Shown here piece by piece: positions 1 to 64,000 of a DNA stretch of 64,000 nucleotides. How positions within the stretch are numbered: position 1 is the stretch's first letter; every line of letters begins with the position of its first letter. Source of the stretch: a virus; the IMG/VR virus record IMGVR_UViG_3300027754_000067, positions 22,543-86,542 of that record. One strand, written 5' to 3'. Below the pieces are notes generated by a model that made no database searches, had not been told where the DNA came from, and saw only the letters and a program-made list of their open reading frames with translations. A program made the translations under genes and the position numbers.

Positions 1-88
1 ACTGTCTCGTGATCCTAATGTGCACCATGGGCACGGACAGTAAAAATAATCCTTTGACTTCTCCGATCAAACAGGATAAGGTAAGACC

Positions 89-577
89 ATGAAGAAGATC
101 ACTGCAACGGAACTGAAGAGCATTGTGGATCAGCACAAGCTTTGGCTTGATGGCAACGGAGGAATCCGTGCAAACCTCGAAGGTGCAGACCTCCATCGTG
201 CAGACCTCCATCGTGCAGACCTCCATCGTGCAAACCTCGGGGGTGCAAACCTCACGAATGCAAACCTCGTTGGTGCAGACCTCACGGGTGCAAACCTCGT
301 TGGTGCAAACCTCTCGGATGCAAACCTCGTTGGTGCAGACCTCTGAGGTGCAGACCTCAGAGGTGCAGACCTCACTGGTGCAGATCTCCGTGGTGCAAAC
401 CTCACGGGTGCAAACCTCGAAGGTGCAGACCTCACTGGCACGATTCTTGATAAGAAGGCAGAGAAGCAGCCCGAAGTTGTTTCTGTCAATGCAGAAAGCA
501 CGATTCGCTCTGAGATTGAAGCGATTGCCAAGAAGCATGGCATGAAGATTGAGTCAATGACTTTTTCTCTGATTTAA
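89..577 (+). pseudogene. Pentapeptide-repeat protein interrupted by an in-frame TGA at 344-346
   Basis: A(N/D)Lxx repeats. The frame continues past the TGA into the same C-terminal tail (GTILDK..EKQPEV..AKKHG) as the paralogues at 4875 and 9610. Confidence 0.85.
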
Positions 578-616
578 TTTTTTGACTTCTCCGATCAAAC
601 AGGATAAGGTAAAAAC

Positions 617-784
617 ATGAAGACCGAAAACAAGATTCGCAACTGGAATGCTGTTGCTGCTCACCAGCGTAACTCTGCTGGCCCCATGAAGGATAAGCGT
701 CAAGCACGTCATCGAAGCAAGAATCAGTCCATCATGGAGCTTCTTGAGGAAGAAGACCTTGCTTTTAGCGATTACGATGATTAA
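617..784 (+). CDS. hypothetical protein (55 aa)
   Basis: ATG 6 nt after a TAAGGT -10 box; open frame MKTENKIRNW...DYDD. Confidence 0.65.
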   Translation: MKTENKIRNWNAVAAHQRNSAGPMKDKRQARHRSKNQSIMELLEEEDLAFSDYDD

Positions 785-850
785 ATCAAACGATTGACTT
801 CTGGCATCTGACCTGATACAATCAACCAATCAAAGGAAAGAGAAAACATC

Positions 851-1069
851 ATGGAATACATCATTCGCACCAACATTCAGAGTTCTGTTATTAACGCTGC
901 GGTTTACAATCCTCACCAGAGGGATCTGGTTGTGACGATGAATGGAGGGAGCAAGTACGTTTACCGTCAGGTTCCTGTTGATACGGCTATTTCTCTTGTT
1001 ACGGCCAAGAGTGCTGGATCATTCTTTAACAAGAACATTCGGAACAAGTTTCACTGCGACAAGGGCTGA
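851..1069 (+). CDS. KTSC domain protein
   Basis: SSVINAAVYN..L.V.MNGGSKYVY..VP......L..AKSAGSFFNKNIR matches the KTSC pattern. Confidence 0.85.
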   Translation: MEYIIRTNIQSSVINAAVYNPHQRDLVVTMNGGSKYVYRQVPVDTAISLVTAKSAGSFFNKNIRNKFHCDKG

Positions 1070-1206
1070 TTGATTGAGCGGTGGGTTGGCGCATACCGAT
1101 TTAAGCACGCCAAAGGATTGCGGCAAACACATTAAAAAACAATAATAGCACTTGACTATCTCTGACATTCTGGTAAGATCAAGCAATCGAAAGGCTGAAA
1201 ACGATC

Positions 1207-1563
1207 GTGGGAACCAATGGAATTGTTTTGGTGCAGAAGGATTTCCATCATCGTAATGGCAAGGACTTTATTATTGCGGTTACTTCAAATGGGATGTGTG
1301 ATAATCTGCTTGAGCTTGCAAAGCAACTTATGAAAACCGCAAAGAAGCGCAATGTGCTGGAAGCATTCGGCAATGCCGTTCCAAATGTCGTCTTCCAAGT
1401 GATGCAAGAAGTTGCGACTGCTACGGATGGCTGGGCTTTTGTTGACATTCTTAATAATGCACAGTTTGTCTCGTATGCGGTAATTCTCCATCCAGCAACA
1501 GGAATGGTGCAGCGTTGGGAAGGGAATCTGGATGAGTTCCTCGGACAAGAAGAGCTTTCCTGA
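1207..1563 (+). CDS. hypothetical protein
   Basis: ORF downstream of its own promoter. Confidence 0.65.
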   Translation: MGTNGIVLVQKDFHHRNGKDFIIAVTSNGMCDNLLELAKQLMKTAKKRNVLEAFGNAVPNVVFQVMQEVATATDGWAFVDILNNAQFVSYAVILHPATGMVQRWEGNLDEFLGQEELS

Positions 1564-1604
1564 AATCCTTTGACTTCCAACCTCAGAAACAGTAAGGTAA
1601 TCAC

Positions 1605-1760
1605 ATGAGCAACGCCAACAAGAAGATCCATATGTTCCTCAAGGGTGGTCTTTACACGGTTTGTGGTCTTGACATTCTTACCACCAATGTAAAGCTTACT
1701 TGTGGCACGGAGCGTATCAGCTGCAAGAATTGCGCCAAGACTAAGGCGGCAAACATCTAA
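1605..1760 (+). CDS. small Cys-rich protein (51 aa)
   Basis: Leaderless promoter; H..CG and CKNC motifs. Confidence 0.6.
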   Translation: MSNANKKIHMFLKGGLYTVCGLDILTTNVKLTCGTERISCKNCAKTKAANI

Positions 1761-1806
1761 AAATTAATCCTTTGACTAATCCAGCAAGATAGGATAAGGT
1801 AAGACC

Positions 1807-2136
1807 ATGAAGACGACGAGCAATGTTTGGACGACCCTTTTCATTGACAACGACAACTGCGCTCAGTACATCAATGTGTTTGTAACGGAACTGGATGCTG
1901 TAAGAAGCGTTGGTCTTGAAATGGCTGATTGGCTTGAAATGCATGAAAATTATCCTGATGAAGCACTCGACAGACTTGCAGAGAAGATCAATGAATGCGA
2001 TTATTACGCAGCATTGGAAATCTGGAATGATTGGCAGGGTGAACATGGCACGGGTATTGAAATCTCTATTGAAGAGCACCCTTTGTGTACTGATATTTCT
2101 TTGCCACCTCGTTGTAATCGCAAAGTAAAGGTTTGA
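1807..2136 (+). CDS. hypothetical acidic protein, paralogue of 2215..2538
   Basis: Shared ADW...L...IN...Y..A...WN pattern. Confidence 0.7.
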   Translation: MKTTSNVWTTLFIDNDNCAQYINVFVTELDAVRSVGLEMADWLEMHENYPDEALDRLAEKINECDYYAALEIWNDWQGEHGTGIEISIEEHPLCTDISLPPRCNRKVKV

Positions 2137-2214
2137 CAAATCCAGCAAGATAGGATAAGGTAGAGACAGTTGAACTGTAACACAAACGGCTGAAACAGAG
2201 AAAGATCATAAACA

Positions 2215-2538
2215 ATGTTGTTTTTTGTTGCATACACTCACTGTTATGGTACTGACGTTTTTGTTTATCCTAATGAGGATATTGCCTACAAGGGTGCTTG
2301 CAAGATTATTGCTGATTGGTTTGATGATCTTGATTTTTTTGCTGATGATCGGATTGATGAACTTCGTGATTTGATTAATGCTGGTAGCTATTTTCCTGCG
2401 GTTGTGCTATGGAATGAGCTTAGCGGTGATTTTGATCTTCAAGAGAGCATCACTGTTACTTGCAGTGAGATGATTACAGAGGTTGAAATCCCTTTTATCA
2501 AGGATGAATCAACGGAGCAGGAAGAAGATTCTGAGTAA
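2215..2538 (+). CDS. hypothetical acidic protein, paralogue of 1807..2136
   Basis: Same shared pattern; ends EEDSE. Confidence 0.7.
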   Translation: MLFFVAYTHCYGTDVFVYPNEDIAYKGACKIIADWFDDLDFFADDRIDELRDLINAGSYFPAVVLWNELSGDFDLQESITVTCSEMITEVEIPFIKDESTEQEEDSE

Positions 2539-2629
2539 AAGAATGGTTTGACTCTGGAATGGTGATCTGATATAACAGAGACAGTTGAACGGTAACTCAA
2601 ACGGCTGAAACGGAAAAGGATCAAAGACG

Positions 2630-2857
2630 ATGAACACCTCTCTTAAGCTTGGTACTCATGCGGTTATGGTTTCGGACATCATTTCTCCGATTCTGGATGC
2701 GGAGGGTTATCCGCAGTACAGTCTTCGTCAGGGTGACAAGGTGGTTGTTACTTCTCTGGAGCCTTTGATGGTGCGTGGCAAGGAGAATCATCTTTCTGCG
2801 ATTGTGGAGCCTGATTTCTTTAAGACCACCAAGGGTCGTCCTGTAAAGATCGGCTGA
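2630..2857 (+). CDS. small protein with KGRP (AT-hook-like) motif, paralogue of 4318..4662
   Basis: Shared LG.HA..VSD...V.V.SLEPL...FKTTKGRP. Confidence 0.7.
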   Translation: MNTSLKLGTHAVMVSDIISPILDAEGYPQYSLRQGDKVVVTSLEPLMVRGKENHLSAIVEPDFFKTTKGRPVKIG

Positions 2858-2974
2858 TTCGGGTTCTGGTGGGATGGCGCATACCAATCGAATAACGCCA
2901 AAGATTCTGCGGCAAACACATTAAAAACAATATTATTGGTTGACTTATCCAGCCAGAAAAGGTATAACTTTCTC

Positions 2975-3250
2975 ATGGAACCAACTAAAAGCGACATTTC
3001 CAGGATGGAACAATCAGCTAATATCATGGCTGATATGATTGACATGGCTTTTAATAAAGCCAAGACCATGTCTTTGACTTCTCGGACAAAGGAGGTCATG
3101 CAAGGATTGATGGATGAATCATTTAAGGAAATCAACTCACCTTTCTTTGAATCCCGTCAAGAACTTAGTGAATGGTTTCAAAAGCATATGAATCATATTG
3201 AGATTCAAACCCGTGCACGCTTTGAAAAACTGCGTGCAAAAAATCTCTGA
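2975..3250 (+). CDS. hypothetical protein
   Basis: Start reassigned to the leaderless ATG 6 nt after TATAAC. Confidence 0.65.
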   Translation: MEPTKSDISRMEQSANIMADMIDMAFNKAKTMSLTSRTKEVMQGLMDESFKEINSPFFESRQELSEWFQKHMNHIEIQTRARFEKLRAKNL

Positions 3251-3300
3251 ATGTAAAAAAATACATTGACATAATCATCTAAATCAGGTATAAACAAAAC

Positions 3301-3729
3301 ATGAGTGACAGAGAAGGTTTTAACGAGTGTTTTGATTGGTTTGACGAGATGCAATCTATTTCAGATGATGTCAATAAACTTATTACCGGCAATCCTTCTC
3401 TTCTGGATGTTTATGTAGAACTTCCAAAGAATAGGTTTGACAAGGTTAGAGGGCAAGTATATAAGATCGTTGAAAGCGATATCCACAAGTATGCTTCTCT
3501 GTTTATTGCAGAGAGTAAGACAAATGAATTGGTTATTGACATTAGTCCAACAAAGCATCCAATGTGTGCTCGATGCAAGGCACCAAGGGAAGATGCAAAG
3601 CTTAGGCCGTGGCTCAAGGGAACAGATGATGACCTCATTTGTTTCCGGTGTGATGAAGCACTAATGGCATGGGTCGCAAAGGGAAACAAGATCGAAAATC
3701 TCCCAATTAAAATCCAAAAGAATGTTTGA
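3301..3729 (+). CDS. Zn-finger protein resembling the IleRS C-terminal zinc domain
   Basis: CARC-x(~20)-ICFRC arrangement. Confidence 0.5.
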   Translation: MSDREGFNECFDWFDEMQSISDDVNKLITGNPSLLDVYVELPKNRFDKVRGQVYKIVESDIHKYASLFIAESKTNELVIDISPTKHPMCARCKAPREDAKLRPWLKGTDDDLICFRCDEALMAWVAKGNKIENLPIKIQKNV

Positions 3730-3760
3730 CAACAAACCCTAACTCGGATATAAATAAAGC

Positions 3761-3955
3761 ATGAAGACCTCACCTGATGCAGTTGTTAAGAACTTTGCTC
3801 CTGATTCTGACCTTTTGTTGATTACAATTGGGGATTGGAAGATTAATATTGGTAGGGATGAAGATGGTAGAACCCAGGTGGTGATAATTGATACCATTGA
3901 AGGTTCTGAAACTTCTTATATCCTTGGCGAAGAGGGTGAGTCACAAAAGGTTTGA
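3761..3955 (+). CDS. hypothetical protein
   Basis: Leaderless promoter plus ORF. Confidence 0.6.
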   Translation: MKTSPDAVVKNFAPDSDLLLITIGDWKINIGRDEDGRTQVVIIDTIEGSETSYILGEEGESQKV

Positions 3956-4007
3956 CATTTGAATCAAATCACGCTAGATTAGGTTCATAAGAAAGGCAAC
4001 CAACACA

Positions 4008-4214
4008 ATGGCTCTTCACAGTTCACACAAGAAGATTCTTGATAGTTTCTATTCTGGCAGCAAGCAGGTTGTTTCTGATTATGACGAGATCCCTTCTTCT
4101 GTTCGCAATTCTTTGGAAAAGGTGAAGTTCACTGAAACCCTTTGGTGTGATTCGGTGCGTTACCTTAACGATCTTCAAACCAAGGATCTTATTGCTCGCC
4201 GGGGTAGCTGGTAA
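4008..4214 (+). CDS. hypothetical protein
   Basis: Promoter, RBS and ORF. Confidence 0.6.
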   Translation: MALHSSHKKILDSFYSGSKQVVSDYDEIPSSVRNSLEKVKFTETLWCDSVRYLNDLQTKDLIARRGSW

Positions 4215-4317
4215 AAGAAAAAAGGTTTGACAACTGGATCGGGTTCTGATAGATTAGGAATGTAAGTAAGGGATACGAAACCAAAAACGTCTGAGTGTTT
4301 GAAAGGTAATAAACAAA

Positions 4318-4662
4318 ATGGCTACTACGATTAAGTCTCTTTCTCTTGGTGTTCACGCTATTCTGGTGTCTGATGTTGCTGTTGATGGTGGCAGTCTTCT
4401 TGCGGGGACCAAGGTTTTTGTTTCTTCACTGGAGCCTCTTGCGATTTCGACTGCGGAGGTTTCTGGCATTCTGGTTCCTCGTGAGTCGTTTAAGACCACC
4501 AAGGGTCGCCCGAAGAAGATTGTTGGTGCGGTTGCTGCCCCGGCATCTGTTGCCGCCTCTGGTGAGGCTTCTGGTGAGTCTGCGATGGATCTTTCTGTTG
4601 ATGGTGTGATGGGTTTCACTCCAACGGTTGACGAGATTCTTTCTGAGTGTTCGATGGGCTGA
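4318..4662 (+). CDS. small protein with KGRPKK AT-hook-like motif
   Basis: Paralogue of 2630..2857. Confidence 0.7.
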   Translation: MATTIKSLSLGVHAILVSDVAVDGGSLLAGTKVFVSSLEPLAISTAEVSGILVPRESFKTTKGRPKKIVGAVAAPASVAASGEASGESAMDLSVDGVMGFTPTVDEILSECSMG

Positions 4663-4726
4663 ATGGCGGGTCAAACCAGAGGGGAGCGCATTCTGGGTCA
4701 AAGATTTAACGCTCAATTTTAAGATT

Positions 4727-4800
4727 GCCCATGTACGCCAACTGGTCGAGCGGAGATTTTCAAAAATTCTTGCATGTAGATTCGAATTCTATCATGGGCA
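4727..4800 (+). tRNA. atypical tRNA-Leu(CAA) with short variable arm, possibly degenerate
   Basis: Acceptor stem GCCCATG/CATGGGC; D-loop with TGG; anticodon arm AGATT-TTCAAAA-ATTCT (one mismatch); T arm GTAGA-TTCGAAT-TCTAT. Confidence 0.7.
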
Positions 4801-4874
4801 CAACAGAATAATTGCGGCAAACATCTAAAAATTAATCATTTGACTTCTCAATCAACAAAGGGTAAGGTAAGAGC

Positions 4875-5540
4875 ATGAAGAAGATCACTGGAACGGAACT
4901 GAAGAAGATTCTGGCTAAACACAAGCTATGGCTTGATGGAAAGGGAGGAGCCCGTGCAGACCTCTCGGGTGCAAACCTCACGGGTGCAAACCTCACGGGT
5001 GCAAACCTCAATGGTGCAAATCTCACAGTTGCAGACCTCACGGGTGCAAACCTCACGGGTGCAATCCTCACGGGTGCAATCCTCACGGGTGCAAACCTCA
5101 ATGGTGCATACCTCGAACGTGCAGACCTCACGGATGCAATCCTCACGGGTGCAAACCTCGAATGTGCAAACCTCGAATGTGCAAACCTCGAATGTGCAGA
5201 CCTCACGGGTGCAGACCTCTCGGGTGCAAACCTCACGGGTGCAGACCTCTCGGGTGCAAGCCTCTCGGGTGCAAACCTCACGGGTGCAGACCTCACGGAT
5301 GCAATCCTCACGGGTGCAAACCTCGAATGTGCAAACCTCACGGGTGCAGATCTCAAGGATGCAAATCTCACAGTTGCAGACCTCACTGGCACGATTCTTG
5401 ATAAGGACAAGAAAGAGAATAAGACAGAGAAGCAGCCGGAAGTTGGTTCAGTCAAGTCTGAAAACCTTCGATCAGAGTTTGAAGCTCTTGCCAAGAAGCA
5501 TGGTTTGCAGATTACTTGTCTGGAATTCAAGATGATTTAA
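4875..5540 (+). CDS. pentapeptide-repeat protein
   Basis: Long run of A(N/D)LTG repeats; N-terminal HKLWL motif. Confidence 0.95.
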   Translation: MKKITGTELKKILAKHKLWLDGKGGARADLSGANLTGANLTGANLNGANLTVADLTGANLTGAILTGAILTGANLNGAYLERADLTDAILTGANLECANLECANLECADLTGADLSGANLTGADLSGASLSGANLTGADLTDAILTGANLECANLTGADLKDANLTVADLTGTILDKDKKENKTEKQPEVGSVKSENLRSEFEALAKKHGLQITCLEFKMI

Positions 5541-5579
5541 TCTTTTGACTTAATCAACACAATCAGATAAGGTAAGAAC

Positions 5580-5786
5580 ATGAAGAAGATCGTAAAGCAT
5601 ACTGAAGAGAACTGCGAGCATCTTGCGAGTCTTTTGGTGGACTCTTGGGAGATTGAAGACATTGTTTCTTATGCGATTGAGAAGCTTAAGGAGCATTATC
5701 TAGCTGATAAGGAAGCTTTTGATTATGATTCCGTTGTAATGATGGAGGAAGATGAGTCTGATATTGATTCAAGTCAAGTCAATTAA
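5580..5786 (+). CDS. hypothetical acidic protein
   Basis: Leaderless promoter plus ORF. Confidence 0.65.
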   Translation: MKKIVKHTEENCEHLASLLVDSWEIEDIVSYAIEKLKEHYLADKEAFDYDSVVMMEEDESDIDSSQVN

Positions 5787-5863
5787 ATTGAGAAAGTTTT
5801 GCGGCAAACACATTAAAAATAATACTGTTTGACTTCTGATTCAAGAAAGAATAAGGTAAGACC

Positions 5864-6070
5864 ATGAACAACATCTGGGATTCAGTCGTGATCGGGAAGT
5901 CTTATATGTTTGACATGGAATATCTTAACAATAACTCTCGTCGAACTGAAATGATTGAAGGAACAGTCAAGGATAAATTGATCCAATCTGATGGAAGACA
6001 CTACATCGTCCTAAACAATAACAGTGCCGTCCATCTGGAACAAGTCTCCCGTTTGATTGGCCCCTTCTGA
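5864..6070 (+). CDS. hypothetical protein
   Basis: Leaderless promoter plus ORF. Confidence 0.6.
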   Translation: MNNIWDSVVIGKSYMFDMEYLNNNSRRTEMIEGTVKDKLIQSDGRHYIVLNNNSAVHLEQVSRLIGPF

Positions 6071-6124
6071 GTTAATCAAAAACAAACACTGGACTTCATC
6101 CAGAAGAAAGTATATAGTCTTTCC

Positions 6125-6550
6125 ATGGCTCACTTCAACAAGTACCTGGATATGGCCATTTCCTTCGCTCGTGAACACCAACACGATGATTCTCTTGCTG
6201 CTTTCGTTACTTCAATCATTGTGTCTGGTGGTTCCGTATTGTCGGTAGGATTCAATTCTCGCACCAATACAAGTCTCCAGCGAAAGTATATGAGAAACCC
6301 TCATTGCAATAGCATTCATGCTGAAGTTGATGCAATCTTAAATGTACGAAAGAAGATTGACTTAACCAATTCCAAGATTTATACTATTCGACGCTTGCGG
6401 TCTGATACTGTGGAAAACCCTAATATTGGTTGCGCCAAGAACTGCCCTATGTGTGCTGCCATTATTTACGATTATGGTATCAAGCGTTCATATTATACCA
6501 TTGACAACCATAACTTTGGTGTCATGAAGGTTGTTGATCCGAGAGCCTGA
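6125..6550 (+). CDS. cytidine/dCMP deaminase-family protein
   Basis: HAE and CPMC zinc motifs; VLSVGFN. Confidence 0.85.
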   Translation: MAHFNKYLDMAISFAREHQHDDSLAAFVTSIIVSGGSVLSVGFNSRTNTSLQRKYMRNPHCNSIHAEVDAILNVRKKIDLTNSKIYTIRRLRSDTVENPNIGCAKNCPMCAAIIYDYGIKRSYYTIDNHNFGVMKVVDPRA

Positions 6551-6594
6551 TTTAATCCTTTGACTTCTGAACCAACAAAGGATAAGGTAAGAGC

Positions 6595-6951
6595 ATGAAG
6601 AAGATCACTGAAACGGAAATGAAGAGCATTCTTGCAAACCACAAACTTTGGGTTGAAGGAAATGGAGGAAAGTGCTCTGGCGATGCGTTTGAAGGTGCAG
6701 ATTTGCGTGGTGCCGATTTTCGTGATGCAAATCTGAAATTTGCTACGTTTTTGGGAGCAGATCTACGAGATGCAGATTTCAGGAATGCAGATCTCGTTGA
6801 TACATGGTTTGTAGATGCAGATTTGAGGAATGCAAATTTCCGAAACTCTAACCTTACCATTGCAAGACTAATGGGTGCAAACATTCAAGGTGCAAACTTT
6901 GGCGATGCAATTCTTAGTGGCACGGTTTTTGAAAAGCCACCAAGTATCTGA
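6595..6951 (+). CDS. pentapeptide-repeat protein
   Basis: AD(L/F)Rx repeats. Confidence 0.9.
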   Translation: MKKITETEMKSILANHKLWVEGNGGKCSGDAFEGADLRGADFRDANLKFATFLGADLRDADFRNADLVDTWFVDADLRNANFRNSNLTIARLMGANIQGANFGDAILSGTVFEKPPSI

Positions 6952-7057
6952 AATTCACACAAATTTCCAACCTATCTGATTTAATCCTTTGACTTTTCTA
7001 GCCTGACCTGATATAACAGGGATAGTTCAACGGCAACAAACAAAAGGGATAAAGAAC

Positions 7058-7270
7058 ATGGCGATTGCATATGTGAACTTCATTCAATGGGACACCACTA
7101 CCGACGAAGATCCTGCTGGTCTTGAGAAGCACGATCTTCCTACTTGTTTTGAGTTTGAGCTTGACTTGAATGATTTTATTAGCGAGGATGCTATTTCTGA
7201 TTGGATTACGGGTGAGTTGAGTGATGAGACCGGTTGGTGTGTTTCTGGATTCAACTATGTGATCAAGTGA
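7058..7270 (+). CDS. hypothetical acidic protein
   Basis: Promoter plus ORF; LSDETGWCV motif. Confidence 0.65.
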   Translation: MAIAYVNFIQWDTTTDEDPAGLEKHDLPTCFEFELDLNDFISEDAISDWITGELSDETGWCVSGFNYVIK

Positions 7271-7284
7271 AGGAGAAAAAGAAA

Positions 7285-7470
7285 ATGAAGCCTCTTGTAA
7301 AGCTTTCTGGTGTTGACGGCAATGTTTTTTCGATTATTGGGACGATGACACGTTCCATGAAGGCGCAAGGTCTTTTTAAGGAGGCTCAGGAGTTTTCGAG
7401 GAAGGCAATGGATTGTCATAGTTACGATGCTGTTTTGCAGCTTTGCTTTGAGTATGCCGATATTAGGTGA
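7285..7470 (+). CDS. small conserved phage protein
   Basis: AGGAG RBS; VKLSGVDGNVFSIIG...SYD pattern. Confidence 0.7.
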   Translation: MKPLVKLSGVDGNVFSIIGTMTRSMKAQGLFKEAQEFSRKAMDCHSYDAVLQLCFEYADIR

Positions 7471-7672
7471 TTAGCCTCACCAGAAGACATAGGATGCCCG
7501 TTAAAGGCTTCTGGTGTCAGAGATGACAGCTTATAGCTTGCCCGATTCTGATGCCTTTAATGAGGCGTTTAATGAGTCGGGCAAGTTATATGCCATTGCG
7601 AGATAGAATTCTGCGGCAAACACCTAAAAATTAATCCTTGACTTCTCAATCAACAAAAGGTAAGGTATTCTC

Positions 7673-8227
7673 ATGAACTTTGAAGACGAACTCTCTGCTA
7701 TCCGTTCTGAGGCTGTTAAAAACATTGAGGGTAGAGCGGATAGTCTCTTAGATATTCGTAATGAACATATTGGCACACCCGTTGCAGAGTTCATTGAAAG
7801 AATCATTGGCTGGTTTAATGATCCACAGAAGAGACTGCTTGGCTATCAAATCGGAGAATATATCTTTTGGGACGATGAATTCAACTTCTTAAAGAAGCTT
7901 TGTCAATTTGTTTCTCATGAAATGCTGGACGATGGTTGTTTCATTGTCAAATGGATGAAACCAGACTATGATTACATTGAGCATGAAATTAATGGAAAAG
8001 TATTAAAGCTTCCTAATGCTGTTTATGTTGATGGCCGTATTAGGTTGAAGGAAACTGACAAGGATGATCCAGAAGGAAGACCAGAAATCCATTACGGCGG
8101 AGATCTTGGCACACAAGATGCATCAGTCCTGCTTGAAGCAATGGATATTCTAGAGCAGCGGGATCTGGAACGCCATAATAGAATGATTGATCTCCAGAAC
8201 CGTCTTAAAGATCTTCGGAAAACCTGA
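7673..8227 (+). CDS. hypothetical protein
   Basis: 184-aa ORF with leaderless promoter. Confidence 0.75.
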   Translation: MNFEDELSAIRSEAVKNIEGRADSLLDIRNEHIGTPVAEFIERIIGWFNDPQKRLLGYQIGEYIFWDDEFNFLKKLCQFVSHEMLDDGCFIVKWMKPDYDYIEHEINGKVLKLPNAVYVDGRIRLKETDKDDPEGRPEIHYGGDLGTQDASVLLEAMDILEQRDLERHNRMIDLQNRLKDLRKT

Positions 8228-8278
8228 TTGACTGATTTTTCTTTTGACTTCTCCACCAACAAAAGGTAAAGTAATCCC

Positions 8279-8557
8279 ATGAGCAAGACGAACACGGATC
8301 AGGTTATCAAGATCGACGGCACGATTCTCCCTATCACCCCAAAGAACCCTAAGAAGGGATATTCTCTGGAAGAAATGTATCGGGCCATCGACACCAACAT
8401 GGTACAGATTGTCTCCACCATGGAGAGAAACACCATCATGGTCTGCGACGAAGAAGCAATGTATAATAGCAAGAGCTATAATGCTCTGGCTTCAATGATT
8501 GCAGGACAGCCCATTCTGGGAGATGTTCTTGTCTGCAACACCAAGAACGTTAAGTAA
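8279..8557 (+). CDS. DUF3846-like phage protein
   Basis: SLEEM...I....VQ.V......MVCDEE......N..AS......ILGDV pattern. Confidence 0.6.
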   Translation: MSKTNTDQVIKIDGTILPITPKNPKKGYSLEEMYRAIDTNMVQIVSTMERNTIMVCDEEAMYNSKSYNALASMIAGQPILGDVLVCNTKNVK

Positions 8558-8596
8558 TCTCTTTACTAATCCAGCAAGATAGGATAAGGTAATCCC

Positions 8597-8845
8597 ATGA
8601 GCAACACAAACATCACCGTTGAAGAGATGCTGTCCGGCAAGACTGTTACCATCATTGAAGATGATGCTGTTCCTGCAACTGGCACTCCACACCGGGCTTC
8701 ATGGGAAGCCAATCAGGCTTCTGGTGAAGAAGCAAAGGCTCTTCATGGGATTGCGGAACAAGCATGGAAGGGTTATGTAGTCAACTCCTTTGGTGGAGCA
8801 TTGCTCCGTAATGCCAAGATCGATTATCATGCCAGCCGAAAGTAA
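8597..8845 (+). CDS. hypothetical protein
   Basis: Leaderless promoter plus ORF. Confidence 0.6.
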   Translation: MSNTNITVEEMLSGKTVTIIEDDAVPATGTPHRASWEANQASGEEAKALHGIAEQAWKGYVVNSFGGALLRNAKIDYHASRK

Positions 8846-8929
8846 TTAATCCTCTGACGCAATCGTTTGCGGCAAACACCTAAAAATTAATCCTTTGACT
8901 TCTCAATCAACATAAGGTATAACAAGACC

Positions 8930-9112
8930 ATGGCAAAGTACGAAGTTACTGTTGTTTTCAAGGGACAAGTCAACTACATCGTGGAAGCTTCCTCTGAGGA
9001 AGAAGCAGAACAGCTAGGTCAAGATAAGTATTCCAATAATGATCCTGCCACCATTCTTGGCAATGAATGGCAATCTTGCGAGAATGTGATTGTTGAAAAG
9101 CTGGAAGATTAA
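8930..9112 (+). CDS. small acidic protein (VEASSEEEA type)
   Basis: Leaderless promoter; common small phage protein pattern. Confidence 0.65.
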   Translation: MAKYEVTVVFKGQVNYIVEASSEEEAEQLGQDKYSNNDPATILGNEWQSCENVIVEKLED

Positions 9113-9609
9113 AGCTTGACATATCCAGCAAGACATGATATGATCCGTTAAAGAAAGAGAAATCAAAAATGATCGAATTTCTGACTGTGATCTTTATGAT
9201 TACTTGCGTATTTGTAGCAATTAATGCAGGAATCATGCTTTTTGAGTGTGCAGATGAATTCTATCATCGAATTGTTTGCCGCAAAGATAATAAGAAGAAT
9301 AAAAAGAATAAAAAGAATAACTGGATTCTCTGAGCAATCCCTGATATATTAGATTTACCCCATCGACAGCAATCAAAAGGAAAAAACGATCATGGCAAAG
9401 AAGAGCGTTCTTTCAATCGTAGTCAAGGAATATCATCTCTCTCAGTCAAACCAGTGGGATTCAATCCTCAATGCGAATGACCGAGAGGAAGATCAGCCTG
9501 TATCGAAGGAGCAGCAAGAGGCAATTGATATTTATTATCATTCCCGCCCAACCAATCGACGTTGATTTAATCCTTTGACTTCTGAACCAACAAAGGGTAA
9601 GGTAAGAAC

Positions 9610-10176
9610 ATGAAGAAGATCACCGAAACGGAACTGAAGAACATTCTGGAACAGCACCAGCTTTGGCTTTCTATCAGTGGGCAGGGAGGAAAACGTGCAA
9701 ACCTCCGTGATGCAAACCTCACGGGTGCAAACCTCTATTGTGCAAACCTCCGTGGAGCAAACCTCATTGGTGCAAACCTCACGGATGCAAACCTCGAAGA
9801 TGCAATCCTCCGTGGTGCAAACCTCGTTGGTGCAAACCTCGGGGGTGCAAACCTCCGTGGTGCAAACCTCACGGATGCAAACCTCACGGATGCAAACCTC
9901 GAAGATGCAAACCTCCGTGGTGCAGACCTCGTTGGTGCAAACCTCGAATATGCAGACCTCGAATATGCAGACCTCGGGGGTGCAGACCTGACGAATGCAT
10001 ACCTCACGGGTGCAAACCTCAATGACACGATTCTTGAGAAGAATAAGGCAGAGAAGCAGCCCGATATTTCTTCTGTCAAGTCTGAAACCAGCACTCGTCA
10101 AGCTCTTGAAAAGCTTGCCAAGGAGCATGGTTTTAAGATTGATTTAATTTCTTTGAGTTCATCTGACTTTCTATAA
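9610..10176 (+). CDS. pentapeptide-repeat protein
   Basis: ANLxx repeats; shares N- and C-termini with 89 and 4875. Confidence 0.95.
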
Positions 10177-10238
10177 GGATTTAATCCTTTACATCACACA
10201 TTCCATCTGATATAACCAATCCACAAGGAAATCAAACA

Positions 10239-10604
10239 ATGCTTATTGATACAAAGGAACTGACGAACGTCAAGGATATTATTAATGGCTTCCATGTTGA
10301 AGCCAAGAGGACTTGGATTGGGCACTGGTGCGGATATATCACGATCCCATCTACACACCCGTGGGCACAGTCAGAAGAGCCTTATGCTGAAGAATGTCAT
10401 ATTAACGTTCATGGTGGTGTTACCTTTCTCGAAAAGGATAATGATGGGAATACAGTTGTAGGATTTGACTGCGGTCATTCCTGCGATGCTTCTCCTTCAT
10501 GGAGTGAACACAAGTCATTTACGTCATCTGGCGGTGAATATCGTGATATTTATTATGTGCTTGATCAACTGAAGAGCCTTGCTAGTCAAGCAAGCAAGTT
10601 TTAA
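10239..10604 (+). CDS. conserved phage protein (WCGY..HGGVTF..GFDCGH)
   Basis: Recognisable His/Cys motif set. Confidence 0.8.
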   Translation: MLIDTKELTNVKDIINGFHVEAKRTWIGHWCGYITIPSTHPWAQSEEPYAEECHINVHGGVTFLEKDNDGNTVVGFDCGHSCDASPSWSEHKSFTSSGGEYRDIYYVLDQLKSLASQASKF

Positions 10605-11129
10605 TAATAATCCATTGACTATCACCAAGGAATCTAGTATATTCCATCTATAACAAAGCAAACGAGAGAAAAGCCAAACATGGATAACAAGATTGTTTTC
10701 GTGGTTTTGGGGGGATATTTTTATGAGTCCTCCATGGTTTACGGTGTTTTCAATTTCAAGGCTGATGCAGAAGCATTTAAGAAGTCAAGACTTGCTGACG
10801 CAGACAATCCCCTTGATTATCTTTCCATTGAAGAATTTAAAGTGCAGTAAAGATTAGACTTCCTGGGAGATGACTGATATAGTCAGACCACAAGAGACAA
10901 ACAAACGAGGGAGATGATCCATGAACAAGTGTGTTTGTTGCGGCAATAACTCTGGTTTGGCGACTTGGTTTGCTATTCGGGCTGTCAAGGGGAAGATGTC
11001 TGGTAGGGTTTTTTTCAAAGGTACCATCATCTGCGATCATTGTTTGGAGAACTTTTCTGCGGCATATTAAAATAAAGCCTTGATCTTCAAAGGATCATCT
11101 GGTAAGATAAGAGCACAAAGGGAGAAACA

Positions 11130-11426
11130 ATGTTCTACACTTTCCGACAGAATAACAGCGGCGGGTATTTCAGTGGTCCTGTCCTTGTATGTGTGGAGTG
11201 CGATTCTCTGGAACAGGCAAACGATCAAGCGGAACTCAATGGAATCTGTTTTGGTATGTTTGGAAGTTGTGAGTGTTGCGGACCTCGCTGGTCTACGGCA
11301 TACGATCAGGATAGCTTGACTGAGACTCCCACTTATTATGGTGATCTATTGACTGATTCTGGAGAATCTTGGGTAATCCACTACAAGGATGGCACAAATC
11401 TTTCTGGAGGAAAGAATCGCCGTTAA
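11130..11426 (+). CDS. conserved phage protein (QNNSGG..CECCGPRW)
   Basis: RBS GGGAG; recognisable motif. Confidence 0.75.
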   Translation: MFYTFRQNNSGGYFSGPVLVCVECDSLEQANDQAELNGICFGMFGSCECCGPRWSTAYDQDSLTETPTYYGDLLTDSGESWVIHYKDGTNLSGGKNRR

Positions 11427-11480
11427 AGGCTGATTTAATTCTTTGACAAATCCAGCATCACCCTATAAGATATAAAAACA

Positions 11481-11708
11481 ATGAGGAACAGAACAATCAA
11501 CAAGCAAACCAATAATCTTCACTTATTGGTTGTTGACGAGGGTATGTTCACAGTAATTGTTGAAGATGATATTGGGATTTACTTGAGTACGATTTCAGAA
11601 TTTCTTACAATTGCAGAGCTTGCAAAGCAAGAAGCTAGCAAGGCTTTTCCTGCTTCAAGCGTATATATTTACACTCGTAAGGGGAAAGAGATTATCCAGC
11701 AAAAGTAA
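11481..11708 (+). CDS. hypothetical protein
   Basis: Promoter plus ORF. Confidence 0.55.
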   Translation: MRNRTINKQTNNLHLLVVDEGMFTVIVEDDIGIYLSTISEFLTIAELAKQEASKAFPASSVYIYTRKGKEIIQQK

Positions 11709-11759
11709 GTGCTGAATTAATCTCTTGACTTCTCAAACAAAAGAGGGTAAGGTAAGAAC

Positions 11760-11954
11760 ATGGAAACGACGAACAAGTGGGGAGTGGCAGAGTGGCAGGG
11801 TCGCAATCTGGTGGTGATTGCCAAGGTTCCAAGCATGGAGGATGCCAGCAAGCTTGCCAAGGGAAATCAGCATGTAATGAATCTGGATGCTGGCAATTGG
11901 GCATTGATCCATCAGGATGGCAAGGATATTCTGCGATTGGTTCGAGATTTTTAA
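11760..11954 (+). CDS. hypothetical protein
   Basis: Leaderless promoter plus ORF. Confidence 0.65.
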   Translation: METTNKWGVAEWQGRNLVVIAKVPSMEDASKLAKGNQHVMNLDAGNWALIHQDGKDILRLVRDF

Positions 11955-12012
11955 TCCTAGACTTCTGCAAAGCAACCTGATAGATTGATTGAAGAAAGGG
12001 AAGAGACAAAAG

Positions 12013-12216
12013 ATGTACACCACTAAGAACTTCAAGTCTAAGAAGGATCTCAAGACTGCGATTGCTGGAGGTGAGCGGATTGGGATTTTTACTCCCGGTC
12101 TTGGCACGGTCCCTGCAAACGGCACTGTGTATCTTGAGGGTCCGCACTATCCTCTGCCCCACAAGTGGTATGCTCAAGCCACGGTTGTCAATGGGATTGT
12201 GACGAAGGTCAAGTGA
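12013..12216 (+). CDS. small conserved phage protein (EGPHYP.PHKWYA)
   Basis: Promoter, RBS and ORF. Confidence 0.7.
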   Translation: MYTTKNFKSKKDLKTAIAGGERIGIFTPGLGTVPANGTVYLEGPHYPLPHKWYAQATVVNGIVTKVK

Positions 12217-12345
12217 TTTAACAGTGGGGAGCGCATACTTAAAACGCTCAAGTTTTGCGGCAAACACAATAAAAAACAATATTGTTTGACTCTTCTGACA
12301 AACCCTGATAGTATCAAAACATCGAAAGGGCAAAGGAACAAAACA

Positions 12346-12699
12346 ATGACGACCATCAACAAGACCTCTCCTGAGTTCGTTTCTTGGTTCAATGCTTGCC
12401 AGACCATGATCGATACCTATATGAGCAACAGTTTCCCTTCTCTGGATCGTGAAGTTCTGGAGATTGAGGAAGGAAGCAAGTTTATTAAGGTTGTCAAGGT
12501 TGGACGACATCAGCGGTGTGTTTACGCCTTTGTTGCCAAGAGCAGCTTCACTACCAAGACCTTTGGCACGGTTAATGCCGGTGAGATTTACAAGCCATCC
12601 TCCTACAAGGCTCCAGCAAAGCACGCCCGTGGCTCGATTCTTGATGCGTCCAATGGAATGAGTCGAATGACCTGTTATGGTCCCGAATATCTCCGCTAG
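12346..12699 (+). CDS. conserved phage protein (GEIYKP.S.KAPAKHARG.I)
   Basis: RBS AAGGA; recognisable motif. Confidence 0.75.
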   Translation: MTTINKTSPEFVSWFNACQTMIDTYMSNSFPSLDREVLEIEEGSKFIKVVKVGRHQRCVYAFVAKSSFTTKTFGTVNAGEIYKPSSYKAPAKHARGSILDASNGMSRMTCYGPEYLR

Positions 12700-12833
12700 C
12701 AAATAGCGTACCAAGGTGGGGAGCGTATACCAATCCAATAACGCTCAAGGGATGCGGCAAACATCTTAAATTTAATCCTAGACTTCTCCCAAGCAACCTG
12801 ATAGAGTGATTGAAGAAAGGCAAGGGTAACTCA

Positions 12834-13142
12834 ATGGCTTTCATCGCACCAGAGTTTGCTAATGTCGAGGCTTTCGTCCAATTCTGTTTCGATGATGACA
12901 AGGCAACCTTCATGCCAGGAGATGCACAAAAGATTGCCGCAAACACCAAGCGCCCCATGCAGGAAGTGATGGCAGAGCTTAAGGGTTACGGTTTGAAGTG
13001 CATCCTTAATCACGTCCAGAAGGACATTAGAGGCTGCACGAGCAACCCTAACGGTACTTTCCCGTTCTCTGGTGCGAACTCGACGCATACCACCTCTGGT
13101 GGCTCTAATATCCAAGGTTTTGCAGGGCGATCAGGCTCCTAG
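12834..13142 (+). CDS. hypothetical protein
   Basis: Promoter, RBS and ORF. Confidence 0.65.
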   Translation: MAFIAPEFANVEAFVQFCFDDDKATFMPGDAQKIAANTKRPMQEVMAELKGYGLKCILNHVQKDIRGCTSNPNGTFPFSGANSTHTTSGGSNIQGFAGRSGS

Positions 13143-13274
13143 TAAGTAGGATGCCAAGTGGGAGGGCGCATACTTATCACGCCCGAATATTGCGGCAAAC
13201 ACCTTAAAAATAATACTTTACTTCTCCGAGAGCATCCTGTAAGATTATCTACATCAACCAAGAAAGAAAAAACA

Positions 13275-13484
13275 ATGACAATGCTCGCAATCATGATTGT
13301 TGCTACTGTTCTTTCTGGTATTGCTACTACCCTTTCTTTTTTTGTTTGTATGGATGCTTCTACTTCTAGAAAGTATATCATTCAAGCAACGCTTTGGTTT
13401 TTGTTTTCTTTTGTTGCATTCATTTTGTTTGGGTGTTACACCATGATTTATTTTATTAGAGAAATCGCTCTTCATTGTCCGTGA
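13275..13484 (+). CDS. small membrane protein
   Basis: Two hydrophobic segments. Confidence 0.55.
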   Translation: MTMLAIMIVATVLSGIATTLSFFVCMDASTSRKYIIQATLWFLFSFVAFILFGCYTMIYFIREIALHCP

Positions 13485-13562
13485 GCAGTATCGAAAATAT
13501 TATTTTTCTTGGTGCCAATTAAATCCTTTGACTTCTCCAGCAACAAAAGATAAGGTAAGACC

Positions 13563-13748
13563 ATGAAGCGAACTGATACAGAACACGCAAGCTGCCATGA
13601 AGAAGATGATTTCTGCCATCACTGTGAGCATTATGAAAGCACTGATAGTCAAGTGATTAGAAACCATCATGCAAAGACTGCACGAGAGTTTCGCAAGGGT
13701 GATAAGAAGCGCATCATGGAAGAATGGGGCGACCCTACCAAGGACTGA
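13563..13748 (+). CDS. hypothetical His/Cys-rich protein
   Basis: Leaderless promoter plus ORF. Confidence 0.55.
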   Translation: MKRTDTEHASCHEEDDFCHHCEHYESTDSQVIRNHHAKTAREFRKGDKKRIMEEWGDPTKD

Positions 13749-13792
13749 TTTAATCGGTTGACTTCTCCAGCAATAAAGGGTAGGATACATCA

Positions 13793-14056
13793 ATGGCAAA
13801 CTTCAAGCATGATTGCGACAAATGTATTCTTCTGAGTTCAACAGAATATAAGTTTGACGATAACGAAGACCTATATCTTTGTCCAAACTCTTCTATTGAC
13901 AAGAAAGGATCAATCGTTGTAAGGTACAGTGACGAAGGAAGTGACTACCAATCTTTCCCTGTAAAAATGATTGAAGAGAACTCAGGACACCTGATTCAAT
14001 TGCCAGTATCATTAAGAATTGGTTATGAGATCGCAAAGCAAAAGGAATTGATTTAA
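13793..14056 (+). CDS. hypothetical protein (HDCDKC..DLYLC)
   Basis: Leaderless promoter plus ORF. Confidence 0.65.
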   Translation: MANFKHDCDKCILLSSTEYKFDDNEDLYLCPNSSIDKKGSIVVRYSDEGSDYQSFPVKMIEENSGHLIQLPVSLRIGYEIAKQKELI

Positions 14057-14271
14057 TCGGTTGACTCTTTGATCTGTTTCTGATAGTATCATTTTCATCG
14101 GTAGGAACAAAGAAAGGCCGTCAACAATGACTCTCTTCATCTCTCTCTTCATTGTGGTTTCTTTTGCTGGTCTTAAGATTGTTCGATTGACCGATTAATG
14201 GTTTGACTTTCTAACGAGCATCCTGTAAGATCAGTCAACATCAACGGACAACAGCAAGGAGAATAAAGATC

Positions 14272-14523
14272 ATGGCTTCTATTCACTACAAGTCTTTTGT
14301 TGATTTTGTCAACACTGGCAAGACTCAGCGGCATGGAGCTTTGGTTATGAAGGGTGATACGGTTGTTTCATATAGCACGGTGATTGCGAAGGTTGACCGT
14401 GCGAACAAGGTTATTGACTTTTGCCCCAAGAAGTATTCTGTTACTACTTCTCGGCATCAGAGTGCGGTAACGACTGGCCTTTCATTCCTTACTTCTGGGT
14501 GGAGCTTGAACCATAGCCTGTAA
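14272..14523 (+). CDS. conserved phage protein (SYST.IA..YSVTTSRHQ)
   Basis: AAGGAG RBS; recognisable motif. Confidence 0.75.
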   Translation: MASIHYKSFVDFVNTGKTQRHGALVMKGDTVVSYSTVIAKVDRANKVIDFCPKKYSVTTSRHQSAVTTGLSFLTSGWSLNHSL

Positions 14524-14906
14524 GGCTTCCAGAAGCCATTTAAAGGCTTCCTAGATCCGATCGTGCCTGATAGTGGCATGGGATGCAGGAAGCCTTTAAA
14601 GAGGCTTATAGAGCTTGATGCAAAGGTCAAACCAAGTTTTGCGGCAAACACCTTAAAATTAATCCGTTGACTATCTCACCAGAATAACCTATAACAAGGA
14701 CATGGAAGAGATGAGCAATACCACAACGGCAGAAGAAGAGGAATACTTCCTGCGGCTTCAGCAAGAAGACAAGGATCATGCCAAGTGGCTTGAGCAAAAT
14801 CCACTCTTTGAAGATGATCCAGATCCTCAGAAGTATTGATCGTTTTATTCTTGACTCTTAGATCTACTTCTGGTAGAGTGATTGAAGAAAGCGAGAGGGA
14901 AACATC

Positions 14907-15155
14907 ATGGTTCAGTTCTCTGATGGCTTCAAGGTTTCGATTGGGGATACCGTTGGATTCTTTACTCGCCATGGTTCCAATGGTAGAGGTGAAGTAATTG
15001 GCTTCTCCCGCAGCAGGGGAGCAACCACTGTGCTTGTCAAGCCCAATGCAGAAACCAATTTCGGATCTTATGACCGTTGGCCCTTGAAGGATGGTGGCTT
15101 TTATTCACGCATGGAATCCGAGGGTCTCTTTGGGGGAGAGATTTTCCGCAAGTAG
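14907..15155 (+). CDS. hypothetical protein
   Basis: Promoter, RBS and ORF. Confidence 0.6.
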   Translation: MVQFSDGFKVSIGDTVGFFTRHGSNGRGEVIGFSRSRGATTVLVKPNAETNFGSYDRWPLKDGGFYSRMESEGLFGGEIFRK

Positions 15156-15229
15156 CATACCAAGTTTTGCGGCAAACACCTTAAAATTAATCCTTTGACT
15201 TCTCAACCAACAAAGGGTAAGGTAAGAAC

Positions 15230-15418
15230 ATGGAAGCAAACCTCAGGCAGTATCAGATTGATGCAATCAACCAAGGATATCCTTGGGAGTGTGCTTGCGG
15301 AGAACTACATCGCACGAGAGAATCAGCAGTTAGTTGCCGCAAGTGTCGGCAGTACTGCATGGATCATGCCAATAGATCCAATCCCATTGATCTCCGCACC
15401 ATCAATCTTAACAAGTAA
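15230..15418 (+). CDS. small Zn-ribbon-like protein
   Basis: CACG..H...CRKC. Confidence 0.65.
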   Translation: MEANLRQYQIDAINQGYPWECACGELHRTRESAVSCRKCRQYCMDHANRSNPIDLRTINLNK

Positions 15419-15779
15419 GCTAATAGTGTAAAGCAAAAAATTAATTAATGGAAAAACCGGGAAGCGCATGGTATAAACGCTTATTATTCCGATCGCAAAA
15501 GAAAATTAATTCTGCGAACACTATATATCCAGTGAAAGCTAATTGACTCTGCCTAAGAATGAACGGCGCTGTATGCTAGATATGCATGACGGCAGACAAG
15601 AAAAGTTTTCAATGCCTTGAATCAGTTAGAATAACATAACTCCAGCCTGAAGTCAATCAATTTAAACATATTGAAACGACCAAGGGCTTTCGGTGTTTGT
15701 TGCCAATGCAAAAACAATGCCGCAAACATACCAATTTTAATCCTTTGACTCTTCAAGCAGAATCAAGTAAGGTAAGAAT

Positions 15780-15965
15780 ATGAAGAGCCGATTGAATCAA
15801 ATCAAGGCGTCACTCACTGCACCTCGCATGATCGGAAACCACAAGGAATGCGGTGGTGAGGTGTTCTATCACTCTGGCCGCAGTTTTGCTTATCGTCAGT
15901 GCAGTCAGTGTGGCCAAAACGGAATGCATGGAACCCTTAGCCCCACACTTGAAACAGAGCGATAA
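15780..15965 (+). CDS. small Zn-ribbon-like protein
   Basis: HKECGG...CSQCG. Confidence 0.6.
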   Translation: MKSRLNQIKASLTAPRMIGNHKECGGEVFYHSGRSFAYRQCSQCGQNGMHGTLSPTLETER

Positions 15966-16028
15966 AAGAACTTCTCTGATTTAATCCTTTGACAATCCAA
16001 CCAACAAAAGGTAAGGTAAGGTAAGAGC

Positions 16029-16244
16029 ATGAACAACGAGATCTCTGAGTATGAAGGCTGGGAGAATGATTACGATAACTCCCATGGTGACACTCAAGGT
16101 GATACCTTTACCGACGATGGTGCCGATCCCGGTGGAGACAACTACGATGATTCAATGGATGGTGACTTCGACTCTGGCATGGCAAGTGCAGGTTGGGGTA
16201 CAGATGAATCTTATGGATATTTCGGAAACGATGAAGATTTCTGA
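16029..16244 (+). CDS. very acidic small protein
   Basis: D/E-rich, no Lys or Arg; DSMDGD.DS..ASAGWGTDE.YG. Confidence 0.75.
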   Translation: MNNEISEYEGWENDYDNSHGDTQGDTFTDDGADPGGDNYDDSMDGDFDSGMASAGWGTDESYGYFGNDEDF

Positions 16245-16367
16245 ATAATCCCTTGACTCTTCCTTAGCTTCCTGATACTCTCTCTTAACTGAAAACAAAG
16301 ACACAAACCAAGTCCAGAGATAAAAGAATCTCTTGACAATCCAAACAGGAAAGTGTAGAGTAGAACA

Positions 16368-16913
16368 ATGAAGATCACCGCTAACGATCTGGTGGCCGCT
16401 GTTTCTAACGCTTCTGGCTTCTGTACGGTAACGACCCGTACTGTACCCCGAATGAAGGGTGGCAAGAGCAACCCTTATGCCAATCGTGTTTGGAATCGTA
16501 CTGAGCGATGCGGAATGTTTGGCGTCTCTTATGAGAATGCCGTCCGCTCCCAGCGGACTCGTGAAGGCCACGAGGAGCCTAGCAGCTTCCATGCCGAGTC
16601 TCTCTGGAAGGGTGCTGGAAAGCGTCTCAATCGGAACATCGTGGAGAACGTGAACACTGGCAAGCTTTACATGGTGATGTATCCCGTCCGTGCAAACGGT
16701 ATGCCAGCGAACCGCAGCACGGAATGGTTTGTCGATGATCGCCCTGCAACGGAGCAGGAGGTGGCAGAGATCAAGCAATACCTGTACCAGCCTTCCTTTA
16801 ATCCTGCTGCAAAGCAGGAGACTGAAGAAGCGGTAGCTTGGCGCACCTTTTGCCTTGAGAATGTCGAGGTTGTTAACTGTGAGGGTAACACCTTTGAGGT
16901 GTCTTACAGCTAG
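16368..16913 (+). CDS. conserved hypothetical phage protein
   Basis: 181-aa ORF with its own promoter. Confidence 0.75.
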   Translation: MKITANDLVAAVSNASGFCTVTTRTVPRMKGGKSNPYANRVWNRTERCGMFGVSYENAVRSQRTREGHEEPSSFHAESLWKGAGKRLNRNIVENVNTGKLYMVMYPVRANGMPANRSTEWFVDDRPATEQEVAEIKQYLYQPSFNPAAKQETEEAVAWRTFCLENVEVVNCEGNTFEVSYS

Positions 16914-16920
16914 CAACCAT

Positions 16921-16970
16921 CATGCCAAGGACAAGGGTTCTGCCATAAACGGAACCCTTGTCTCGGCATC
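16921..16970. repeat. long hairpin, paralogous to 18555-18600
   Basis: ATGCC..GACAAGGGTTC/GAACCCTTGTC..GGCAT. Confidence 0.7.
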
Positions 16971-17167
16971 CTACCAGAACCCTCCTAAGCGCCTTTAAAC
17001 GGCCCTAGAAGGCTCGCAAACGCCAACAACGGGCAATCTGCCATTGGCGCAGCAAGAGGCATAGAATAGCCTTTAAATCAGTCATGCAAAGGCAATGCCA
17101 AACTCTGCGGCAAACACACTAAATTTAATTCATTGACTCTTCAATCAGAATCCAGTAAGGTAAGAGC

Positions 17168-17422
17168 ATGAACAGCAGAGATCATGAGGAACTAACAGAG
17201 ATCCACGAGAAGATGCTTGAACTCGTGAATGATGTTGAAAGAATCATGCGACGAGAAGGAGGGATTGAATATGAGCGAGCCAAGGGATATTGGCTTGCAA
17301 ACATTAAAATGGGATTGACAAACAATCATGGGTATCTTAGTATGCCCATGTTCAACATGGAAACTGCAATCAGTGCGCTGGAACCATGCGAGGATGAAGA
17401 TCAGGAAGAAGATTCCGATTAA
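17168..17422 (+). CDS. hypothetical protein
   Basis: Leaderless promoter; ends EEDSD. Confidence 0.7.
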   Translation: MNSRDHEELTEIHEKMLELVNDVERIMRREGGIEYERAKGYWLANIKMGLTNNHGYLSMPMFNMETAISALEPCEDEDQEEDSD

Positions 17423-17493
17423 GTTAATCCCTTGACTCTCCCTTCAAACCCTGATAATCTCTCCTAACTGGAACGGAACAAAGGAGCAACAAA

Positions 17494-17724
17494 ATGAAGT
17501 GCTGCAAGGTTTCTATCTCTGGAATGATGCACTCCCATGATTGCCTTGACAATCCAAGGGAATATGTCTATAGCTTCTATCAGGATTCCGACGACTCCGA
17601 CGATGATACTATCCAAACGGCTCACGTTTCAATCGTCGAGCAAAACGAAGAGCCCGAATCCGATCATGGCACCATGATTGCATCAGATGATTCCGAGGAT
17701 GACAACGACGAAGATTCCGATTAA
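17494..17724 (+). CDS. acidic hypothetical protein
   Basis: AAGGAG RBS; ends DEDSD. Confidence 0.6.
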   Translation: MKCCKVSISGMMHSHDCLDNPREYVYSFYQDSDDSDDDTIQTAHVSIVEQNEEPESDHGTMIASDDSEDDNDEDSD

Positions 17725-17861
17725 GTTAATCCCTTGACTCTGCAATCCAAGTCTGATATAACAGAATAGTCGGAGGGAAGAACAAAACAAAGAGCAGCAA
17801 AAGAATCACTGGACTTCTGAATCGCAATCTGGTAAAACAGTCTCTAGAAGGAATCAGACAA

Positions 17862-18179
17862 ATGAACTTCACCATCCCGAATCGTATCATTGTCTCTAAC
17901 TCCCTTGGTTTCCGCTATCATGCGAAGAATCCCGGCAAGCTCTTTGCCATGTCTGTCAAGGGACAGGATCGTGAAACCGTGTTCACGGTGCTTTCACTCA
18001 AGGGAAGCATGGGCCGACCTTGCAAGGGTGATACCAAGGGTTTCGGAGTCAAGACTCATGCCGTGATCCGAAACGGATTCACTGGCCGAAAGTCCACCGT
18101 GCTTCTGTCAACCCTTGTTGACCGCAATGTGCGATATGTTGGCATGAAGCATGAAGTGATCGCCTACTTTAGCCGGTAA
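17862..18179 (+). CDS. basic hypothetical protein
   Basis: Promoter, RBS and ORF. Confidence 0.7.
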   Translation: MNFTIPNRIIVSNSLGFRYHAKNPGKLFAMSVKGQDRETVFTVLSLKGSMGRPCKGDTKGFGVKTHAVIRNGFTGRKSTVLLSTLVDRNVRYVGMKHEVIAYFSR

Positions 18180-18306
18180 GCAATAACTGTACCAGTGGGG
18201 AGCGCATACTTAAAACGCTCAAATTTTGCGGCAAACACCTTAAAATTTAATACCTTGACTCTCCCTTCAATCTCTGATAGAGTGATTGAAGAAAGCGAGA
18301 GACTGA

Positions 18307-18546
18307 ATGACAACTTACATCCTCAAGAATGGTGAGATTGTTTTGTTTCTTGTCATGGCAACGGAACCTATTGGTGGATGCCGTTTACCTTATCTTAAAA
18401 CATTCTCGGAGGATGAAGCATTGAATGCCGCAATGACGCTTGAATCTGATTGGGGCGCTGGTGCAAGGGTAAAGATTTGTGAGCACTACATCTCCCAAAG
18501 AATGTGGGAACACAAGTACAAAACCCCTTGGCCTATCGCTCAATAG
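18307..18546 (+). CDS. hypothetical protein
   Basis: Promoter plus ORF. Confidence 0.55.
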   Translation: MTTYILKNGEIVLFLVMATEPIGGCRLPYLKTFSEDEALNAAMTLESDWGAGARVKICEHYISQRMWEHKYKTPWPIAQ

Positions 18547-18554
18547 CAAACACC

Positions 18555-18600
18555 ATACCAAGGCAAGGGTTCCAATCCAACGGAACCCTTGCTCTGGTAT
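18555..18600. repeat. long hairpin, paralogous to 16921-16970
   Basis: ATACC..GCAAGGGTTCC/GGAACCCTTGC..GGTAT. Confidence 0.7.
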
Positions 18601-18807
18601 CCCTCTCTAATATGCCTCTCTCTGGCATCAGGAACGCCCAACAGAGCCGTTAAATCCTTTCAACGGACAATCTACCGTTAGGGAAATGAGAGCCCAAGAA
18701 ACGCTGCAAATCTGTCAATAGGAATAGCAGGGCAAACACCTTAAAATTAATCCTTTGACAATCTAACAGGAATCCAGTAAGATCAAAACAGATCAAAGAG
18801 AGCCTAG

Positions 18808-18834
18808 ATGAACAAAAGCCGAGACGGCCCCTAA
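18808..18834 (+). CDS. micro-ORF MNKSRDGP
   Basis: Own promoter; first of three tandem units. Confidence 0.55.
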   Translation: MNKSRDGP

Positions 18835-18932
18835 TAAAATCCTTTGCAAACCTCTGGAGTGCAGACCTCAATTAAATGCCTTGACTCTTCAATCAGAATC
18901 CAGTAAGATCAGAACATAACAAAGGAACCTAG

Positions 18933-18959
18933 ATGCAAAAGATCCGAGACGGTCCCTAA
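18933..18959 (+). CDS. micro-ORF MQKIRDGP
   Basis: Own promoter; AAAGGA RBS. Confidence 0.6.
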   Translation: MQKIRDGP

Positions 18960-19070
18960 TAAAACTCTGTGCAAACTACACGGGTGCAAACCTCAATCAA
19001 TGCCTTGACTTCTCATTCAGAATCCAGTAAGATCAGATCACAAAGCAGATAACTAAAAGGAACCAACTAG

Positions 19071-19100
19071 ATGCAAAAGATCCGAGACGGTCCTATCTAA
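19071..19100 (+). CDS. micro-ORF MQKIRDGPI
   Basis: Own promoter; AAAGGA RBS. Confidence 0.6.
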   Translation: MQKIRDGPI

Positions 19101-19166
19101 ACTTCCTACAATCAATGGTTTGACATACCGGGGAGCGCATGGTATAAACGCTCATTACTAAGAAAA

Positions 19167-19255
19167 GCCCGAATGGTGGAATCGGCAGACACCGGAGACT
19201 TAAAATCTCTTGCTGCGAAAGTAGCGTACCAGTTCAAGTCTGGTTTCGGGCACCA
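19167..19255 (+). tRNA. trnL: tRNA-Leu(TAA)
   Basis: Full cloverleaf; anticodon arm GGAGA-CTTAAAA-TCTCT; long variable arm; encoded CCA; TTGACA-17-TATAAA promoter at 19120-19148. Confidence 0.95.
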
Positions 19256-19327
19256 TAAAAGAGATTTTAAGTCTCTTGACTTAAAACAAACAATCCTGTA
19301 AGCTAAGAACATCAAGGGAGCAAAACA

Positions 19328-19498
19328 ATGCAAACCAAGAAGCAAGCCATCAAGGATTTTCGGGAATTTCTCTTGCCTTCCATCCCAAACAATGATACCA
19401 TCGCCAAGCAAGAAGCATGGAATAATTATACTGATGCTCTTTGCAAGAGCCGTTTTATTACCCTTCGCCAATATGAAAACTGGACTAACCCCTTCTGA
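19328..19498 (+). CDS. small conserved phage protein (EAWNNYTDALCK..QYENW)
   Basis: GGGAG RBS plus ORF. Confidence 0.7.
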   Translation: MQTKKQAIKDFREFLLPSIPNNDTIAKQEAWNNYTDALCKSRFITLRQYENWTNPF

Positions 19499-19564
19499 TT
19501 TAATCCCTTGACTATCCAGTGAGAGTCTGATAAAGTCAGGAAAGATCAGGGAGCAAAAGAAACC

Positions 19565-19765
19565 ATGAAGATCAACCATCGCACTGGATCTGTCAAGCGT
19601 TTGGACCATCACGAGAACTATCGCTTTAACAAGTCTGGCTTGAAGGAGGAAGGTAACACGGTTCGCCGCTGCATGGATCGTGCCGCAATCAAGAACAGCC
19701 TTGAAGGCAACGATGGCACGCTCTTTGCTCGCAGCAAGGAAGGAAACCCTTGGAACTTCGATTGA
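19565..19765 (+). CDS. hypothetical protein
   Basis: Promoter, RBS and ORF. Confidence 0.6.
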   Translation: MKINHRTGSVKRLDHHENYRFNKSGLKEEGNTVRRCMDRAAIKNSLEGNDGTLFARSKEGNPWNFD

Positions 19766-19850
19766 TTTGCAAGTAGCATACCAAGTTTTGCCGTAAACAT
19801 ACCAATTTTAATCCTTTGACAATCCAACCAACAAAGGGTAAAGTAAGAAC

Positions 19851-20150
19851 ATGGAAACGACGAACAAGGTTTGGACAGAGGCCGCAATCGTCTCTCTGCT
19901 CCAGAGCAACAATCGTGCCGTCGAAAGGGCAATCCTGGCAATCTTTGCTCGGCAAACGGAGGATGAGAAGTCAACGGAATGCACCCGGCACGAGAACTCT
20001 CGTGGATTCTCTGCGGCTGATGCCCGTACCGGCTCCTACATGGCACGCTGGATTAGCAGCGGAAAGCGTCTCGATGGAAAGTTTCTTGACAAGGCCCGAA
20101 AGATGGCCGTCAAGTACCGCAAGCAACTGGTAGAGGTTGCCAACGGCTAG
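19851..20150 (+). CDS. conserved phage protein (RQTEDE...N..GF...DA)
   Basis: Recognisable motif. Confidence 0.75.
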   Translation: METTNKVWTEAAIVSLLQSNNRAVERAILAIFARQTEDEKSTECTRHENSRGFSAADARTGSYMARWISSGKRLDGKFLDKARKMAVKYRKQLVEVANG

Positions 20151-20361
20151 CAAACAGCATACCAGTGGGAGGGCGCATACTTTATCACGCCCATTGCCGT
20201 CAACAAAACTCTGCGGCAAACAAACAAATTTAATTACTTTACTTCATTCCCTAATCATGCTAATGTCAGGACACATCAGACAACGGCAACCAACAAAAGC
20301 AAGCACAAGGGAATCAAAACAATCCCTTGACAATCCAACCAACAAAGGGTAAAGTAAGAAC

Positions 20362-20832
20362 ATGGAAACCAAGAGCAACACGGTTCACATCTTTCAGGCG
20401 GCTGGTCTCGGCGTCGGTCCCTTCAAGCTTCACCATGTATCCGGTGAGGGAGGAAAGTGCCAGTACTGTGCCACTCCGATTCTGTGGCGTTTCTATCTCA
20501 ATGGCATTGACGGCTCTACTTTCTTCGTTGGATCGGATTGTGTCATGAAGACCGGCGATGCGGGACTCATGAAGATTGTTGACGCAGAAGTCAAGCGCCG
20601 AATGGCAGAAGCCCGAAAGGTCCGTGAGGATGCCAAGCTGGCATCTGTCAAGGAAAGCATGAAGGATGCCAACGTGCTTGCCAAGCTGGCAACCCTCCCA
20701 CACCCGAATGGTTACTATGCCCGCAATGGCAAGACTCTTGCAGACTATGCCTCGTGGATCGTGAAGTACGGTGGCAAGACTGCAATGCTCAACCTTGGCA
20801 AGAGTATTGCAAAGGCTACCGTCTCGGCCTAG
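20362..20832 (+). CDS. Zn-binding hypothetical protein
   Basis: CQYC...FFVGSDCV motif. Confidence 0.75.
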   Translation: METKSNTVHIFQAAGLGVGPFKLHHVSGEGGKCQYCATPILWRFYLNGIDGSTFFVGSDCVMKTGDAGLMKIVDAEVKRRMAEARKVREDAKLASVKESMKDANVLAKLATLPHPNGYYARNGKTLADYASWIVKYGGKTAMLNLGKSIAKATVSA

Positions 20833-21060
20833 TCAATCTGACAAACGGTGGGAAGGCGCATACCGGGAATCACGCCTTAGACGGCTCTAATAGCCCCTCC
20901 AGTGACCGCAAACCACAAGGGACCATAAAGGGTAGCAGAACAAAACAGAAGCCAACCAAAAGGCTCCCAAGAGATCGGGCAAACACCATGCCAAACTCTG
21001 CGGCAAACATACCAATTTTAATCCTTTGACAATCCAACCAACAAAGGGTAAAGTAAGAAC

Positions 21061-21216
21061 ATGGAACACAACGAAAACATCGAGTGCTTCGCTTGTGCTG
21101 GATTCTCCTATTACATGGGATCGCTTGGCGATCTAGACTGGTACAGATGCCGCAACTGCGGCTTTGAACAATACCAGCAAACTACTCCCGATTCAGAAGA
21201 AGAAGATTCCGAGTAA
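21061..21216 (+). CDS. small Zn-ribbon protein
   Basis: CFAC...CRNCG; ends EEEDSE. Confidence 0.65.
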   Translation: MEHNENIECFACAGFSYYMGSLGDLDWYRCRNCGFEQYQQTTPDSEEEDSE

Positions 21217-21275
21217 TCAATTGATTCTTTAATCATTAACTGATATATTGGTTCCATCTAACCAATGGAACCAAT

Positions 21276-21476
21276 ATGCTACCTAATACCTGTACCTGTA
21301 ACCTCTCTTCATGCAATACCTGTACCAACCAAAACCTAAAAGAACTCTGGGAAGAACCAGAATTCTTGGCATGGAACCTGCATAGAGAATCACAATGGTT
21401 CAATGAACTTGAATCCATGTCGGAAGAACAATGGCAAACAATGTGCCAAACTTCACCGCAATCAATCCAAACTTAA
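21276..21476 (+). CDS. hypothetical protein
   Basis: ORF only. Confidence 0.4.
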   Translation: MLPNTCTCNLSSCNTCTNQNLKELWEEPEFLAWNLHRESQWFNELESMSEEQWQTMCQTSPQSIQT

Positions 21477-21520
21477 CCCTTGACTAATCCAGCAAAACAT
21501 CATAAACTAAAAGGGAAACC

Positions 21521-21763
21521 ATGAAGTACACACTCACTGACTCCCTCTCACCAGAACAAGTAATCGTTTGCAAGTTGGATGCCTACTTCATGGCATCCCA
21601 TGCTTGCAACAACTATACCAGAAATCAGCATGAAGTAATGGTATTCCCTTGCAGCAAAGATGGCAAGGTAATTGCATGGGATGCCGTAGATCAATTCCGA
21701 TACTCCAGCATCGAAGAGTTTATCGGCAATGAATGTGCCAACCAAGACGATTTCGACCACTAA
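21521..21763 (+). CDS. hypothetical protein
   Basis: Promoter, RBS and ORF. Confidence 0.6.
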   Translation: MKYTLTDSLSPEQVIVCKLDAYFMASHACNNYTRNQHEVMVFPCSKDGKVIAWDAVDQFRYSSIEEFIGNECANQDDFDH

Positions 21764-21900
21764 ACAATCCAAAACAATTACTAGACTCTCAACCCGCAAT
21801 CGAGTATATTGAATCATCAGAGAGAAACAACGAGCAAAACAAAAGGGTAAACAAAAGTTTAATCCTTGACTCCTAAACCTCTGCATGGTAAGGTGAGAGC

Positions 21901-22905
21901 ATGAAGATCGGAATTGAGATCGAGTTCTTCGCACCGATCAGCAAGTATGAACTTGCTACCAACCTCCGAAACCAAGGAATTGCCGTCGAGGCAACCGGCT
22001 ACACCCATTCCGTGTCTTCTGACTGGAAGATCGTTGACGACGGTTCCGTCTTAGGTATGCCCGCTCACCATGGCATGGAACTTGTTAGCCCGATCCTTAA
22101 CAGCGACTCTGATGTCGATATGGCAACCCTGCGACGCATTTGTCGTGCCATCCAGAAGCTTGGTTGTCGGGTCTCTAAGGCTTGTGGGCTGCACATTCAC
22201 GTTGACGCCACGGACCTGACGGCGGCACAAGTATTGCAGGTCTGGACCCGGTATCAGACCATGGAAGGGGAGATCGACACCCTCATGACTAGCAATAGGC
22301 GTGCCAACCTTGGCTCCTACTGTCAGTCGCTGCGGAACCTCATGGTTCACGGTCAAACCAAGGAAGCACTTGCACGGAGTGCCGATCGTTACTTCAAGGT
22401 CAACCTGCAATCCTTGAACCGTCATGGAACCATTGAGTTCCGCAAGCACTCTGGCACGATCAATGCAGATACCATTATCAACTGGGCGTCCTTCTGTGTC
22501 GGGTTCGTTGAAGCGTCCCTTGTGAGTGCTGGCACGAGCGTTGCAAGCCGCACCGAAACCACTACGGTGCATCCTACGGGCCTCAACACTGGTATGCTGG
22601 GGATCTATCGGGCGCTCTTGCAAGCCCCGCACCACAATATGACCGTGGCAGAGATCGCTCTGTCAACGGGTCTCGGAGAGAATAGCGTGCGGGCCTACAT
22701 TAGCACAATGCATACCAGACACGGTGTGAATGTGCGGCACGCTTATCGGGGTTCATGCAATATTGTCTTGACACCCGTTACCACTACTCGCACCATTGCA
22801 GCAAGCGAGCCAACGGCTGACACCATCTGGCGTGGCATCGATCCTGCAACCGTCGCCTTCTACATGGAGCGTGCCCAAGAACTTGCTGGCTTCGCTAGCA
22901 GGTAG
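21901..22905 (+). CDS. putative amidoligase (COOH-NH2 ligase fold) with HTH-like insert
   Basis: GIEIE, W.IV.DGS, ELVSP, CGLHIH, RY.KVN, TIEFR motifs. Confidence 0.85.
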   Translation: MKIGIEIEFFAPISKYELATNLRNQGIAVEATGYTHSVSSDWKIVDDGSVLGMPAHHGMELVSPILNSDSDVDMATLRRICRAIQKLGCRVSKACGLHIHVDATDLTAAQVLQVWTRYQTMEGEIDTLMTSNRRANLGSYCQSLRNLMVHGQTKEALARSADRYFKVNLQSLNRHGTIEFRKHSGTINADTIINWASFCVGFVEASLVSAGTSVASRTETTTVHPTGLNTGMLGIYRALLQAPHHNMTVAEIALSTGLGENSVRAYISTMHTRHGVNVRHAYRGSCNIVLTPVTTTRTIAASEPTADTIWRGIDPATVAFYMERAQELAGFASR

Positions 22906-22912
22906 CATGCCA

Positions 22913-23700
22913 AAGGAAACGGGGGGGGACTGCAAACCCCCGGCATGCCTTTTGTTTATTCAACCCCCATGCCAACCCTGTACCCCCATAGGGCATGCAC
23001 AACCCATGCCATACCCCACCCTATAGGGGTACCCCTTACACCCCTCCCTGTTTCGAGGGGGGTACCCCAACCATGATACCCGGCACCTTCGGCACGAGAT
23101 GGGCTAAACCCACACATCTCGCACCAAAATTTTTTCTGGGTATTTTTTCATTTTGAACCTTTTTATTTACCTCACCACTGGCAATCATTTTTAGGATTTC
23201 CGTTTTTGCGACCATATTGTTTGCATCATCAAAATTTTTTCTGGGAATTTTTTCATTTTGAAACCTTTTTGGCACCCATAATACTGGCACCATTTTATTG
23301 ATTTCGGACATCGGTGCCATTCGAACGATTGGTGCCAAAATTTTTTTGGGAAATTTTTTCATTTCAAACCAATGTTGCGTGCGTGGCCTCTGTTCCATGG
23401 GCACCATGTTTTTATGGGCACCGTTTTATGTGGCACCATGTCATGTGGCACCAGTTTCTGATGCCCTATTTTGACATCATTTATTATTTTGCTGTGTGTG
23501 TGGCACCGTATTTTTATGGGCACCAGTTTTATGTGGCACCATGTTTTCGGGCACGATGTTTTGTGATATTGTTGTTTTGTGATTATTTTAATGATGTTTT
23601 GTGATGTGGCATGATGATTAGGGATGATTTTAAAAAATCACTATGGGTCTTGGTGCCCTTCGGGCACATTGCATGAACATTTTATGGATATTTTTATGAA
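22913..23700. repeat. Non-coding repeat block: putative replication origin or packaging terminus
   Basis: G/C runs; two GGGGTACCCC palindromes; three ~34-bp direct repeats (23126, 23231, 23337); more than 12 GGCAC(C) units; C/A-rich to G/T-rich switch. Confidence 0.6.
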
Positions 23701-23973
23701 TATTTGATTGATATTCTGGATGGTGGATGAGAGATGGGTGGTGGAGGGCAGAGTATTTGGATGTTGTGATTGGTTGCTTTGTTGGGTTGCTTTGTCGGGT
23801 TGTTCTACCGGGTTGCTTTATCGGGATGCTTTGCGGGGCTCTGTGAGGCTTTGTGGTGGCTTGGAATATGAAGGATGGGCAATGTGGTGTTCTGGTTGTT
23901 TGCTTCCTTTCCTGGTATTTTTAAATTGACAGTGGAATATAACCAATAGAAGAGGGAGTATATATTTAGAAAT

Positions 23974-24486
23974 ATGATTAAATTGAGTGAGTTATATTTT
24001 CGGCATCAATCCAAATCCCTTTATGAATTATTGAGGCCCATTTCATATGATAGGGTACAAGAGGAGTCAGAGAGATCTGATGAATATATGGAATCAAGGA
24101 TTGAAACTGAGGATGCATATCGCAGATTATTAAAATCTGCTGGTATTATTCATGCTAAGGGTACTTCTTTTTTGTATGCAACAGTTGTTGGATTTCATGG
24201 GATGGAGTCTGCGAATGATTATCCTGGTTACACTTATTATTTCCATATAACACCAAATCAATTATCTGAAACTATTTTTGAGGTTGTTGACAAAAACCAT
24301 TCTTTGCCACCGATGGTTGGTCGTCATGGACTTGAAAGATGTTTAAAGCACTGGGTGAGATATCGGAAAGATATGTCGAGTTATCGGGAAGAGTTTGTTG
24401 AAGGGATAATATTTCCAAGGATAGAAGTTATAATCCCATATGTGGTTGCTGCCACCAAGTTGGTTCGCCAAGTTGAGGATAGGTAA
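23974..24486 (+). CDS. hypothetical protein (tagged family, MIKLSELY)
   Basis: ORF with TATTTA promoter. Confidence 0.7.
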   Translation: MIKLSELYFRHQSKSLYELLRPISYDRVQEESERSDEYMESRIETEDAYRRLLKSAGIIHAKGTSFLYATVVGFHGMESANDYPGYTYYFHITPNQLSETIFEVVDKNHSLPPMVGRHGLERCLKHWVRYRKDMSSYREEFVEGIIFPRIEVIIPYVVAATKLVRQVEDR

Positions 24487-24490
24487 ATCC

Positions 24491-24973
24491 TTACTTTAGG
24501 AAGAAATTTTGGAGTGTTGATTGGTTGATGTGTTTTATTACTTTATCGGAATAAATGGTCTGCGTGATTGGATCATTGATTAGAAATGCTTGTATTTTTG
24601 GGGAATTGATTTGTTGGATATCTTGTGTGGACATGAATGGTTGGGTTTGTTTCAGAGTCTTGGTGAATCCAGAGATTGGGAAAGCGGTTGGGGAGTGTTT
24701 GAGATAGTCGATTATTTTTTGATTTAAATCTTGTTGGGATAATTTATTGAGCTCTATTGATATTCTTTTTAGAGTTATTTCGTTTTCATTATTTTGTTTT
24801 ATATTGAAGATGTAGCGTAGTATTCCAGCTGCTTCATTTTTTGCATCATCAGTGGTGATATAGTTTATGGCTTGTCTTGCGGCTTTTATTTTTGGGTCTA
24901 TAATATTCGGTAATAGTTTTGATTGGAGGATATTTTCTTTTATGATTGTTTTGAGATCATTTAATGGGTTCAT
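24491..24973 (-). CDS. hypothetical protein (LKTIIKE tag)
   Basis: ORF; overlaps the stop of the upstream gene. Confidence 0.65.
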   Translation of the reverse strand: MNPLNDLKTIIKENILQSKLLPNIIDPKIKAARQAINYITTDDAKNEAAGILRYIFNIKQNNENEITLKRISIELNKLSQQDLNQKIIDYLKHSPTAFPISGFTKTLKQTQPFMSTQDIQQINSPKIQAFLINDPITQTIYSDKVIKHINQSTLQNFFLK

Positions 24974-25803
24974 GGTTTTTTGTACCTGTTATGAAACATT
25001 TCTTGTCCAGCTAGTTTTATTATTTTCTTTTGTTTATTGATTGGGATATCAAAGTCATTATTGATTTGTTGGAGTAGTTCTAATCCAGATTGTATTAATG
25101 GGTTTGGGTCAAGAGGTCCATTATAGATGTATGCATTTGCTGTTCCTAGTTTTTTATCTAGTTCATTTTCATCTTCTAGCCATGGTGGTAACCTACAATC
25201 GTCACTGGGATCATCTGGTGTTTTTGCTCCTTGCGGTCTATGTTCAATTTTTCTATTGGGCCATGATCCAGAGATGTCGTAGAAGTTTTTTATTCTTTTG
25301 CGGAAATTATCTGGATCTGGTATTGGGGAGAAGTTATCTAGTTCTACTTTTTGCCAATCCCCAGAGGTTTCTATTTTTGCCCAGAGTTTTTTGGCACTAT
25401 CTGTTGTGGATACATTTCTGTCACTGGTGATTGGTTTACCTGAGATTTTTGAATAGAGGGCATACATTGCATATCCGGCTGCTGGATATTCTTGACTTGA
25501 CACGATAGTTCCGGCGATGGTTGCATCTGCACAGTTTCCTATGGAGCTTCCTGCTATTTTTGGATTAAACGATCCAAAGGCTGCTAGCCATTCTTTGCTT
25601 GGAGGTGGTTCATTATTTTTGCTTATTAATTCCATTGCTGTTTCATAGGAGTATGAATTTACTAGTGCATAGTAGTTTGCTTCTTGATCTACTGGAATTA
25701 GGGAAAATTTATTTTTTGTGAATCTGTGAGGGTTTTTGTGATTGTTTGCGGCCAGATTTTGATCTTGCGTTTGCTCAAATAATATTTTGGATAATGTTAT
25801 CAT
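24970..25803 (-). CDS. GNAT-like tagged protein, paralogue 1 of 4
   Basis: AGYAMY..ITSDR..STT.SAKK.W.KIE.SGDW. Confidence 0.7.
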   Translation of the reverse strand: MITLSKILFEQTQDQNLAANNHKNPHRFTKNKFSLIPVDQEANYYALVNSYSYETAMELISKNNEPPPSKEWLAAFGSFNPKIAGSSIGNCADATIAGTIVSSQEYPAAGYAMYALYSKISGKPITSDRNVSTTDSAKKLWAKIETSGDWQKVELDNFSPIPDPDNFRKRIKNFYDISGSWPNRKIEHRPQGAKTPDDPSDDCRLPPWLEDENELDKKLGTANAYIYNGPLDPNPLIQSGLELLQQINNDFDIPINKQKKIIKLAGQEMFHNRYKKP

Positions 25804-25896
25804 AGTTTTATTTTATTAATTATTGCCGCAGATATTGTTCACACGAATAAGTGTTTAATGTTTATTTTGCTATTAATTATATATTTATGTAAATAT

Positions 25897-26592
25897 ATGA
25901 ATATCTTACAACTAAAACGTATTATCAGGGAAGAGATTATCCTATTAAAAGAAGTGCGATATAAAGCTTTTGAAAAGGTTATGCGGCAGGTTTATGATAA
26001 TCTACCAAATCATATTTTTAATGATATGTATAGCCAAGAAAAACAATGGGCAAACATTGAAAATTCTGATATTGGAACTGATATACAGAAGCTTACTGCG
26101 GCTGTATTAAATAATCAGCCAAATGCTGTAGAGAACTTTAGAGAGTATGAACGTAAACGTGGCTCTGAATGGATAGATACAGTTTGGAGTAAGCGGGCAC
26201 AGAACGTTGAACTACATTGGAATGATCTATCTGATAGAAAACGTGATTTTTTTATACGGAAGTATACGGGGCAACTCAAATATTTCCCAGCAAGAACAGA
26301 AGATAAACATGGATATCTGGATAAAGTAGAACGTTTGTTGCCAAAGTTTATGGCGCAATCAGAGCAATCAAGTGAGCCGGTTATATTGTTGCAATGGCAC
26401 GGTGAACCCGGCTTTGATATATTAGGCGGAAACAATCGGACGTTTAATGCATTTCTTGCTACGGCTGTCAGAGAGCTAAAAAATATAGATGCTGCGAATA
26501 TGTCATTAGATACATTTACTTCTATATTTGATTATTTGAATAAACAAAATCCTACAATACGAATTAACACATTTATTGGACGACAAAAATAA
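25897..26592 (+). CDS. ParB/Srx-like tagged protein
   Basis: LKRIIREEI tag; EPVILL....ILGGNNR. Confidence 0.55.
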   Translation: MNILQLKRIIREEIILLKEVRYKAFEKVMRQVYDNLPNHIFNDMYSQEKQWANIENSDIGTDIQKLTAAVLNNQPNAVENFREYERKRGSEWIDTVWSKRAQNVELHWNDLSDRKRDFFIRKYTGQLKYFPARTEDKHGYLDKVERLLPKFMAQSEQSSEPVILLQWHGEPGFDILGGNNRTFNAFLATAVRELKNIDAANMSLDTFTSIFDYLNKQNPTIRINTFIGRQK

Positions 26593-26668
26593 GTTCACAT
26601 ACACCGCCCATTATGCCAATATAGTACAGTCTATGTGAAAACACATCACTTCGCAACTATTTAGCTTC

Positions 26669-28522
26669 ATGAACCAACAACTTCTCAAAATAATAATCAA
26701 ACAAACACTTTTAACCGAAGCTCCTATTGATGTTTGGTTAAATGGAAAAGCAAAAAGGGAGAAGAATCCAGTTTCGAGAGAAGAGGTTGAGGCAATTTTT
26801 AATGATTTTGAGACTTTCAAACCTTACTTTGTTTTGCCAGATGCGACTCAGTATACGTTATCAGAATTAAAATTTTCTGTTTCTGCCGCAAAGTTTTTGA
26901 AAGAAAATGGGATTAAAGCAGAGAAAGGTAAGCCAATCGTCAGTTGGTTTCTTGGACAAATTAGGAAAGTAAAAGATATTTCTTGGCAATACATCAAAGA
27001 AGACTATCTTCCTTTGTTAAAATCTTATGTGAAAAACATTTCATTAATGAAGCCAATTTCTGAATATTCAGAAATTTCTGAATTGCATAAAGACATTGAT
27101 GCGAAACAAGTTGGTGTTTATAAACCGGCAACAGAATCGGAGAAAGATATTTTTTTCCGATCTAATGGCTGGAGTGTTGCGATGCCTCAAACCACTGAAG
27201 CCAGTTGTGATTTGGGTGCTGGCACAACTTGGTGCACGGCAAGAAAAGGCGAAGAGGAACAAAATCTATTTCTTAGTTATGTTGGAAGGGGAGATCAGGA
27301 TATTATTCTTTTTTACGTGATGAAAGACGGTGCTGACCCTAAAACAGATCGTTGGAGCAGGCTTTCTGTTGGTTTTATAAATGGTGAACCTGCTTTTGAT
27401 CAAGGCGCTGGCAACATATCAGTTAATGCAGCAAATGATAACTTGACTGAAGATAAATTCAATCAGCTGCTAGGTGAAAATGTTGCTGCTTTATTTTTGA
27501 AAAAAATGATGGAGAAAGCTGAAACAATTTCTGGTAAACATCCTGCCAAAAAGGAATTAGAAGAGATAGCTTTAAATGTTAATAAATTCAAACAAAAAAT
27601 GGCTTCTTTTCGCAATGAATATTATCGTTTAGATTTCATAGACAACATATTAACCACGGATAATGTTTCGCCAGAAATATTTCATTTATTAGCCGATGAT
27701 AAAAGTGAAGATGTAATACGTAGTGTTTCCAGGAATACAAAGACCCCACCGGAAGTTTTAAATAAAATATCTAACAGTACGCAGAATGTTTATATTATTA
27801 GAAACATATGTAGAAACCCAAATGCACCTGAAGAAGTATTGAAAAAATTTGCTTTAAATGATGATAAAGATATCAGGTACAGCGCTTCATTAAATACCAT
27901 GATTACTCCTGCTGTATTAGAAATACTGAGTAGAGATACTAGTATTAAAATTCGTATCAATGTGGCCAATAATATAAAAATAACTCCATCAATAATTGAT
28001 ACTCTTTCGAAAGATGAAGAACCTCTCGTTGTAGTTAACCTTGCTAAAAACACAAAATTATCAGAAGAAAAACTAATTGAGTTAGCTAATCACAGGAATG
28101 AATTTGTTAAAGACGCTGTCGCCCATAATCCTAATTTACCACCGGAGGCTTTGAGAATTCTTGCCGGGTCCGAAAAAATGGACATACGAGAACTGGTTGC
28201 GGGAAATGACAAGACCCCACCAGACGCATTGGCACTTCTAGCAAAAGATTATACTACCATTAGCAAAAATAGCGGTTTTGTAAATAAAAAAATAGCCATG
28301 AATCCTCATACACCAACAGAAACATTGCTGCTTTTTGCTAAAGGCGCAGAAGCTGCGGTTAGAGGTGTTTTATTTTATAATGATAAATTAACAAAGGAAG
28401 TTTTGGAAGTCCTAGCGAATGATGAAGATTACTATATTTCAGATAGAGCGATCAAAGCATTAGAAAAAATTAAGTCCCGACCGTTAACTGAATCAATAAA
28501 ATTATATAAAATATTATATTGA
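26669..28522 (+). CDS. tagged protein with ASC..G.GT.WC domain and HEAT/LRV-like repeats
   Basis: Repeated (A/S).N..TP.E.L..LA.D units. Confidence 0.8.
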   Translation: MNQQLLKIIIKQTLLTEAPIDVWLNGKAKREKNPVSREEVEAIFNDFETFKPYFVLPDATQYTLSELKFSVSAAKFLKENGIKAEKGKPIVSWFLGQIRKVKDISWQYIKEDYLPLLKSYVKNISLMKPISEYSEISELHKDIDAKQVGVYKPATESEKDIFFRSNGWSVAMPQTTEASCDLGAGTTWCTARKGEEEQNLFLSYVGRGDQDIILFYVMKDGADPKTDRWSRLSVGFINGEPAFDQGAGNISVNAANDNLTEDKFNQLLGENVAALFLKKMMEKAETISGKHPAKKELEEIALNVNKFKQKMASFRNEYYRLDFIDNILTTDNVSPEIFHLLADDKSEDVIRSVSRNTKTPPEVLNKISNSTQNVYIIRNICRNPNAPEEVLKKFALNDDKDIRYSASLNTMITPAVLEILSRDTSIKIRINVANNIKITPSIIDTLSKDEEPLVVVNLAKNTKLSEEKLIELANHRNEFVKDAVAHNPNLPPEALRILAGSEKMDIRELVAGNDKTPPDALALLAKDYTTISKNSGFVNKKIAMNPHTPTETLLLFAKGAEAAVRGVLFYNDKLTKEVLEVLANDEDYYISDRAIKALEKIKSRPLTESIKLYKILY

Positions 28523-28552
28523 TATTCCTGGTATAATTTCTATTTAATCATC

Positions 28553-29434
28553 ATGAGTAATTTGAAATTATATAATATTTTATACGAGAACGGTGATCTA
28601 GTTGATGAAATGGCGATTCAGCAGTTTAAAACTGTTGGAGATTGGTCAAAAAGATCATCCTTTTCTCACCCAGTTGACAGAGCATTATTAACATCGCCAA
28701 AAGCGGTAGAGAAAATAAAACGTCAATGGGAAAATACGCCATATGATTTTGATTTATATTTTGTTAATGATAAAAGAGTTAATAATCCAGCATTTAGAGA
28801 AGTAGGTTACAAACATTTAGATTTTGTAAGAAATATACTGCAAATCACACCAGAAGAGATACCAGACCCGTCAGATGACAGAATAACAATTATATATACT
28901 GGTAATTTTGGTGATGAAAGATATATGGCAAGTGGCTGGATTTTGGCACATCGTTTTGGACATGCGATTTCAAGAAGCGATAATTCAACGGTTGGCGACT
29001 TATGGCGTAAATTTATAAAAAATCTAGCTGATATTTTTAAAGATATTTTATCAAAAGTTTACAATATCGAAGTTGATCTTAACATGCGTGGCAATTATTC
29101 TCAAATAAATAAAAATCAGAAGATATTAAAATTTGCCGCTCAGCAAATTGGGACTATGAAAAGTGCTAGAGAAAATAATTTACGTAATTGGTATGAATTT
29201 GCCTATGAATTATTAGCTCAATACTTAATTTCAGGTAAAATAAAGTTTAATCCATTACCAAAATCAATTATTATTGGATTTGGTCCTTATGGCAGAAAAG
29301 AAATGAGATATACTAAATCTGAAGAATCTCGTCAGGAGATAAACTCCAGTGAATTAGATTACTATGCTTCGACTATTGAATATCAGCTGGAAGATATCCT
29401 TGGAGCATGTTTGAATAAGATATTTGTGATGTGA
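28553..29434 (+). CDS. tagged protein with HxxxH metal motif
   Basis: KLYNILYE; AHRFGHA...EFAYELLAQ. Confidence 0.75.
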   Translation: MSNLKLYNILYENGDLVDEMAIQQFKTVGDWSKRSSFSHPVDRALLTSPKAVEKIKRQWENTPYDFDLYFVNDKRVNNPAFREVGYKHLDFVRNILQITPEEIPDPSDDRITIIYTGNFGDERYMASGWILAHRFGHAISRSDNSTVGDLWRKFIKNLADIFKDILSKVYNIEVDLNMRGNYSQINKNQKILKFAAQQIGTMKSARENNLRNWYEFAYELLAQYLISGKIKFNPLPKSIIIGFGPYGRKEMRYTKSEESRQEINSSELDYYASTIEYQLEDILGACLNKIFVM

Positions 29435-29437
29435 TTC

Positions 29438-30265
29438 ATGATTAAACTATATAACATATTATTTGAATCTTGTGTGGGTCTAGTGGAAGAAATTACTGAT
29501 TCACAGCGGGAGCAAATGAAAAGATTAAAACCGGACGATAAGATTACGGTTTTTCATGGCACTCCACTTTTTCGTTTGCCGCATTTGATTAATGGATTTG
29601 ATTCTACTCAGGAGCATAAAAGAGATTATCGTGGTGGGGCTCATCGTGGTTTGTTTGTGACTCTTGATTGGGAAATGGCTAAACGCTTTGGTGGAGGGGC
29701 CATATTAGAGCTAGAAGTTAAAGCAAAAAACATTCACGGCACTGATTATGGAGGTAATATTGGTCGAGAACAGCAAATGAGCGATAAAACCGAAGAGTTT
29801 ATAAAAGGAGAACATCCAGAAAGCTTTCGCCCATACCTGAATTATACAATGCTTCAAAAAGGAGAACCACAAGGTTTATTGATTGGTGTTGTTGGCCCAA
29901 ATCAAATTAAACGTGTTTGGGTCCGTGAAGGGAATGATTGGAAAGATTATACACGTGAAGAGTATTTGAAAAAAGAGTCCGTGTATAATGTAGAATTTGG
30001 CAAAGAAAAACGTTTTAAAGAAGCCGGTATTGATTTATCAAGCCCAAAAATAAAATTAGATGAGTTTTTGAAAGCTTATGCCGTTGCTAATAATCGTGCC
30101 GGTGAAGAAGACAGTCTGAAACAATATTTGTTACGTTATGCTCGCCGTGATTTGGATGATCTACGGATTAGATTAGGTGATATGAGTATTGGCGGGAGCA
30201 ATCTTGGTAAATTGGCATTAGAAAATATCATTCGTCAGCTTAAAAATGAGGCTGAGAAGCCATGA
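29438..30265 (+). CDS. tagged protein, putative ADP-ribosyltransferase fold
   Basis: KLYNILFE; VFHGT...GLFVT...A.RFGG..ILELEV. Confidence 0.5.
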   Translation: MIKLYNILFESCVGLVEEITDSQREQMKRLKPDDKITVFHGTPLFRLPHLINGFDSTQEHKRDYRGGAHRGLFVTLDWEMAKRFGGGAILELEVKAKNIHGTDYGGNIGREQQMSDKTEEFIKGEHPESFRPYLNYTMLQKGEPQGLLIGVVGPNQIKRVWVREGNDWKDYTREEYLKKESVYNVEFGKEKRFKEAGIDLSSPKIKLDEFLKAYAVANNRAGEEDSLKQYLLRYARRDLDDLRIRLGDMSIGGSNLGKLALENIIRQLKNEAEKP

Positions 30266-31293
30266 AATTATTTGAAATACTTTTTGAAGAAAATAGCATT
30301 GTAAAAAAGCTACATGGAAGCAATTTTTTATATCGATTAAAAGAATATGAAAAATTAAATGATGATGGATTGCCACAATATGCCGTTAATTATTCGGAAT
30401 TTAATAAATGGGGTGTAAACCCCAGTGCAGGTTATTTTCCAAAAGGAATATATTTTTATTATTTGCACCCTAAATGCAGGGAACGTGCCGGAACGGGAAC
30501 TGGATTTGCCACTAACAGGACATGGGTGAACATAGCTAAACTGAATTTAGATCGGTTTATAGTATTAGATCCAGGAAAACCTAAAAATTTTGGTAAAGAA
30601 AGTCTTGATGCAGCAATTAGTAAGCTAAAATCAAAGTATAAAGATTTAGTAGGTACTGGTGACAGGGCAAGAAAATCTTATCGATTTGAAGACCACTATA
30701 ATGATATACCAGAATTCATTACTTTAGCTAGGATATTATCCCAGATGCAGGATGATGGTGCTGGTAGTTTTAATAAACTTTTACACGATGCTGGATATGA
30801 TGGGATTCTAGATATGGCTGGCGTTTTTTTGCCAATTGAAAGTTGTCAGGGAGTACAAACATGGCCGGGTGCCGCTGATTATATTGAATCAATTAATACG
30901 CCATCTTCTATTAGAAGAAGCACTCCAACAGAAGACCAAAGAAGAAAAAACATATATAAGCAATTACAACATCAGAAAAATGGCGAGTTAGATTTGACCG
31001 AGGATGAATTTAGAGACATCATTGATTCATTTAAATCTGGGTTTTACTCTGGTGACACTGATAATAAATATTATTTAATGGATTTGCTTGGCGATCTTTT
31101 TGCCAAGATCAATTTCAATAGATTTGATCTTGATAATCCAGCGAATCGTGTTGCTCAGTATGTCGAAAAATATGGTTCGCAACTTTGGGATGCGTTTGAA
31201 AGAAATCCTACAACACCGAAAAATTTTTGGCAACAAAGGATAAATTCTAGTTTTGAGGATGTACGTTTGGCAGCAAAAGATAATTTACGGTGA
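30262..31293 (+). CDS. tagged hypothetical protein
   Basis: KLFEILFE; PKGIYFY...GYDGI. Confidence 0.7.
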   Translation: MKLFEILFEENSIVKKLHGSNFLYRLKEYEKLNDDGLPQYAVNYSEFNKWGVNPSAGYFPKGIYFYYLHPKCRERAGTGTGFATNRTWVNIAKLNLDRFIVLDPGKPKNFGKESLDAAISKLKSKYKDLVGTGDRARKSYRFEDHYNDIPEFITLARILSQMQDDGAGSFNKLLHDAGYDGILDMAGVFLPIESCQGVQTWPGAADYIESINTPSSIRRSTPTEDQRRKNIYKQLQHQKNGELDLTEDEFRDIIDSFKSGFYSGDTDNKYYLMDLLGDLFAKINFNRFDLDNPANRVAQYVEKYGSQLWDAFERNPTTPKNFWQQRINSSFEDVRLAAKDNLR

Positions 31294-31314
31294 CGGATAT
31301 AGCATCATTAGCTA

Positions 31315-31400
31315 TAACATGTGGCCTAAGCTAGACTTTAGAAGTCTGTACTATTCAAAGGAGATAAAGATCTAAGAGATTCGAATCTCTCCTCTTTTTT
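31315..31400 (+). pseudogene. tRNA-like relic (possible Leu TAG)
   Basis: TAGAC-TTTAGAA-GTCTG arm and AGAGA-TTCGAA-TCTCT arm; no acceptor stem found. Confidence 0.3.
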
Positions 31401-31539
31401 TGTCCTCTGTTTCATTTCCGATGGTAGTCCATCCCTAAAACAAAGCCCTTGTGAGGCTTATTGTGGGCGTTGAATGATTGGGATGGATACTTTACGGTTC
31501 GGATGATTTCGTGGCACTGCTGGGGCTCTGGGATGGGTT

Positions 31540-32355
31540 TTAGCCGGTGACGCTTTTGTAGTACTTGCGGAATAGTTTGTTAGCTTCGCTTTGCACGAAG
31601 TTATGGATATAGTCTGTATCTTTTCCGATTTCGCTGGCGGTATCGTTTAGTAGTTTTTCACCAAGATTAAGGAGACGTTCAGCGGAATAAGGTCCGGTAT
31701 ATGTATAGGCGTTAGCGGTTCCTAGATTAGCGTTTATTGCTGTTAACGAATAGCCTGTGAGCCCGCAGTCATCATCTTCTGTTGGTGTTTTTGGGCCTTC
31801 TAGTTTATCTATTTTTCTGTCTGGCCAAGTTCCTTGGGCGTCGAAGTATTTTTTTACGAATTTACCTTCGTCTTCTTCGAAACTATTGCCATGGTTATCC
31901 AGTTCGACTTTTTTCCAATCGCTGCTGTTTTCTATTCTTGTCCAAGTTTTTTTGGCGCTGTTGGATGTTGAAGAGCTTCTGTCTGAAGTGATAGGTCCAC
32001 CGGCTACTTTGGACATCAAACAATACATGAAATATCCAGCAGCTGGGAACAGTGGACTTGCGACCATGATTGAGATTGATGCTGCACCAGAGCAGCTACC
32101 GCCACTATTATCGGTATCTAGTTCGGCGTAGGCAGCGATCCATTGATCAGGAGACAAGTACCTATCGTCTCTTAATCTGGTCTTGAATGCTTGTATGTTG
32201 ACGAGAACATATTCGGAATCGCTATCGTTGATATTGATGAGAGCATATTTGGAGCCAGAGAATCTATCTGGATTTGTATCTCTGATTGGTTTTTCAACAG
32301 CAGTAGGTTCGTTTGTTGGCTCAGTTTGTTCGAACAGTATTGGATATAGCTTCAT
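31540..32355 (-). CDS. GNAT-like tagged protein, paralogue 2 of 4
   Basis: MKLYPILFEQ; same motifs as 24970. Confidence 0.7.
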   Translation of the reverse strand: MKLYPILFEQTEPTNEPTAVEKPIRDTNPDRFSGSKYALININDSDSEYVLVNIQAFKTRLRDDRYLSPDQWIAAYAELDTDNSGGSCSGAASISIMVASPLFPAAGYFMYCLMSKVAGGPITSDRSSSTSNSAKKTWTRIENSSDWKKVELDNHGNSFEEDEGKFVKKYFDAQGTWPDRKIDKLEGPKTPTEDDDCGLTGYSLTAINANLGTANAYTYTGPYSAERLLNLGEKLLNDTASEIGKDTDYIHNFVQSEANKLFRKYYKSVTG

Positions 32356-32475
32356 GAGCTATAACTAGTCGGATTAATCTGGAGCTTGTTTGTTAGACAG
32401 GAAATAATTGATCGAAACCACGGTCATAGATGTAGTTGATAATTGTAGAAATTAGTATTTCAAAAGTTTGAAAGG

Positions 32476-32883
32476 TTAAGTGTAATCTAATTGAGTGCGT
32501 TCTACTACCTGTGTTTTTTGTTCTTCTATCTGCATATATTCTTCGACGATTGAGTATGCTTTTTTTGCATCGAATTCCTTGCAACTAAATGCATCAAATT
32601 GAAATGTGCGAGTGAGTGGCCACACATGTATTGATATATGCGAACAACTTATCATACAAAAAGCACTAGTTCCACCAGAATCTGCAAAAGCCGTATAATC
32701 CAGTTTTGTTGGATCGACCTCGACGACTTTGAATATCGGACCTAAAATCACATACATTCCCAGAGACTTTACCAAAGCTTCAAACATCGCAGAAATATTT
32801 TCGTTAGAAAACGTAGAATCGTTTTTCACGAGGCCATCGATTATTAAATGTGTGCCTTTGAAGGCGGGTCTAATTTCAGACAT
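32476..32883 (-). CDS. speD: S-adenosylmethionine decarboxylase proenzyme family
   Basis: G.HLIIDG...GGTS....SHISIHVWP.....DAFSC. Confidence 0.85.
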   Translation of the reverse strand: MSEIRPAFKGTHLIIDGLVKNDSTFSNENISAMFEALVKSLGMYVILGPIFKVVEVDPTKLDYTAFADSGGTSAFCMISCSHISIHVWPLTRTFQFDAFSCKEFDAKKAYSIVEEYMQIEEQKTQVVERTQLDYT

Positions 32884-33186
32884 GCTGCACCTCCATAACT
32901 ATCATACTTGTTGTTTTGCCTTGATTTTGGAGCATGTCCCAGAAAAATTTATCCAAATAATCATGCGAGAAAACTTTTGGATCTTTTACGGTTGCGTCTA
33001 CCGTGATATGTGGTCCAGCCATTGTTTATACCTCAAGAAAATCCATAACTAGTTGGCGAAATAAATTTATTTTTCTTGAATTAATTAATAGATAATATTG
33101 TGATTGTGGCGTGTTCAATATAGCACATTATTAACGCAACTATAACATTTCTATATTTTTTATGTGACTTAATATATTTAAGAAGC

Positions 33187-34584
33187 ATGAATACAATAAG
33201 TTTATTCGGAATACTTTACGAAGGTCTTCTTAAGATTCCACCAAAATTATCTACCGAAGTAAAAAAAGATGCCGCTGGCATTATGGCCGCAAAATATTAT
33301 GTTATTGCTAAAAAAGTTTATGCTGATAGAATAGAATTAAGCAAACAAATAGTAGAAGACAAAAAACATTTTGAGTCTATCAGTGATAAGCTTGCAAAAA
33401 AAGTATCAGATTTGGGAAAAGAATTAGAAAAGATAGAAATCAAAGGTCAGGATTATGAAACATCAGTAACAAGACCTATAGAATTAGATAAATCATTACA
33501 GTTTGCGTTATATAGAAACACACTTGATCGTGATATAGTGACCAGGATTACATTAAGAACATATATGTCTTCCAATAGCGATGAACGTGCAATTGATATG
33601 AAATATTTTAACTCTTCAGGAGAAGAAATTGCAGAAGCAGAGGAAATTCATAGTTTTGAAACACATGTAAAAAATTACATAGATTATCTTGTGGATTATG
33701 ATAAAGATGTTGAAAGTATCAAGGATTACAGAGAAGAATCAGCATCACTTATTGATCATTTAGATAGTCTACGTACTTCTCAGAATCAACTAACAAACAT
33801 AATTGGCGATAGTTATGAAAAAGCTATAAATCAATGGGGATTTAACGGAACATATGGTTTGTTTTTAGATATGTTCCAAGGATGGAGTCCAGGCTCTAAA
33901 CCTATTGATTTATCTAAGGTTATAAAAAACGAAAAAGGTGATACCGTTTCTTTATATGTAAAATTTGTTTTTCAAAAAGAAAATGAAAAATTAGAAAATG
34001 CTGGCCATTATAGTGGTAGAGTCAGTGATAATTTTTATAGTATCAATATAGTGATACCATTTATACCTGATAATAATTTAAATATATATAAAATAGATGA
34101 AGTTTTGGAAGAACTAAACTCAACAATTGATCATGAACTTGGGCATTTAGTTCAAGATTTGTTGCAACATGCAAAACTGGGTTACTCAAGAAGAATGGGA
34201 AGAGAAAAATTTGGATATCCAAGCAAAAAAATATCACAAAAGACACCAGAAATAAGCCCAGAAGGAAAATGGAATGAGAGACATGAAGTGCGAGATGTTG
34301 AGTTTTATACACGTCTCGGTGATAGCAAGGTAAGAGCAGAAAAAATACTGGCTAATAAAAAACGTGATACTTTGAAGACAAAACTAGATGCTTTTAAAGC
34401 AATCGTTGGAATAAGAGATCCATATTTGCGATACTACCAGGAATTTTATAAAGATCCATGGTTTGCGGTACTTAAAAAAGAAAACCCTGGCAAATGGGCT
34501 AAGGCCGTAAAGGAGTTATATAAATCTTTAGCTGAATATTTTACTGAGCCAGTTGCAATAAAAAAAGTGTTTAAAAAACAATGA
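33187..34584 (+). CDS. tagged protein with HEXXH zincin-like motif
   Basis: LFGILYEG; DHELGHLVQ...VEFY. Confidence 0.7.
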   Translation: MNTISLFGILYEGLLKIPPKLSTEVKKDAAGIMAAKYYVIAKKVYADRIELSKQIVEDKKHFESISDKLAKKVSDLGKELEKIEIKGQDYETSVTRPIELDKSLQFALYRNTLDRDIVTRITLRTYMSSNSDERAIDMKYFNSSGEEIAEAEEIHSFETHVKNYIDYLVDYDKDVESIKDYREESASLIDHLDSLRTSQNQLTNIIGDSYEKAINQWGFNGTYGLFLDMFQGWSPGSKPIDLSKVIKNEKGDTVSLYVKFVFQKENEKLENAGHYSGRVSDNFYSINIVIPFIPDNNLNIYKIDEVLEELNSTIDHELGHLVQDLLQHAKLGYSRRMGREKFGYPSKKISQKTPEISPEGKWNERHEVRDVEFYTRLGDSKVRAEKILANKKRDTLKTKLDAFKAIVGIRDPYLRYYQEFYKDPWFAVLKKENPGKWAKAVKELYKSLAEYFTEPVAIKKVFKKQ

Positions 34585-35204
34585 AGTTAAGTAATATATT
34601 ATTTGAATCTGATGATACTGACTATCGTGGAGAGCATTCTGCACCAGGGTCTGATGATGCTCCAATGTGGGATGTAACAAAAGCAGTCTATCCTGAAGAT
34701 TTTTATTCTGCAAATGGCGCTAGATATTATGGAGACAATGCAGGCGATGCATCAGATCAAATTGTTGTAGCTTTAATTAGAAACGTTAGAAATAAACCAA
34801 GAGCACGAATAAAGATATATCGTGCAGTTCCAAAAGAACTAAGCTTACAAGAGCAAATTGATAATTTGATAGCAGAAAAGAAATATATATTAAAATATGG
34901 AAAAATACCAAAAGATGTTAAAACATCACTAGATAGAAGACTAGATATAAGTAAGTATTATGAGCATATATCGGATATGATTGATAGTTTACAGAGCCGT
35001 ATTGATGCTGGCGAAAAAGATAAAACTGGTATTGAAAAAATAAATAGTGGCGATTGGGTTACAATATATCGTCCTTATGCAAAAGAACATGGTCTGTCAT
35101 CTCTAAGAGGAAAATATAAGATATTATCTATGACAGTGCCCGCAAAAAATTTATTCACAGACGGAAATAGCATTTACGAATGGGGTTACATAGAGAACGT
35201 TTAG
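34581..35204 (+). CDS. tagged protein, possible ART-like fold
   Basis: MKLSNILFE; IYRAVP...GDWVT...YAK.HG...EWG. Confidence 0.55.
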   Translation: MKLSNILFESDDTDYRGEHSAPGSDDAPMWDVTKAVYPEDFYSANGARYYGDNAGDASDQIVVALIRNVRNKPRARIKIYRAVPKELSLQEQIDNLIAEKKYILKYGKIPKDVKTSLDRRLDISKYYEHISDMIDSLQSRIDAGEKDKTGIEKINSGDWVTIYRPYAKEHGLSSLRGKYKILSMTVPAKNLFTDGNSIYEWGYIENV

Positions 35205-35968
35205 TCATGCTCATAGCGTTGATTAAATAATTCTTCGCCGCCTTGAATTATTTCATCTACAAGATCTTGTGGGCTTTTATAAGCTTTTTCTGAAACATCT
35301 CTAATGAGAAGCCGACCTGCTTTAATCAAAGCATTGGGATCTAATGGACCAGAATACATATAGGCATTTTCCGTTCCGAGTTCGTCGATAGTGTTGCCAA
35401 TTTTAACATTTTTCATACCTTTTTTTGGTGCTGGCAATATACAATCATCCGATGGATCTGTAGTTTTAGGAGCGCTAGATATATTTGCAATTATTTTATT
35501 TGGGTGCATCCCTTCAATATCGACAAATGTTTTTTGCTGTTGCAGATAAAAATTATCAAGATCTAGCTTTTGCCAATCACCTGATTTTTCTATTTTGCTC
35601 CATGCTTTTTTTGCTAAATCTGTTGTTGAATGAACACGATCACTTGTCAAGTAAACGCCTAAATGTTTCGAACTTAATGCATAAAGTAGTGAACCTGCGC
35701 CTGGGAATTTACCACTTGCAACTACTTGTTCGATTTCTCTTGCGGGCTGACAGTTTTTCTGCGGATCTTTAATTTCAATTGCGCCAGCGCACCATTCGTC
35801 TAGTGGTATTTTGACACGATCTACAATTAACTCTTCATAAGCCTGTTGATTTACAAGTACAAATGTTGAACCATGTACAAATAGAGCAAAATCTTGATCT
35901 GAATAATTAATATATTCTTTTTTCCCATCATTTTCAAATAAAATTGGGTAAAGTTTTAGATGTTTCAT
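35201..35968 (-). CDS. GNAT-like tagged protein, paralogue 3 of 4
   Basis: KLYPILFE; GAGSLLY..LTSDR..STT..AKKAW. Confidence 0.7.
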   Translation of the reverse strand: MKHLKLYPILFENDGKKEYINYSDQDFALFVHGSTFVLVNQQAYEELIVDRVKIPLDEWCAGAIEIKDPQKNCQPAREIEQVVASGKFPGAGSLLYALSSKHLGVYLTSDRVHSTTDLAKKAWSKIEKSGDWQKLDLDNFYLQQQKTFVDIEGMHPNKIIANISSAPKTTDPSDDCILPAPKKGMKNVKIGNTIDELGTENAYMYSGPLDPNALIKAGRLLIRDVSEKAYKSPQDLVDEIIQGGEELFNQRYEHD

Positions 35969-35970
35969 GA

Positions 35971-36777
35971 TTAATATTTATAGTATTTAGAAAATAATCT
36001 ATTAGAAAATACTTGAATTTCTTCTTTTAGTTTTCCAATAGGTTGATCTATTAATTTACTAATTTCACTAAGCAATTTATTACCGTTTTCGATCAATGGA
36101 AATGGATCAAGTCCACCTGTATAAATATAAGCATCAGCTGTGCCAAGACGTTTATTTATAGTTTTCACAGTTGACCCAGATGGTAAATTGCAATCATCGC
36201 TTACTGATGTGGTTTTAGAAAATGGGCTAGCTTTCATTTCTCTTTCTGGCCAATTTCCATTGATATCAAAATATTGATATCCTTGTTTTTCTCCATAAGG
36301 GCTCAGGACTTCTGAAGAATAATTATCTAGTGGTATTTTTTGCCAATCACCGGAAGGCTCAATATATTTTGCCCATGTTGCTTTGGCGGGTTCTGAGGTT
36401 GATGATTCTCTGTCACTTGTAAGTGGTTTTCCACGATATTTTGAAAGGAAACAATACATTGCGTAACCGGCTTTTGGATACATTGGGCTGGCCACAACAT
36501 AGCTTACTTCATCAGCGCCAGAACATTCATTTTCTTTATTTGGATCAATACCAGCACTTGCCACTAACCATTTTTCTATTGCCATGAATTTAGTTTTACC
36601 ACCTACTTCTTCACGGTTTGTATAATTCGGTACATTAATAAGTATGAGATTTTTTCCTGCTCCGGTATCAACTATTGCATAATCGGGCGCAATGAATCTA
36701 CCAGGGTTTTTTTCGGCTGGTATTTCTTTAGTTGTTTGTTTTTCTTCTTGTTCAAATAATATAGAATAAAGTTTCAT
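35971..36777 (-). CDS. GNAT-like tagged protein, paralogue 4 of 4
   Basis: MKLYSILFEQ; same motifs. Confidence 0.7.
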   Translation of the reverse strand: MKLYSILFEQEEKQTTKEIPAEKNPGRFIAPDYAIVDTGAGKNLILINVPNYTNREEVGGKTKFMAIEKWLVASAGIDPNKENECSGADEVSYVVASPMYPKAGYAMYCFLSKYRGKPLTSDRESSTSEPAKATWAKYIEPSGDWQKIPLDNYSSEVLSPYGEKQGYQYFDINGNWPEREMKASPFSKTTSVSDDCNLPSGSTVKTINKRLGTADAYIYTGGLDPFPLIENGNKLLSEISKLIDQPIGKLKEEIQVFSNRLFSKYYKY

Positions 36778-36810
36778 ATGATTAAATATTTAGTTAGAAC
36801 AAGGAAAAAT

Positions 36811-37434
36811 ATGAAAAAAGATATAATGGTTATTGAGGAAGGAGCTATGGATTGGCTTCATGCTGGTTTGGATTTAGCCGGTTTAATTCCTGGTATTGGC
36901 GAACCATTTGATGCCGCAAATGCAATTTTATACGCCAAACAAGGTGATTGGATGAATGCAGCCTTATCTGCTATATCTATGGTTCCAGAAATTGGTGATC
37001 TTTTTGGTAAAGGTGGGAAAATCGTTTTATTATTAGAGAAATTAATAACCAAAGGAGGTCGTTCTGGTAAGCTTGCAGAGAAAATTTTACAGCACGCTCC
37101 ACAAATTGTAAAAACAATTACCGAAGGATTTAAAAAATATAAAAATAATAAAACTAAAATTACAGCTTTCTTAGATGGTCTCAGCCAAACCCAAAATGAA
37201 AAACTAAAAGGTCTTGCTCCCTATGCGGAAAAGATAAAACAGTCATTGAGTAAAGTAGAAAAGGCATATGATAATATTGTTAAATTATCACAGGCTGTTT
37301 CAAAAAAAGAAGAGAACCCACAAGAGCCAGAAATTGATAAAAAAGAAGCTGAAAATCTAATCAAAGAAATGGTCTTTGAAGAAAACTTAAAGACCATTAT
37401 TATCAACGAAATAAGATTACAAATTAATAGATGA
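36811..37434 (+). CDS. pre-toxin TG-like domain protein
   Basis: LDLAGLIPGIGEPFDAANAILY...GDW..AALS.IS.VP.IGD. Confidence 0.7.
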   Translation: MKKDIMVIEEGAMDWLHAGLDLAGLIPGIGEPFDAANAILYAKQGDWMNAALSAISMVPEIGDLFGKGGKIVLLLEKLITKGGRSGKLAEKILQHAPQIVKTITEGFKKYKNNKTKITAFLDGLSQTQNEKLKGLAPYAEKIKQSLSKVEKAYDNIVKLSQAVSKKEENPQEPEIDKKEAENLIKEMVFEENLKTIIINEIRLQINR

Positions 37435-38442
37435 TTTTTTCCAGTATCCACGGCTAGGTGTTGGGATATTATATTGGCGGCATCGACGCTCAACAGTCTT
37501 TGCTGATACACCATATAATTTCCCAATCTGACTAACAGGAATTTTACAAACTAATAGAGTTAGTTCTTCACTTGTTATATCAAAAATACGACGTTTTCCC
37601 ATTCTGCTTTCACTTGCATTTCTTATGGGTATATTATATTTTCGTAATCTATCGCAAATGGTCGAAACATCAACATTCAAAATTTTTGCTATATCATGTG
37701 TTGATTTTTTAAGAAAAATATATTGCTCATATAGCCAATCCTTGTCAATGCCAGTTATCCAACCTGGATGTTTTTCTCCTAGCATTTTTTGTCGACGTTT
37801 TTCTATTGTTTTGGCAGATTGTTTTTTTCCAATATGAGTTTTTCTAATTTTTTCTTTTGTTTGATCGCTGGCTTTTTTTCCAATATTTGCTTTTCTAAGT
37901 TTTTCTTTTGCATCATCTGACATAATACGATTTCGACTAGAATCGCCTATTTTTTTCCTAGTTTCTTCTGTGTGAGTTTTACCTTTCATTGGGCTTTCTT
38001 TTCCGTAATATGGATGATCGGAACCTTTTTTATATTGAGTCGATCCTTTTCTTGGCCCTTTTGGAGAAGAAAAATTCTTTTCTATTGTAGGATTACAATT
38101 AAAATTATATACGTTATTTTTTCCATAAGCCAGAATTGCTTCTTTAATCCAATATTCTTCTCTAGACAATCTCTCCTCTTTTGATGCGCCCTCTAATACA
38201 TCAATAATATGATATTCCAAAAAATCATCATTTCCCAGCATATCTTTACATTTCTTATAATCCGCCAATAAAAAACTATTGGTCTTTCTTCCGTTTGTTA
38301 GTGTTTGTTTATGATCTTGCCACCTATTTTTTAATTTACAACTTTGGCCAATGTAACTTCGATTCGTAACCCTGTTCCGTATCTCATATATCCCAGAATT
38401 TGTAAATTTATTGTCGTAAAAAAATAACATCCATATCCCCAT
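37417..38442 (-). CDS. GIY-YIG homing endonuclease with NUMOD3 repeats and HTH
   Basis: SGIYEI..YIGQS..RW..H; repeated H.EET..KI motifs. Confidence 0.9.
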   Translation of the reverse strand: MGIWMLFFYDNKFTNSGIYEIRNRVTNRSYIGQSCKLKNRWQDHKQTLTNGRKTNSFLLADYKKCKDMLGNDDFLEYHIIDVLEGASKEERLSREEYWIKEAILAYGKNNVYNFNCNPTIEKNFSSPKGPRKGSTQYKKGSDHPYYGKESPMKGKTHTEETRKKIGDSSRNRIMSDDAKEKLRKANIGKKASDQTKEKIRKTHIGKKQSAKTIEKRRQKMLGEKHPGWITGIDKDWLYEQYIFLKKSTHDIAKILNVDVSTICDRLRKYNIPIRNASESRMGKRRIFDITSEELTLLVCKIPVSQIGKLYGVSAKTVERRCRQYNIPTPSRGYWKKSSINL

Positions 38443-38473
38443 ATGGATACATATTTTTCACCATAAATTTTAT

Positions 38474-41400
38474 TTATGAAATTTTGAATAGTTTATTTTG
38501 GAAGCAAGAATATCCAAAATCGCTACGGTCCACGAGCCCTACAATAACATCATTTTCTTGCACGTTTATCTCACCTTTCCAGCCCCAAATGAAACAAGTA
38601 TATTCTTTGTTTAGTTCTCCAAACAACCGCAGTTTGACATATTCTTTGTTGGTTTTAGTAATTGCCTTCGTCGCACCAGCAACGATACCCCAGTAATTTC
38701 CTTTTTCACACCAATTATCAATTGATTCAAACCCAAGACTTTCAAGTTTTGCGTGTACTTCTGGTGGTACAATTAAGCTAATATCAACAGAGCCTGCTAA
38801 ATCTTTGGTAAACTCCAGTTTTTCTTTCTTGGTCCAATCTTCCATGGACTGAACATCTTCAATAGCTTTCTCCAAAAGTTGTGTTATATCATTGTTTTTC
38901 TTACGATTTGTGATACGTTTAAATTCATCAAACTTATCGATCAAAACAGAATATAGCTGCTTGTAATTCTTAAACTGTTTCCCTTCTCCTACTATATCCA
39001 TAGAACCCATCGCTTCCAGTTTAATCAAAGTTGTAAGAGCACGTTTGTTGAATTTCGTATGCCTCCATGTTCCATCTTTATTTACAATTAAATCTCTGAC
39101 GGAGGTATAAGGACGATAATCTTTAAGCTCTGTTGTAACTGTTTTACCAACATATTTCATTGATGAAAAACTTGGAACCAGTGTTTTTTTATTCTCTGTA
39201 TCGATAATAAACTCATAATCTGACTTATTGATGTCTGCCTTAGAGATCTTATAACCCAACATCTTTGCTTCTTTAATTGCAACCATCTTGGGATCTTCCT
39301 TCCCAGCTGCTTTTCCTTTGTCGGATGTACAGTAATCAATATATGTTGCTACCCATTCATCTTGAAAGTAATGCTGAAGCCAAGCACACTGATAAGCCAC
39401 GCACGCATAGCAAACACTGTGTGCTTTGTTGAAAGAATATCGAACATATTGCTCCATGTAATCAAAAATTTTATAAGCTTCTTCTTTTTTAATTTTAGAA
39501 TGTTCATCGCACCCTTTGGCAAATTCTTCACGCAAACGATTGCGTTCCGCAGCTGATTTTTCTAGGTTTGATAGATCTCTTTTAGTAAATGCTTTACGAA
39601 CGTCGTCTGTTTTATCAATTGGAACACCCGCTAGTTTGTTAAAAATAAGCTGGATTTGTTCTTGGTAAATCAAGACATAGTTTGTTTCGGCCAATACTTG
39701 TTCTAGTGCTGGGTGTGGTAATGAAGCTCTTGCTTCTTCAATATCAGTCCGGTTCCGCAACAGTAGTTTATCGACACCGGCATCTAATGGACCGGGACGA
39801 AATGTAGCGGTAATCATTGACAGATCTTCAATTGTCCTTGGCTTTAGCTCTGATGTGAATTTTTTCACATTATCTGCAATCCACTGGAATGTACCAACTT
39901 CGTTGCTGTTCCAGAAAATATTTTTATAAACAGCTAAATCATCAAGATTGTTATTATCTGGATGTACGTTCTCATAATACCATTTTGCAATTTCTGCAAA
40001 CGGCACTGCGTTTTTACCTGTTTGTTTTTTAATGATTCGTTCAATACATTTTTCAAACATGCGTAGAGTGCCAAGTCCGAGAACATCATATTTCAAGACA
40101 CCAAATGACTCAAGATGTCGATAGTTTTGGCCTTCTGGCCATGGAGTTTGGAACTTATTACCAAACTTAATAATTGGCATTTCGTCTTGATTGCCAGTAT
40201 AAATACCTACGCCAGATGCATGAGTGCTTAATCCACGCACTTGCTTAAAAAGCACTTTGATAGAAGATTCCAAAACTGGATATTGTTCAATTAATCTGTT
40301 GAACGTTGGTGAATACTTCACTGCTTCCTCAAATGTCAGAACCCATGTACCGGCATCAAAATCTTCTTGTTTTCTAGCAGCTTCCCTAGCCTCTTTTTCT
40401 ATTTCAAAGGTTGCTTTGTTGATCTCTTCAAACGGCAAGCTATACATACGTGATAGATCTTTGATAAGTGATTTAAGCTTAAGTTGGTTAAAGTTAGTCA
40501 CAGGCACAACTGCACCGCTTCCAAAGTGGTCAGTGATAAGTTTAAGCGCTAATTCTCGATCAGCGTAGTCAAGATCAATATCAACAGCCCCAACTTTATG
40601 AATTGTAAGCATGCGCTCAAACAAAAGACCGTATTTAATTGGATCAATTTGAGTAATATTAAGAACATACAGCACAAGTGATCCTGCTGCTGAGCCACGC
40701 CCTGCACCAGTAATCATGTGATTTGTCACAACTTCTAGAATTTTAGCATAAGTTAAGAAATACTTTTGCATATTAAGATGTTTGATGACATTCAATTCAT
40801 TCTTTAGTCTATCAATATATTTGTCATCATGATTCTTTTTACGGAATCGCATACCTTTGATGCAGCGATCAACAAGTTCTTTAAATACTAAATCATCTTC
40901 GCTTGCATCAGCGAATTTAGAACGTAAAATCTCAAGACGATCTTTGTCAATAAGCTTGGTCATGCTAGGATATTTTACGGTTGTATCGAATTTGACATCG
41001 CCAATCATTTGATGAGCAATATCATGAGTACGTTCGATAGCATCTTTCATCAATTCATCGTCATTATAAACTTCAGGATAAACTTCCTTACAATATCGGA
41101 TATAAGAATCCCACATTTGATCTTGATTTTTTGGATATAGTTCACATTTAATATCACTGATAGATTGTGGAATCTTTGCGAGGTCAACCTCACCCTTTGT
41201 TTTTGTGGCCCATGCCATAGCTTTATAGATTTCACGTTCCTTCCAATGTGCAGGATCAGCATAATGTGAATCACATGTCATGACAAGTTTTGTATTTGTG
41301 CGCTTAGACGCTTCAATTAAATGATAATTTGAAAGATGCTGTTGTCCAAGACGATTTGCTTGTAGCTCAATAAAGTAATTCTCTTCTCCAAGAGCATCTT

Positions 41401-42184
41401 TGAATTGACCGATAACATCTGAAAGTTCTGACTGAATTAGTTCTTTATTTGTGTCATTGGGCATCCATAGCGTATGGTCTTTTTCAATTTGATGATCAAA
41501 AATAACACGACTCAAACGTCCCGCAATGCATGCTGAAATTGCAATAATATTGCCGTTAGAATATTTGCGAAGCATATCAAAGTCAATTCTTGGGTATTTA
41601 TAAAACCCCTCAATGTTACTTTCCGTTACAATACGGAAAATAGATTTCAAACCAGCACTGTTTTTAGGCAGTAGTACAATATGGTTGCGCTGATAAAGAG
41701 GATTTGACCATTTGTTCGACTTTGATTCTTCTTCATTTTCAACGGAAGTTGTTTCTTCTTCGTCTGGCGCAGAAACTAAATCTTCGTTAATTGCCGCAAG
41801 ATCTTCTTCTGTCTTGGACATATCATCACTGAAAGCATTAACTGCTTTTGACTTAGATTTAGCCTTTGCAATCTCAGATTTACGTTTTTCTAGCTTGTCA
41901 GCATCATATAGTTCACGCCATTTCGAAAGAGAATCGATGAAATAGCCTTCGATGCCAGGAAGACCCTTAAATTTCTTACCAGCTTTATTTACTTTCTGCT
42001 CATGCAACTTGAAAAATGAAACACCTTGCATGTTTCCATGGTCCGTCAGAGCCATGGAATCTGATCCATTTTTAATAGCCCAATCAATGTGTTTGTCTGG
42101 TAAGTCCAGTGCATCCCCCGGTGATCCAACGCATGAATGTCCATGAAGATTTGTAAAACGATTTGGTTTGATAATAAACGACAT
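38474..42184 (-). CDS. dnaE: DNA polymerase III alpha subunit
   Basis: PHP domain (LHGHS, ALTDHG, DSHY); GRGSAAGS; DIDLD; KYDVLGL; YQEQ; FNKAH. Confidence 0.95.
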   Translation of the reverse strand: MSFIIKPNRFTNLHGHSCVGSPGDALDLPDKHIDWAIKNGSDSMALTDHGNMQGVSFFKLHEQKVNKAGKKFKGLPGIEGYFIDSLSKWRELYDADKLEKRKSEIAKAKSKSKAVNAFSDDMSKTEEDLAAINEDLVSAPDEEETTSVENEEESKSNKWSNPLYQRNHIVLLPKNSAGLKSIFRIVTESNIEGFYKYPRIDFDMLRKYSNGNIIAISACIAGRLSRVIFDHQIEKDHTLWMPNDTNKELIQSELSDVIGQFKDALGEENYFIELQANRLGQQHLSNYHLIEASKRTNTKLVMTCDSHYADPAHWKEREIYKAMAWATKTKGEVDLAKIPQSISDIKCELYPKNQDQMWDSYIRYCKEVYPEVYNDDELMKDAIERTHDIAHQMIGDVKFDTTVKYPSMTKLIDKDRLEILRSKFADASEDDLVFKELVDRCIKGMRFRKKNHDDKYIDRLKNELNVIKHLNMQKYFLTYAKILEVVTNHMITGAGRGSAAGSLVLYVLNITQIDPIKYGLLFERMLTIHKVGAVDIDLDYADRELALKLITDHFGSGAVVPVTNFNQLKLKSLIKDLSRMYSLPFEEINKATFEIEKEAREAARKQEDFDAGTWVLTFEEAVKYSPTFNRLIEQYPVLESSIKVLFKQVRGLSTHASGVGIYTGNQDEMPIIKFGNKFQTPWPEGQNYRHLESFGVLKYDVLGLGTLRMFEKCIERIIKKQTGKNAVPFAEIAKWYYENVHPDNNNLDDLAVYKNIFWNSNEVGTFQWIADNVKKFTSELKPRTIEDLSMITATFRPGPLDAGVDKLLLRNRTDIEEARASLPHPALEQVLAETNYVLIYQEQIQLIFNKLAGVPIDKTDDVRKAFTKRDLSNLEKSAAERNRLREEFAKGCDEHSKIKKEEAYKIFDYMEQYVRYSFNKAHSVCYACVAYQCAWLQHYFQDEWVATYIDYCTSDKGKAAGKEDPKMVAIKEAKMLGYKISKADINKSDYEFIIDTENKKTLVPSFSSMKYVGKTVTTELKDYRPYTSVRDLIVNKDGTWRHTKFNKRALTTLIKLEAMGSMDIVGEGKQFKNYKQLYSVLIDKFDEFKRITNRKKNNDITQLLEKAIEDVQSMEDWTKKEKLEFTKDLAGSVDISLIVPPEVHAKLESLGFESIDNWCEKGNYWGIVAGATKAITKTNKEYVKLRLFGELNKEYTCFIWGWKGEINVQENDVIVGLVDRSDFGYSCFQNKLFKIS

Positions 42185-42259
42185 TGTTAGCCTGTTGTGT
42201 TAAGTGTTCTCTGACACTATAAAGCATTCAAAATAGTCTGTAAAGAACTATTTAATCCT

Positions 42260-43162
42260 ATGATTAATTGGAAAAAGCCTGACTTGCAAGAAGAAATTGA
42301 AGAAATTGAGCGTGCAGCTGTTGATTTAGATATAGACGCATCTAAATTATTTGAAGATGCTAAAAAAGGAAAAATAATTGATTTATCCGATGATATTTGG
42401 AGTAAATTAGATAATACCGATTCGTGGGATATTAAATCAATCGAAGATGCAAGAGTGCTTGCCGATGAGTATGACAAAGACATTGAGAGCCTCATTAGAG
42501 GCTTTGAATCAGGCAAAGCGTCAATCCCTTGTCCAATCGTTCTTAAGCGACAGGAGGGTGGTTATTATTTGATTGCGGGCAATACTCGTCTTATGGTAGC
42601 AAGAGCATTTGGAATGATTCCTAGAATCTATCTCGTGGAAGATAACCAAGAAGAAGGGGAGCATATTCTTCAAGAAATTCTATTTGAAGCAATCGGCCAA
42701 AGTATTATCGTAGGCACTATTAAAAATAAAAACATTGTAAACCTGGATTATCACGGTAAAAATCCAGGAGGTTCTGGCATGAGAACAGTTGAACCGGTTT
42801 GTCTAGGGTATAATAAAAGAAATCGTTTGGTGCTTCGGGTATGGGATGAAGCTGGTGCCTCTCATACTGGTTTTACCGGAAAACAACCATTACCTGGATG
42901 GCGATTGTTACGTGTTGATAGAATAGTATCTTATAATCCTACAGAGGAGCAATTTACTCAAGCAAGACCAAAATACAATCCTAGTGGCGATAGAAGTATG
43001 GCAAGAGTGATTGTGAATGCTGATTTTAGCATGCCAGCAACGCCACCTGTATCTCCCGCACAACCTGTGTCTCCCGCACAGCCTTCGGAGCCCATCGAAG
43101 GAACAAGTCCGGTCAAGGAGTTAACTGAATCTAGAATTTATAAAGGATTATTTATTGATTAG
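42260..43162 (+). CDS. ParB-like plus WYL-domain protein
   Basis: PIV......LIAGNTR; R.VEPV.LG...WRLLRVDRI; internal ILFE. Confidence 0.7.
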   Translation: MINWKKPDLQEEIEEIERAAVDLDIDASKLFEDAKKGKIIDLSDDIWSKLDNTDSWDIKSIEDARVLADEYDKDIESLIRGFESGKASIPCPIVLKRQEGGYYLIAGNTRLMVARAFGMIPRIYLVEDNQEEGEHILQEILFEAIGQSIIVGTIKNKNIVNLDYHGKNPGGSGMRTVEPVCLGYNKRNRLVLRVWDEAGASHTGFTGKQPLPGWRLLRVDRIVSYNPTEEQFTQARPKYNPSGDRSMARVIVNADFSMPATPPVSPAQPVSPAQPSEPIEGTSPVKELTESRIYKGLFID

Positions 43163-44717
43163 CGGTGATTGGAGCTAGAATTTCTGAAGTCAAAACGCCA
43201 GAAGAATATAAATCAGCTATTTTTTTCATGACAGAAAAAGGTATTGATGAGCTTTCATTGTTTTCACGTGATAATTTAGCAATTGCTTCTTTGTTTTGTG
43301 TTTTTAAAGCTTCAGCTAAATTTTTAATAAATTCATTGGTTCTTCCGCCCAATGCAAAATTACGTAATGCAATGAATTCATAGCTCTGCGTGTCAATTAA
43401 ACCGGATTTATTAATAACCTCAATACCAAGGCTAGGAGCTATATTTATTAGATACAGCGTAGTTGCTGCTTGATAGAATGGTGGTTTTTTAAATATTTCT
43501 GGATTTGTGTTGGTTGATGACAGTTTTTTAATATCTTCAATGGTTGCTGTATCTAAATTTTCAAAGTATGCATAATATGGATCAAAATCTGCCCAATAAT
43601 CTTGTTTAGGATTATATGTTTGATGCGATATTTTCGCCATATCTAATACTTGTTCTATTGATAGATTTTCTTTAGTTATTCTATCAACAAAATCAGCAAG
43701 AACATCAATATTATTTAAAGTAAGAGAACCTTTGGCATCTGGATAGTATAGATATGGAAGTAATGGTAATGATATTTTGTCTATTATTTTCCTCATCATT
43801 ACAGTATATTCATCATTTTCCATATAGTCGCTTTGTGAGAAAATGTCGTAAAAATCTCTTAAATGTTTTTTAAATGCTAATCCATCCATTCCTTCCGTAG
43901 ATTTTAAGAATTCCTCGGATCGTTTTTCGGCTGTGATTAGTTTTTTGACAAATGGAGTAAGTACGTTTATTATTTCCTGCGGATAATATTCAATGAATTC
44001 TCCTAACGTTACTGCATTGTCTAAGGCATCAAAGAATTCGACATCTTTGCTATTTGGATATACCGCCACGGCTAGTTTATTGAATATTTTCTCCGTAGGT
44101 AATTTATCAATTATAAAATAGAATTCTATCCCACGATCTGCATATGATGTGTAATAATTCTCAGATTGTGTCGCAGATATGCACCATTTAGTTCCAAAAC
44201 CATAATAGCATGAAGCTTCCATTGACTCTGGTTTAACAATGGTAAATCTATCGTTTTTGAAGATTAATTTTGAAGATTTTTTAGCTTGTTTTTTTAGTTC
44301 TGTTTTAGAATATTGAGGCAAATCCTCGACAGCATCCTCAAGATCTTCTAGTTTTTTGTATGATTCAATATCACTGTTTGTTATCCATCCAAGTTTTATT
44401 CCTTTGTCAAAGGCTAAAATAGATTTTTTTATTATTTCGACGGTATTTAATATAGCTCGTGGCTGCTGAGAGCTATAGAGATCATATTTTATTTTTAATT
44501 GCTTTGCGATCCAAAAAATATATTTCTGGTATTCTTGGCCAGAAAACATGTCGATATAATTGGCCATTTCTGGATATTTTGATTTTACATCATCAATACG
44601 AGCTTCTAATAATAAGGTTAACCTTGGGCCAATCCCTTTTGTACCTTGAGTTTTCTTTATGAAATATTGTTCTTTTACGAGAGATTTTATAATTTGTTTT
44701 AGGATGTGATGATTCAT
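43152..44717 (-). CDS. tagged protein with ASCYYG.GTKWC domain
   Basis: LKQIIK..VKE tag; domain shared with 26669. Confidence 0.75.
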   Translation of the reverse strand: MNHHILKQIIKSLVKEQYFIKKTQGTKGIGPRLTLLLEARIDDVKSKYPEMANYIDMFSGQEYQKYIFWIAKQLKIKYDLYSSQQPRAILNTVEIIKKSILAFDKGIKLGWITNSDIESYKKLEDLEDAVEDLPQYSKTELKKQAKKSSKLIFKNDRFTIVKPESMEASCYYGFGTKWCISATQSENYYTSYADRGIEFYFIIDKLPTEKIFNKLAVAVYPNSKDVEFFDALDNAVTLGEFIEYYPQEIINVLTPFVKKLITAEKRSEEFLKSTEGMDGLAFKKHLRDFYDIFSQSDYMENDEYTVMMRKIIDKISLPLLPYLYYPDAKGSLTLNNIDVLADFVDRITKENLSIEQVLDMAKISHQTYNPKQDYWADFDPYYAYFENLDTATIEDIKKLSSTNTNPEIFKKPPFYQAATTLYLINIAPSLGIEVINKSGLIDTQSYEFIALRNFALGGRTNEFIKNLAEALKTQNKEAIAKLSRENNESSSIPFSVMKKIADLYSSGVLTSEILAPITANQ

Positions 44718-44843
44718 GAGATTAAATATATCTCATGTCAGTCTTCTGATTTCACTGAAGATATATCTTTACGAATAGCTTTAGTTTCCGTTTCCAGTTT
44801 TGTCTCTAGTTTTTTTATTTGATCTTTTAAATGACGCACTTCT

Positions 44844-45338
44844 TCAAGTATTGCTTTTAGGTACTCGTTTTGTTGTTTTTCGTTCTTGCTTGTAGACATT
44901 TTTATATACCTTTTTGTAAATGATTGTTAGATTTGATTTAGAAGCTGCTTGATAGCTTCCATTATCCCATTGAACCCTGACCATTTCGCTATTTATACTA
45001 TCATAAGCAATCCTTCCACGAAAAGTCTTGGAACCTGACTTTTGCTCTACTCTTTGACCAATTAAAAATATTGGATATTTTGGAACCCATGTTGGATCAC
45101 GCATATCGACTACACTTCCAGAAGTTTCAACTACAGATCCTGTTACAGATCCTGTTGTTAATAATTCTAATTGTGATAAACGCTGCCGTTCAAGTAATTC
45201 TTTACGCAAAGCAAAATCTGCCTCACGTGCTTCTTTTGTTCGCCGTAAAACTTCTTCTTTTGTTGGGCGACCAATTTTCTTTTTAGGCGCAGCATTTTCA
45301 GTTGTTTTATTTTTTGGAAGTTTTGAATTTACGCTCAT
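44844..45338 (-). CDS. basic protein with GRP (AT-hook-like) motif
   Basis: KKIGRPTK. Confidence 0.6.
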   Translation of the reverse strand: MSVNSKLPKNKTTENAAPKKKIGRPTKEEVLRRTKEAREADFALRKELLERQRLSQLELLTTGSVTGSVVETSGSVVDMRDPTWVPKYPIFLIGQRVEQKSGSKTFRGRIAYDSINSEMVRVQWDNGSYQAASKSNLTIIYKKVYKNVYKQERKTTKRVPKSNT

Positions 45339-45466
45339 ATGAATATTATATACTCTAACGAAAGAAGAATCAAGCATTTATACAACTGCCCAAAAAGTTT
45401 AATATATGCGACATTAATATATATTAAATATAACCAATAAGCTATTGGGTTAAAAATGAGGATAAC

Positions 45467-45796
45467 ATGCAAATTACAGTAAAACAACTAAAACAATTAA
45501 TTCGTGAAGCCGTAGAAGAAGCCTACAATGAAGGTGAAATGGAAGAAGAGACTGTAGAAGAATGTGGATATGGTATGTCCGCTGAAAAGGAAGATGGTGG
45601 TCCATTACGTCGTGACGTTATGGAACAAGATGAAAGATTTCTTGAAGAATATCTTGCTGAAGCAAAAAAAGCAAAAGAAGATAAAAAGCCAGCAAAAAAA
45701 TTGCCAGCTTTTATTGTTAAAGCGCAAGAAAAAGCTGCTGCAAAGAAAAAAGCTGCTGCCGAAGCCGCAAAGAAAAAACCAGTAGCTAAAAAATAA
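45467..45796 (+). CDS. tagged protein with K/A-rich histone-like tail
   Basis: LKQLIREAVEE; KKKAAAEAAKKK. Confidence 0.75.
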   Translation: MQITVKQLKQLIREAVEEAYNEGEMEEETVEECGYGMSAEKEDGGPLRRDVMEQDERFLEEYLAEAKKAKEDKKPAKKLPAFIVKAQEKAAAKKKAAAEAAKKKPVAKK

Positions 45797-45798
45797 TT

Positions 45799-46107
45799 TT
45801 ACTCATAACCAATTTGATTATTAAATAATCCACAATCACAACTATGCCAATCATTATGCCAAAAACAATCTTTGGCATGTTCTTCTTGTTTTACACGTGG
45901 AGAATTTAAGCTACGTGGACCATGATATTGGTTTTCCATAACAGTACCCACTTCATTCCATCTACCAAACATTTCATACCATTCTGGAAATGTTCTATCA
46001 CCAGCTTTAAGCCGGATCATGTTTTCTTTAAATGTTTCGGCGCACTCTTTTAACTCTTCGATAAAGTCAAATACGGATATAATGATTGGTTTTTCTTCTT
46101 GACTCAT
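45799..46107 (-). CDS. hypothetical protein
   Basis: ORF in a coupled operon. Confidence 0.55.
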   Translation of the reverse strand: MSQEEKPIIISVFDFIEELKECAETFKENMIRLKAGDRTFPEWYEMFGRWNEVGTVMENQYHGPRSLNSPRVKQEEHAKDCFWHNDWHSCDCGLFNNQIGYE

Positions 46108-46307
46108 TTTATTATTTCCTTTAAATCTAAAATATATAAATTATACATTGACTCTTCAACTAAAACTTTCCATACAGTATATTTTTTTATGTTGTGTCGA
46201 TAAATTATTGGCTCAATAACCATTCCAATTTTACCTACTAATTTTTTAGTCCAAAGTGGTTGATCACCAGCATCAATAATCTCAACTAACAGTCCGGCCC
46301 TAATCAT
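46104..46307 (-). CDS. small KOW/SH3-like protein
   Basis: GLLVEI.....GKIGMV pattern. Confidence 0.5.
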   Translation of the reverse strand: MIRAGLLVEIIDAGDQPLWTKKLVGKIGMVIEPIIYRHNIKKYTVWKVLVEESMYNLYILDLKEIIK

Positions 46308-46625
46308 TCCTGATCTGTGGTTTCATTTTCAACAACTTCCATGGATTCTTCTACAGATTCCAATGCGGGCTGTTTTTCTCGATATTGGACTGCAAACCAA
46401 CATCCAACACGGCAAACATTCCAACTTTCATATTTTATTTCTTGATTGTTCATTTTTTTCTCCTTGAAGTATTTTACGTTAAATTTTAGTAATGTCCGTT
46501 TCGGATAGATTCTATGTTGATAAATAATTTATGTTTGTCAACGGCACTTGTATGATGGCTATGCACAGTATCACAATCATCATCACATCGCTCAAAAATT
46601 TCAGATTCACACTCAATAATTTTAT

Positions 46626-46886
46626 TGCATGAGCAGAAAACCCACACCCTCGTCCTGTGGGATGAATGCGATTCATTTTAATATAATTTGAACAAAAACA
46701 TATTTTGCATAATAATTAAAAACGTCGGAGCAATTAATTTTTCCGATATCGTTCGGAACGAACGATTACGAGCATGGAGAGAATATAAAACCAACTGGCT
46801 TGCCAGCGGTAATTTTCGGTGAAGTGCTTAAAGTTCTAGAGACAAACTCTTTAGAAGCTCACAGGCTTGTCCTGTGAGTAGTTCAC
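46626..46886 (+). mobile_element. Non-autonomous IS200/IS605-family mini-element carrying a TnpB omega-RNA scaffold
   Basis: Left-end hairpin CCCACA..TGTGGG nearly identical to 63887-63937; right end AGAAGCTCACAGG..CCTGTGAGTAGTTCAC; no ORF; TTTAT at the 5' flank. Confidence 0.85.
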
Positions 46887-46927
46887 AGTAACAGAGGCCA
46901 CAGAACATGTCAAATTGTTAATTTAAA

Positions 46928-47182
46928 TTATTTTTTTAACGTTTTTAAAACTTCTTCTTTTACAATTGTTTTTAAATTGTATCTTTTAAATTTTTCTTCA
47001 ACTTCTGGATGATCCGCAAGAAATTTCTCCATTTTCATTATCTCTTCTGGAGATAAATGCACTGGTTTTTCTTCGGGCAACTCTACTGGTTCTTCATCAG
47101 ATAACTTTTGCGTGTATTGATTTTTTGGAAATATTTGCATATGGATCTCTTTCAATTTAAATAGTAAATTATTTTGATTCAT
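46928..47182 (-). CDS. hypothetical protein (C-terminal LKTIVKEEV)
   Basis: ORF. Confidence 0.6.
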   Translation of the reverse strand: MNQNNLLFKLKEIHMQIFPKNQYTQKLSDEEPVELPEEKPVHLSPEEIMKMEKFLADHPEVEEKFKRYNLKTIVKEEVLKTLKK

Positions 47183-47831
47183 CTTTTTCAGAAGATAGGA
47201 AATTATTACCTTTATCCGTAATATTGAAAATGGTTACATGTTTATGAGAGCCAGGGCGATGATTACCTTCATTGTCTAATTTGGTTTCATTTATCTCTTC
47301 AAACTCTGCAAGGTTATTATTACGAATATAATCAAGTAGATTATTTATTTGATCTGGTATGTTTGATATCAAACCATAATCTAACGCTTCACCTGTCTGA
47401 TGAGCAGATATACCTTCTGGGTACTGATAAAGGATTTCTTTTGCTTTTTCAATAAGCCGTCCAGCTAAAGTTTTAGGCATGATTTTAAGCATTGTATTTG
47501 GGATAAGTTTTGTATTTTCTTCCCATACACTAGCTATTTTTGACGCTATCTCACCAGCTTTACTATTACAGCTTTTGCAATCTACTGCATATAGCTTGAT
47601 AAGAAATTTGCTACCTTCTCTTTTCCAAATATCAAACATGGCAGAAATCTGCCTATCAGATAATCGCAAGCCACTTGTTATAACTGGTTGTTTGTATCCA
47701 AGCCTAAGTGCTGCTTTATCCATGATATCAGCGAATTTTTTCGCATCGTCGGATACATTCATGTCTGAGTCAACAGATTTATACTCGAAAAGAATATCGT
47801 ATAGCTTGATTTTATTTTTTAAATGTGTCAT
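47169..47831 (-). CDS. peptidase M15-like (peptidoglycan) tagged protein
   Basis: KLYDILFE; ITSGLR...Q; SAH..GEALD; H.H. Confidence 0.7.
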   Translation of the reverse strand: MTHLKNKIKLYDILFEYKSVDSDMNVSDDAKKFADIMDKAALRLGYKQPVITSGLRLSDRQISAMFDIWKREGSKFLIKLYAVDCKSCNSKAGEIASKIASVWEENTKLIPNTMLKIMPKTLAGRLIEKAKEILYQYPEGISAHQTGEALDYGLISNIPDQINNLLDYIRNNNLAEFEEINETKLDNEGNHRPGSHKHVTIFNITDKGNNFLSSEKDESK

Positions 47832-47850
47832 GAAGTTAAATATTAACTTC

Positions 47851-48444
47851 TCAAGGATTTAGTAAAGATCCGCCTTTGGCAATCACCCAAGCGTCAATCA
47901 TGTCTCCGTTGCTGGAATCGTAGACTTCTTGATTTTTCCTGGAGCCAGTTTTAGCAATGTGTTTTTTGTATGGAAATTCAGGGTGCAGAGCGATAACATA
48001 ATCTTTAACTTGTTCTTTCTTCGGTCGTTTGTCGGCTTTATTATTTTTAAAGCCTACAGCTTTTCTTGCGCTTGATACATTAACATCAATGACTTGCGCT
48101 CCAAAAGCTTTATGGGATAAATATGATAATAAGACATTGAATTTTGCAAGAGTTATCAAAGTATCAGCAGAAGAAAATCCCGGCATGAACATTTTAGCGT
48201 TCGCCTCAACAAAGATTTTATCTATATTTCTACCATTTACTAACTTCTTTATTTCTTCTATACCTCTATCAGCTTTATCGAACATAGTTATGCAGCTAGT
48301 TGGGAATTTTATAGCATCTAGTAAAATTAAATTTAAATTTTTGTCTAAAATACATACACCAGTGCAGCTAGTCGATATATCAAGGCCACAATAATATGAT
48401 TCCTTGTCATTTTCGCCAACGTCTTTTTCTTTGTTTTTCTTCAT
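47851..48444 (-). CDS. ruvC: RuvC-like Holliday junction resolvase
   Basis: GLDISTSCTG; IFVE; K..V; D..DA..IA. Confidence 0.8.
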   Translation of the reverse strand: MKKNKEKDVGENDKESYYCGLDISTSCTGVCILDKNLNLILLDAIKFPTSCITMFDKADRGIEEIKKLVNGRNIDKIFVEANAKMFMPGFSSADTLITLAKFNVLLSYLSHKAFGAQVIDVNVSSARKAVGFKNNKADKRPKKEQVKDYVIALHPEFPYKKHIAKTGSRKNQEVYDSSNGDMIDAWVIAKGGSLLNP

Positions 48445-48484
48445 TTTTAAAATTCATTTCTTTTGTGTCTATAAGACAGATGCA

Positions 48485-48961
48485 TTAATTTTTTTGTATA
48501 CCAGAATGCTTAACCCAATCAGGAATGCTGTGATTGATTTTATCATCAATTAGAATATCAAAAGTTTCTTCTTCAGGATTATTTTTAATAATAAAACCAA
48601 CACTGTCTTCTAGGAAATTATTATATTCTCTCTTCCTCCAGAAAAAAGCACCTCTGATTTTTTTCAATTGCACCAAACAACCGGGCTTGATCCATGAATT
48701 ATCAGGCACACCAATCGTACCCGTGAGGTTTGCACCCCAAAGATTTGCGCCCGTGAGATTTGCATCCGTTAGATTTGCGCCATAAAGGTATGCGCCGACA
48801 AGTGATGCATATGCGAGGTCTGCGCCTGTGAGATCAGCACCCGTTAGGTTTGCATCACGTAGATCTGCACCAATGAGATCTGCAACTTCACCTTGCTTGC
48901 CATCAGTTTCAATCCAAAGCTTGTGCAAATCAATAATTTCTTTTATTTTAGATGCTTCCAT
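48485..48961 (-). CDS. pentapeptide-repeat protein
   Basis: HKLW; ADLxG repeats; distinct C-terminus. Confidence 0.9.
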
Positions 48962-49111
48962 AAATTATATTTTATAGAGTCTGCCATAAAAAGTCAAACT
49001 GTTTATGTTTTAACAGAAATTATTGATTCTTATTATTTTTTTCGGAACTTCCTTTTTTCTGCGTTGTCAAATTAATAGACAGATATTCAACTGTCAGATT
49101 CTGGAGTAACC

Positions 49112-50539
49112 ATGGCAACACAAAAAAACAATAAAGTAGGCGAATCGGTTATTGAAATAAGTATTCTTTGGGGAACTTCAGTTCTTCAAGTGGCGCATAT
49201 AAATCAAGATAAAAGTTTTTTGCTAACAAGCACCAAAACAACAAAAGATGATTCTCATTTTATTGTTGGTTCTGAAGTGCTCGGTCATCTAAATGAATTG
49301 CCAGTTGTTTATAATAGCAAACTAATGCTATTAGAGAATACAGAATTGAAAATAAATGATAAAAACTGTACTGTTAAAGATCTTATTGGTTCTGGACAAA
49401 TAATCCCAGCAAATTTTATTGAAGATGCATATGAACTGGATATGCAACCATCAACAACTTACCATATGAAATTTGGCATTATTACAGTAATCGCCAAAAA
49501 AGTTGCGCCAGCAATGAAATTAGCACATATAAGAAAACATGATCCCGCAATCATTGGAGCAAGCATATGCTCCGCTGTTGCTGTTTTTGCTTCAGTCTTA
49601 ACAATAAATGCACTTGCAAATGCAGATAGCAGCCTTTTAATGCAAGGCAATGAAGAAGATCGCTTGAATGATCTTCGTGCATTTATCCAGCGTCAACAAG
49701 ACCGCCAAACAGAACAGCCTCAAACCGTTAGCGATAGCCAAGAATCAACACAATCCAGTTCTAGCCATTCTGGGCCTACTGGACAAATGGGAAATCGCCA
49801 GTCTACAGTTAGAAATGCTCGCCGTGCGATCCGAAATAACAATGAACTTCCTCATTTATCCCGTCTAGAAGCACGTGATGCGGTAGCCAGCAGAGGTATA
49901 TTTGCGGCTCTAGGTAACTCAAGCGCTGCTTTTAATGGAGGTTCATCTGGTATCGTATCTCCGTTTGGAAGAATGACAGAATCTGGTTTGGAAAACCAAA
50001 ATGCTAACGGAAACTTAAACGGAGATTCAATCGGTGATTCTTTTGGTTACAATGGACTGGGCCAAACTGGTACAGGTTGGGGCGCTAACGGATCAACCGA
50101 TGGACTTATAGGACTTGGCAGATTAAGTACAAGAGGACGGGGCAATGGAGATGATCAAAGATATGGTACTGATCGTGGCTCAAGCCTTCATAATAGAGCA
50201 AATCATGGCCCAATAGTTCGAACAGCATCTCCAATCGTAGCAGGATTATTGTCTCCAGAATCAATAAGAAGAGTTGTTATTCGCAACCTTTCCCAAATCA
50301 TTCACTGCCACGAACAAGGACTCGTTCAAGATCCTGCTTTAGAAGGTCGTGTTGTTGTTCGGTTTGTTATCGGTAACGAAGGAACAATATTGGGATCAAA
50401 CATATCAGAAAGCAGCATTGCTGTTCCATCAGTTGCAGAATGTATTTCAAACGCTGTGAGACATTGGCAATTCCCTGCCCCAGAAGGCGGTGGAGTTGTA
50501 ACTGTAAACTATCCATTCAACCTTCAACATCCAGAATAA
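49112..50539 (+). CDS. GltG/AgmX(PglI)-like membrane protein with TonB-C-like domain
   Basis: TM segment; Gly-rich linker; IRRVV..N..QI..C.E.GL..DP.LEGRV.VRFVI...C......W.FP.P.GG.V.VNYPF. Confidence 0.8.
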   Translation: MATQKNNKVGESVIEISILWGTSVLQVAHINQDKSFLLTSTKTTKDDSHFIVGSEVLGHLNELPVVYNSKLMLLENTELKINDKNCTVKDLIGSGQIIPANFIEDAYELDMQPSTTYHMKFGIITVIAKKVAPAMKLAHIRKHDPAIIGASICSAVAVFASVLTINALANADSSLLMQGNEEDRLNDLRAFIQRQQDRQTEQPQTVSDSQESTQSSSSHSGPTGQMGNRQSTVRNARRAIRNNNELPHLSRLEARDAVASRGIFAALGNSSAAFNGGSSGIVSPFGRMTESGLENQNANGNLNGDSIGDSFGYNGLGQTGTGWGANGSTDGLIGLGRLSTRGRGNGDDQRYGTDRGSSLHNRANHGPIVRTASPIVAGLLSPESIRRVVIRNLSQIIHCHEQGLVQDPALEGRVVVRFVIGNEGTILGSNISESSIAVPSVAECISNAVRHWQFPAPEGGGVVTVNYPFNLQHPE

Positions 50540-50552
50540 ACTAACATCAATA

Positions 50553-50981
50553 TCAAGTATTGTTTTTTATTTCAAGTATTTTCTTGAAAGCTTCAACCAC
50601 GGCATCTGTCCATATCTCATATGTCCAACCATTATTCTGTTCGGTTATCCATCTACGAGCAGCAGCGGCCTTTGCAACCACAACACGATTGGCAACCTTA
50701 TCCTGACGTTTCACCTCAACAATAACCCTCTTACCAGATTTGTAGGTTATTATAAAATCAGGATAATAATCGTGATGTTTCCCGGCTGTAACATAAGGAA
50801 TCTGAATACTCTCATATTCGTATGATATTACATCTGGATTGCTGTCGAGTGTTTTGGCGACTATCAATTCCCAGCCACTGCGATAACGAATAGGTATAGA
50901 GCATTTTGGTGAATGATGTATACCCGTCTTGTAATGACGTTTCCTTTTACGTCGCTTTATAGATTTCTTAATTGATGGCAT
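50553..50981 (-). CDS. TnsA-N-like PD-(D/E)xK nuclease (T4 gp4 head-completion-like)
   Basis: YRSGWE...LD......YEYE.I.IPY...YYPDF....VEVK. Confidence 0.8.
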   Translation of the reverse strand: MPSIKKSIKRRKRKRHYKTGIHHSPKCSIPIRYRSGWELIVAKTLDSNPDVISYEYESIQIPYVTAGKHHDYYPDFIITYKSGKRVIVEVKRQDKVANRVVVAKAAAARRWITEQNNGWTYEIWTDAVVEAFKKILEIKNNT

Positions 50982-53428
50982 TATTTTGAATATGAGAATC
51001 TCTTTTTTGAAAAATAATCTAGTTTTACCGTAAATTTAAGCTTATCTCCAGTTCTCTTTAAAACGGGCGAAGAAAGTTTTGTACGGGCCAGAACATTTAA
51101 ATTTTCATCGTGGATATAAATGTCCGTAATATAAACATATCGTTTATCAAAATCATCTGTTGCATTGGAAGCACTTAATGTAGGACTCCAACCCGGATTT
51201 GATGATGATACAAGTTCCAGTGGATTTGCATAAAGATCCATTTTTTGTACATGGATATTACGCTCACCAGTAAAGCTGCATTCGAATCCATTTTTTCCGA
51301 AGAAATATAGACTTGGGTTGTTTATTAAAACTATTCCATTATCATAAAATATATTTCCTATGGAATTTCCAATAGCCAAAGATCCATCAGAATCCGCACG
51401 GTAAAGACTACCATAACCATCATCTTTTAACGTAATAGACATTTTACCTGAAGAATTTGAGAGATTATTATCGGTAATAACAAAAGTTCCTTGTTTTATT
51501 TTGTTACCATAAAACAAATTGCTAATATCGAACATTACAACTTGCAAAGAACCATTTTCCTGTGTGCGCTGAAGAATGGATGGTGTATTCTGATGATTTA
51601 AAACTCCAAGAGAGCTTGTGGAGTCAAAGCCAGATAAAGTGCTAATAATGCTACCGCTTGCTGCTGTATTTAACAATAGACTACCATTATTTGGTGGAAC
51701 AAGATCATAGATCGAAGAAAGTGGATACATGTTTCTTAAACTAATAAGATTATATGCAAGATTTCCTCTGTCAGTTACAAATGAACTACTATCAAGTTCT
51801 CCAAGTAACTCAAAATAGTTTGGCGCAAAATATCCATTGTCATTAGGCAAAATTGTTAAAGATGCTTTCTTATTTGATCCAGTAGCATATAGGAATTCAT
51901 TCGCCGTCAACTGCTGTTGTGTGTTTCGAATCACAGACCCAGTCAACTGAATTAATCTTGGATAATTCCCAGTAGAAAAATCACGAGTAAAATTTTCAAG
52001 ATTTATATAATGTGCACCAGAGTCAAATGAAAGATCAACATTAAATGGCTGGTTTGTAGTTCCATTGATCGCAAGGAAAGGGCTAGCTAAAATACCACCA
52101 ACTGATCCATTTAAATCAACGCTTCGGGTTGGAGATTCTTTGGTAAATAATGGTGGTAGATAAAACAAAAGATCAGAAGTTAAAGGAGCGCCTGTTGTTC
52201 TTCTTGACGATATTTCTTCTCTTGAAAGATATTTGTTATAAATTTTAAGTTCATGCACTTCAGCTTGCAAAGGATGATTTAATGAATAAACCGCTGGCTG
52301 ATCCTGTGTGGTACTTGAATTCAATGAAACGCCAACAGGAATACCATATCGTTTTTTAGCTGCGGTAGAGAAAAAATATGAAGTTTCAGAAGTACTGGAA
52401 TTATTGCCTTCATAATAATTTCCAACCACAAGAGTATTAGAAAATACACCTCCATTATCCTGTGGTGCAATTGAAGCAGAAGGTATATAAAATATACCAG
52501 ATTCAGTCTCGTTAACCATAAAAGATCCAGAGCCAAAGTTGTAACTGTTGGTACCCCAACGTATGGTTACATGGTTCCATGTGTTTCTGTCAATGCAATT
52601 ATCATTAGAAACAAACGTGAGGCCACTCAATGAGGAGACGTTTATGCTTGATGGAGAAACATCACAGCTATTGCTTAATTGAAGCAATAATCGGTATTTA
52701 TCTGGTAAACCATTTGAGTCTCGACTAGAGCCGGTAATTAATGATAAAGCATAAGCGCTTGATAAATGTAATATTGTACCGGCTTTAAATACCGAGGCGG
52801 CAGAATCGGAGGTGTATCTTGGGTTAATCCAGAAATCAAATGAAAAAGCGCCAGATGGTATATAAGAAGCAGAAACAAGCTGGCCAACACCAGCAGAAGA
52901 AGCAGACGTTGGATATATTAATGCAGAAGCTGTTGGTAGGCCGCTAGCCGATAAAAAATTAAGTGAGTGATAGTTCGTATATGAAAAATCATAATTAGTA
53001 CCAAATGAACTGTAATATGGCATCAGCACGTTTGTGGTAACGAACTTCTTTGTCATATTTAAATCAAGATTTATACCAGGAGTCGTTCTAATAATTTCTT
53101 GTTTCTGTACGTTCCTGAGACTCTGTGGCTGATTTCCAACTACTCCAAGATATTCCTGCATGTATCGCAATTTATCAGCACTATTTTGCGCTAATTTTGC
53201 TTTTTTTAATATTTCACCAACGTCATTGATTTGCGTGTATGCATTATCAGGAGCACCAGATTCAGCAGTCCAATTAATATAAAAATCCTTAATTGCATTT
53301 GATCTACGAGGATAAACATATGCCGACCCCGTAACACCCGTAATACTACTGGAGATAAATGTTGTTTTTGGTGCAGTTTGTATTGTGAATACTTCGATGT
53401 CACCAGACTCAAATGGTTGAATAGACAT
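50981..53428 (-). CDS. virion structural protein (baseplate/tail, LamG-like domain)
   Basis: S/G/T/N-rich; FSFDFWINP; WNHV.IRW; C-terminal IT.I..HDEN..VLA..KLS.P..K..VKLDY. Confidence 0.7.
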   Translation of the reverse strand: MSIQPFESGDIEVFTIQTAPKTTFISSSITGVTGSAYVYPRRSNAIKDFYINWTAESGAPDNAYTQINDVGEILKKAKLAQNSADKLRYMQEYLGVVGNQPQSLRNVQKQEIIRTTPGINLDLNMTKKFVTTNVLMPYYSSFGTNYDFSYTNYHSLNFLSASGLPTASALIYPTSASSAGVGQLVSASYIPSGAFSFDFWINPRYTSDSAASVFKAGTILHLSSAYALSLITGSSRDSNGLPDKYRLLLQLSNSCDVSPSSINVSSLSGLTFVSNDNCIDRNTWNHVTIRWGTNSYNFGSGSFMVNETESGIFYIPSASIAPQDNGGVFSNTLVVGNYYEGNNSSTSETSYFFSTAAKKRYGIPVGVSLNSSTTQDQPAVYSLNHPLQAEVHELKIYNKYLSREEISSRRTTGAPLTSDLLFYLPPLFTKESPTRSVDLNGSVGGILASPFLAINGTTNQPFNVDLSFDSGAHYINLENFTRDFSTGNYPRLIQLTGSVIRNTQQQLTANEFLYATGSNKKASLTILPNDNGYFAPNYFELLGELDSSSFVTDRGNLAYNLISLRNMYPLSSIYDLVPPNNGSLLLNTAASGSIISTLSGFDSTSSLGVLNHQNTPSILQRTQENGSLQVVMFDISNLFYGNKIKQGTFVITDNNLSNSSGKMSITLKDDGYGSLYRADSDGSLAIGNSIGNIFYDNGIVLINNPSLYFFGKNGFECSFTGERNIHVQKMDLYANPLELVSSSNPGWSPTLSASNATDDFDKRYVYITDIYIHDENLNVLARTKLSSPVLKRTGDKLKFTVKLDYFSKKRFSYSK

Positions 53429-53468
53429 AAATACTTGATTTCATTCTCGGTTAAGGTTTACTCTAATG

Positions 53469-53807
53469 CTAAATAGAGCTCAAAACGGATTGTATATCAT
53501 TATCCTTTAACATCGCATGTAATCTTGGCGCTATTATTGTTGCAACTAACTCTCCAATATGTGGTTCTTCTTTTAACTGCTTCCCGATTTCTTCAATCCC
53601 AGAATTATCTAATAATGTATGCATTATTTCATGCAGCAATGTTTCTTCACGCACATCTTTTGATGCATCGCCGTTAATAATAATCTTGCTTTTATAATAA
53701 TCCGTAAACCCACAAACTTCATTTGAATCTCTGCCAGTAAATGATTCAATCTGAGCCCCAGACCATTTTTCGATAGAATATGTACGTGCGCCAACTTTAA
53801 GATTCAT
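53469..53807 (-). CDS. small HEXXH metallopeptidase-like protein
   Basis: ETLLHEIMH. Confidence 0.7.
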   Translation of the reverse strand: MNLKVGARTYSIEKWSGAQIESFTGRDSNEVCGFTDYYKSKIIINGDASKDVREETLLHEIMHTLLDNSGIEEIGKQLKEEPHIGELVATIIAPRLHAMLKDNDIQSVLSSI

Positions 53808-54927
53808 TTTTATATTCCTGTAATTCTTTCTTTAGATCATGTAGAGAAAAGAATATTTTGAGTAAATTCTCGTAGTTTTTTATCTCTTTTGTAGAATATA
53901 TTTTATACTCATATCCTTTTTCATGGCAATAAAACAACGCAGCTTGCGCCTTTTTGTGAGTAGAATCATCAGCCAAAAATTGGCCTCCTTTTGTTTCAAT
54001 TAAGCATTTTTTATCATCGTTATACGTAACCAAAAAATCTGGTATATACCTTTTATTTTCACTATAGTTTATAAAAAATGACTCATATTGATAAGAAACC
54101 ACAGTAGTATCCTTATCCAAGCAAACCATCATTCTTTTCTCTAGAGATGATCTAAAGAGCATTGGTTTTATTGTTTTTGGACTATTGTGCCAGCCCTTGA
54201 TATATCTTTTATGCTTGGTTGATTTAGAATTTAGAATTCTTTCCGTAGAAGCCTTGGAATATCTATCTAGCTGTTCCGGTGTACGCATATTTGAAGTTAT
54301 TCCATAATTAGGATTATTTTCTCCTTTATTGCTTCTGGCTCCTGATGCAAATTGCTCTTTATGTTTTTTTGAAACTTTGTTAGCCATGATAGCAACTCGC
54401 TGATCAGTTTCCTTGGTTAAACCAGCAATCCAAGGTTTAACACCTTTTGTTGGTCCAGTTTTGCCAAAAAAATGATGATTTTCTCCGCTTTTGGCACAGG
54501 ATCTTGTGCAAAATCGAGAGTTTTTCCACTTCGAAGAAGAAATTGTATATTCTTTTTTACATTTTTCACATATTTTTGCTGTTGGTGATTTAGTGCATTC
54601 TCTAGAACAATATATTTTGCCATTTTTAGATATAGCAGAAATTCTACGCTCAAACTGTTTGCAACATTTAATGCACGAAACAATGATAGAGGTTTTCTTT
54701 AATTCTCTAAGAATTTTACCATGGCATTTATGGCCACAATATGTTTGTTTTTTATGTGTTGGGATGTAACATTTTTTACAAATCGCACACTCTTTTTCGC
54801 AACGCCATACCTCTGCGATGTTAGCAAAATAACATTTTTGTGAACAATAAACTTTGTTTGGTTTGCGGTTTTGAAAATCTTTTTTGCAAAATTTACAAAT
54901 ATAAATATTCATTTTCCTATTGTCCAA
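53797..54927 (-). CDS. free-standing endonuclease: CxxC/CSxxC repeats plus TnsA-N-like nuclease
   Basis: Multiple C..C...F....YCS..C; FRSSLE...YIPDF...IETKG. Confidence 0.8.
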   Translation of the reverse strand: MDNRKMNIYICKFCKKDFQNRKPNKVYCSQKCYFANIAEVWRCEKECAICKKCYIPTHKKQTYCGHKCHGKILRELKKTSIIVSCIKCCKQFERRISAISKNGKIYCSRECTKSPTAKICEKCKKEYTISSSKWKNSRFCTRSCAKSGENHHFFGKTGPTKGVKPWIAGLTKETDQRVAIMANKVSKKHKEQFASGARSNKGENNPNYGITSNMRTPEQLDRYSKASTERILNSKSTKHKRYIKGWHNSPKTIKPMLFRSSLEKRMMVCLDKDTTVVSYQYESFFINYSENKRYIPDFLVTYNDDKKCLIETKGGQFLADDSTHKKAQAALFYCHEKGYEYKIYSTKEIKNYENLLKIFFSLHDLKKELQEYKNES

Positions 54928-54975
54928 TCAATAGGAAGCGTTGTATGGAATATTAATTGTAGGTGGGTTGAGAAA

Positions 54976-56196
54976 TTATTTTTTGAAAGATAGGCGTTTT
55001 TTAGAAAGATAATCCAACCGAACTTTTACGGTATATGATCTTTGAAAATTTTTCAAAATGGGGCGAGATGATTTTGCCACGGCTAACAAGTTGTTATCAG
55101 AGTCATAAAGACCGATACTGGTAATAAATGTGAAAGAACGTTGAATGTCTTCTTGACCTGCATCAATTACAACAATCCGCCCATCATCATCTGTATAAGT
55201 TGGGTTGCTTGAGTAGTTAAAACGATCAGCACCAAAATTGCAAAAATATACAGAGGAGTTGATGTTGGTTTGATTCTGGAAAGCCATTACAGTTGCATCA
55301 GATCCAGTAAACCGTGTGGAACAAACATGATCTAAAATATCATCCACGGATGCACTGTAAAATAGTGCATTTAATTTATTAACTGAACTGCTGAGTAAAG
55401 AGCCAAAGAATGGTTCAGTGGCAGTGCTTACGCTGTTAATGGTACCGGAAAGGCTTTGTGTTACGTTAAATATACGTGAAACATCAAGCACAACAATCCC
55501 TTGATCATGCCAAATAAGGCCAACTGAGGCAGTGGTAGAAGTATCTACTAAAGTGCCAACAGATCCACCAGGGAAGCTATAGTTTACATTAGTGGTAGAT
55601 CCTAGATCTGTGAAGATTCTTTCGCTGGTACCAGAATGTGATAAATCACTGACAGCTGGGATGATGCCTGACCCTGATCCGAACATTCTAAGTGCATAAG
55701 TTTCACGTTTTAGTTGATCTCTGGAGAATAGGCGTTTAAATGAAAAGAAAAGTGCTTCTTTTATGGTTTGCCCACTGGAAGAGCCGGAAATAAAACTGAA
55801 AGCTTGACTATCATCTCCAAGCAGTTGCTGTGCAAAGGTGCGGTAATTATCAATTTTTTCTCTCATCATTAGTGAGGTTGATGGGAAATAGTATTGATCA
55901 TTAACAGCATCATAAGAAGTTGTGGTTTTAGTCACAAGATCGGAAGTTGTGTGAAGACCAACTGTTATGTCGAATACAGGGTTTGCAGTTTGTAACGTAA
56001 AATCCTGATCAAATACTGTTTGAAATAATGAGGACGTAACTCCTGCCCCAGTCCCAGAACCAGTCACCCAGACTTGATATTTTCTGCGTGTAACGGATGA
56101 AGAGACATCATTTCCAATAACATCAATTAATTGTTCAAGAACATCGCTTTGTGTTCTTTTATCAGTCTGTGTATTAAAAAACTCAAAAGTAGCCAT
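54976..56196 (-). CDS. virion structural protein (baseplate-like)
   Basis: FNYSSNPT; ITSIGLYD..NNLLAVAK.SRP..K..VRLDY. Confidence 0.7.
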   Translation of the reverse strand: MATFEFFNTQTDKRTQSDVLEQLIDVIGNDVSSSVTRRKYQVWVTGSGTGAGVTSSLFQTVFDQDFTLQTANPVFDITVGLHTTSDLVTKTTTSYDAVNDQYYFPSTSLMMREKIDNYRTFAQQLLGDDSQAFSFISGSSSGQTIKEALFFSFKRLFSRDQLKRETYALRMFGSGSGIIPAVSDLSHSGTSERIFTDLGSTTNVNYSFPGGSVGTLVDTSTTASVGLIWHDQGIVVLDVSRIFNVTQSLSGTINSVSTATEPFFGSLLSSSVNKLNALFYSASVDDILDHVCSTRFTGSDATVMAFQNQTNINSSVYFCNFGADRFNYSSNPTYTDDDGRIVVIDAGQEDIQRSFTFITSIGLYDSDNNLLAVAKSSRPILKNFQRSYTVKVRLDYLSKKRLSFKK

Positions 56197-56211
56197 TATC
56201 TATATTCCTCT

Positions 56212-56913
56212 TTATTGATTCTTTGTAATCTGGGCAACGAAAGTTGTAACGGCTCCAGAGCTCATACCGGTCACTCTTAATACAGTGCGAATTATAGTTT
56301 TGTTGGTTGGCTGTCCGTAAATAGTGAATTGAGCATCAGTAATAGCTTTGGCATTTACGGCAAGGCTCACAGTTGATCCGCCTTGAGAAGATAATGTGCC
56401 ATCTCTAGTGACTACATAAGATGCCATCCGATTGCGATCTATTACAGGAGTACTTCCGATTATTCTTATAAAACGATCATCGCAAACAACGATATATTGG
56501 TTGTCAACAAGTTCTTGTGGGATAGTTTCGCCACCCGTCAGACTTTGTTGAACAATTACGGTTTGTTTATTTGTTGCTCCGGTACCTAAATTTAATGTTG
56601 TTCCAGTTAAACCTTGAGTAGCTGTTAAAGACAATGTTGTCATCGTATAACGATTTGGGTCTGGTAATGATACCAACGGATGCACTAGAGCTAATTTATT
56701 ATTAGTAATTGCTTCAAATACTGGTGTATTTTTTTCAATTTTTTCTTGTCCAACCGTGCGGCCATAGCGAACAATCATACCATAATCGACTTCATCATCA
56801 CCAGCTGCAAATTTAATAATATTAAATGTGCCCTCTGCTAATTTCTTGCGCCCTAAATCTGTAAGAACTGCATCTATAATTACATTGTTTGAGTCTTGTT
56901 GGAGTAGCCCCAT
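56212..56913 (-). CDS. virion structural protein (baseplate/tail-like)
   Basis: IDAVLTD.GR..LA.G.F.I.KFA.GDDEVDY. Confidence 0.7.
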   Translation of the reverse strand: MGLLQQDSNNVIIDAVLTDLGRKKLAEGTFNIIKFAAGDDEVDYGMIVRYGRTVGQEKIEKNTPVFEAITNNKLALVHPLVSLPDPNRYTMTTLSLTATQGLTGTTLNLGTGATNKQTVIVQQSLTGGETIPQELVDNQYIVVCDDRFIRIIGSTPVIDRNRMASYVVTRDGTLSSQGGSTVSLAVNAKAITDAQFTIYGQPTNKTIIRTVLRVTGMSSGAVTTFVAQITKNQ

Positions 56914-57105
56914 TGTCTAACCTGTTATACGACCAAACTAAAATATATAGCTGATCGTTCCTTTCTAAGTTTAATTAGTTGATTATCTTTTATCTGGTCA
57001 AAATTCATAATGTACCACTATCAATTATGTATAATGGCAATTTATATTTTTATTGATAAAAATAATAAAAATTATCTTTGATAGATAATTTGATCTATTA
57101 GTTTT

Positions 57106-57474
57106 TTATGGGCTTGGTGGAGATGGAGGGAGTTGTAATACTGGTGCTGTTACTTTTTCGCCAGATTGTATTTCTAGAACTTCTATTTTTTCATTACTTG
57201 CTGCAATTGCATGTTTTGTTCCATTGGTAAAAGTAGCATTAATTCCAGGAAGAACTTTTTTCTTCATCGCACCAGAAGTATAATCGCCGCTACCTTTGAA
57301 GAAAAGCCATTGTTTGACTGCAAATTCCTGTGATTGTAGTGCTTCAGTGGCTTGACCGGGGTTCACCCAGATATAGGTAACTTTAACAAAAGGGGTATCC
57401 CACAAAACTTGTTTACCACCCCAAGTTTCTTTTGTCTTTCCTCTGCTAAAAACTTTCTTAATCCATTTAATCAT
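57106..57474 (-). CDS. cupin-fold protein (mannose-6-phosphate isomerase-like)
   Basis: WG......VK...VNPG...H.I......LEIQ.G. Confidence 0.6.
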   Translation of the reverse strand: MIKWIKKVFSRGKTKETWGGKQVLWDTPFVKVTYIWVNPGQATEALQSQEFAVKQWLFFKGSGDYTSGAMKKKVLPGINATFTNGTKHAIAASNEKIEVLEIQSGEKVTAPVLQLPPSPPSP

Positions 57475-57478
57475 TGTT

Positions 57479-57862
57479 TTATCCTTTTATTTTTGCTTTT
57501 ACTTTTGCTTTTTTTGCTCTTGCTTCAAGGTCAGCTGCAACTTTACTGGTATTTTTTTGTTTTACCGGCACTTCTTGAATAACTTCTTCCACTACTTCAT
57601 CGTCATTATCATCATCCGAACAATCATGTTCTTCATCAGCGGCATGACTACAACATTTCATCATTGCTTTCTTGAGATGCAAGACAGTAAGATCAATTGC
57701 TTCCTTGACATCATCAAGATTATTAAGCATGTCCTTTGGCATTTGTCCCGTTTTTTCTATCTCCGCAATCATATCATGCATATCTCCAAATAAAGATTTA
57801 AGACCTCCAACATAGAGTCTAGCTTTTAATTGAGCGGTTATTTCTTTTTCTTTTTCTTTCAT
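57479..57862 (-). CDS. hypothetical protein
   Basis: AAGGAG RBS plus ORF. Confidence 0.65.
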   Translation of the reverse strand: MKEKEKEITAQLKARLYVGGLKSLFGDMHDMIAEIEKTGQMPKDMLNNLDDVKEAIDLTVLHLKKAMMKCCSHAADEEHDCSDDDNDDEVVEEVIQEVPVKQKNTSKVAADLEARAKKAKVKAKIKG

Positions 57863-57892
57863 GGCTTGCTCCTTTAATTATATTTAATTAGT

Positions 57893-58879
57893 CTAACGAC
57901 GATAACCAAACCGGACTTTTGACTGAAACTCCATAAAATTTCTTGCGCCAACATACGAAAATGAACTACGAAGAGCCCCAGCAATTTCATTTACAATGAT
58001 TTTTGCAGAAGGTTTCTCAGCTGTAGTAGTAGTGCGACCCTCTGCCGTTGGCATATTATCTTCTGATCTAATATTATTCATCACATCTCGACTTGCCATG
58101 CCACGATAAATATGTTTATATGTTCCTGTCACTGGATCATATTGACGAGAGCGCTCAGGAGTCTCAGGAGAGCCCGCAAAAAAGAATCCCGACATAACCG
58201 CCGTCGCCCCGGCTCCAATTGCCTTAGCAATGTCTCCATAAGCTCTAAGGCCACCATCTGCAATGATTGGTTTGTCTGTGACTTCTGCACATTCTTGCAC
58301 GGTAGTAAACATTGGGGTATTAACCCCTGTAACATTTTTGGTTAAACATACTGCTCCTGGACCAATACCAACTTTCATGCAGTCAACTCCCCATAAATCT
58401 AGTTCACGAACTGCTTCTTGCGTGCCAACATTACCGGCCATAATAAAAATATCACGACCAAATTCTTTACGTAACCACTTAACTGTGTCCATCATCATTT
58501 TGCTGTGGCCATGAGCAATATCAACAACAAAAAACCTAGCGCCATGGACATGTAGAGCCGTTGCCCTTTCTTGCCAATCACGATTGACACCAATCGAAAC
58601 AAAGCATTTTCGTTCTTTTTGGAATTCTGCGATGTTATCTACAATCGGCATAAAACGATGCAATGCACCAATGGCACCAGCCTCTGCTAGCGTTTTTGTC
58701 ATCATACCTTCGGTTACGGTATCCATGTTCGATGAAATAACTGGCACATTTAATTCCATACTGTGCATGGAATCTTTGCTTGATAAAGTAACTTTTGTTG
58801 AAACTTCATTTCTGCTAAGAATATCAGAATAGCGTGCATGAATAAAAACATCATCATATTCATAAGAAACTTTTGTCAT
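57893..58879 (-). CDS. IMP dehydrogenase/GMP reductase family
   Basis: SSNMDTV; VDIAHGHS; AGNV; KVGIGPGAVC; IADGG; YRGMAS. Confidence 0.92.
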   Translation of the reverse strand: MTKVSYEYDDVFIHARYSDILSRNEVSTKVTLSSKDSMHSMELNVPVISSNMDTVTEGMMTKTLAEAGAIGALHRFMPIVDNIAEFQKERKCFVSIGVNRDWQERATALHVHGARFFVVDIAHGHSKMMMDTVKWLRKEFGRDIFIMAGNVGTQEAVRELDLWGVDCMKVGIGPGAVCLTKNVTGVNTPMFTTVQECAEVTDKPIIADGGLRAYGDIAKAIGAGATAVMSGFFFAGSPETPERSRQYDPVTGTYKHIYRGMASRDVMNNIRSEDNMPTAEGRTTTTAEKPSAKIIVNEIAGALRSSFSYVGARNFMEFQSKVRFGYRR

Positions 58880-58938
58880 AATTTTTCCTTTGTTTTTACA
58901 TTAGCAGAAGTTTATAAACTAGTCTAGTTATTAATATC

Positions 58939-59337
58939 ATGAAGTTAACAAAAGAAAACATAGCAGCAATCGAAAAATTTGCAAAACATTGCATAAAAGA
59001 ACTCGGATTAAAAGGGAAAATAAAAATAACCCTATCCAAAAAACAAACCGGTATGCCAACAGCAGGATACTTTAATCCACAAGACTGTACCATTTTTGTG
59101 GCCGTTCGTAATCGTGCAATGGCTGATATCATGAGAACATTATCTCATGAACTCACTCACTGTAAGCAACAACAAGATGGTGTAGAATTTCCAAATGATG
59201 ATGAAGGATTACAGCCATTGGAGGATGAAGCAAATACTAGTAGCGGTAGACTTGTCCGCTTTTATGGAAGAAAAAATCGGGATATTTATTCTGATTTAAT
59301 CAGCGAAGGGTTTCAGAGAATTATTTTTAGACAATGA
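58939..59337 (+). CDS. HEXXH metallopeptidase-like protein
   Basis: RTLSHELTH..Q....EDEAN. Confidence 0.75.
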   Translation: MKLTKENIAAIEKFAKHCIKELGLKGKIKITLSKKQTGMPTAGYFNPQDCTIFVAVRNRAMADIMRTLSHELTHCKQQQDGVEFPNDDEGLQPLEDEANTSSGRLVRFYGRKNRDIYSDLISEGFQRIIFRQ

Positions 59338-60438
59338 AATATATTTTTTAAAATCGTTTTCCCATATGCTAATAACATTATAATTATTTAATATTAATTC
59401 TCGTTCTTTTGTTAATGTTTTTTGATACAGTTCTCCAAAAGTACAATGGTTTCTATGATTCCATGCATTTCCATCAAATTTTGCTGGATTGCCGTGCCAA
59501 TAATCTCCATTAAACTCATATACCGTATTCGTTTCGGGGTTATAGGCATCAACTTCATATCTTTTACCAGAGTTCATCAATAAGGTTTTTTGTCTACAGT
59601 CTTTTGGAATTTTCAAACTATCAAGCCATGCAGTTTCTGGTTTTGATACTCTAAACTTACACTTTGGACATTTTTTTCCTTTGAAATGATTTGAAGGAAT
59701 AACGTGAAATTCTCCATGCTTTTTGCAAACTACTATAATTTTAGTTTTCGAATCAATATATTCTGCCAAGGTATAATCATACTCATTTCCGTGGACATCA
59801 TTAGCCTTTTGGATAAATTGGTTTGTTGTCAATCGTATATTACCTGCACAAGTTGGACAACCTTGCTGTAAAATTTTGTGCATATGGTTTGAAGGGGTTT
59901 GCCAAAAAGAACCATGAATAAAGCAAATTATTTCTGTTTTTTCTGTGGTTTTTGTATAGATAGCCTTTGAATAATCATATTGATTCCCATGAATCTCTTT
60001 TGATTTGTTTATAAAATCTGCATGTGTTAATCTTTGGCTTTCTTTCATCCGATCTCTGCCACATAAGTTACATCCACGATTTCGAATATGATCTTTTGCC
60101 TTTTGTTGAAATGGGCCGTGTGTTTTACATGTAATCGTCAGTTTTGTTTCCCCTAAAAAACTTGACTCTATTATTTTGGAATAATCATATTTTCCATCAT
60201 GTATCACGTTAGATTTTTCGATGAAGGATTCAAGCGTCCAACGACGATTACATATCGGGCATCCATTTCCTTTAAAATGCTCATCTGAGCGTTGCCAAAA
60301 AGAGCCATGTATTTTACATATTATTTCTATCGGAATGGATGAAAAGCTGTATACAGATTTACTGTAATCAAATTTATCGCCATATATTGATTTAGCTTTT
60401 GCAATAAACCATTCGGTTGTTTTTTGTTTTTGTCCCAT
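59296..60438 (-). CDS. free-standing endonuclease (DUF723-type Zn repeats plus Vsr/PD-(D/E)xK-like domain)
   Basis: Repeated YDYSK..Y....K..I.C..HG.F; VYEFNGDYWHGNP; IWE. Confidence 0.85.
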   Translation of the reverse strand: MGQKQKTTEWFIAKAKSIYGDKFDYSKSVYSFSSIPIEIICKIHGSFWQRSDEHFKGNGCPICNRRWTLESFIEKSNVIHDGKYDYSKIIESSFLGETKLTITCKTHGPFQQKAKDHIRNRGCNLCGRDRMKESQRLTHADFINKSKEIHGNQYDYSKAIYTKTTEKTEIICFIHGSFWQTPSNHMHKILQQGCPTCAGNIRLTTNQFIQKANDVHGNEYDYTLAEYIDSKTKIIVVCKKHGEFHVIPSNHFKGKKCPKCKFRVSKPETAWLDSLKIPKDCRQKTLLMNSGKRYEVDAYNPETNTVYEFNGDYWHGNPAKFDGNAWNHRNHCTFGELYQKTLTKERELILNNYNVISIWENDFKKYISLSKNNSLKPFAD

Positions 60439-60558
60439 GAAAATAAGTATATAGAAGCAAACTTTGTTGTCGGAATTTTTGTTCGATTTTACGGTAGAAA
60501 AAAATTGATATCGTTGTTTTTATTTATTAAAAACAACGATATATTTAATATAAATAAT

Positions 60559-61533
60559 ATGAAAAATAATCTAAGATCTGATCTAAAAACTATAATAAAA
60601 TTTTCAATAAAAGAAAGCCGCTTAGACCCTACGGCACCTGTGATAGATTTGAAGAATCCAAATAAATGTAAAAATTGTGGGACAGTTTTAAAACCGGGTG
60701 CAAATTTCTGTCATGTTTGTAGAACAAAAGTATCAGAAGAGCAGAAAGCGGAGATAGCAAAAGCACTAGCAGCACCAGCGGCACCAGCACCAGCAGCAGC
60801 AGCACCAGCACCAGCAGCACCAGCAGCTGCTAAAACGGTTTCATCAGACACTGGTATCGAATCTGCGGCAAAACAAAAAATAAAAGATTATGTTAAAGGC
60901 TTGGTGGCAAGAGGACAAGAACCAGAGGATGCAGAGATTGAAAAACTAGAAAATCAACAAGAAGAAGCGGCAGTGCAGAGAATATTAAATCAGTATAAAT
61001 ACGAAGGAGAATTTAGAAATTTTGCTGAAAAGGTGATGAGAAAAGCTATAAAAAGCGATGATCCTAATTTCCATGTTCTTCTTCAGCCAGATTTTATATT
61101 AATTGGACCTAAAGGAGTCTTGTATGCAAAAGAGGAGGGGGCAAGGAAAATAACAAAAAATGGATTTACACCTGCTTTGGGCGCAGAAATTCTAGGCGGA
61201 AAATCTAATGTTACTCAAACCAACCCTCAACAATCCCCTATCAGTAAAAACGCTTCAGGAAAAAATGCTCAGCCAAATGCAGCGGCCACTGCGCCAGAAA
61301 TTAATTTTAATGACATGGCATCAGCAGCGAAGAAGATTTTAACAGGATATGATATTTCTACAAGTCTGAAACGTAGAATGTCTCAGAGTAAATTGAATCA
61401 ATATATTAAAGATGAAGAATTGACTGATGCGGAACTAGATGACACATCTGGTATTAAGAATTTCAGGACCAAAGCTAAAGCAATTAAAATATTAGAACAA
61501 TATATTAAAAAAATATCATTTAATAAATACTAG
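60559..61533 (+). CDS. tagged protein with Zn ribbon and Ala/Pro linker
   Basis: LKTIIK..IKES; CKNCG....ANFCHVC. Confidence 0.7.
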   Translation: MKNNLRSDLKTIIKFSIKESRLDPTAPVIDLKNPNKCKNCGTVLKPGANFCHVCRTKVSEEQKAEIAKALAAPAAPAPAAAAPAPAAPAAAKTVSSDTGIESAAKQKIKDYVKGLVARGQEPEDAEIEKLENQQEEAAVQRILNQYKYEGEFRNFAEKVMRKAIKSDDPNFHVLLQPDFILIGPKGVLYAKEEGARKITKNGFTPALGAEILGGKSNVTQTNPQQSPISKNASGKNAQPNAAATAPEINFNDMASAAKKILTGYDISTSLKRRMSQSKLNQYIKDEELTDAELDDTSGIKNFRTKAKAIKILEQYIKKISFNKY

Positions 61534-61629
61534 CAGTGGAAAACTAGTGAGGTTTTACGGCAGGAAAATCGTGATATTTATTCTGATCTGATAAGCGAAG
61601 GTCTACAGAGACTTCTCTATAGGAAATGA
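61526..61629 (+). pseudogene. Orphan 3' end of a homologue of 58939..59337
   Basis: Reads NTSSGKLVRFYGRK/RDIYSDLISEGLQRLLYRK* with a 1-nt deletion. Confidence 0.8.
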
Positions 61630-61630
61630 G

Positions 61631-62728
61631 CTAGGTTTTAGTAAAATCACTTTCCCAAACACTAATCACATTATAACCATTTTCAAGTAGCTCTTTTAGT
61701 TTTATTTTAGTTTGTTTAAATAAAATACCAAAACTTTCCCCAGTTTTTTCATTGATAGCTTCTGGTTTATATTTTTGTGGATTTCCATGCCAGTAGTCAC
61801 CATTGAACTCGTATACTGTGTTGGTTGAAGCAACATATGCATCGACATGATATCGTTTTCCAGATGCCATTATTAACGTTTTTTGCCTATGCTCTTTTGC
61901 AATACCAAGTTGGTCTAACCACTGTGTTTCTTTTTTTGAAACTCGGCCTCTGCAATTATTGCAGCCTCCTCCAATCCAATGATGATCAGGTACTTGTTTA
62001 AACACGCCGTGCTTATGGCAAATAATTTTTACTTTTTGATCTGCCCGATAATAATCAACCAAAGAGTAATCATACAAATTACCATGGATTTCACGAGATC
62101 TCTCTATAAAAATCTCATTAGACAAACGATTTGAATCATAGATACATTTCTTACAGTTGCTAGCCCTGTCTTCTCTAATATGCTCAATTGCCGTTACTTC
62201 AAACTTGCCATGGTTGCGACAGATTATTGTCACTTTGGCTCTTGCCGAGATATAACTTGCATCAGAATAATCATACAAATCTCCATGTATTGATTTTGCC
62301 CTTTGAATATATTCCTCAGTTGTCATGGGCTTATTACCACTGCAAACTCTGCATCCACCATTTCCAGTAAAGTGGGCGTATGGATATAGTTTGAACGGAC
62401 CATGCTCTCTACATGTTATTTCTATTTTAGTGCGAAGAGTAATGTAAACCGTTTTAGAATAATCAAATCGATCTCCGTAGAGATCTTTGGCTCTAGCCAC
62501 AAATTCTTCCGTTGTTCCTTTTGTTCCATCTCTCCCACATTTCTGACATCCTTTGCCACTCAAATGTGAACTGGCAACAATATTGAACGAACCATGTTGG
62601 TTGCAAATTAATTCAACAGGCTCCATTGAGTGAACATATATAGCTTTGGAGTAGTCATATTTTTCACCATGTTTTTTTATGGCTCTTTCGATATATTTTT
62701 CAGTGGTTAATCTTTTACCGTGCGGCAT
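61631..62728 (-). CDS. free-standing endonuclease, paralogue of 59296..60438
   Basis: Same repeats and VYEFNGDYWHGNP. Confidence 0.85.
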   Translation of the reverse strand: MPHGKRLTTEKYIERAIKKHGEKYDYSKAIYVHSMEPVELICNQHGSFNIVASSHLSGKGCQKCGRDGTKGTTEEFVARAKDLYGDRFDYSKTVYITLRTKIEITCREHGPFKLYPYAHFTGNGGCRVCSGNKPMTTEEYIQRAKSIHGDLYDYSDASYISARAKVTIICRNHGKFEVTAIEHIREDRASNCKKCIYDSNRLSNEIFIERSREIHGNLYDYSLVDYYRADQKVKIICHKHGVFKQVPDHHWIGGGCNNCRGRVSKKETQWLDQLGIAKEHRQKTLIMASGKRYHVDAYVASTNTVYEFNGDYWHGNPQKYKPEAINEKTGESFGILFKQTKIKLKELLENGYNVISVWESDFTKT

Positions 62729-62737
62729 AGTCGAATG

Positions 62738-63655
62738 CTAGAGATTTTTTTGAATCATTTTCCAAAATCTTTTTGGTCCCTCTAAGTGGTATTGTTCAAT
62801 TTCCTCGGTATTTTTAGTATATTCTGGCTCAAACTGCGGCAAAACATTGTCATTTATGATTGGAATGCCGTCTAAAAGCTTACATTCCCATAGAGTACGG
62901 CTTCCTACGTCAATATCTCGTGGAAAAAAGACCATTCCTTTGCTTTTTGCAAGCTCTTCAAGGAATTGCTCATTAGATACACCGCTAATAAGAAATGCAT
63001 TTAATCCATTATCTTTACAGTATTTTACTGCATCTTCTGTGCCCTTGATCCAACTTTTTGAGTCGAGAATAAGCCAGCGGTCCTGAACTTCTATTTCTCC
63101 CCGTTCTTTGCGTTGTCTTACCTTGCGAATATTTAAGATAGTCTCTGGATAAAAGGTACTACTTTGAACGAAATCCGTGGTTTTTCCTTTGAATTGAGCG
63201 TATAAGTCATAGAATTTATCTCGTTGGCCTCCACTGCACCAGAACAGGGTCTTGGCGTGTGTCATCCAATTGGCCATAAAAAGGCCATGGGGTTTGTTGT
63301 GGCAATCACATTGACCGGCTGATAATTCATGTTTTTTTGTTGAACGGAATACGCATGGTTTGAAATCATATTCGAAAAAATAATACTTTATATTAAGGTC
63401 TATAAATAGTTGGAGGAGATGTGGTGCGGTCATTGTTTGATTGCCGAAGATCCAGATTTTATTTTTATTTTTACGGATCATAGTTTCGGTAATGGAATGT
63501 GCATGAAGTTCAAAAAGCTTATGTGGGCAAGCTTTAATGATTGCGTCAGAGGTTAGCTCTGCTCCTCCGGTTAGTTCTTTGGCGAAAAAGTCCTGAACGA
63601 ATATTACTTCGGTCGATGCTGGGATATAAAACTCTTTTGGTAAATTTGTAAACAT
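62738..63655 (-). CDS. glycosyltransferase-like protein (GT-B)
   Basis: GGAE near the N-terminus; KG...A..; F.P...D.GSR...E.KL. Confidence 0.6.
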   Translation of the reverse strand: MFTNLPKEFYIPASTEVIFVQDFFAKELTGGAELTSDAIIKACPHKLFELHAHSITETMIRKNKNKIWIFGNQTMTAPHLLQLFIDLNIKYYFFEYDFKPCVFRSTKKHELSAGQCDCHNKPHGLFMANWMTHAKTLFWCSGGQRDKFYDLYAQFKGKTTDFVQSSTFYPETILNIRKVRQRKERGEIEVQDRWLILDSKSWIKGTEDAVKYCKDNGLNAFLISGVSNEQFLEELAKSKGMVFFPRDIDVGSRTLWECKLLDGIPIINDNVLPQFEPEYTKNTEEIEQYHLEGPKRFWKMIQKNL

Positions 63656-63705
63656 ATAATGTGCTCTCTATCTGATTATTATAGATTTCTTAATAATTAA
63701 TTTAC

Positions 63706-63886
63706 ATGAATAAAAAATTTATTGACTTATTAAAATCCATTATAGCTGAGCAGATTTCAGAGGCTCTTCCTGCTACCTCTAGCGTTGCGAGAAGGATGAC
63801 AGCACAAAAATAAGCGGCACCAGACTCTATTGGTGCAGATCCTTATAAGAAAAAAAGCCCATCAGGGAAAGTCATTACCAATTTAT
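63706..63886 (+). pseudogene. Tagged-family gene with in-frame TAA (63811-13), truncated by an IS insertion
   Basis: MNKKFIDLLKSIIAEQISEA...; the frame stays open after the TAA up to the IS left end. Confidence 0.5.
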
Positions 63887-64000
63887 TGCATGAGCAGAAA
63901 ACCCACAGGCTCGTCCTGTGGGATGAATGCGATTCATATAGAAAAATAAATTTACACCATACTTAATATTAGGTATAAAGTAAATGGTTCTGCAAAACAA
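63887..64000 (+). mobile_element. IS200/IS605-family element left end, probably followed by tnpB (runs off the window)
   Basis: About 50 bp near-identical to 46626-46676; preceded by TTTAT; TTTACA-17-TATAAA promoter and ATG at 63984 (MVLQN...). Confidence 0.7.

What the first reader, a model, noticed from the sequence alone, without database searches (positions are those of the whole stretch)
46486..46908. TnpB-less omega-RNA mini-transposon whose removal restores a gene; TAM and guide are readable
Seen: a 261-bp element (46626-46886) with an IS605-type left hairpin, an omega-RNA-like body (ATCGTTCGGAACGAACGAT..CATGGAGAG..TGAAGTGC) and right end ...GTAGTTCAC, with no target duplication. Joining the flanks restores a minus-strand ORF MFCGLCY|YKIIECESEIFERCDDDCD...NGHY*. 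Both this copy and the one at 63887 follow TTTAT. Established: the TnpB guide is the sequence 3' of the right end, and the TAM equals the insertion motif. Inference: guide AGTAACAGAGGCCACAGAAC with TAM TTTAT targets the empty allele using TnpB in trans, probably the ORF starting at 63984. This would be RNA-guided homing or inter-phage competition.
Basis: partly seen in the sequence, partly recalled or inferred. Interest (0 to 1): 0.7.

Follow-up and report, generated by a model that had tools for sequence, protein, structure and literature searches.

The report
Guide-RNA mini-transposon in phage gene
A 261-base gene-less jumping element that keeps only its two ends and a guide RNA sits where most of a giant freshwater phage's gene has been lost; guide-only elements like this are already known, so it is an instructive but fairly ordinary case.

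Summary
The element is real. Window 46626-46886 is a 261-nt IS200/IS605 mini-transposon (PATE) with three parts: a left end after TTTAT, a promoter-like spacer, and 139 nt that align to and fold like the 3' end (omega-RNA scaffold plus right end) of a 1.39-kb tnpB-only element. The second copy at 63887 is 114 of 114 identical to the start of such an element in another phage contig. There the ORF continues as a 416-aa TnpB.

The claim that removal restores a gene fails. Relatives carry a 220-235-aa gene at this place, and 547 nt of it are missing here, exactly where the element sits. So the element marks an element-associated deletion, not a simple insertion.

The guide logic partly survives. 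In the closest relatives, protein sequences imply TT(T/A/G)AT directly before the guide-matching sequence, so the intact allele is probably a target. I could not obtain their DNA.

PATEs that carry omega RNAs for TnpB supplied in trans are already described (Meers 2023), and the same TTTAT motif is reported there.

Verdict: new member of a known kind, moderate interest.

The parts
46621..46625 (+). TTTAT target motif (TAM) flanking the left end (site 1). It lies inside the 3' part of the disrupted gene, as the reverse complement of the codons for D-K.
   Evidence: 10 of 10 distinct left ends of this type follow TTTAT; two X2 contigs align up to 46625 (TTTAT included) and then continue into the intact gene.
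46626..46676 (+). Left end (LE). Hairpin arms are 46641-46648 and 46654-46661, with loop 46649-46653. Two inner pairs are mismatched in this copy only.
   Evidence: The 5' arm reads like the TTCAT-type subfamily (CCCACACC) and the 3' arm like the TTTAT-type (CCTGTGGG).
46677..46747 (+). AT-rich spacer, weakly alignable to the tnpB promoter region of full-length copies. It holds a promoter-like site, TTGAAC-17-AATAAT, at 46688-46716.
   Evidence: The promoter-like site is not above chance: 3 sites found against 2.7 expected. The spacer is conserved in all mini copies, but they are near-identical overall.
46748..46886 (+). Omega-RNA scaffold region plus right end (RE). RE hairpin is 46858-46878 and the element ends in TAGTTCAC at 46879-46886.
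   Evidence: alignment to L010, L012, L013 3' ends. (38 consensus pairs, one compensatory AU to GC). (same helix order; -44.4 against -47.5 kcal/mol). (z = -2.66).
46887..46906 (+). Predicted guide portion of the omega RNA, taken by rule as the 16-20 nt beyond the RE. It is also the remnant of the promoter/5' region of the disrupted gene (site 2).
   Evidence: Rule from Meers 2023 passages. Homology of 46889-47501 to L022 1-636. The TTG frame reads LTCSVASVT, matching the P0003 N-terminus.
46486..46623 (-). 3' remnant of a 220-235-aa phage gene of unknown function: its last 45 codons plus the stop.
   Evidence: 73-100% identical to the C-termini of P0001-P0004 and of members of the P0003 cluster. 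No Pfam or PHROG family.
63882..64000 (+). Copy B: TTTAT (63882-63886), LE from 63887, promoter-like TTTACA-17-TATAAA (63951-63979), and the tnpB start ATG at 63984. It is cut by the contig end.
   Evidence: the window ends at the contig end. (114/114 identical to L013). (the L013 ORF is a 416-aa TnpB; PDB 8h1j E 9.9e-78). The promoter-like hexamers were read by eye.

Best explanation
What it is: window 46626-46886 is a non-autonomous IS200/IS605 mini-transposon (PATE). It derives by internal deletion from a ~1.39-kb tnpB-only element that the same uncultured freshwater jumbo phage also carries (copy B at the contig end). It keeps three parts: the left end, a diverged copy of the tnpB promoter region, and the last 139 nt, which are the TnpB omega-RNA scaffold and the right end.

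Where it sits: it is not a simple insertion. Its left end abuts a TTTAT inside the 3' part of a 220-235-aa gene (site 1). Its right end abuts that gene's promoter/5' region (site 2). The 547 nt between these two points are gone.

How that most likely arose (inferred): two same-orientation insertions after two TTTAT-like sites, followed by recombination between the copies. A TnpA-made adjacent deletion is the alternative.

How it would work (inferred): the RNA is transcribed from the internal promoter-like site and bound by TnpB made from full-length copies in trans. It would direct cutting of DNA that has TTTAT followed by the sequence of 46887-46902. That target is the donor joint if the element is ever excised. 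It is probably also the intact allele of co-infecting relatives at site 2. Repair from this genome would then copy in the element together with the deletion.

Shown versus inferred: the anatomy, homology, shared fold, TAM rule, deletion and tnpB identity are shown. Expression, TnpB binding, cutting, the exact TAM at site 2 in relatives, and the origin of the deletion are inferred.
For: Family and mobility:
- The element and three further ends lie in the same 86.5-kb contig.
- Near-identical 259-262-nt minis sit at other insertion sites in other phage contigs.
- The left-end pattern scan of IMG/VR gave 11 stretches: 10 true ones in 5 contigs and 1 chance match, L011.

TnpB:
- Full-length copies L010, L012 and L013 carry a 416-430-aa TnpB ORF and no tnpA. 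The ORF resembles solved TnpB over residues 2-392.

Omega-RNA region:
- The mini's last 139 nt align to the tnpB 3' end.
- The consensus fold has 38 pairs. One pair changes on both sides (AU in the 4 minis, GC in the 3 full copies), and 4 pairs change on one side and stay paired.
- The apical hairpin is replaced by a different hairpin at the same place, and the MFE folds have the same helix order.

TAM rule:
- TTTAT stands before 10/10 left ends of this type.
- The left-end base R in CAGRAAA is A with TTTAT (the 9 TTTAT-type left ends) and G with TTCAT (3/3). This fits TAM choice by pairing to the left end.

Deletion:
- blastn places window 47501-46889 on L022 1-636 and window 46621-45773 on L022 1184-2025.
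- The L022 ORF 612-1319 ends like the window remnant.
- P0003 has 53 cluster members. Its N-terminus equals the window's right flank in the TTG frame.
- In X2, contigs pass 46625 into sequence that I translated by hand to EINFQCWRG-D, matching P0006, P0010 and P0014.

Literature:
- PATEs 'often encode omega RNAs' acted on in trans by TnpB, and TTTAT is the TAM of ISGst2 TnpB2 (PMC10055086, passages read).
Against: - There is no evidence of expression. The promoter-like site is no better than chance, and no RNA run was examined.
- No Rfam family matches.
- The contig ends 17 nt into tnpB, so an intact TnpB in this very phage is inferred, not seen.
- No Y1 TnpA was found in any of the 3 phage records searched, all of them fragments.
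- This copy's left hairpin has two mismatches, so it may no longer be mobile.
- The minis are 94-96% identical to each other, so their conservation may only reflect recent spread.
- The one compensatory pair separates the two subgroups (minis against full copies), so it counts as a single event.
- The TAM at site 2 in relatives rests on protein sequences (I = ATH), not DNA. Only 3 of the 8 members that read through the site have SVT-IN.
- In L022, the only relative read as DNA, neither site has TTTAT: the left-flank alignment shows site 1 reading TGAAT on the + strand, and the L022 letters after position 636 (print) give site 2 as GTTAT.
Confidence: 0.6

Rival explanations
1. Inert relic. The mini-element is a decaying deletion derivative that spread recently. 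Its RNA is not made or not used, and it merely marks a dead gene.
For: - The promoter-like site is at chance level.
- The left hairpin is weakened by two mismatches in this copy.
- No TnpA was found in 0 of 3 records.
- Decayed solo-hairpin relics exist in L006 and L022.
- High identity among the minis is compatible with recent spread alone.
Against: - The whole omega scaffold is kept while the entire tnpB ORF is lost.
- Changes relative to the full-length copies keep the pairing and replace one hairpin by another.
- A second subfamily (TTCAT type) has made an analogous mini that also keeps its 3' RNA region.
Confidence: 0.27
2. This is a simple insertion into a 53-codon gene, precise excision restores that gene, and the joined flanks are the ancestral empty allele.
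For: - Joining the flanks gives an open, in-frame ORF.
- The ORF would fit the tight minus-strand gene packing.
Against: - Relatives have 547 nt more between the flanks, within a 220-235-aa gene.
- The right flank's homologous frame is the TTG frame, not the ATG frame.
- The in-frame join has a one-in-three chance.
- The 45-aa remnant has no homologue of 24-79 aa.
Confidence: 0.04
3. The deletion came first. A phage lineage had already lost the 547 nt, and the element later inserted after the TTTAT that happened to lie at the deletion junction.
For: Insertion after any TTTAT is possible, and TTTAT occurs 213 times on the window's + strand.
Against: Both deletion end points coincide within about 3 nt with the element's two ends. 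That is unlikely unless the element made the deletion. No contig in 4 runs joined 46625 to 46887, though contigs drop rare variants.
Confidence: 0.07
4. Domesticated regulator. The mini's RNA guides a TnpB or a dead TnpB-like protein to repress a promoter (TldR-like), rather than to cut DNA.
For: The guide-matching sequence lies in the promoter/5' region of the disrupted gene.
Against: - The TnpB of the full-length copies shows the motifs GVDLG, IEDL and RDWNAS in its sequence. These align with the matching motifs of the best PDB hit, an AI-designed RNA-guided nuclease. That these are the RuvC catalytic motifs is recalled.
- In this genome the target is preceded by the right end, not a TAM, and its gene is already destroyed.
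- The element is multi-copy with different flanks.
Confidence: 0.02

Closest known systems
PATE-like IS200/IS605 elements of Geobacillus stearothermophilus that encode omega RNAs but no protein (Meers et al. 2023; preprint PMC10055086, passages read)
   Same: - Gene-less, with LE and RE hairpins shared with tnpB-bearing elements.
- The omega RNA is kept and TnpB is needed in trans.
- The transposase is needed in trans.
- The TAM equals the insertion motif.
   Different: - Here the element is in an uncultured freshwater jumbo-phage genome, not a bacterial chromosome.
- This copy sits at a 547-nt deletion junction, so its TAM side and its guide side come from two different sites.
- The paper's Extended Data figures and supplements were not seen, so details of its PATEs could not be compared.
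ISGst2 TnpB2 (TAM TTTAT) and ISGst5 IscB (TAM TTCAT) (PMC10055086, passages)
   Same: The same two pentanucleotides flank the two subfamilies found here: TTTAT for 10/10 left ends and TTCAT for 3/3.
   Different: - Sequence relatedness to the Gst proteins was not tested.
- The TTCAT-type full copy seen here (L024) ends with an HADINAAINI-type motif, and its family was not determined.
TnpB with its omega RNA as solved (PDB 8h1j, 8bf8/8ex9/8exa; that these are ISDra2 TnpB is recalled; Karvelis 2021, PMC8612924, seen as search listing and abstract only)
   Same: - Protein E-values of 1e-77 over residues 2-392, with the same three Pfam domains.
- The RNA overlaps the 3' end of tnpB and the RE, and the guide lies beyond the RE.
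   Different: - TAM is TTTAT rather than TTGAT (the latter recalled).
- The RNA was not compared with the ISDra2 omega RNA.
- The mini lacks the protein gene altogether.
Free-standing homing endonucleases of T-even phages (marker exclusion / intronless homing) and 'transposon non-restorative homing' (review PMC13565253, passages)
   Same: The proposed outcome is the same: a nuclease from one phage cuts the allele of a co-infecting relative, and repair copies the donor's version.
   Different: - Recognition here would be by RNA guide plus TAM.
- The review treats the phage case as theoretical.
- Nothing here shows that cutting happens.

Membership tests
IS200/IS605 non-autonomous element (PATE) | Subterminal imperfect palindromes (hairpins) at both ends, and no terminal inverted repeats | tested here: met
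   LE hairpin at 46641-46661 (6 of 8 pairs in this copy, 8 of 8 in the other 9). RE hairpin at 46858-46878 (8 pairs)..
IS200/IS605 non-autonomous element (PATE) | Insertion 3' of a fixed penta-nucleotide, without target-site duplication | tested here: met
   TTTAT stands before 10 of 10 distinct left ends. The flanks of this copy share no repeat.
IS200/IS605 non-autonomous element (PATE) | No protein-coding gene inside; ends shared with a coding element | tested here: met
   The longest internal ORFs are 38 and 44 codons. LE and RE are shared with the tnpB elements L010, L012 and L013.
IS200/IS605 non-autonomous element (PATE) | Mobilised by a Y1 (HUH) TnpA supplied in trans | tested here: inconclusive
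   PF01797 was found in 0 of 3 phage records (G000, G001, G002), all fragments at 24%, 24% and 4% complete. The host is unknown. Copies at different sites show past mobility.
TnpB omega RNA | Derived from the 3' end of tnpB plus the RE, on the same strand | tested here: met
   The 139 nt at 46748-46886 align to the last 136 nt of three full-length elements.
TnpB omega RNA | Conserved multi-helix scaffold | tested here: met
   Same helix order in the MFE folds. 38 consensus pairs, one compensatory. z = -2.66. Support from covariation is thin, amounting to one event.
TnpB omega RNA | Transcribed, processed and bound by TnpB; guide of about 16 nt beyond the RE | not testable with these tools
   No RNA data were examined. 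The guide position is taken from the published rule.
TnpB omega RNA | Match to a curated RNA family | tested here: not met
   No Rfam hit at gathering score. Only noise at E of 2 or more. Rfam may hold no model for this omega RNA type.
TnpB (copy B, window 63984 onward) | HTH, RuvC (OrfB_IS605) and zinc-ribbon/TNB domains | tested here: inconclusive
   Only 17 nt of the ORF lie in the contig. The 114 nt from the LE to the contig end are identical to L013, whose ORF has all three domains. GVDLG, IEDL and RDWNAS are present in the L013 ORF and align with the matching motifs of the best PDB hit, an AI-designed RNA-guided nuclease.

The most novel reading that the evidence does not exclude
The mini-element acts as an RNA-guided 'deletion drive' between co-infecting jumbo phages. 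Its left side comes from one TTTAT site and its guide side from another site 547 nt away. TnpB made by full-length copies and loaded with this RNA would therefore cut the intact gene's promoter in wild-type relatives. Repair from this genome would then replace most of the gene by the guide-only element. That would be a natural case of transposon non-restorative homing in phages, carried out by a protein-less element.
Probability: 0.15. Interest if true: 0.7.

Novelty: new member of a known kind. Interest (0 to 1): 0.36.

Why it matters
Guide-only IS200/IS605 elements are described in bacteria. This one shows that the same arrangement has proliferated in uncultured freshwater jumbo phages, in two subfamilies that each have full-length and mini forms.

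It also shows how such elements remodel phage genes, here by removing 547 nt of a conserved gene. If the predicted target in wild-type relatives is confirmed, the locus would give a concrete pair of natural alleles for testing RNA-guided homing between co-infecting phages. A 2026 review still treats that idea as theoretical (PMC13565253, passages).

It is also a caution: an in-frame ORF obtained by joining the flanks of an element is not evidence of the ancestral gene.

Tried and rejected
Searches for relatives:
- Homologues of the 45-aa remnant among proteins of 24-79 aa: none.
- Relatives of the neighbouring 220-aa protein in IMG/VR: none confirmed. In JGI metagenomes: 2 loci, of which only L022 covers the site.
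- Relatives of the disrupted gene in IMG/VR, with L022's ORF and with P0006: none.
- The exact 27-nt right flank in IMG/VR: none.
- P0003 and the element against GenBank phages: no match.
- P0024 against GTDB genome contigs: none.
- These tools may leave out records very near the window, so none of these results shows absence.

Other negative or weak results:
- The flank region against G001 and G002 matched only the element, not the flanks.
- Reads: I laid 4 of the 20 runs that hold the stretch (24 listed), all as Logan contigs.
  - No contig joined 46625 to 46887.
  - Contigs drop rare variants, so this is no evidence against an empty allele.
  - The higher summed depth over the element than over the flanks (for example X2, about 130-570 against 16-70) is no copy number.
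  - X4 record 17 seems to carry a different-type element after the same TTTAT (joints 46625 to 46629 and 46682 to 46850). The letters in between were not shown, so I draw nothing from it.
- Cross-targeting: none of the 9 distinct guides has a TAM-flanked match with 3 or fewer mismatches in another held phage locus. The exception is the TTCAT-type guide, which matches paralogous promoter units of its own genome with mismatches next to the TAM.
- Pfam and PHROGs on the disrupted gene and its neighbours gave no function, apart from a RuvC-like resolvase at 47851-48444.
- Rejected idea: that MFCGLCY resembles the internal ICNGCYW of the gene. The DNA alignment places the right flank at the gene's 5' region instead.
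- Supplements and Extended Data of Meers 2023 were not seen, and they may describe PATE omega RNAs in more detail.

Full report
**Setting.** The window is the last 64,000 nt of an 86,542-nt IMG/VR viral contig (G000:C1:22543-86542). CheckV rates the contig 24% complete, so window position 64000 is the contig end. A homologue of the gene disrupted here lies on a 399,135-nt NCBI contig (P0024). Runs that hold this stretch are freshwater, lake and river metagenomes: 20 runs in 14 studies hold part of it. So this is an uncultured freshwater jumbo phage. Earlier notes of this scan on the same genome say the same.

**The element.**
- Within the phage contig, the full 261 nt occur once.
- Three further ends occur in the contig:
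  - a left end (LE) at window 63887 (96% over 51 nt);
  - an LE at genome 72-121 on the minus strand, which runs off the contig start;
  - a right end (RE) at genome 16589-16631 on the minus strand.
- The last of these belongs to a second, 355-nt mini-element outside the window.
- A scan of IMG/VR with the LE motif gave 11 stretches: 10 true ones in 5 contigs and one chance match, L011. The RE motif gave 8 stretches in 3 contigs.
- Near-identical 259-262-nt minis sit at four more insertion sites read in full (L007/L014, L015/L018, L016/L023) or in part (L005, L009).

**The parent element.**
- In L010, L012 and L013 the same LE is followed by a 416-430-aa ORF that ends inside the same RE.
- The L013 ORF has HTH_OrfB_IS605 (1e-17), OrfB_IS605 (2.3e-30) and Cas12f1-like_TNB (2.2e-24).
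- It matches solved TnpB chains 8h1j and 8bf8/8ex9/8exa at E about 1e-77 over residues 2-392. GVDLG, IEDL and RDWNAS are present in the L013 ORF and align with the matching motifs of the best hit, an AI-designed nuclease, in the one alignment printed.
- These roughly 1.39-kb elements have no tnpA.
- Window 63887-64000 is 114/114 identical to L013 from the LE to the 17th base of the ORF. No TnpB domain is found elsewhere in the contig.

**The RNA part.**
- The mini's last 139 nt (46748-46886) align to the last 136 nt of the full-length copies.
- A consensus fold of 4 minis and 3 full copies has 38 pairs:
  - one pair is AU in the minis and GC in the full copies;
  - four pairs change on one side and stay paired;
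  - one is broken in one sequence.
- The apical hairpin differs in sequence but stays a hairpin, and the two MFE folds have the same order of helices (-44.4 and -47.5 kcal/mol).
- The 170 nt including the presumed guide fold better than shuffles (z = -2.66).
- In the mini the former TnpB reading frame is lost. Its 44-codon ORF is read in another frame (by eye), so what is kept is the RNA, not the coding sequence.
- The 71-nt spacer aligns weakly with the tnpB promoter region. It has a TTGAAC-17-AATAAT site, but such sites are no more frequent than chance here.
- No Rfam family matches.

**The target motif.**
- All 10 distinct LEs of this type follow TTTAT. TTTAT fills 0.33% of positions.
- The three LEs of the second subfamily follow TTCAT.
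- The only base that distinguishes the two LE types just before the hairpin (CAGAAAA against CAGGAAA) changes together with the third base of the motif. This is what the IS200/IS605 rule of target choice by pairing with the LE predicts. The rule is described in PMC10055086 (passages), which also reports TTTAT and TTCAT as the TAMs of ISGst2 TnpB2 and ISGst5 IscB.

**The gene.**
- A metagenome relative (L022) has, between the homologues of the 84-aa and 49-aa neighbours, a 235-aa ORF. Its C-terminus matches the window's 45-codon remnant.
- blastn places window 47501-46889 on L022 1-636 and window 46621-45773 on L022 1184-2025. So 547 nt of L022 correspond to nothing in the window, and the 261-nt element sits exactly in that gap.
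- The gene family is real. There are 4 homologues at E of 0.001 or less among 106 candidates, and one of them heads a cluster of 53 members.
- The closest members end like the window remnant, for example P0011 and P0017.
- The window's right flank, read from its TTG, gives LTCSVASVT. These are the first nine residues of P0003 (MTCSVASVT).
- The likely true start of the gene is the Met of the 220-aa forms, 15 codons further on, so the right flank is promoter/5' region.
- In run X2, two contigs follow the left flank to 46625 and then continue with 30 letters that I translated by hand as EINFQCWRG-D. This is the gene's own sequence in P0006, P0010 and P0014. So an uninserted site 1 with its TTTAT exists, but it is followed by the gene, not by the window's right flank.

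**What this means for the guide.**
- P0003, P0010 and P0014 read SVT-I-N after the shared stretch (3 of the 8 fetched members that read through this place). The others read TLN, IIN, ILS or ILN.
- Codons ATH-AAY on the minus strand put TT(T/A/G)AT on the + strand directly before the sequence that equals window 46887 onward.
- In L022 the aligned Ile codon is ATA, which would give TTTAT. This is an inference from proteins, and I could not obtain the DNA.
- If it holds, the element's two flanks are two separate TTTAT sites 547 nt apart.
- The simplest history is two insertions in the same orientation and recombination between them. A TnpA-made adjacent deletion is the alternative.
- The present element's RNA would then match two targets: its own donor joint after excision, and the intact allele at site 2.

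**Mobility.**
- This copy's LE hairpin has CC where the other nine have GG (46647-46648), leaving 6 of 8 pairs. Its 5' arm looks like that of the TTCAT subfamily. It may be a recombinant and poorly mobile.
- No Y1 transposase was found in the three phage records searched, all of them fragments.

**Comparison with what is known.**
[quoted passage not shown] So the kind is known.
- TnpB is said to be frequent in phages (PMC12607003, passages).
- A 2026 review lists homing of such transposons into co-infecting phages as a theoretical possibility (PMC13565253, passages).
- My three literature searches showed no paper describing omega-RNA PATEs in phage genomes. That is a statement about those searches only.
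I did not test it.

**Verdict.** The 'restored gene' is an artefact of an in-frame join. The homing idea is plausible in a modified form but untested. This is a new member of a known kind, with a moderately interesting twist.

Noticed in passing
G000:C1:16589-16943, minus strand (outside the window, about 5.6 kb before its start): A second, 355-nt mini-element of the TTCAT subfamily. It has its own different 3' RNA region, which matches the 3' end of a coding element in L024. It sits between a leaderless-type promoter (TTGACA...TAAGGT) and the ATG of the next gene. By eye, the flanks fit the spacing of the phage's repeated promoter units, so this copy looks like a clean insertion.
   Followed up: partly
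G000:C1:72-121 (minus strand) and window 63887-64000: Both ends of the 86.5-kb contig stop inside IS200/IS605 copies that point outward. The assembly probably broke at these repeats.
   Followed up: partly
L006 (about 44 nt after TTTAT; same place as L017) and L022 3130-3180: Ultra-short elements in which the 5' arm of the left hairpin is fused to the 3' arm of the right hairpin and the right-end tail. One is intact (L006) and one is decayed (L022).
   Followed up: no
Own genome, minus strand, at least 7 places: The flank (guide) of the TTCAT-type mini has 2-3-mismatch matches preceded by TTCAT at paralogous early promoter units (TTCAT is the reverse complement of ATGAA at the start codons). 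The mismatches lie next to the motif.
   Followed up: no
L012, about 1 kb downstream of the tnpB element's RE (minus-strand orientation of L012): A third left-end variant (TGATATGAGCAGAAAACTCACAGG...) after TTTAT, followed by a different ORF (MRRAIKIKLNISENDKNTLL...). It may be another TnpB-like gene and was not analysed.
   Followed up: no
window 63951-63986: The tnpB copy has TTTACA-17-TATAAA with the ATG only 4 nt after it. This resembles the phage's own leaderless early-gene layout. Read by eye only.
   Followed up: no
window 46794-46807, minus strand: A terminator-like hairpin with a T-run lies inside the element on the strand of the surrounding operon. It could be polar on the downstream minus-strand genes.
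   Followed up: no
window 47851-48444, minus strand: The 197-aa protein matches PHROG 159, a RuvC-like Holliday junction resolvase (1.2e-16).
   Followed up: no
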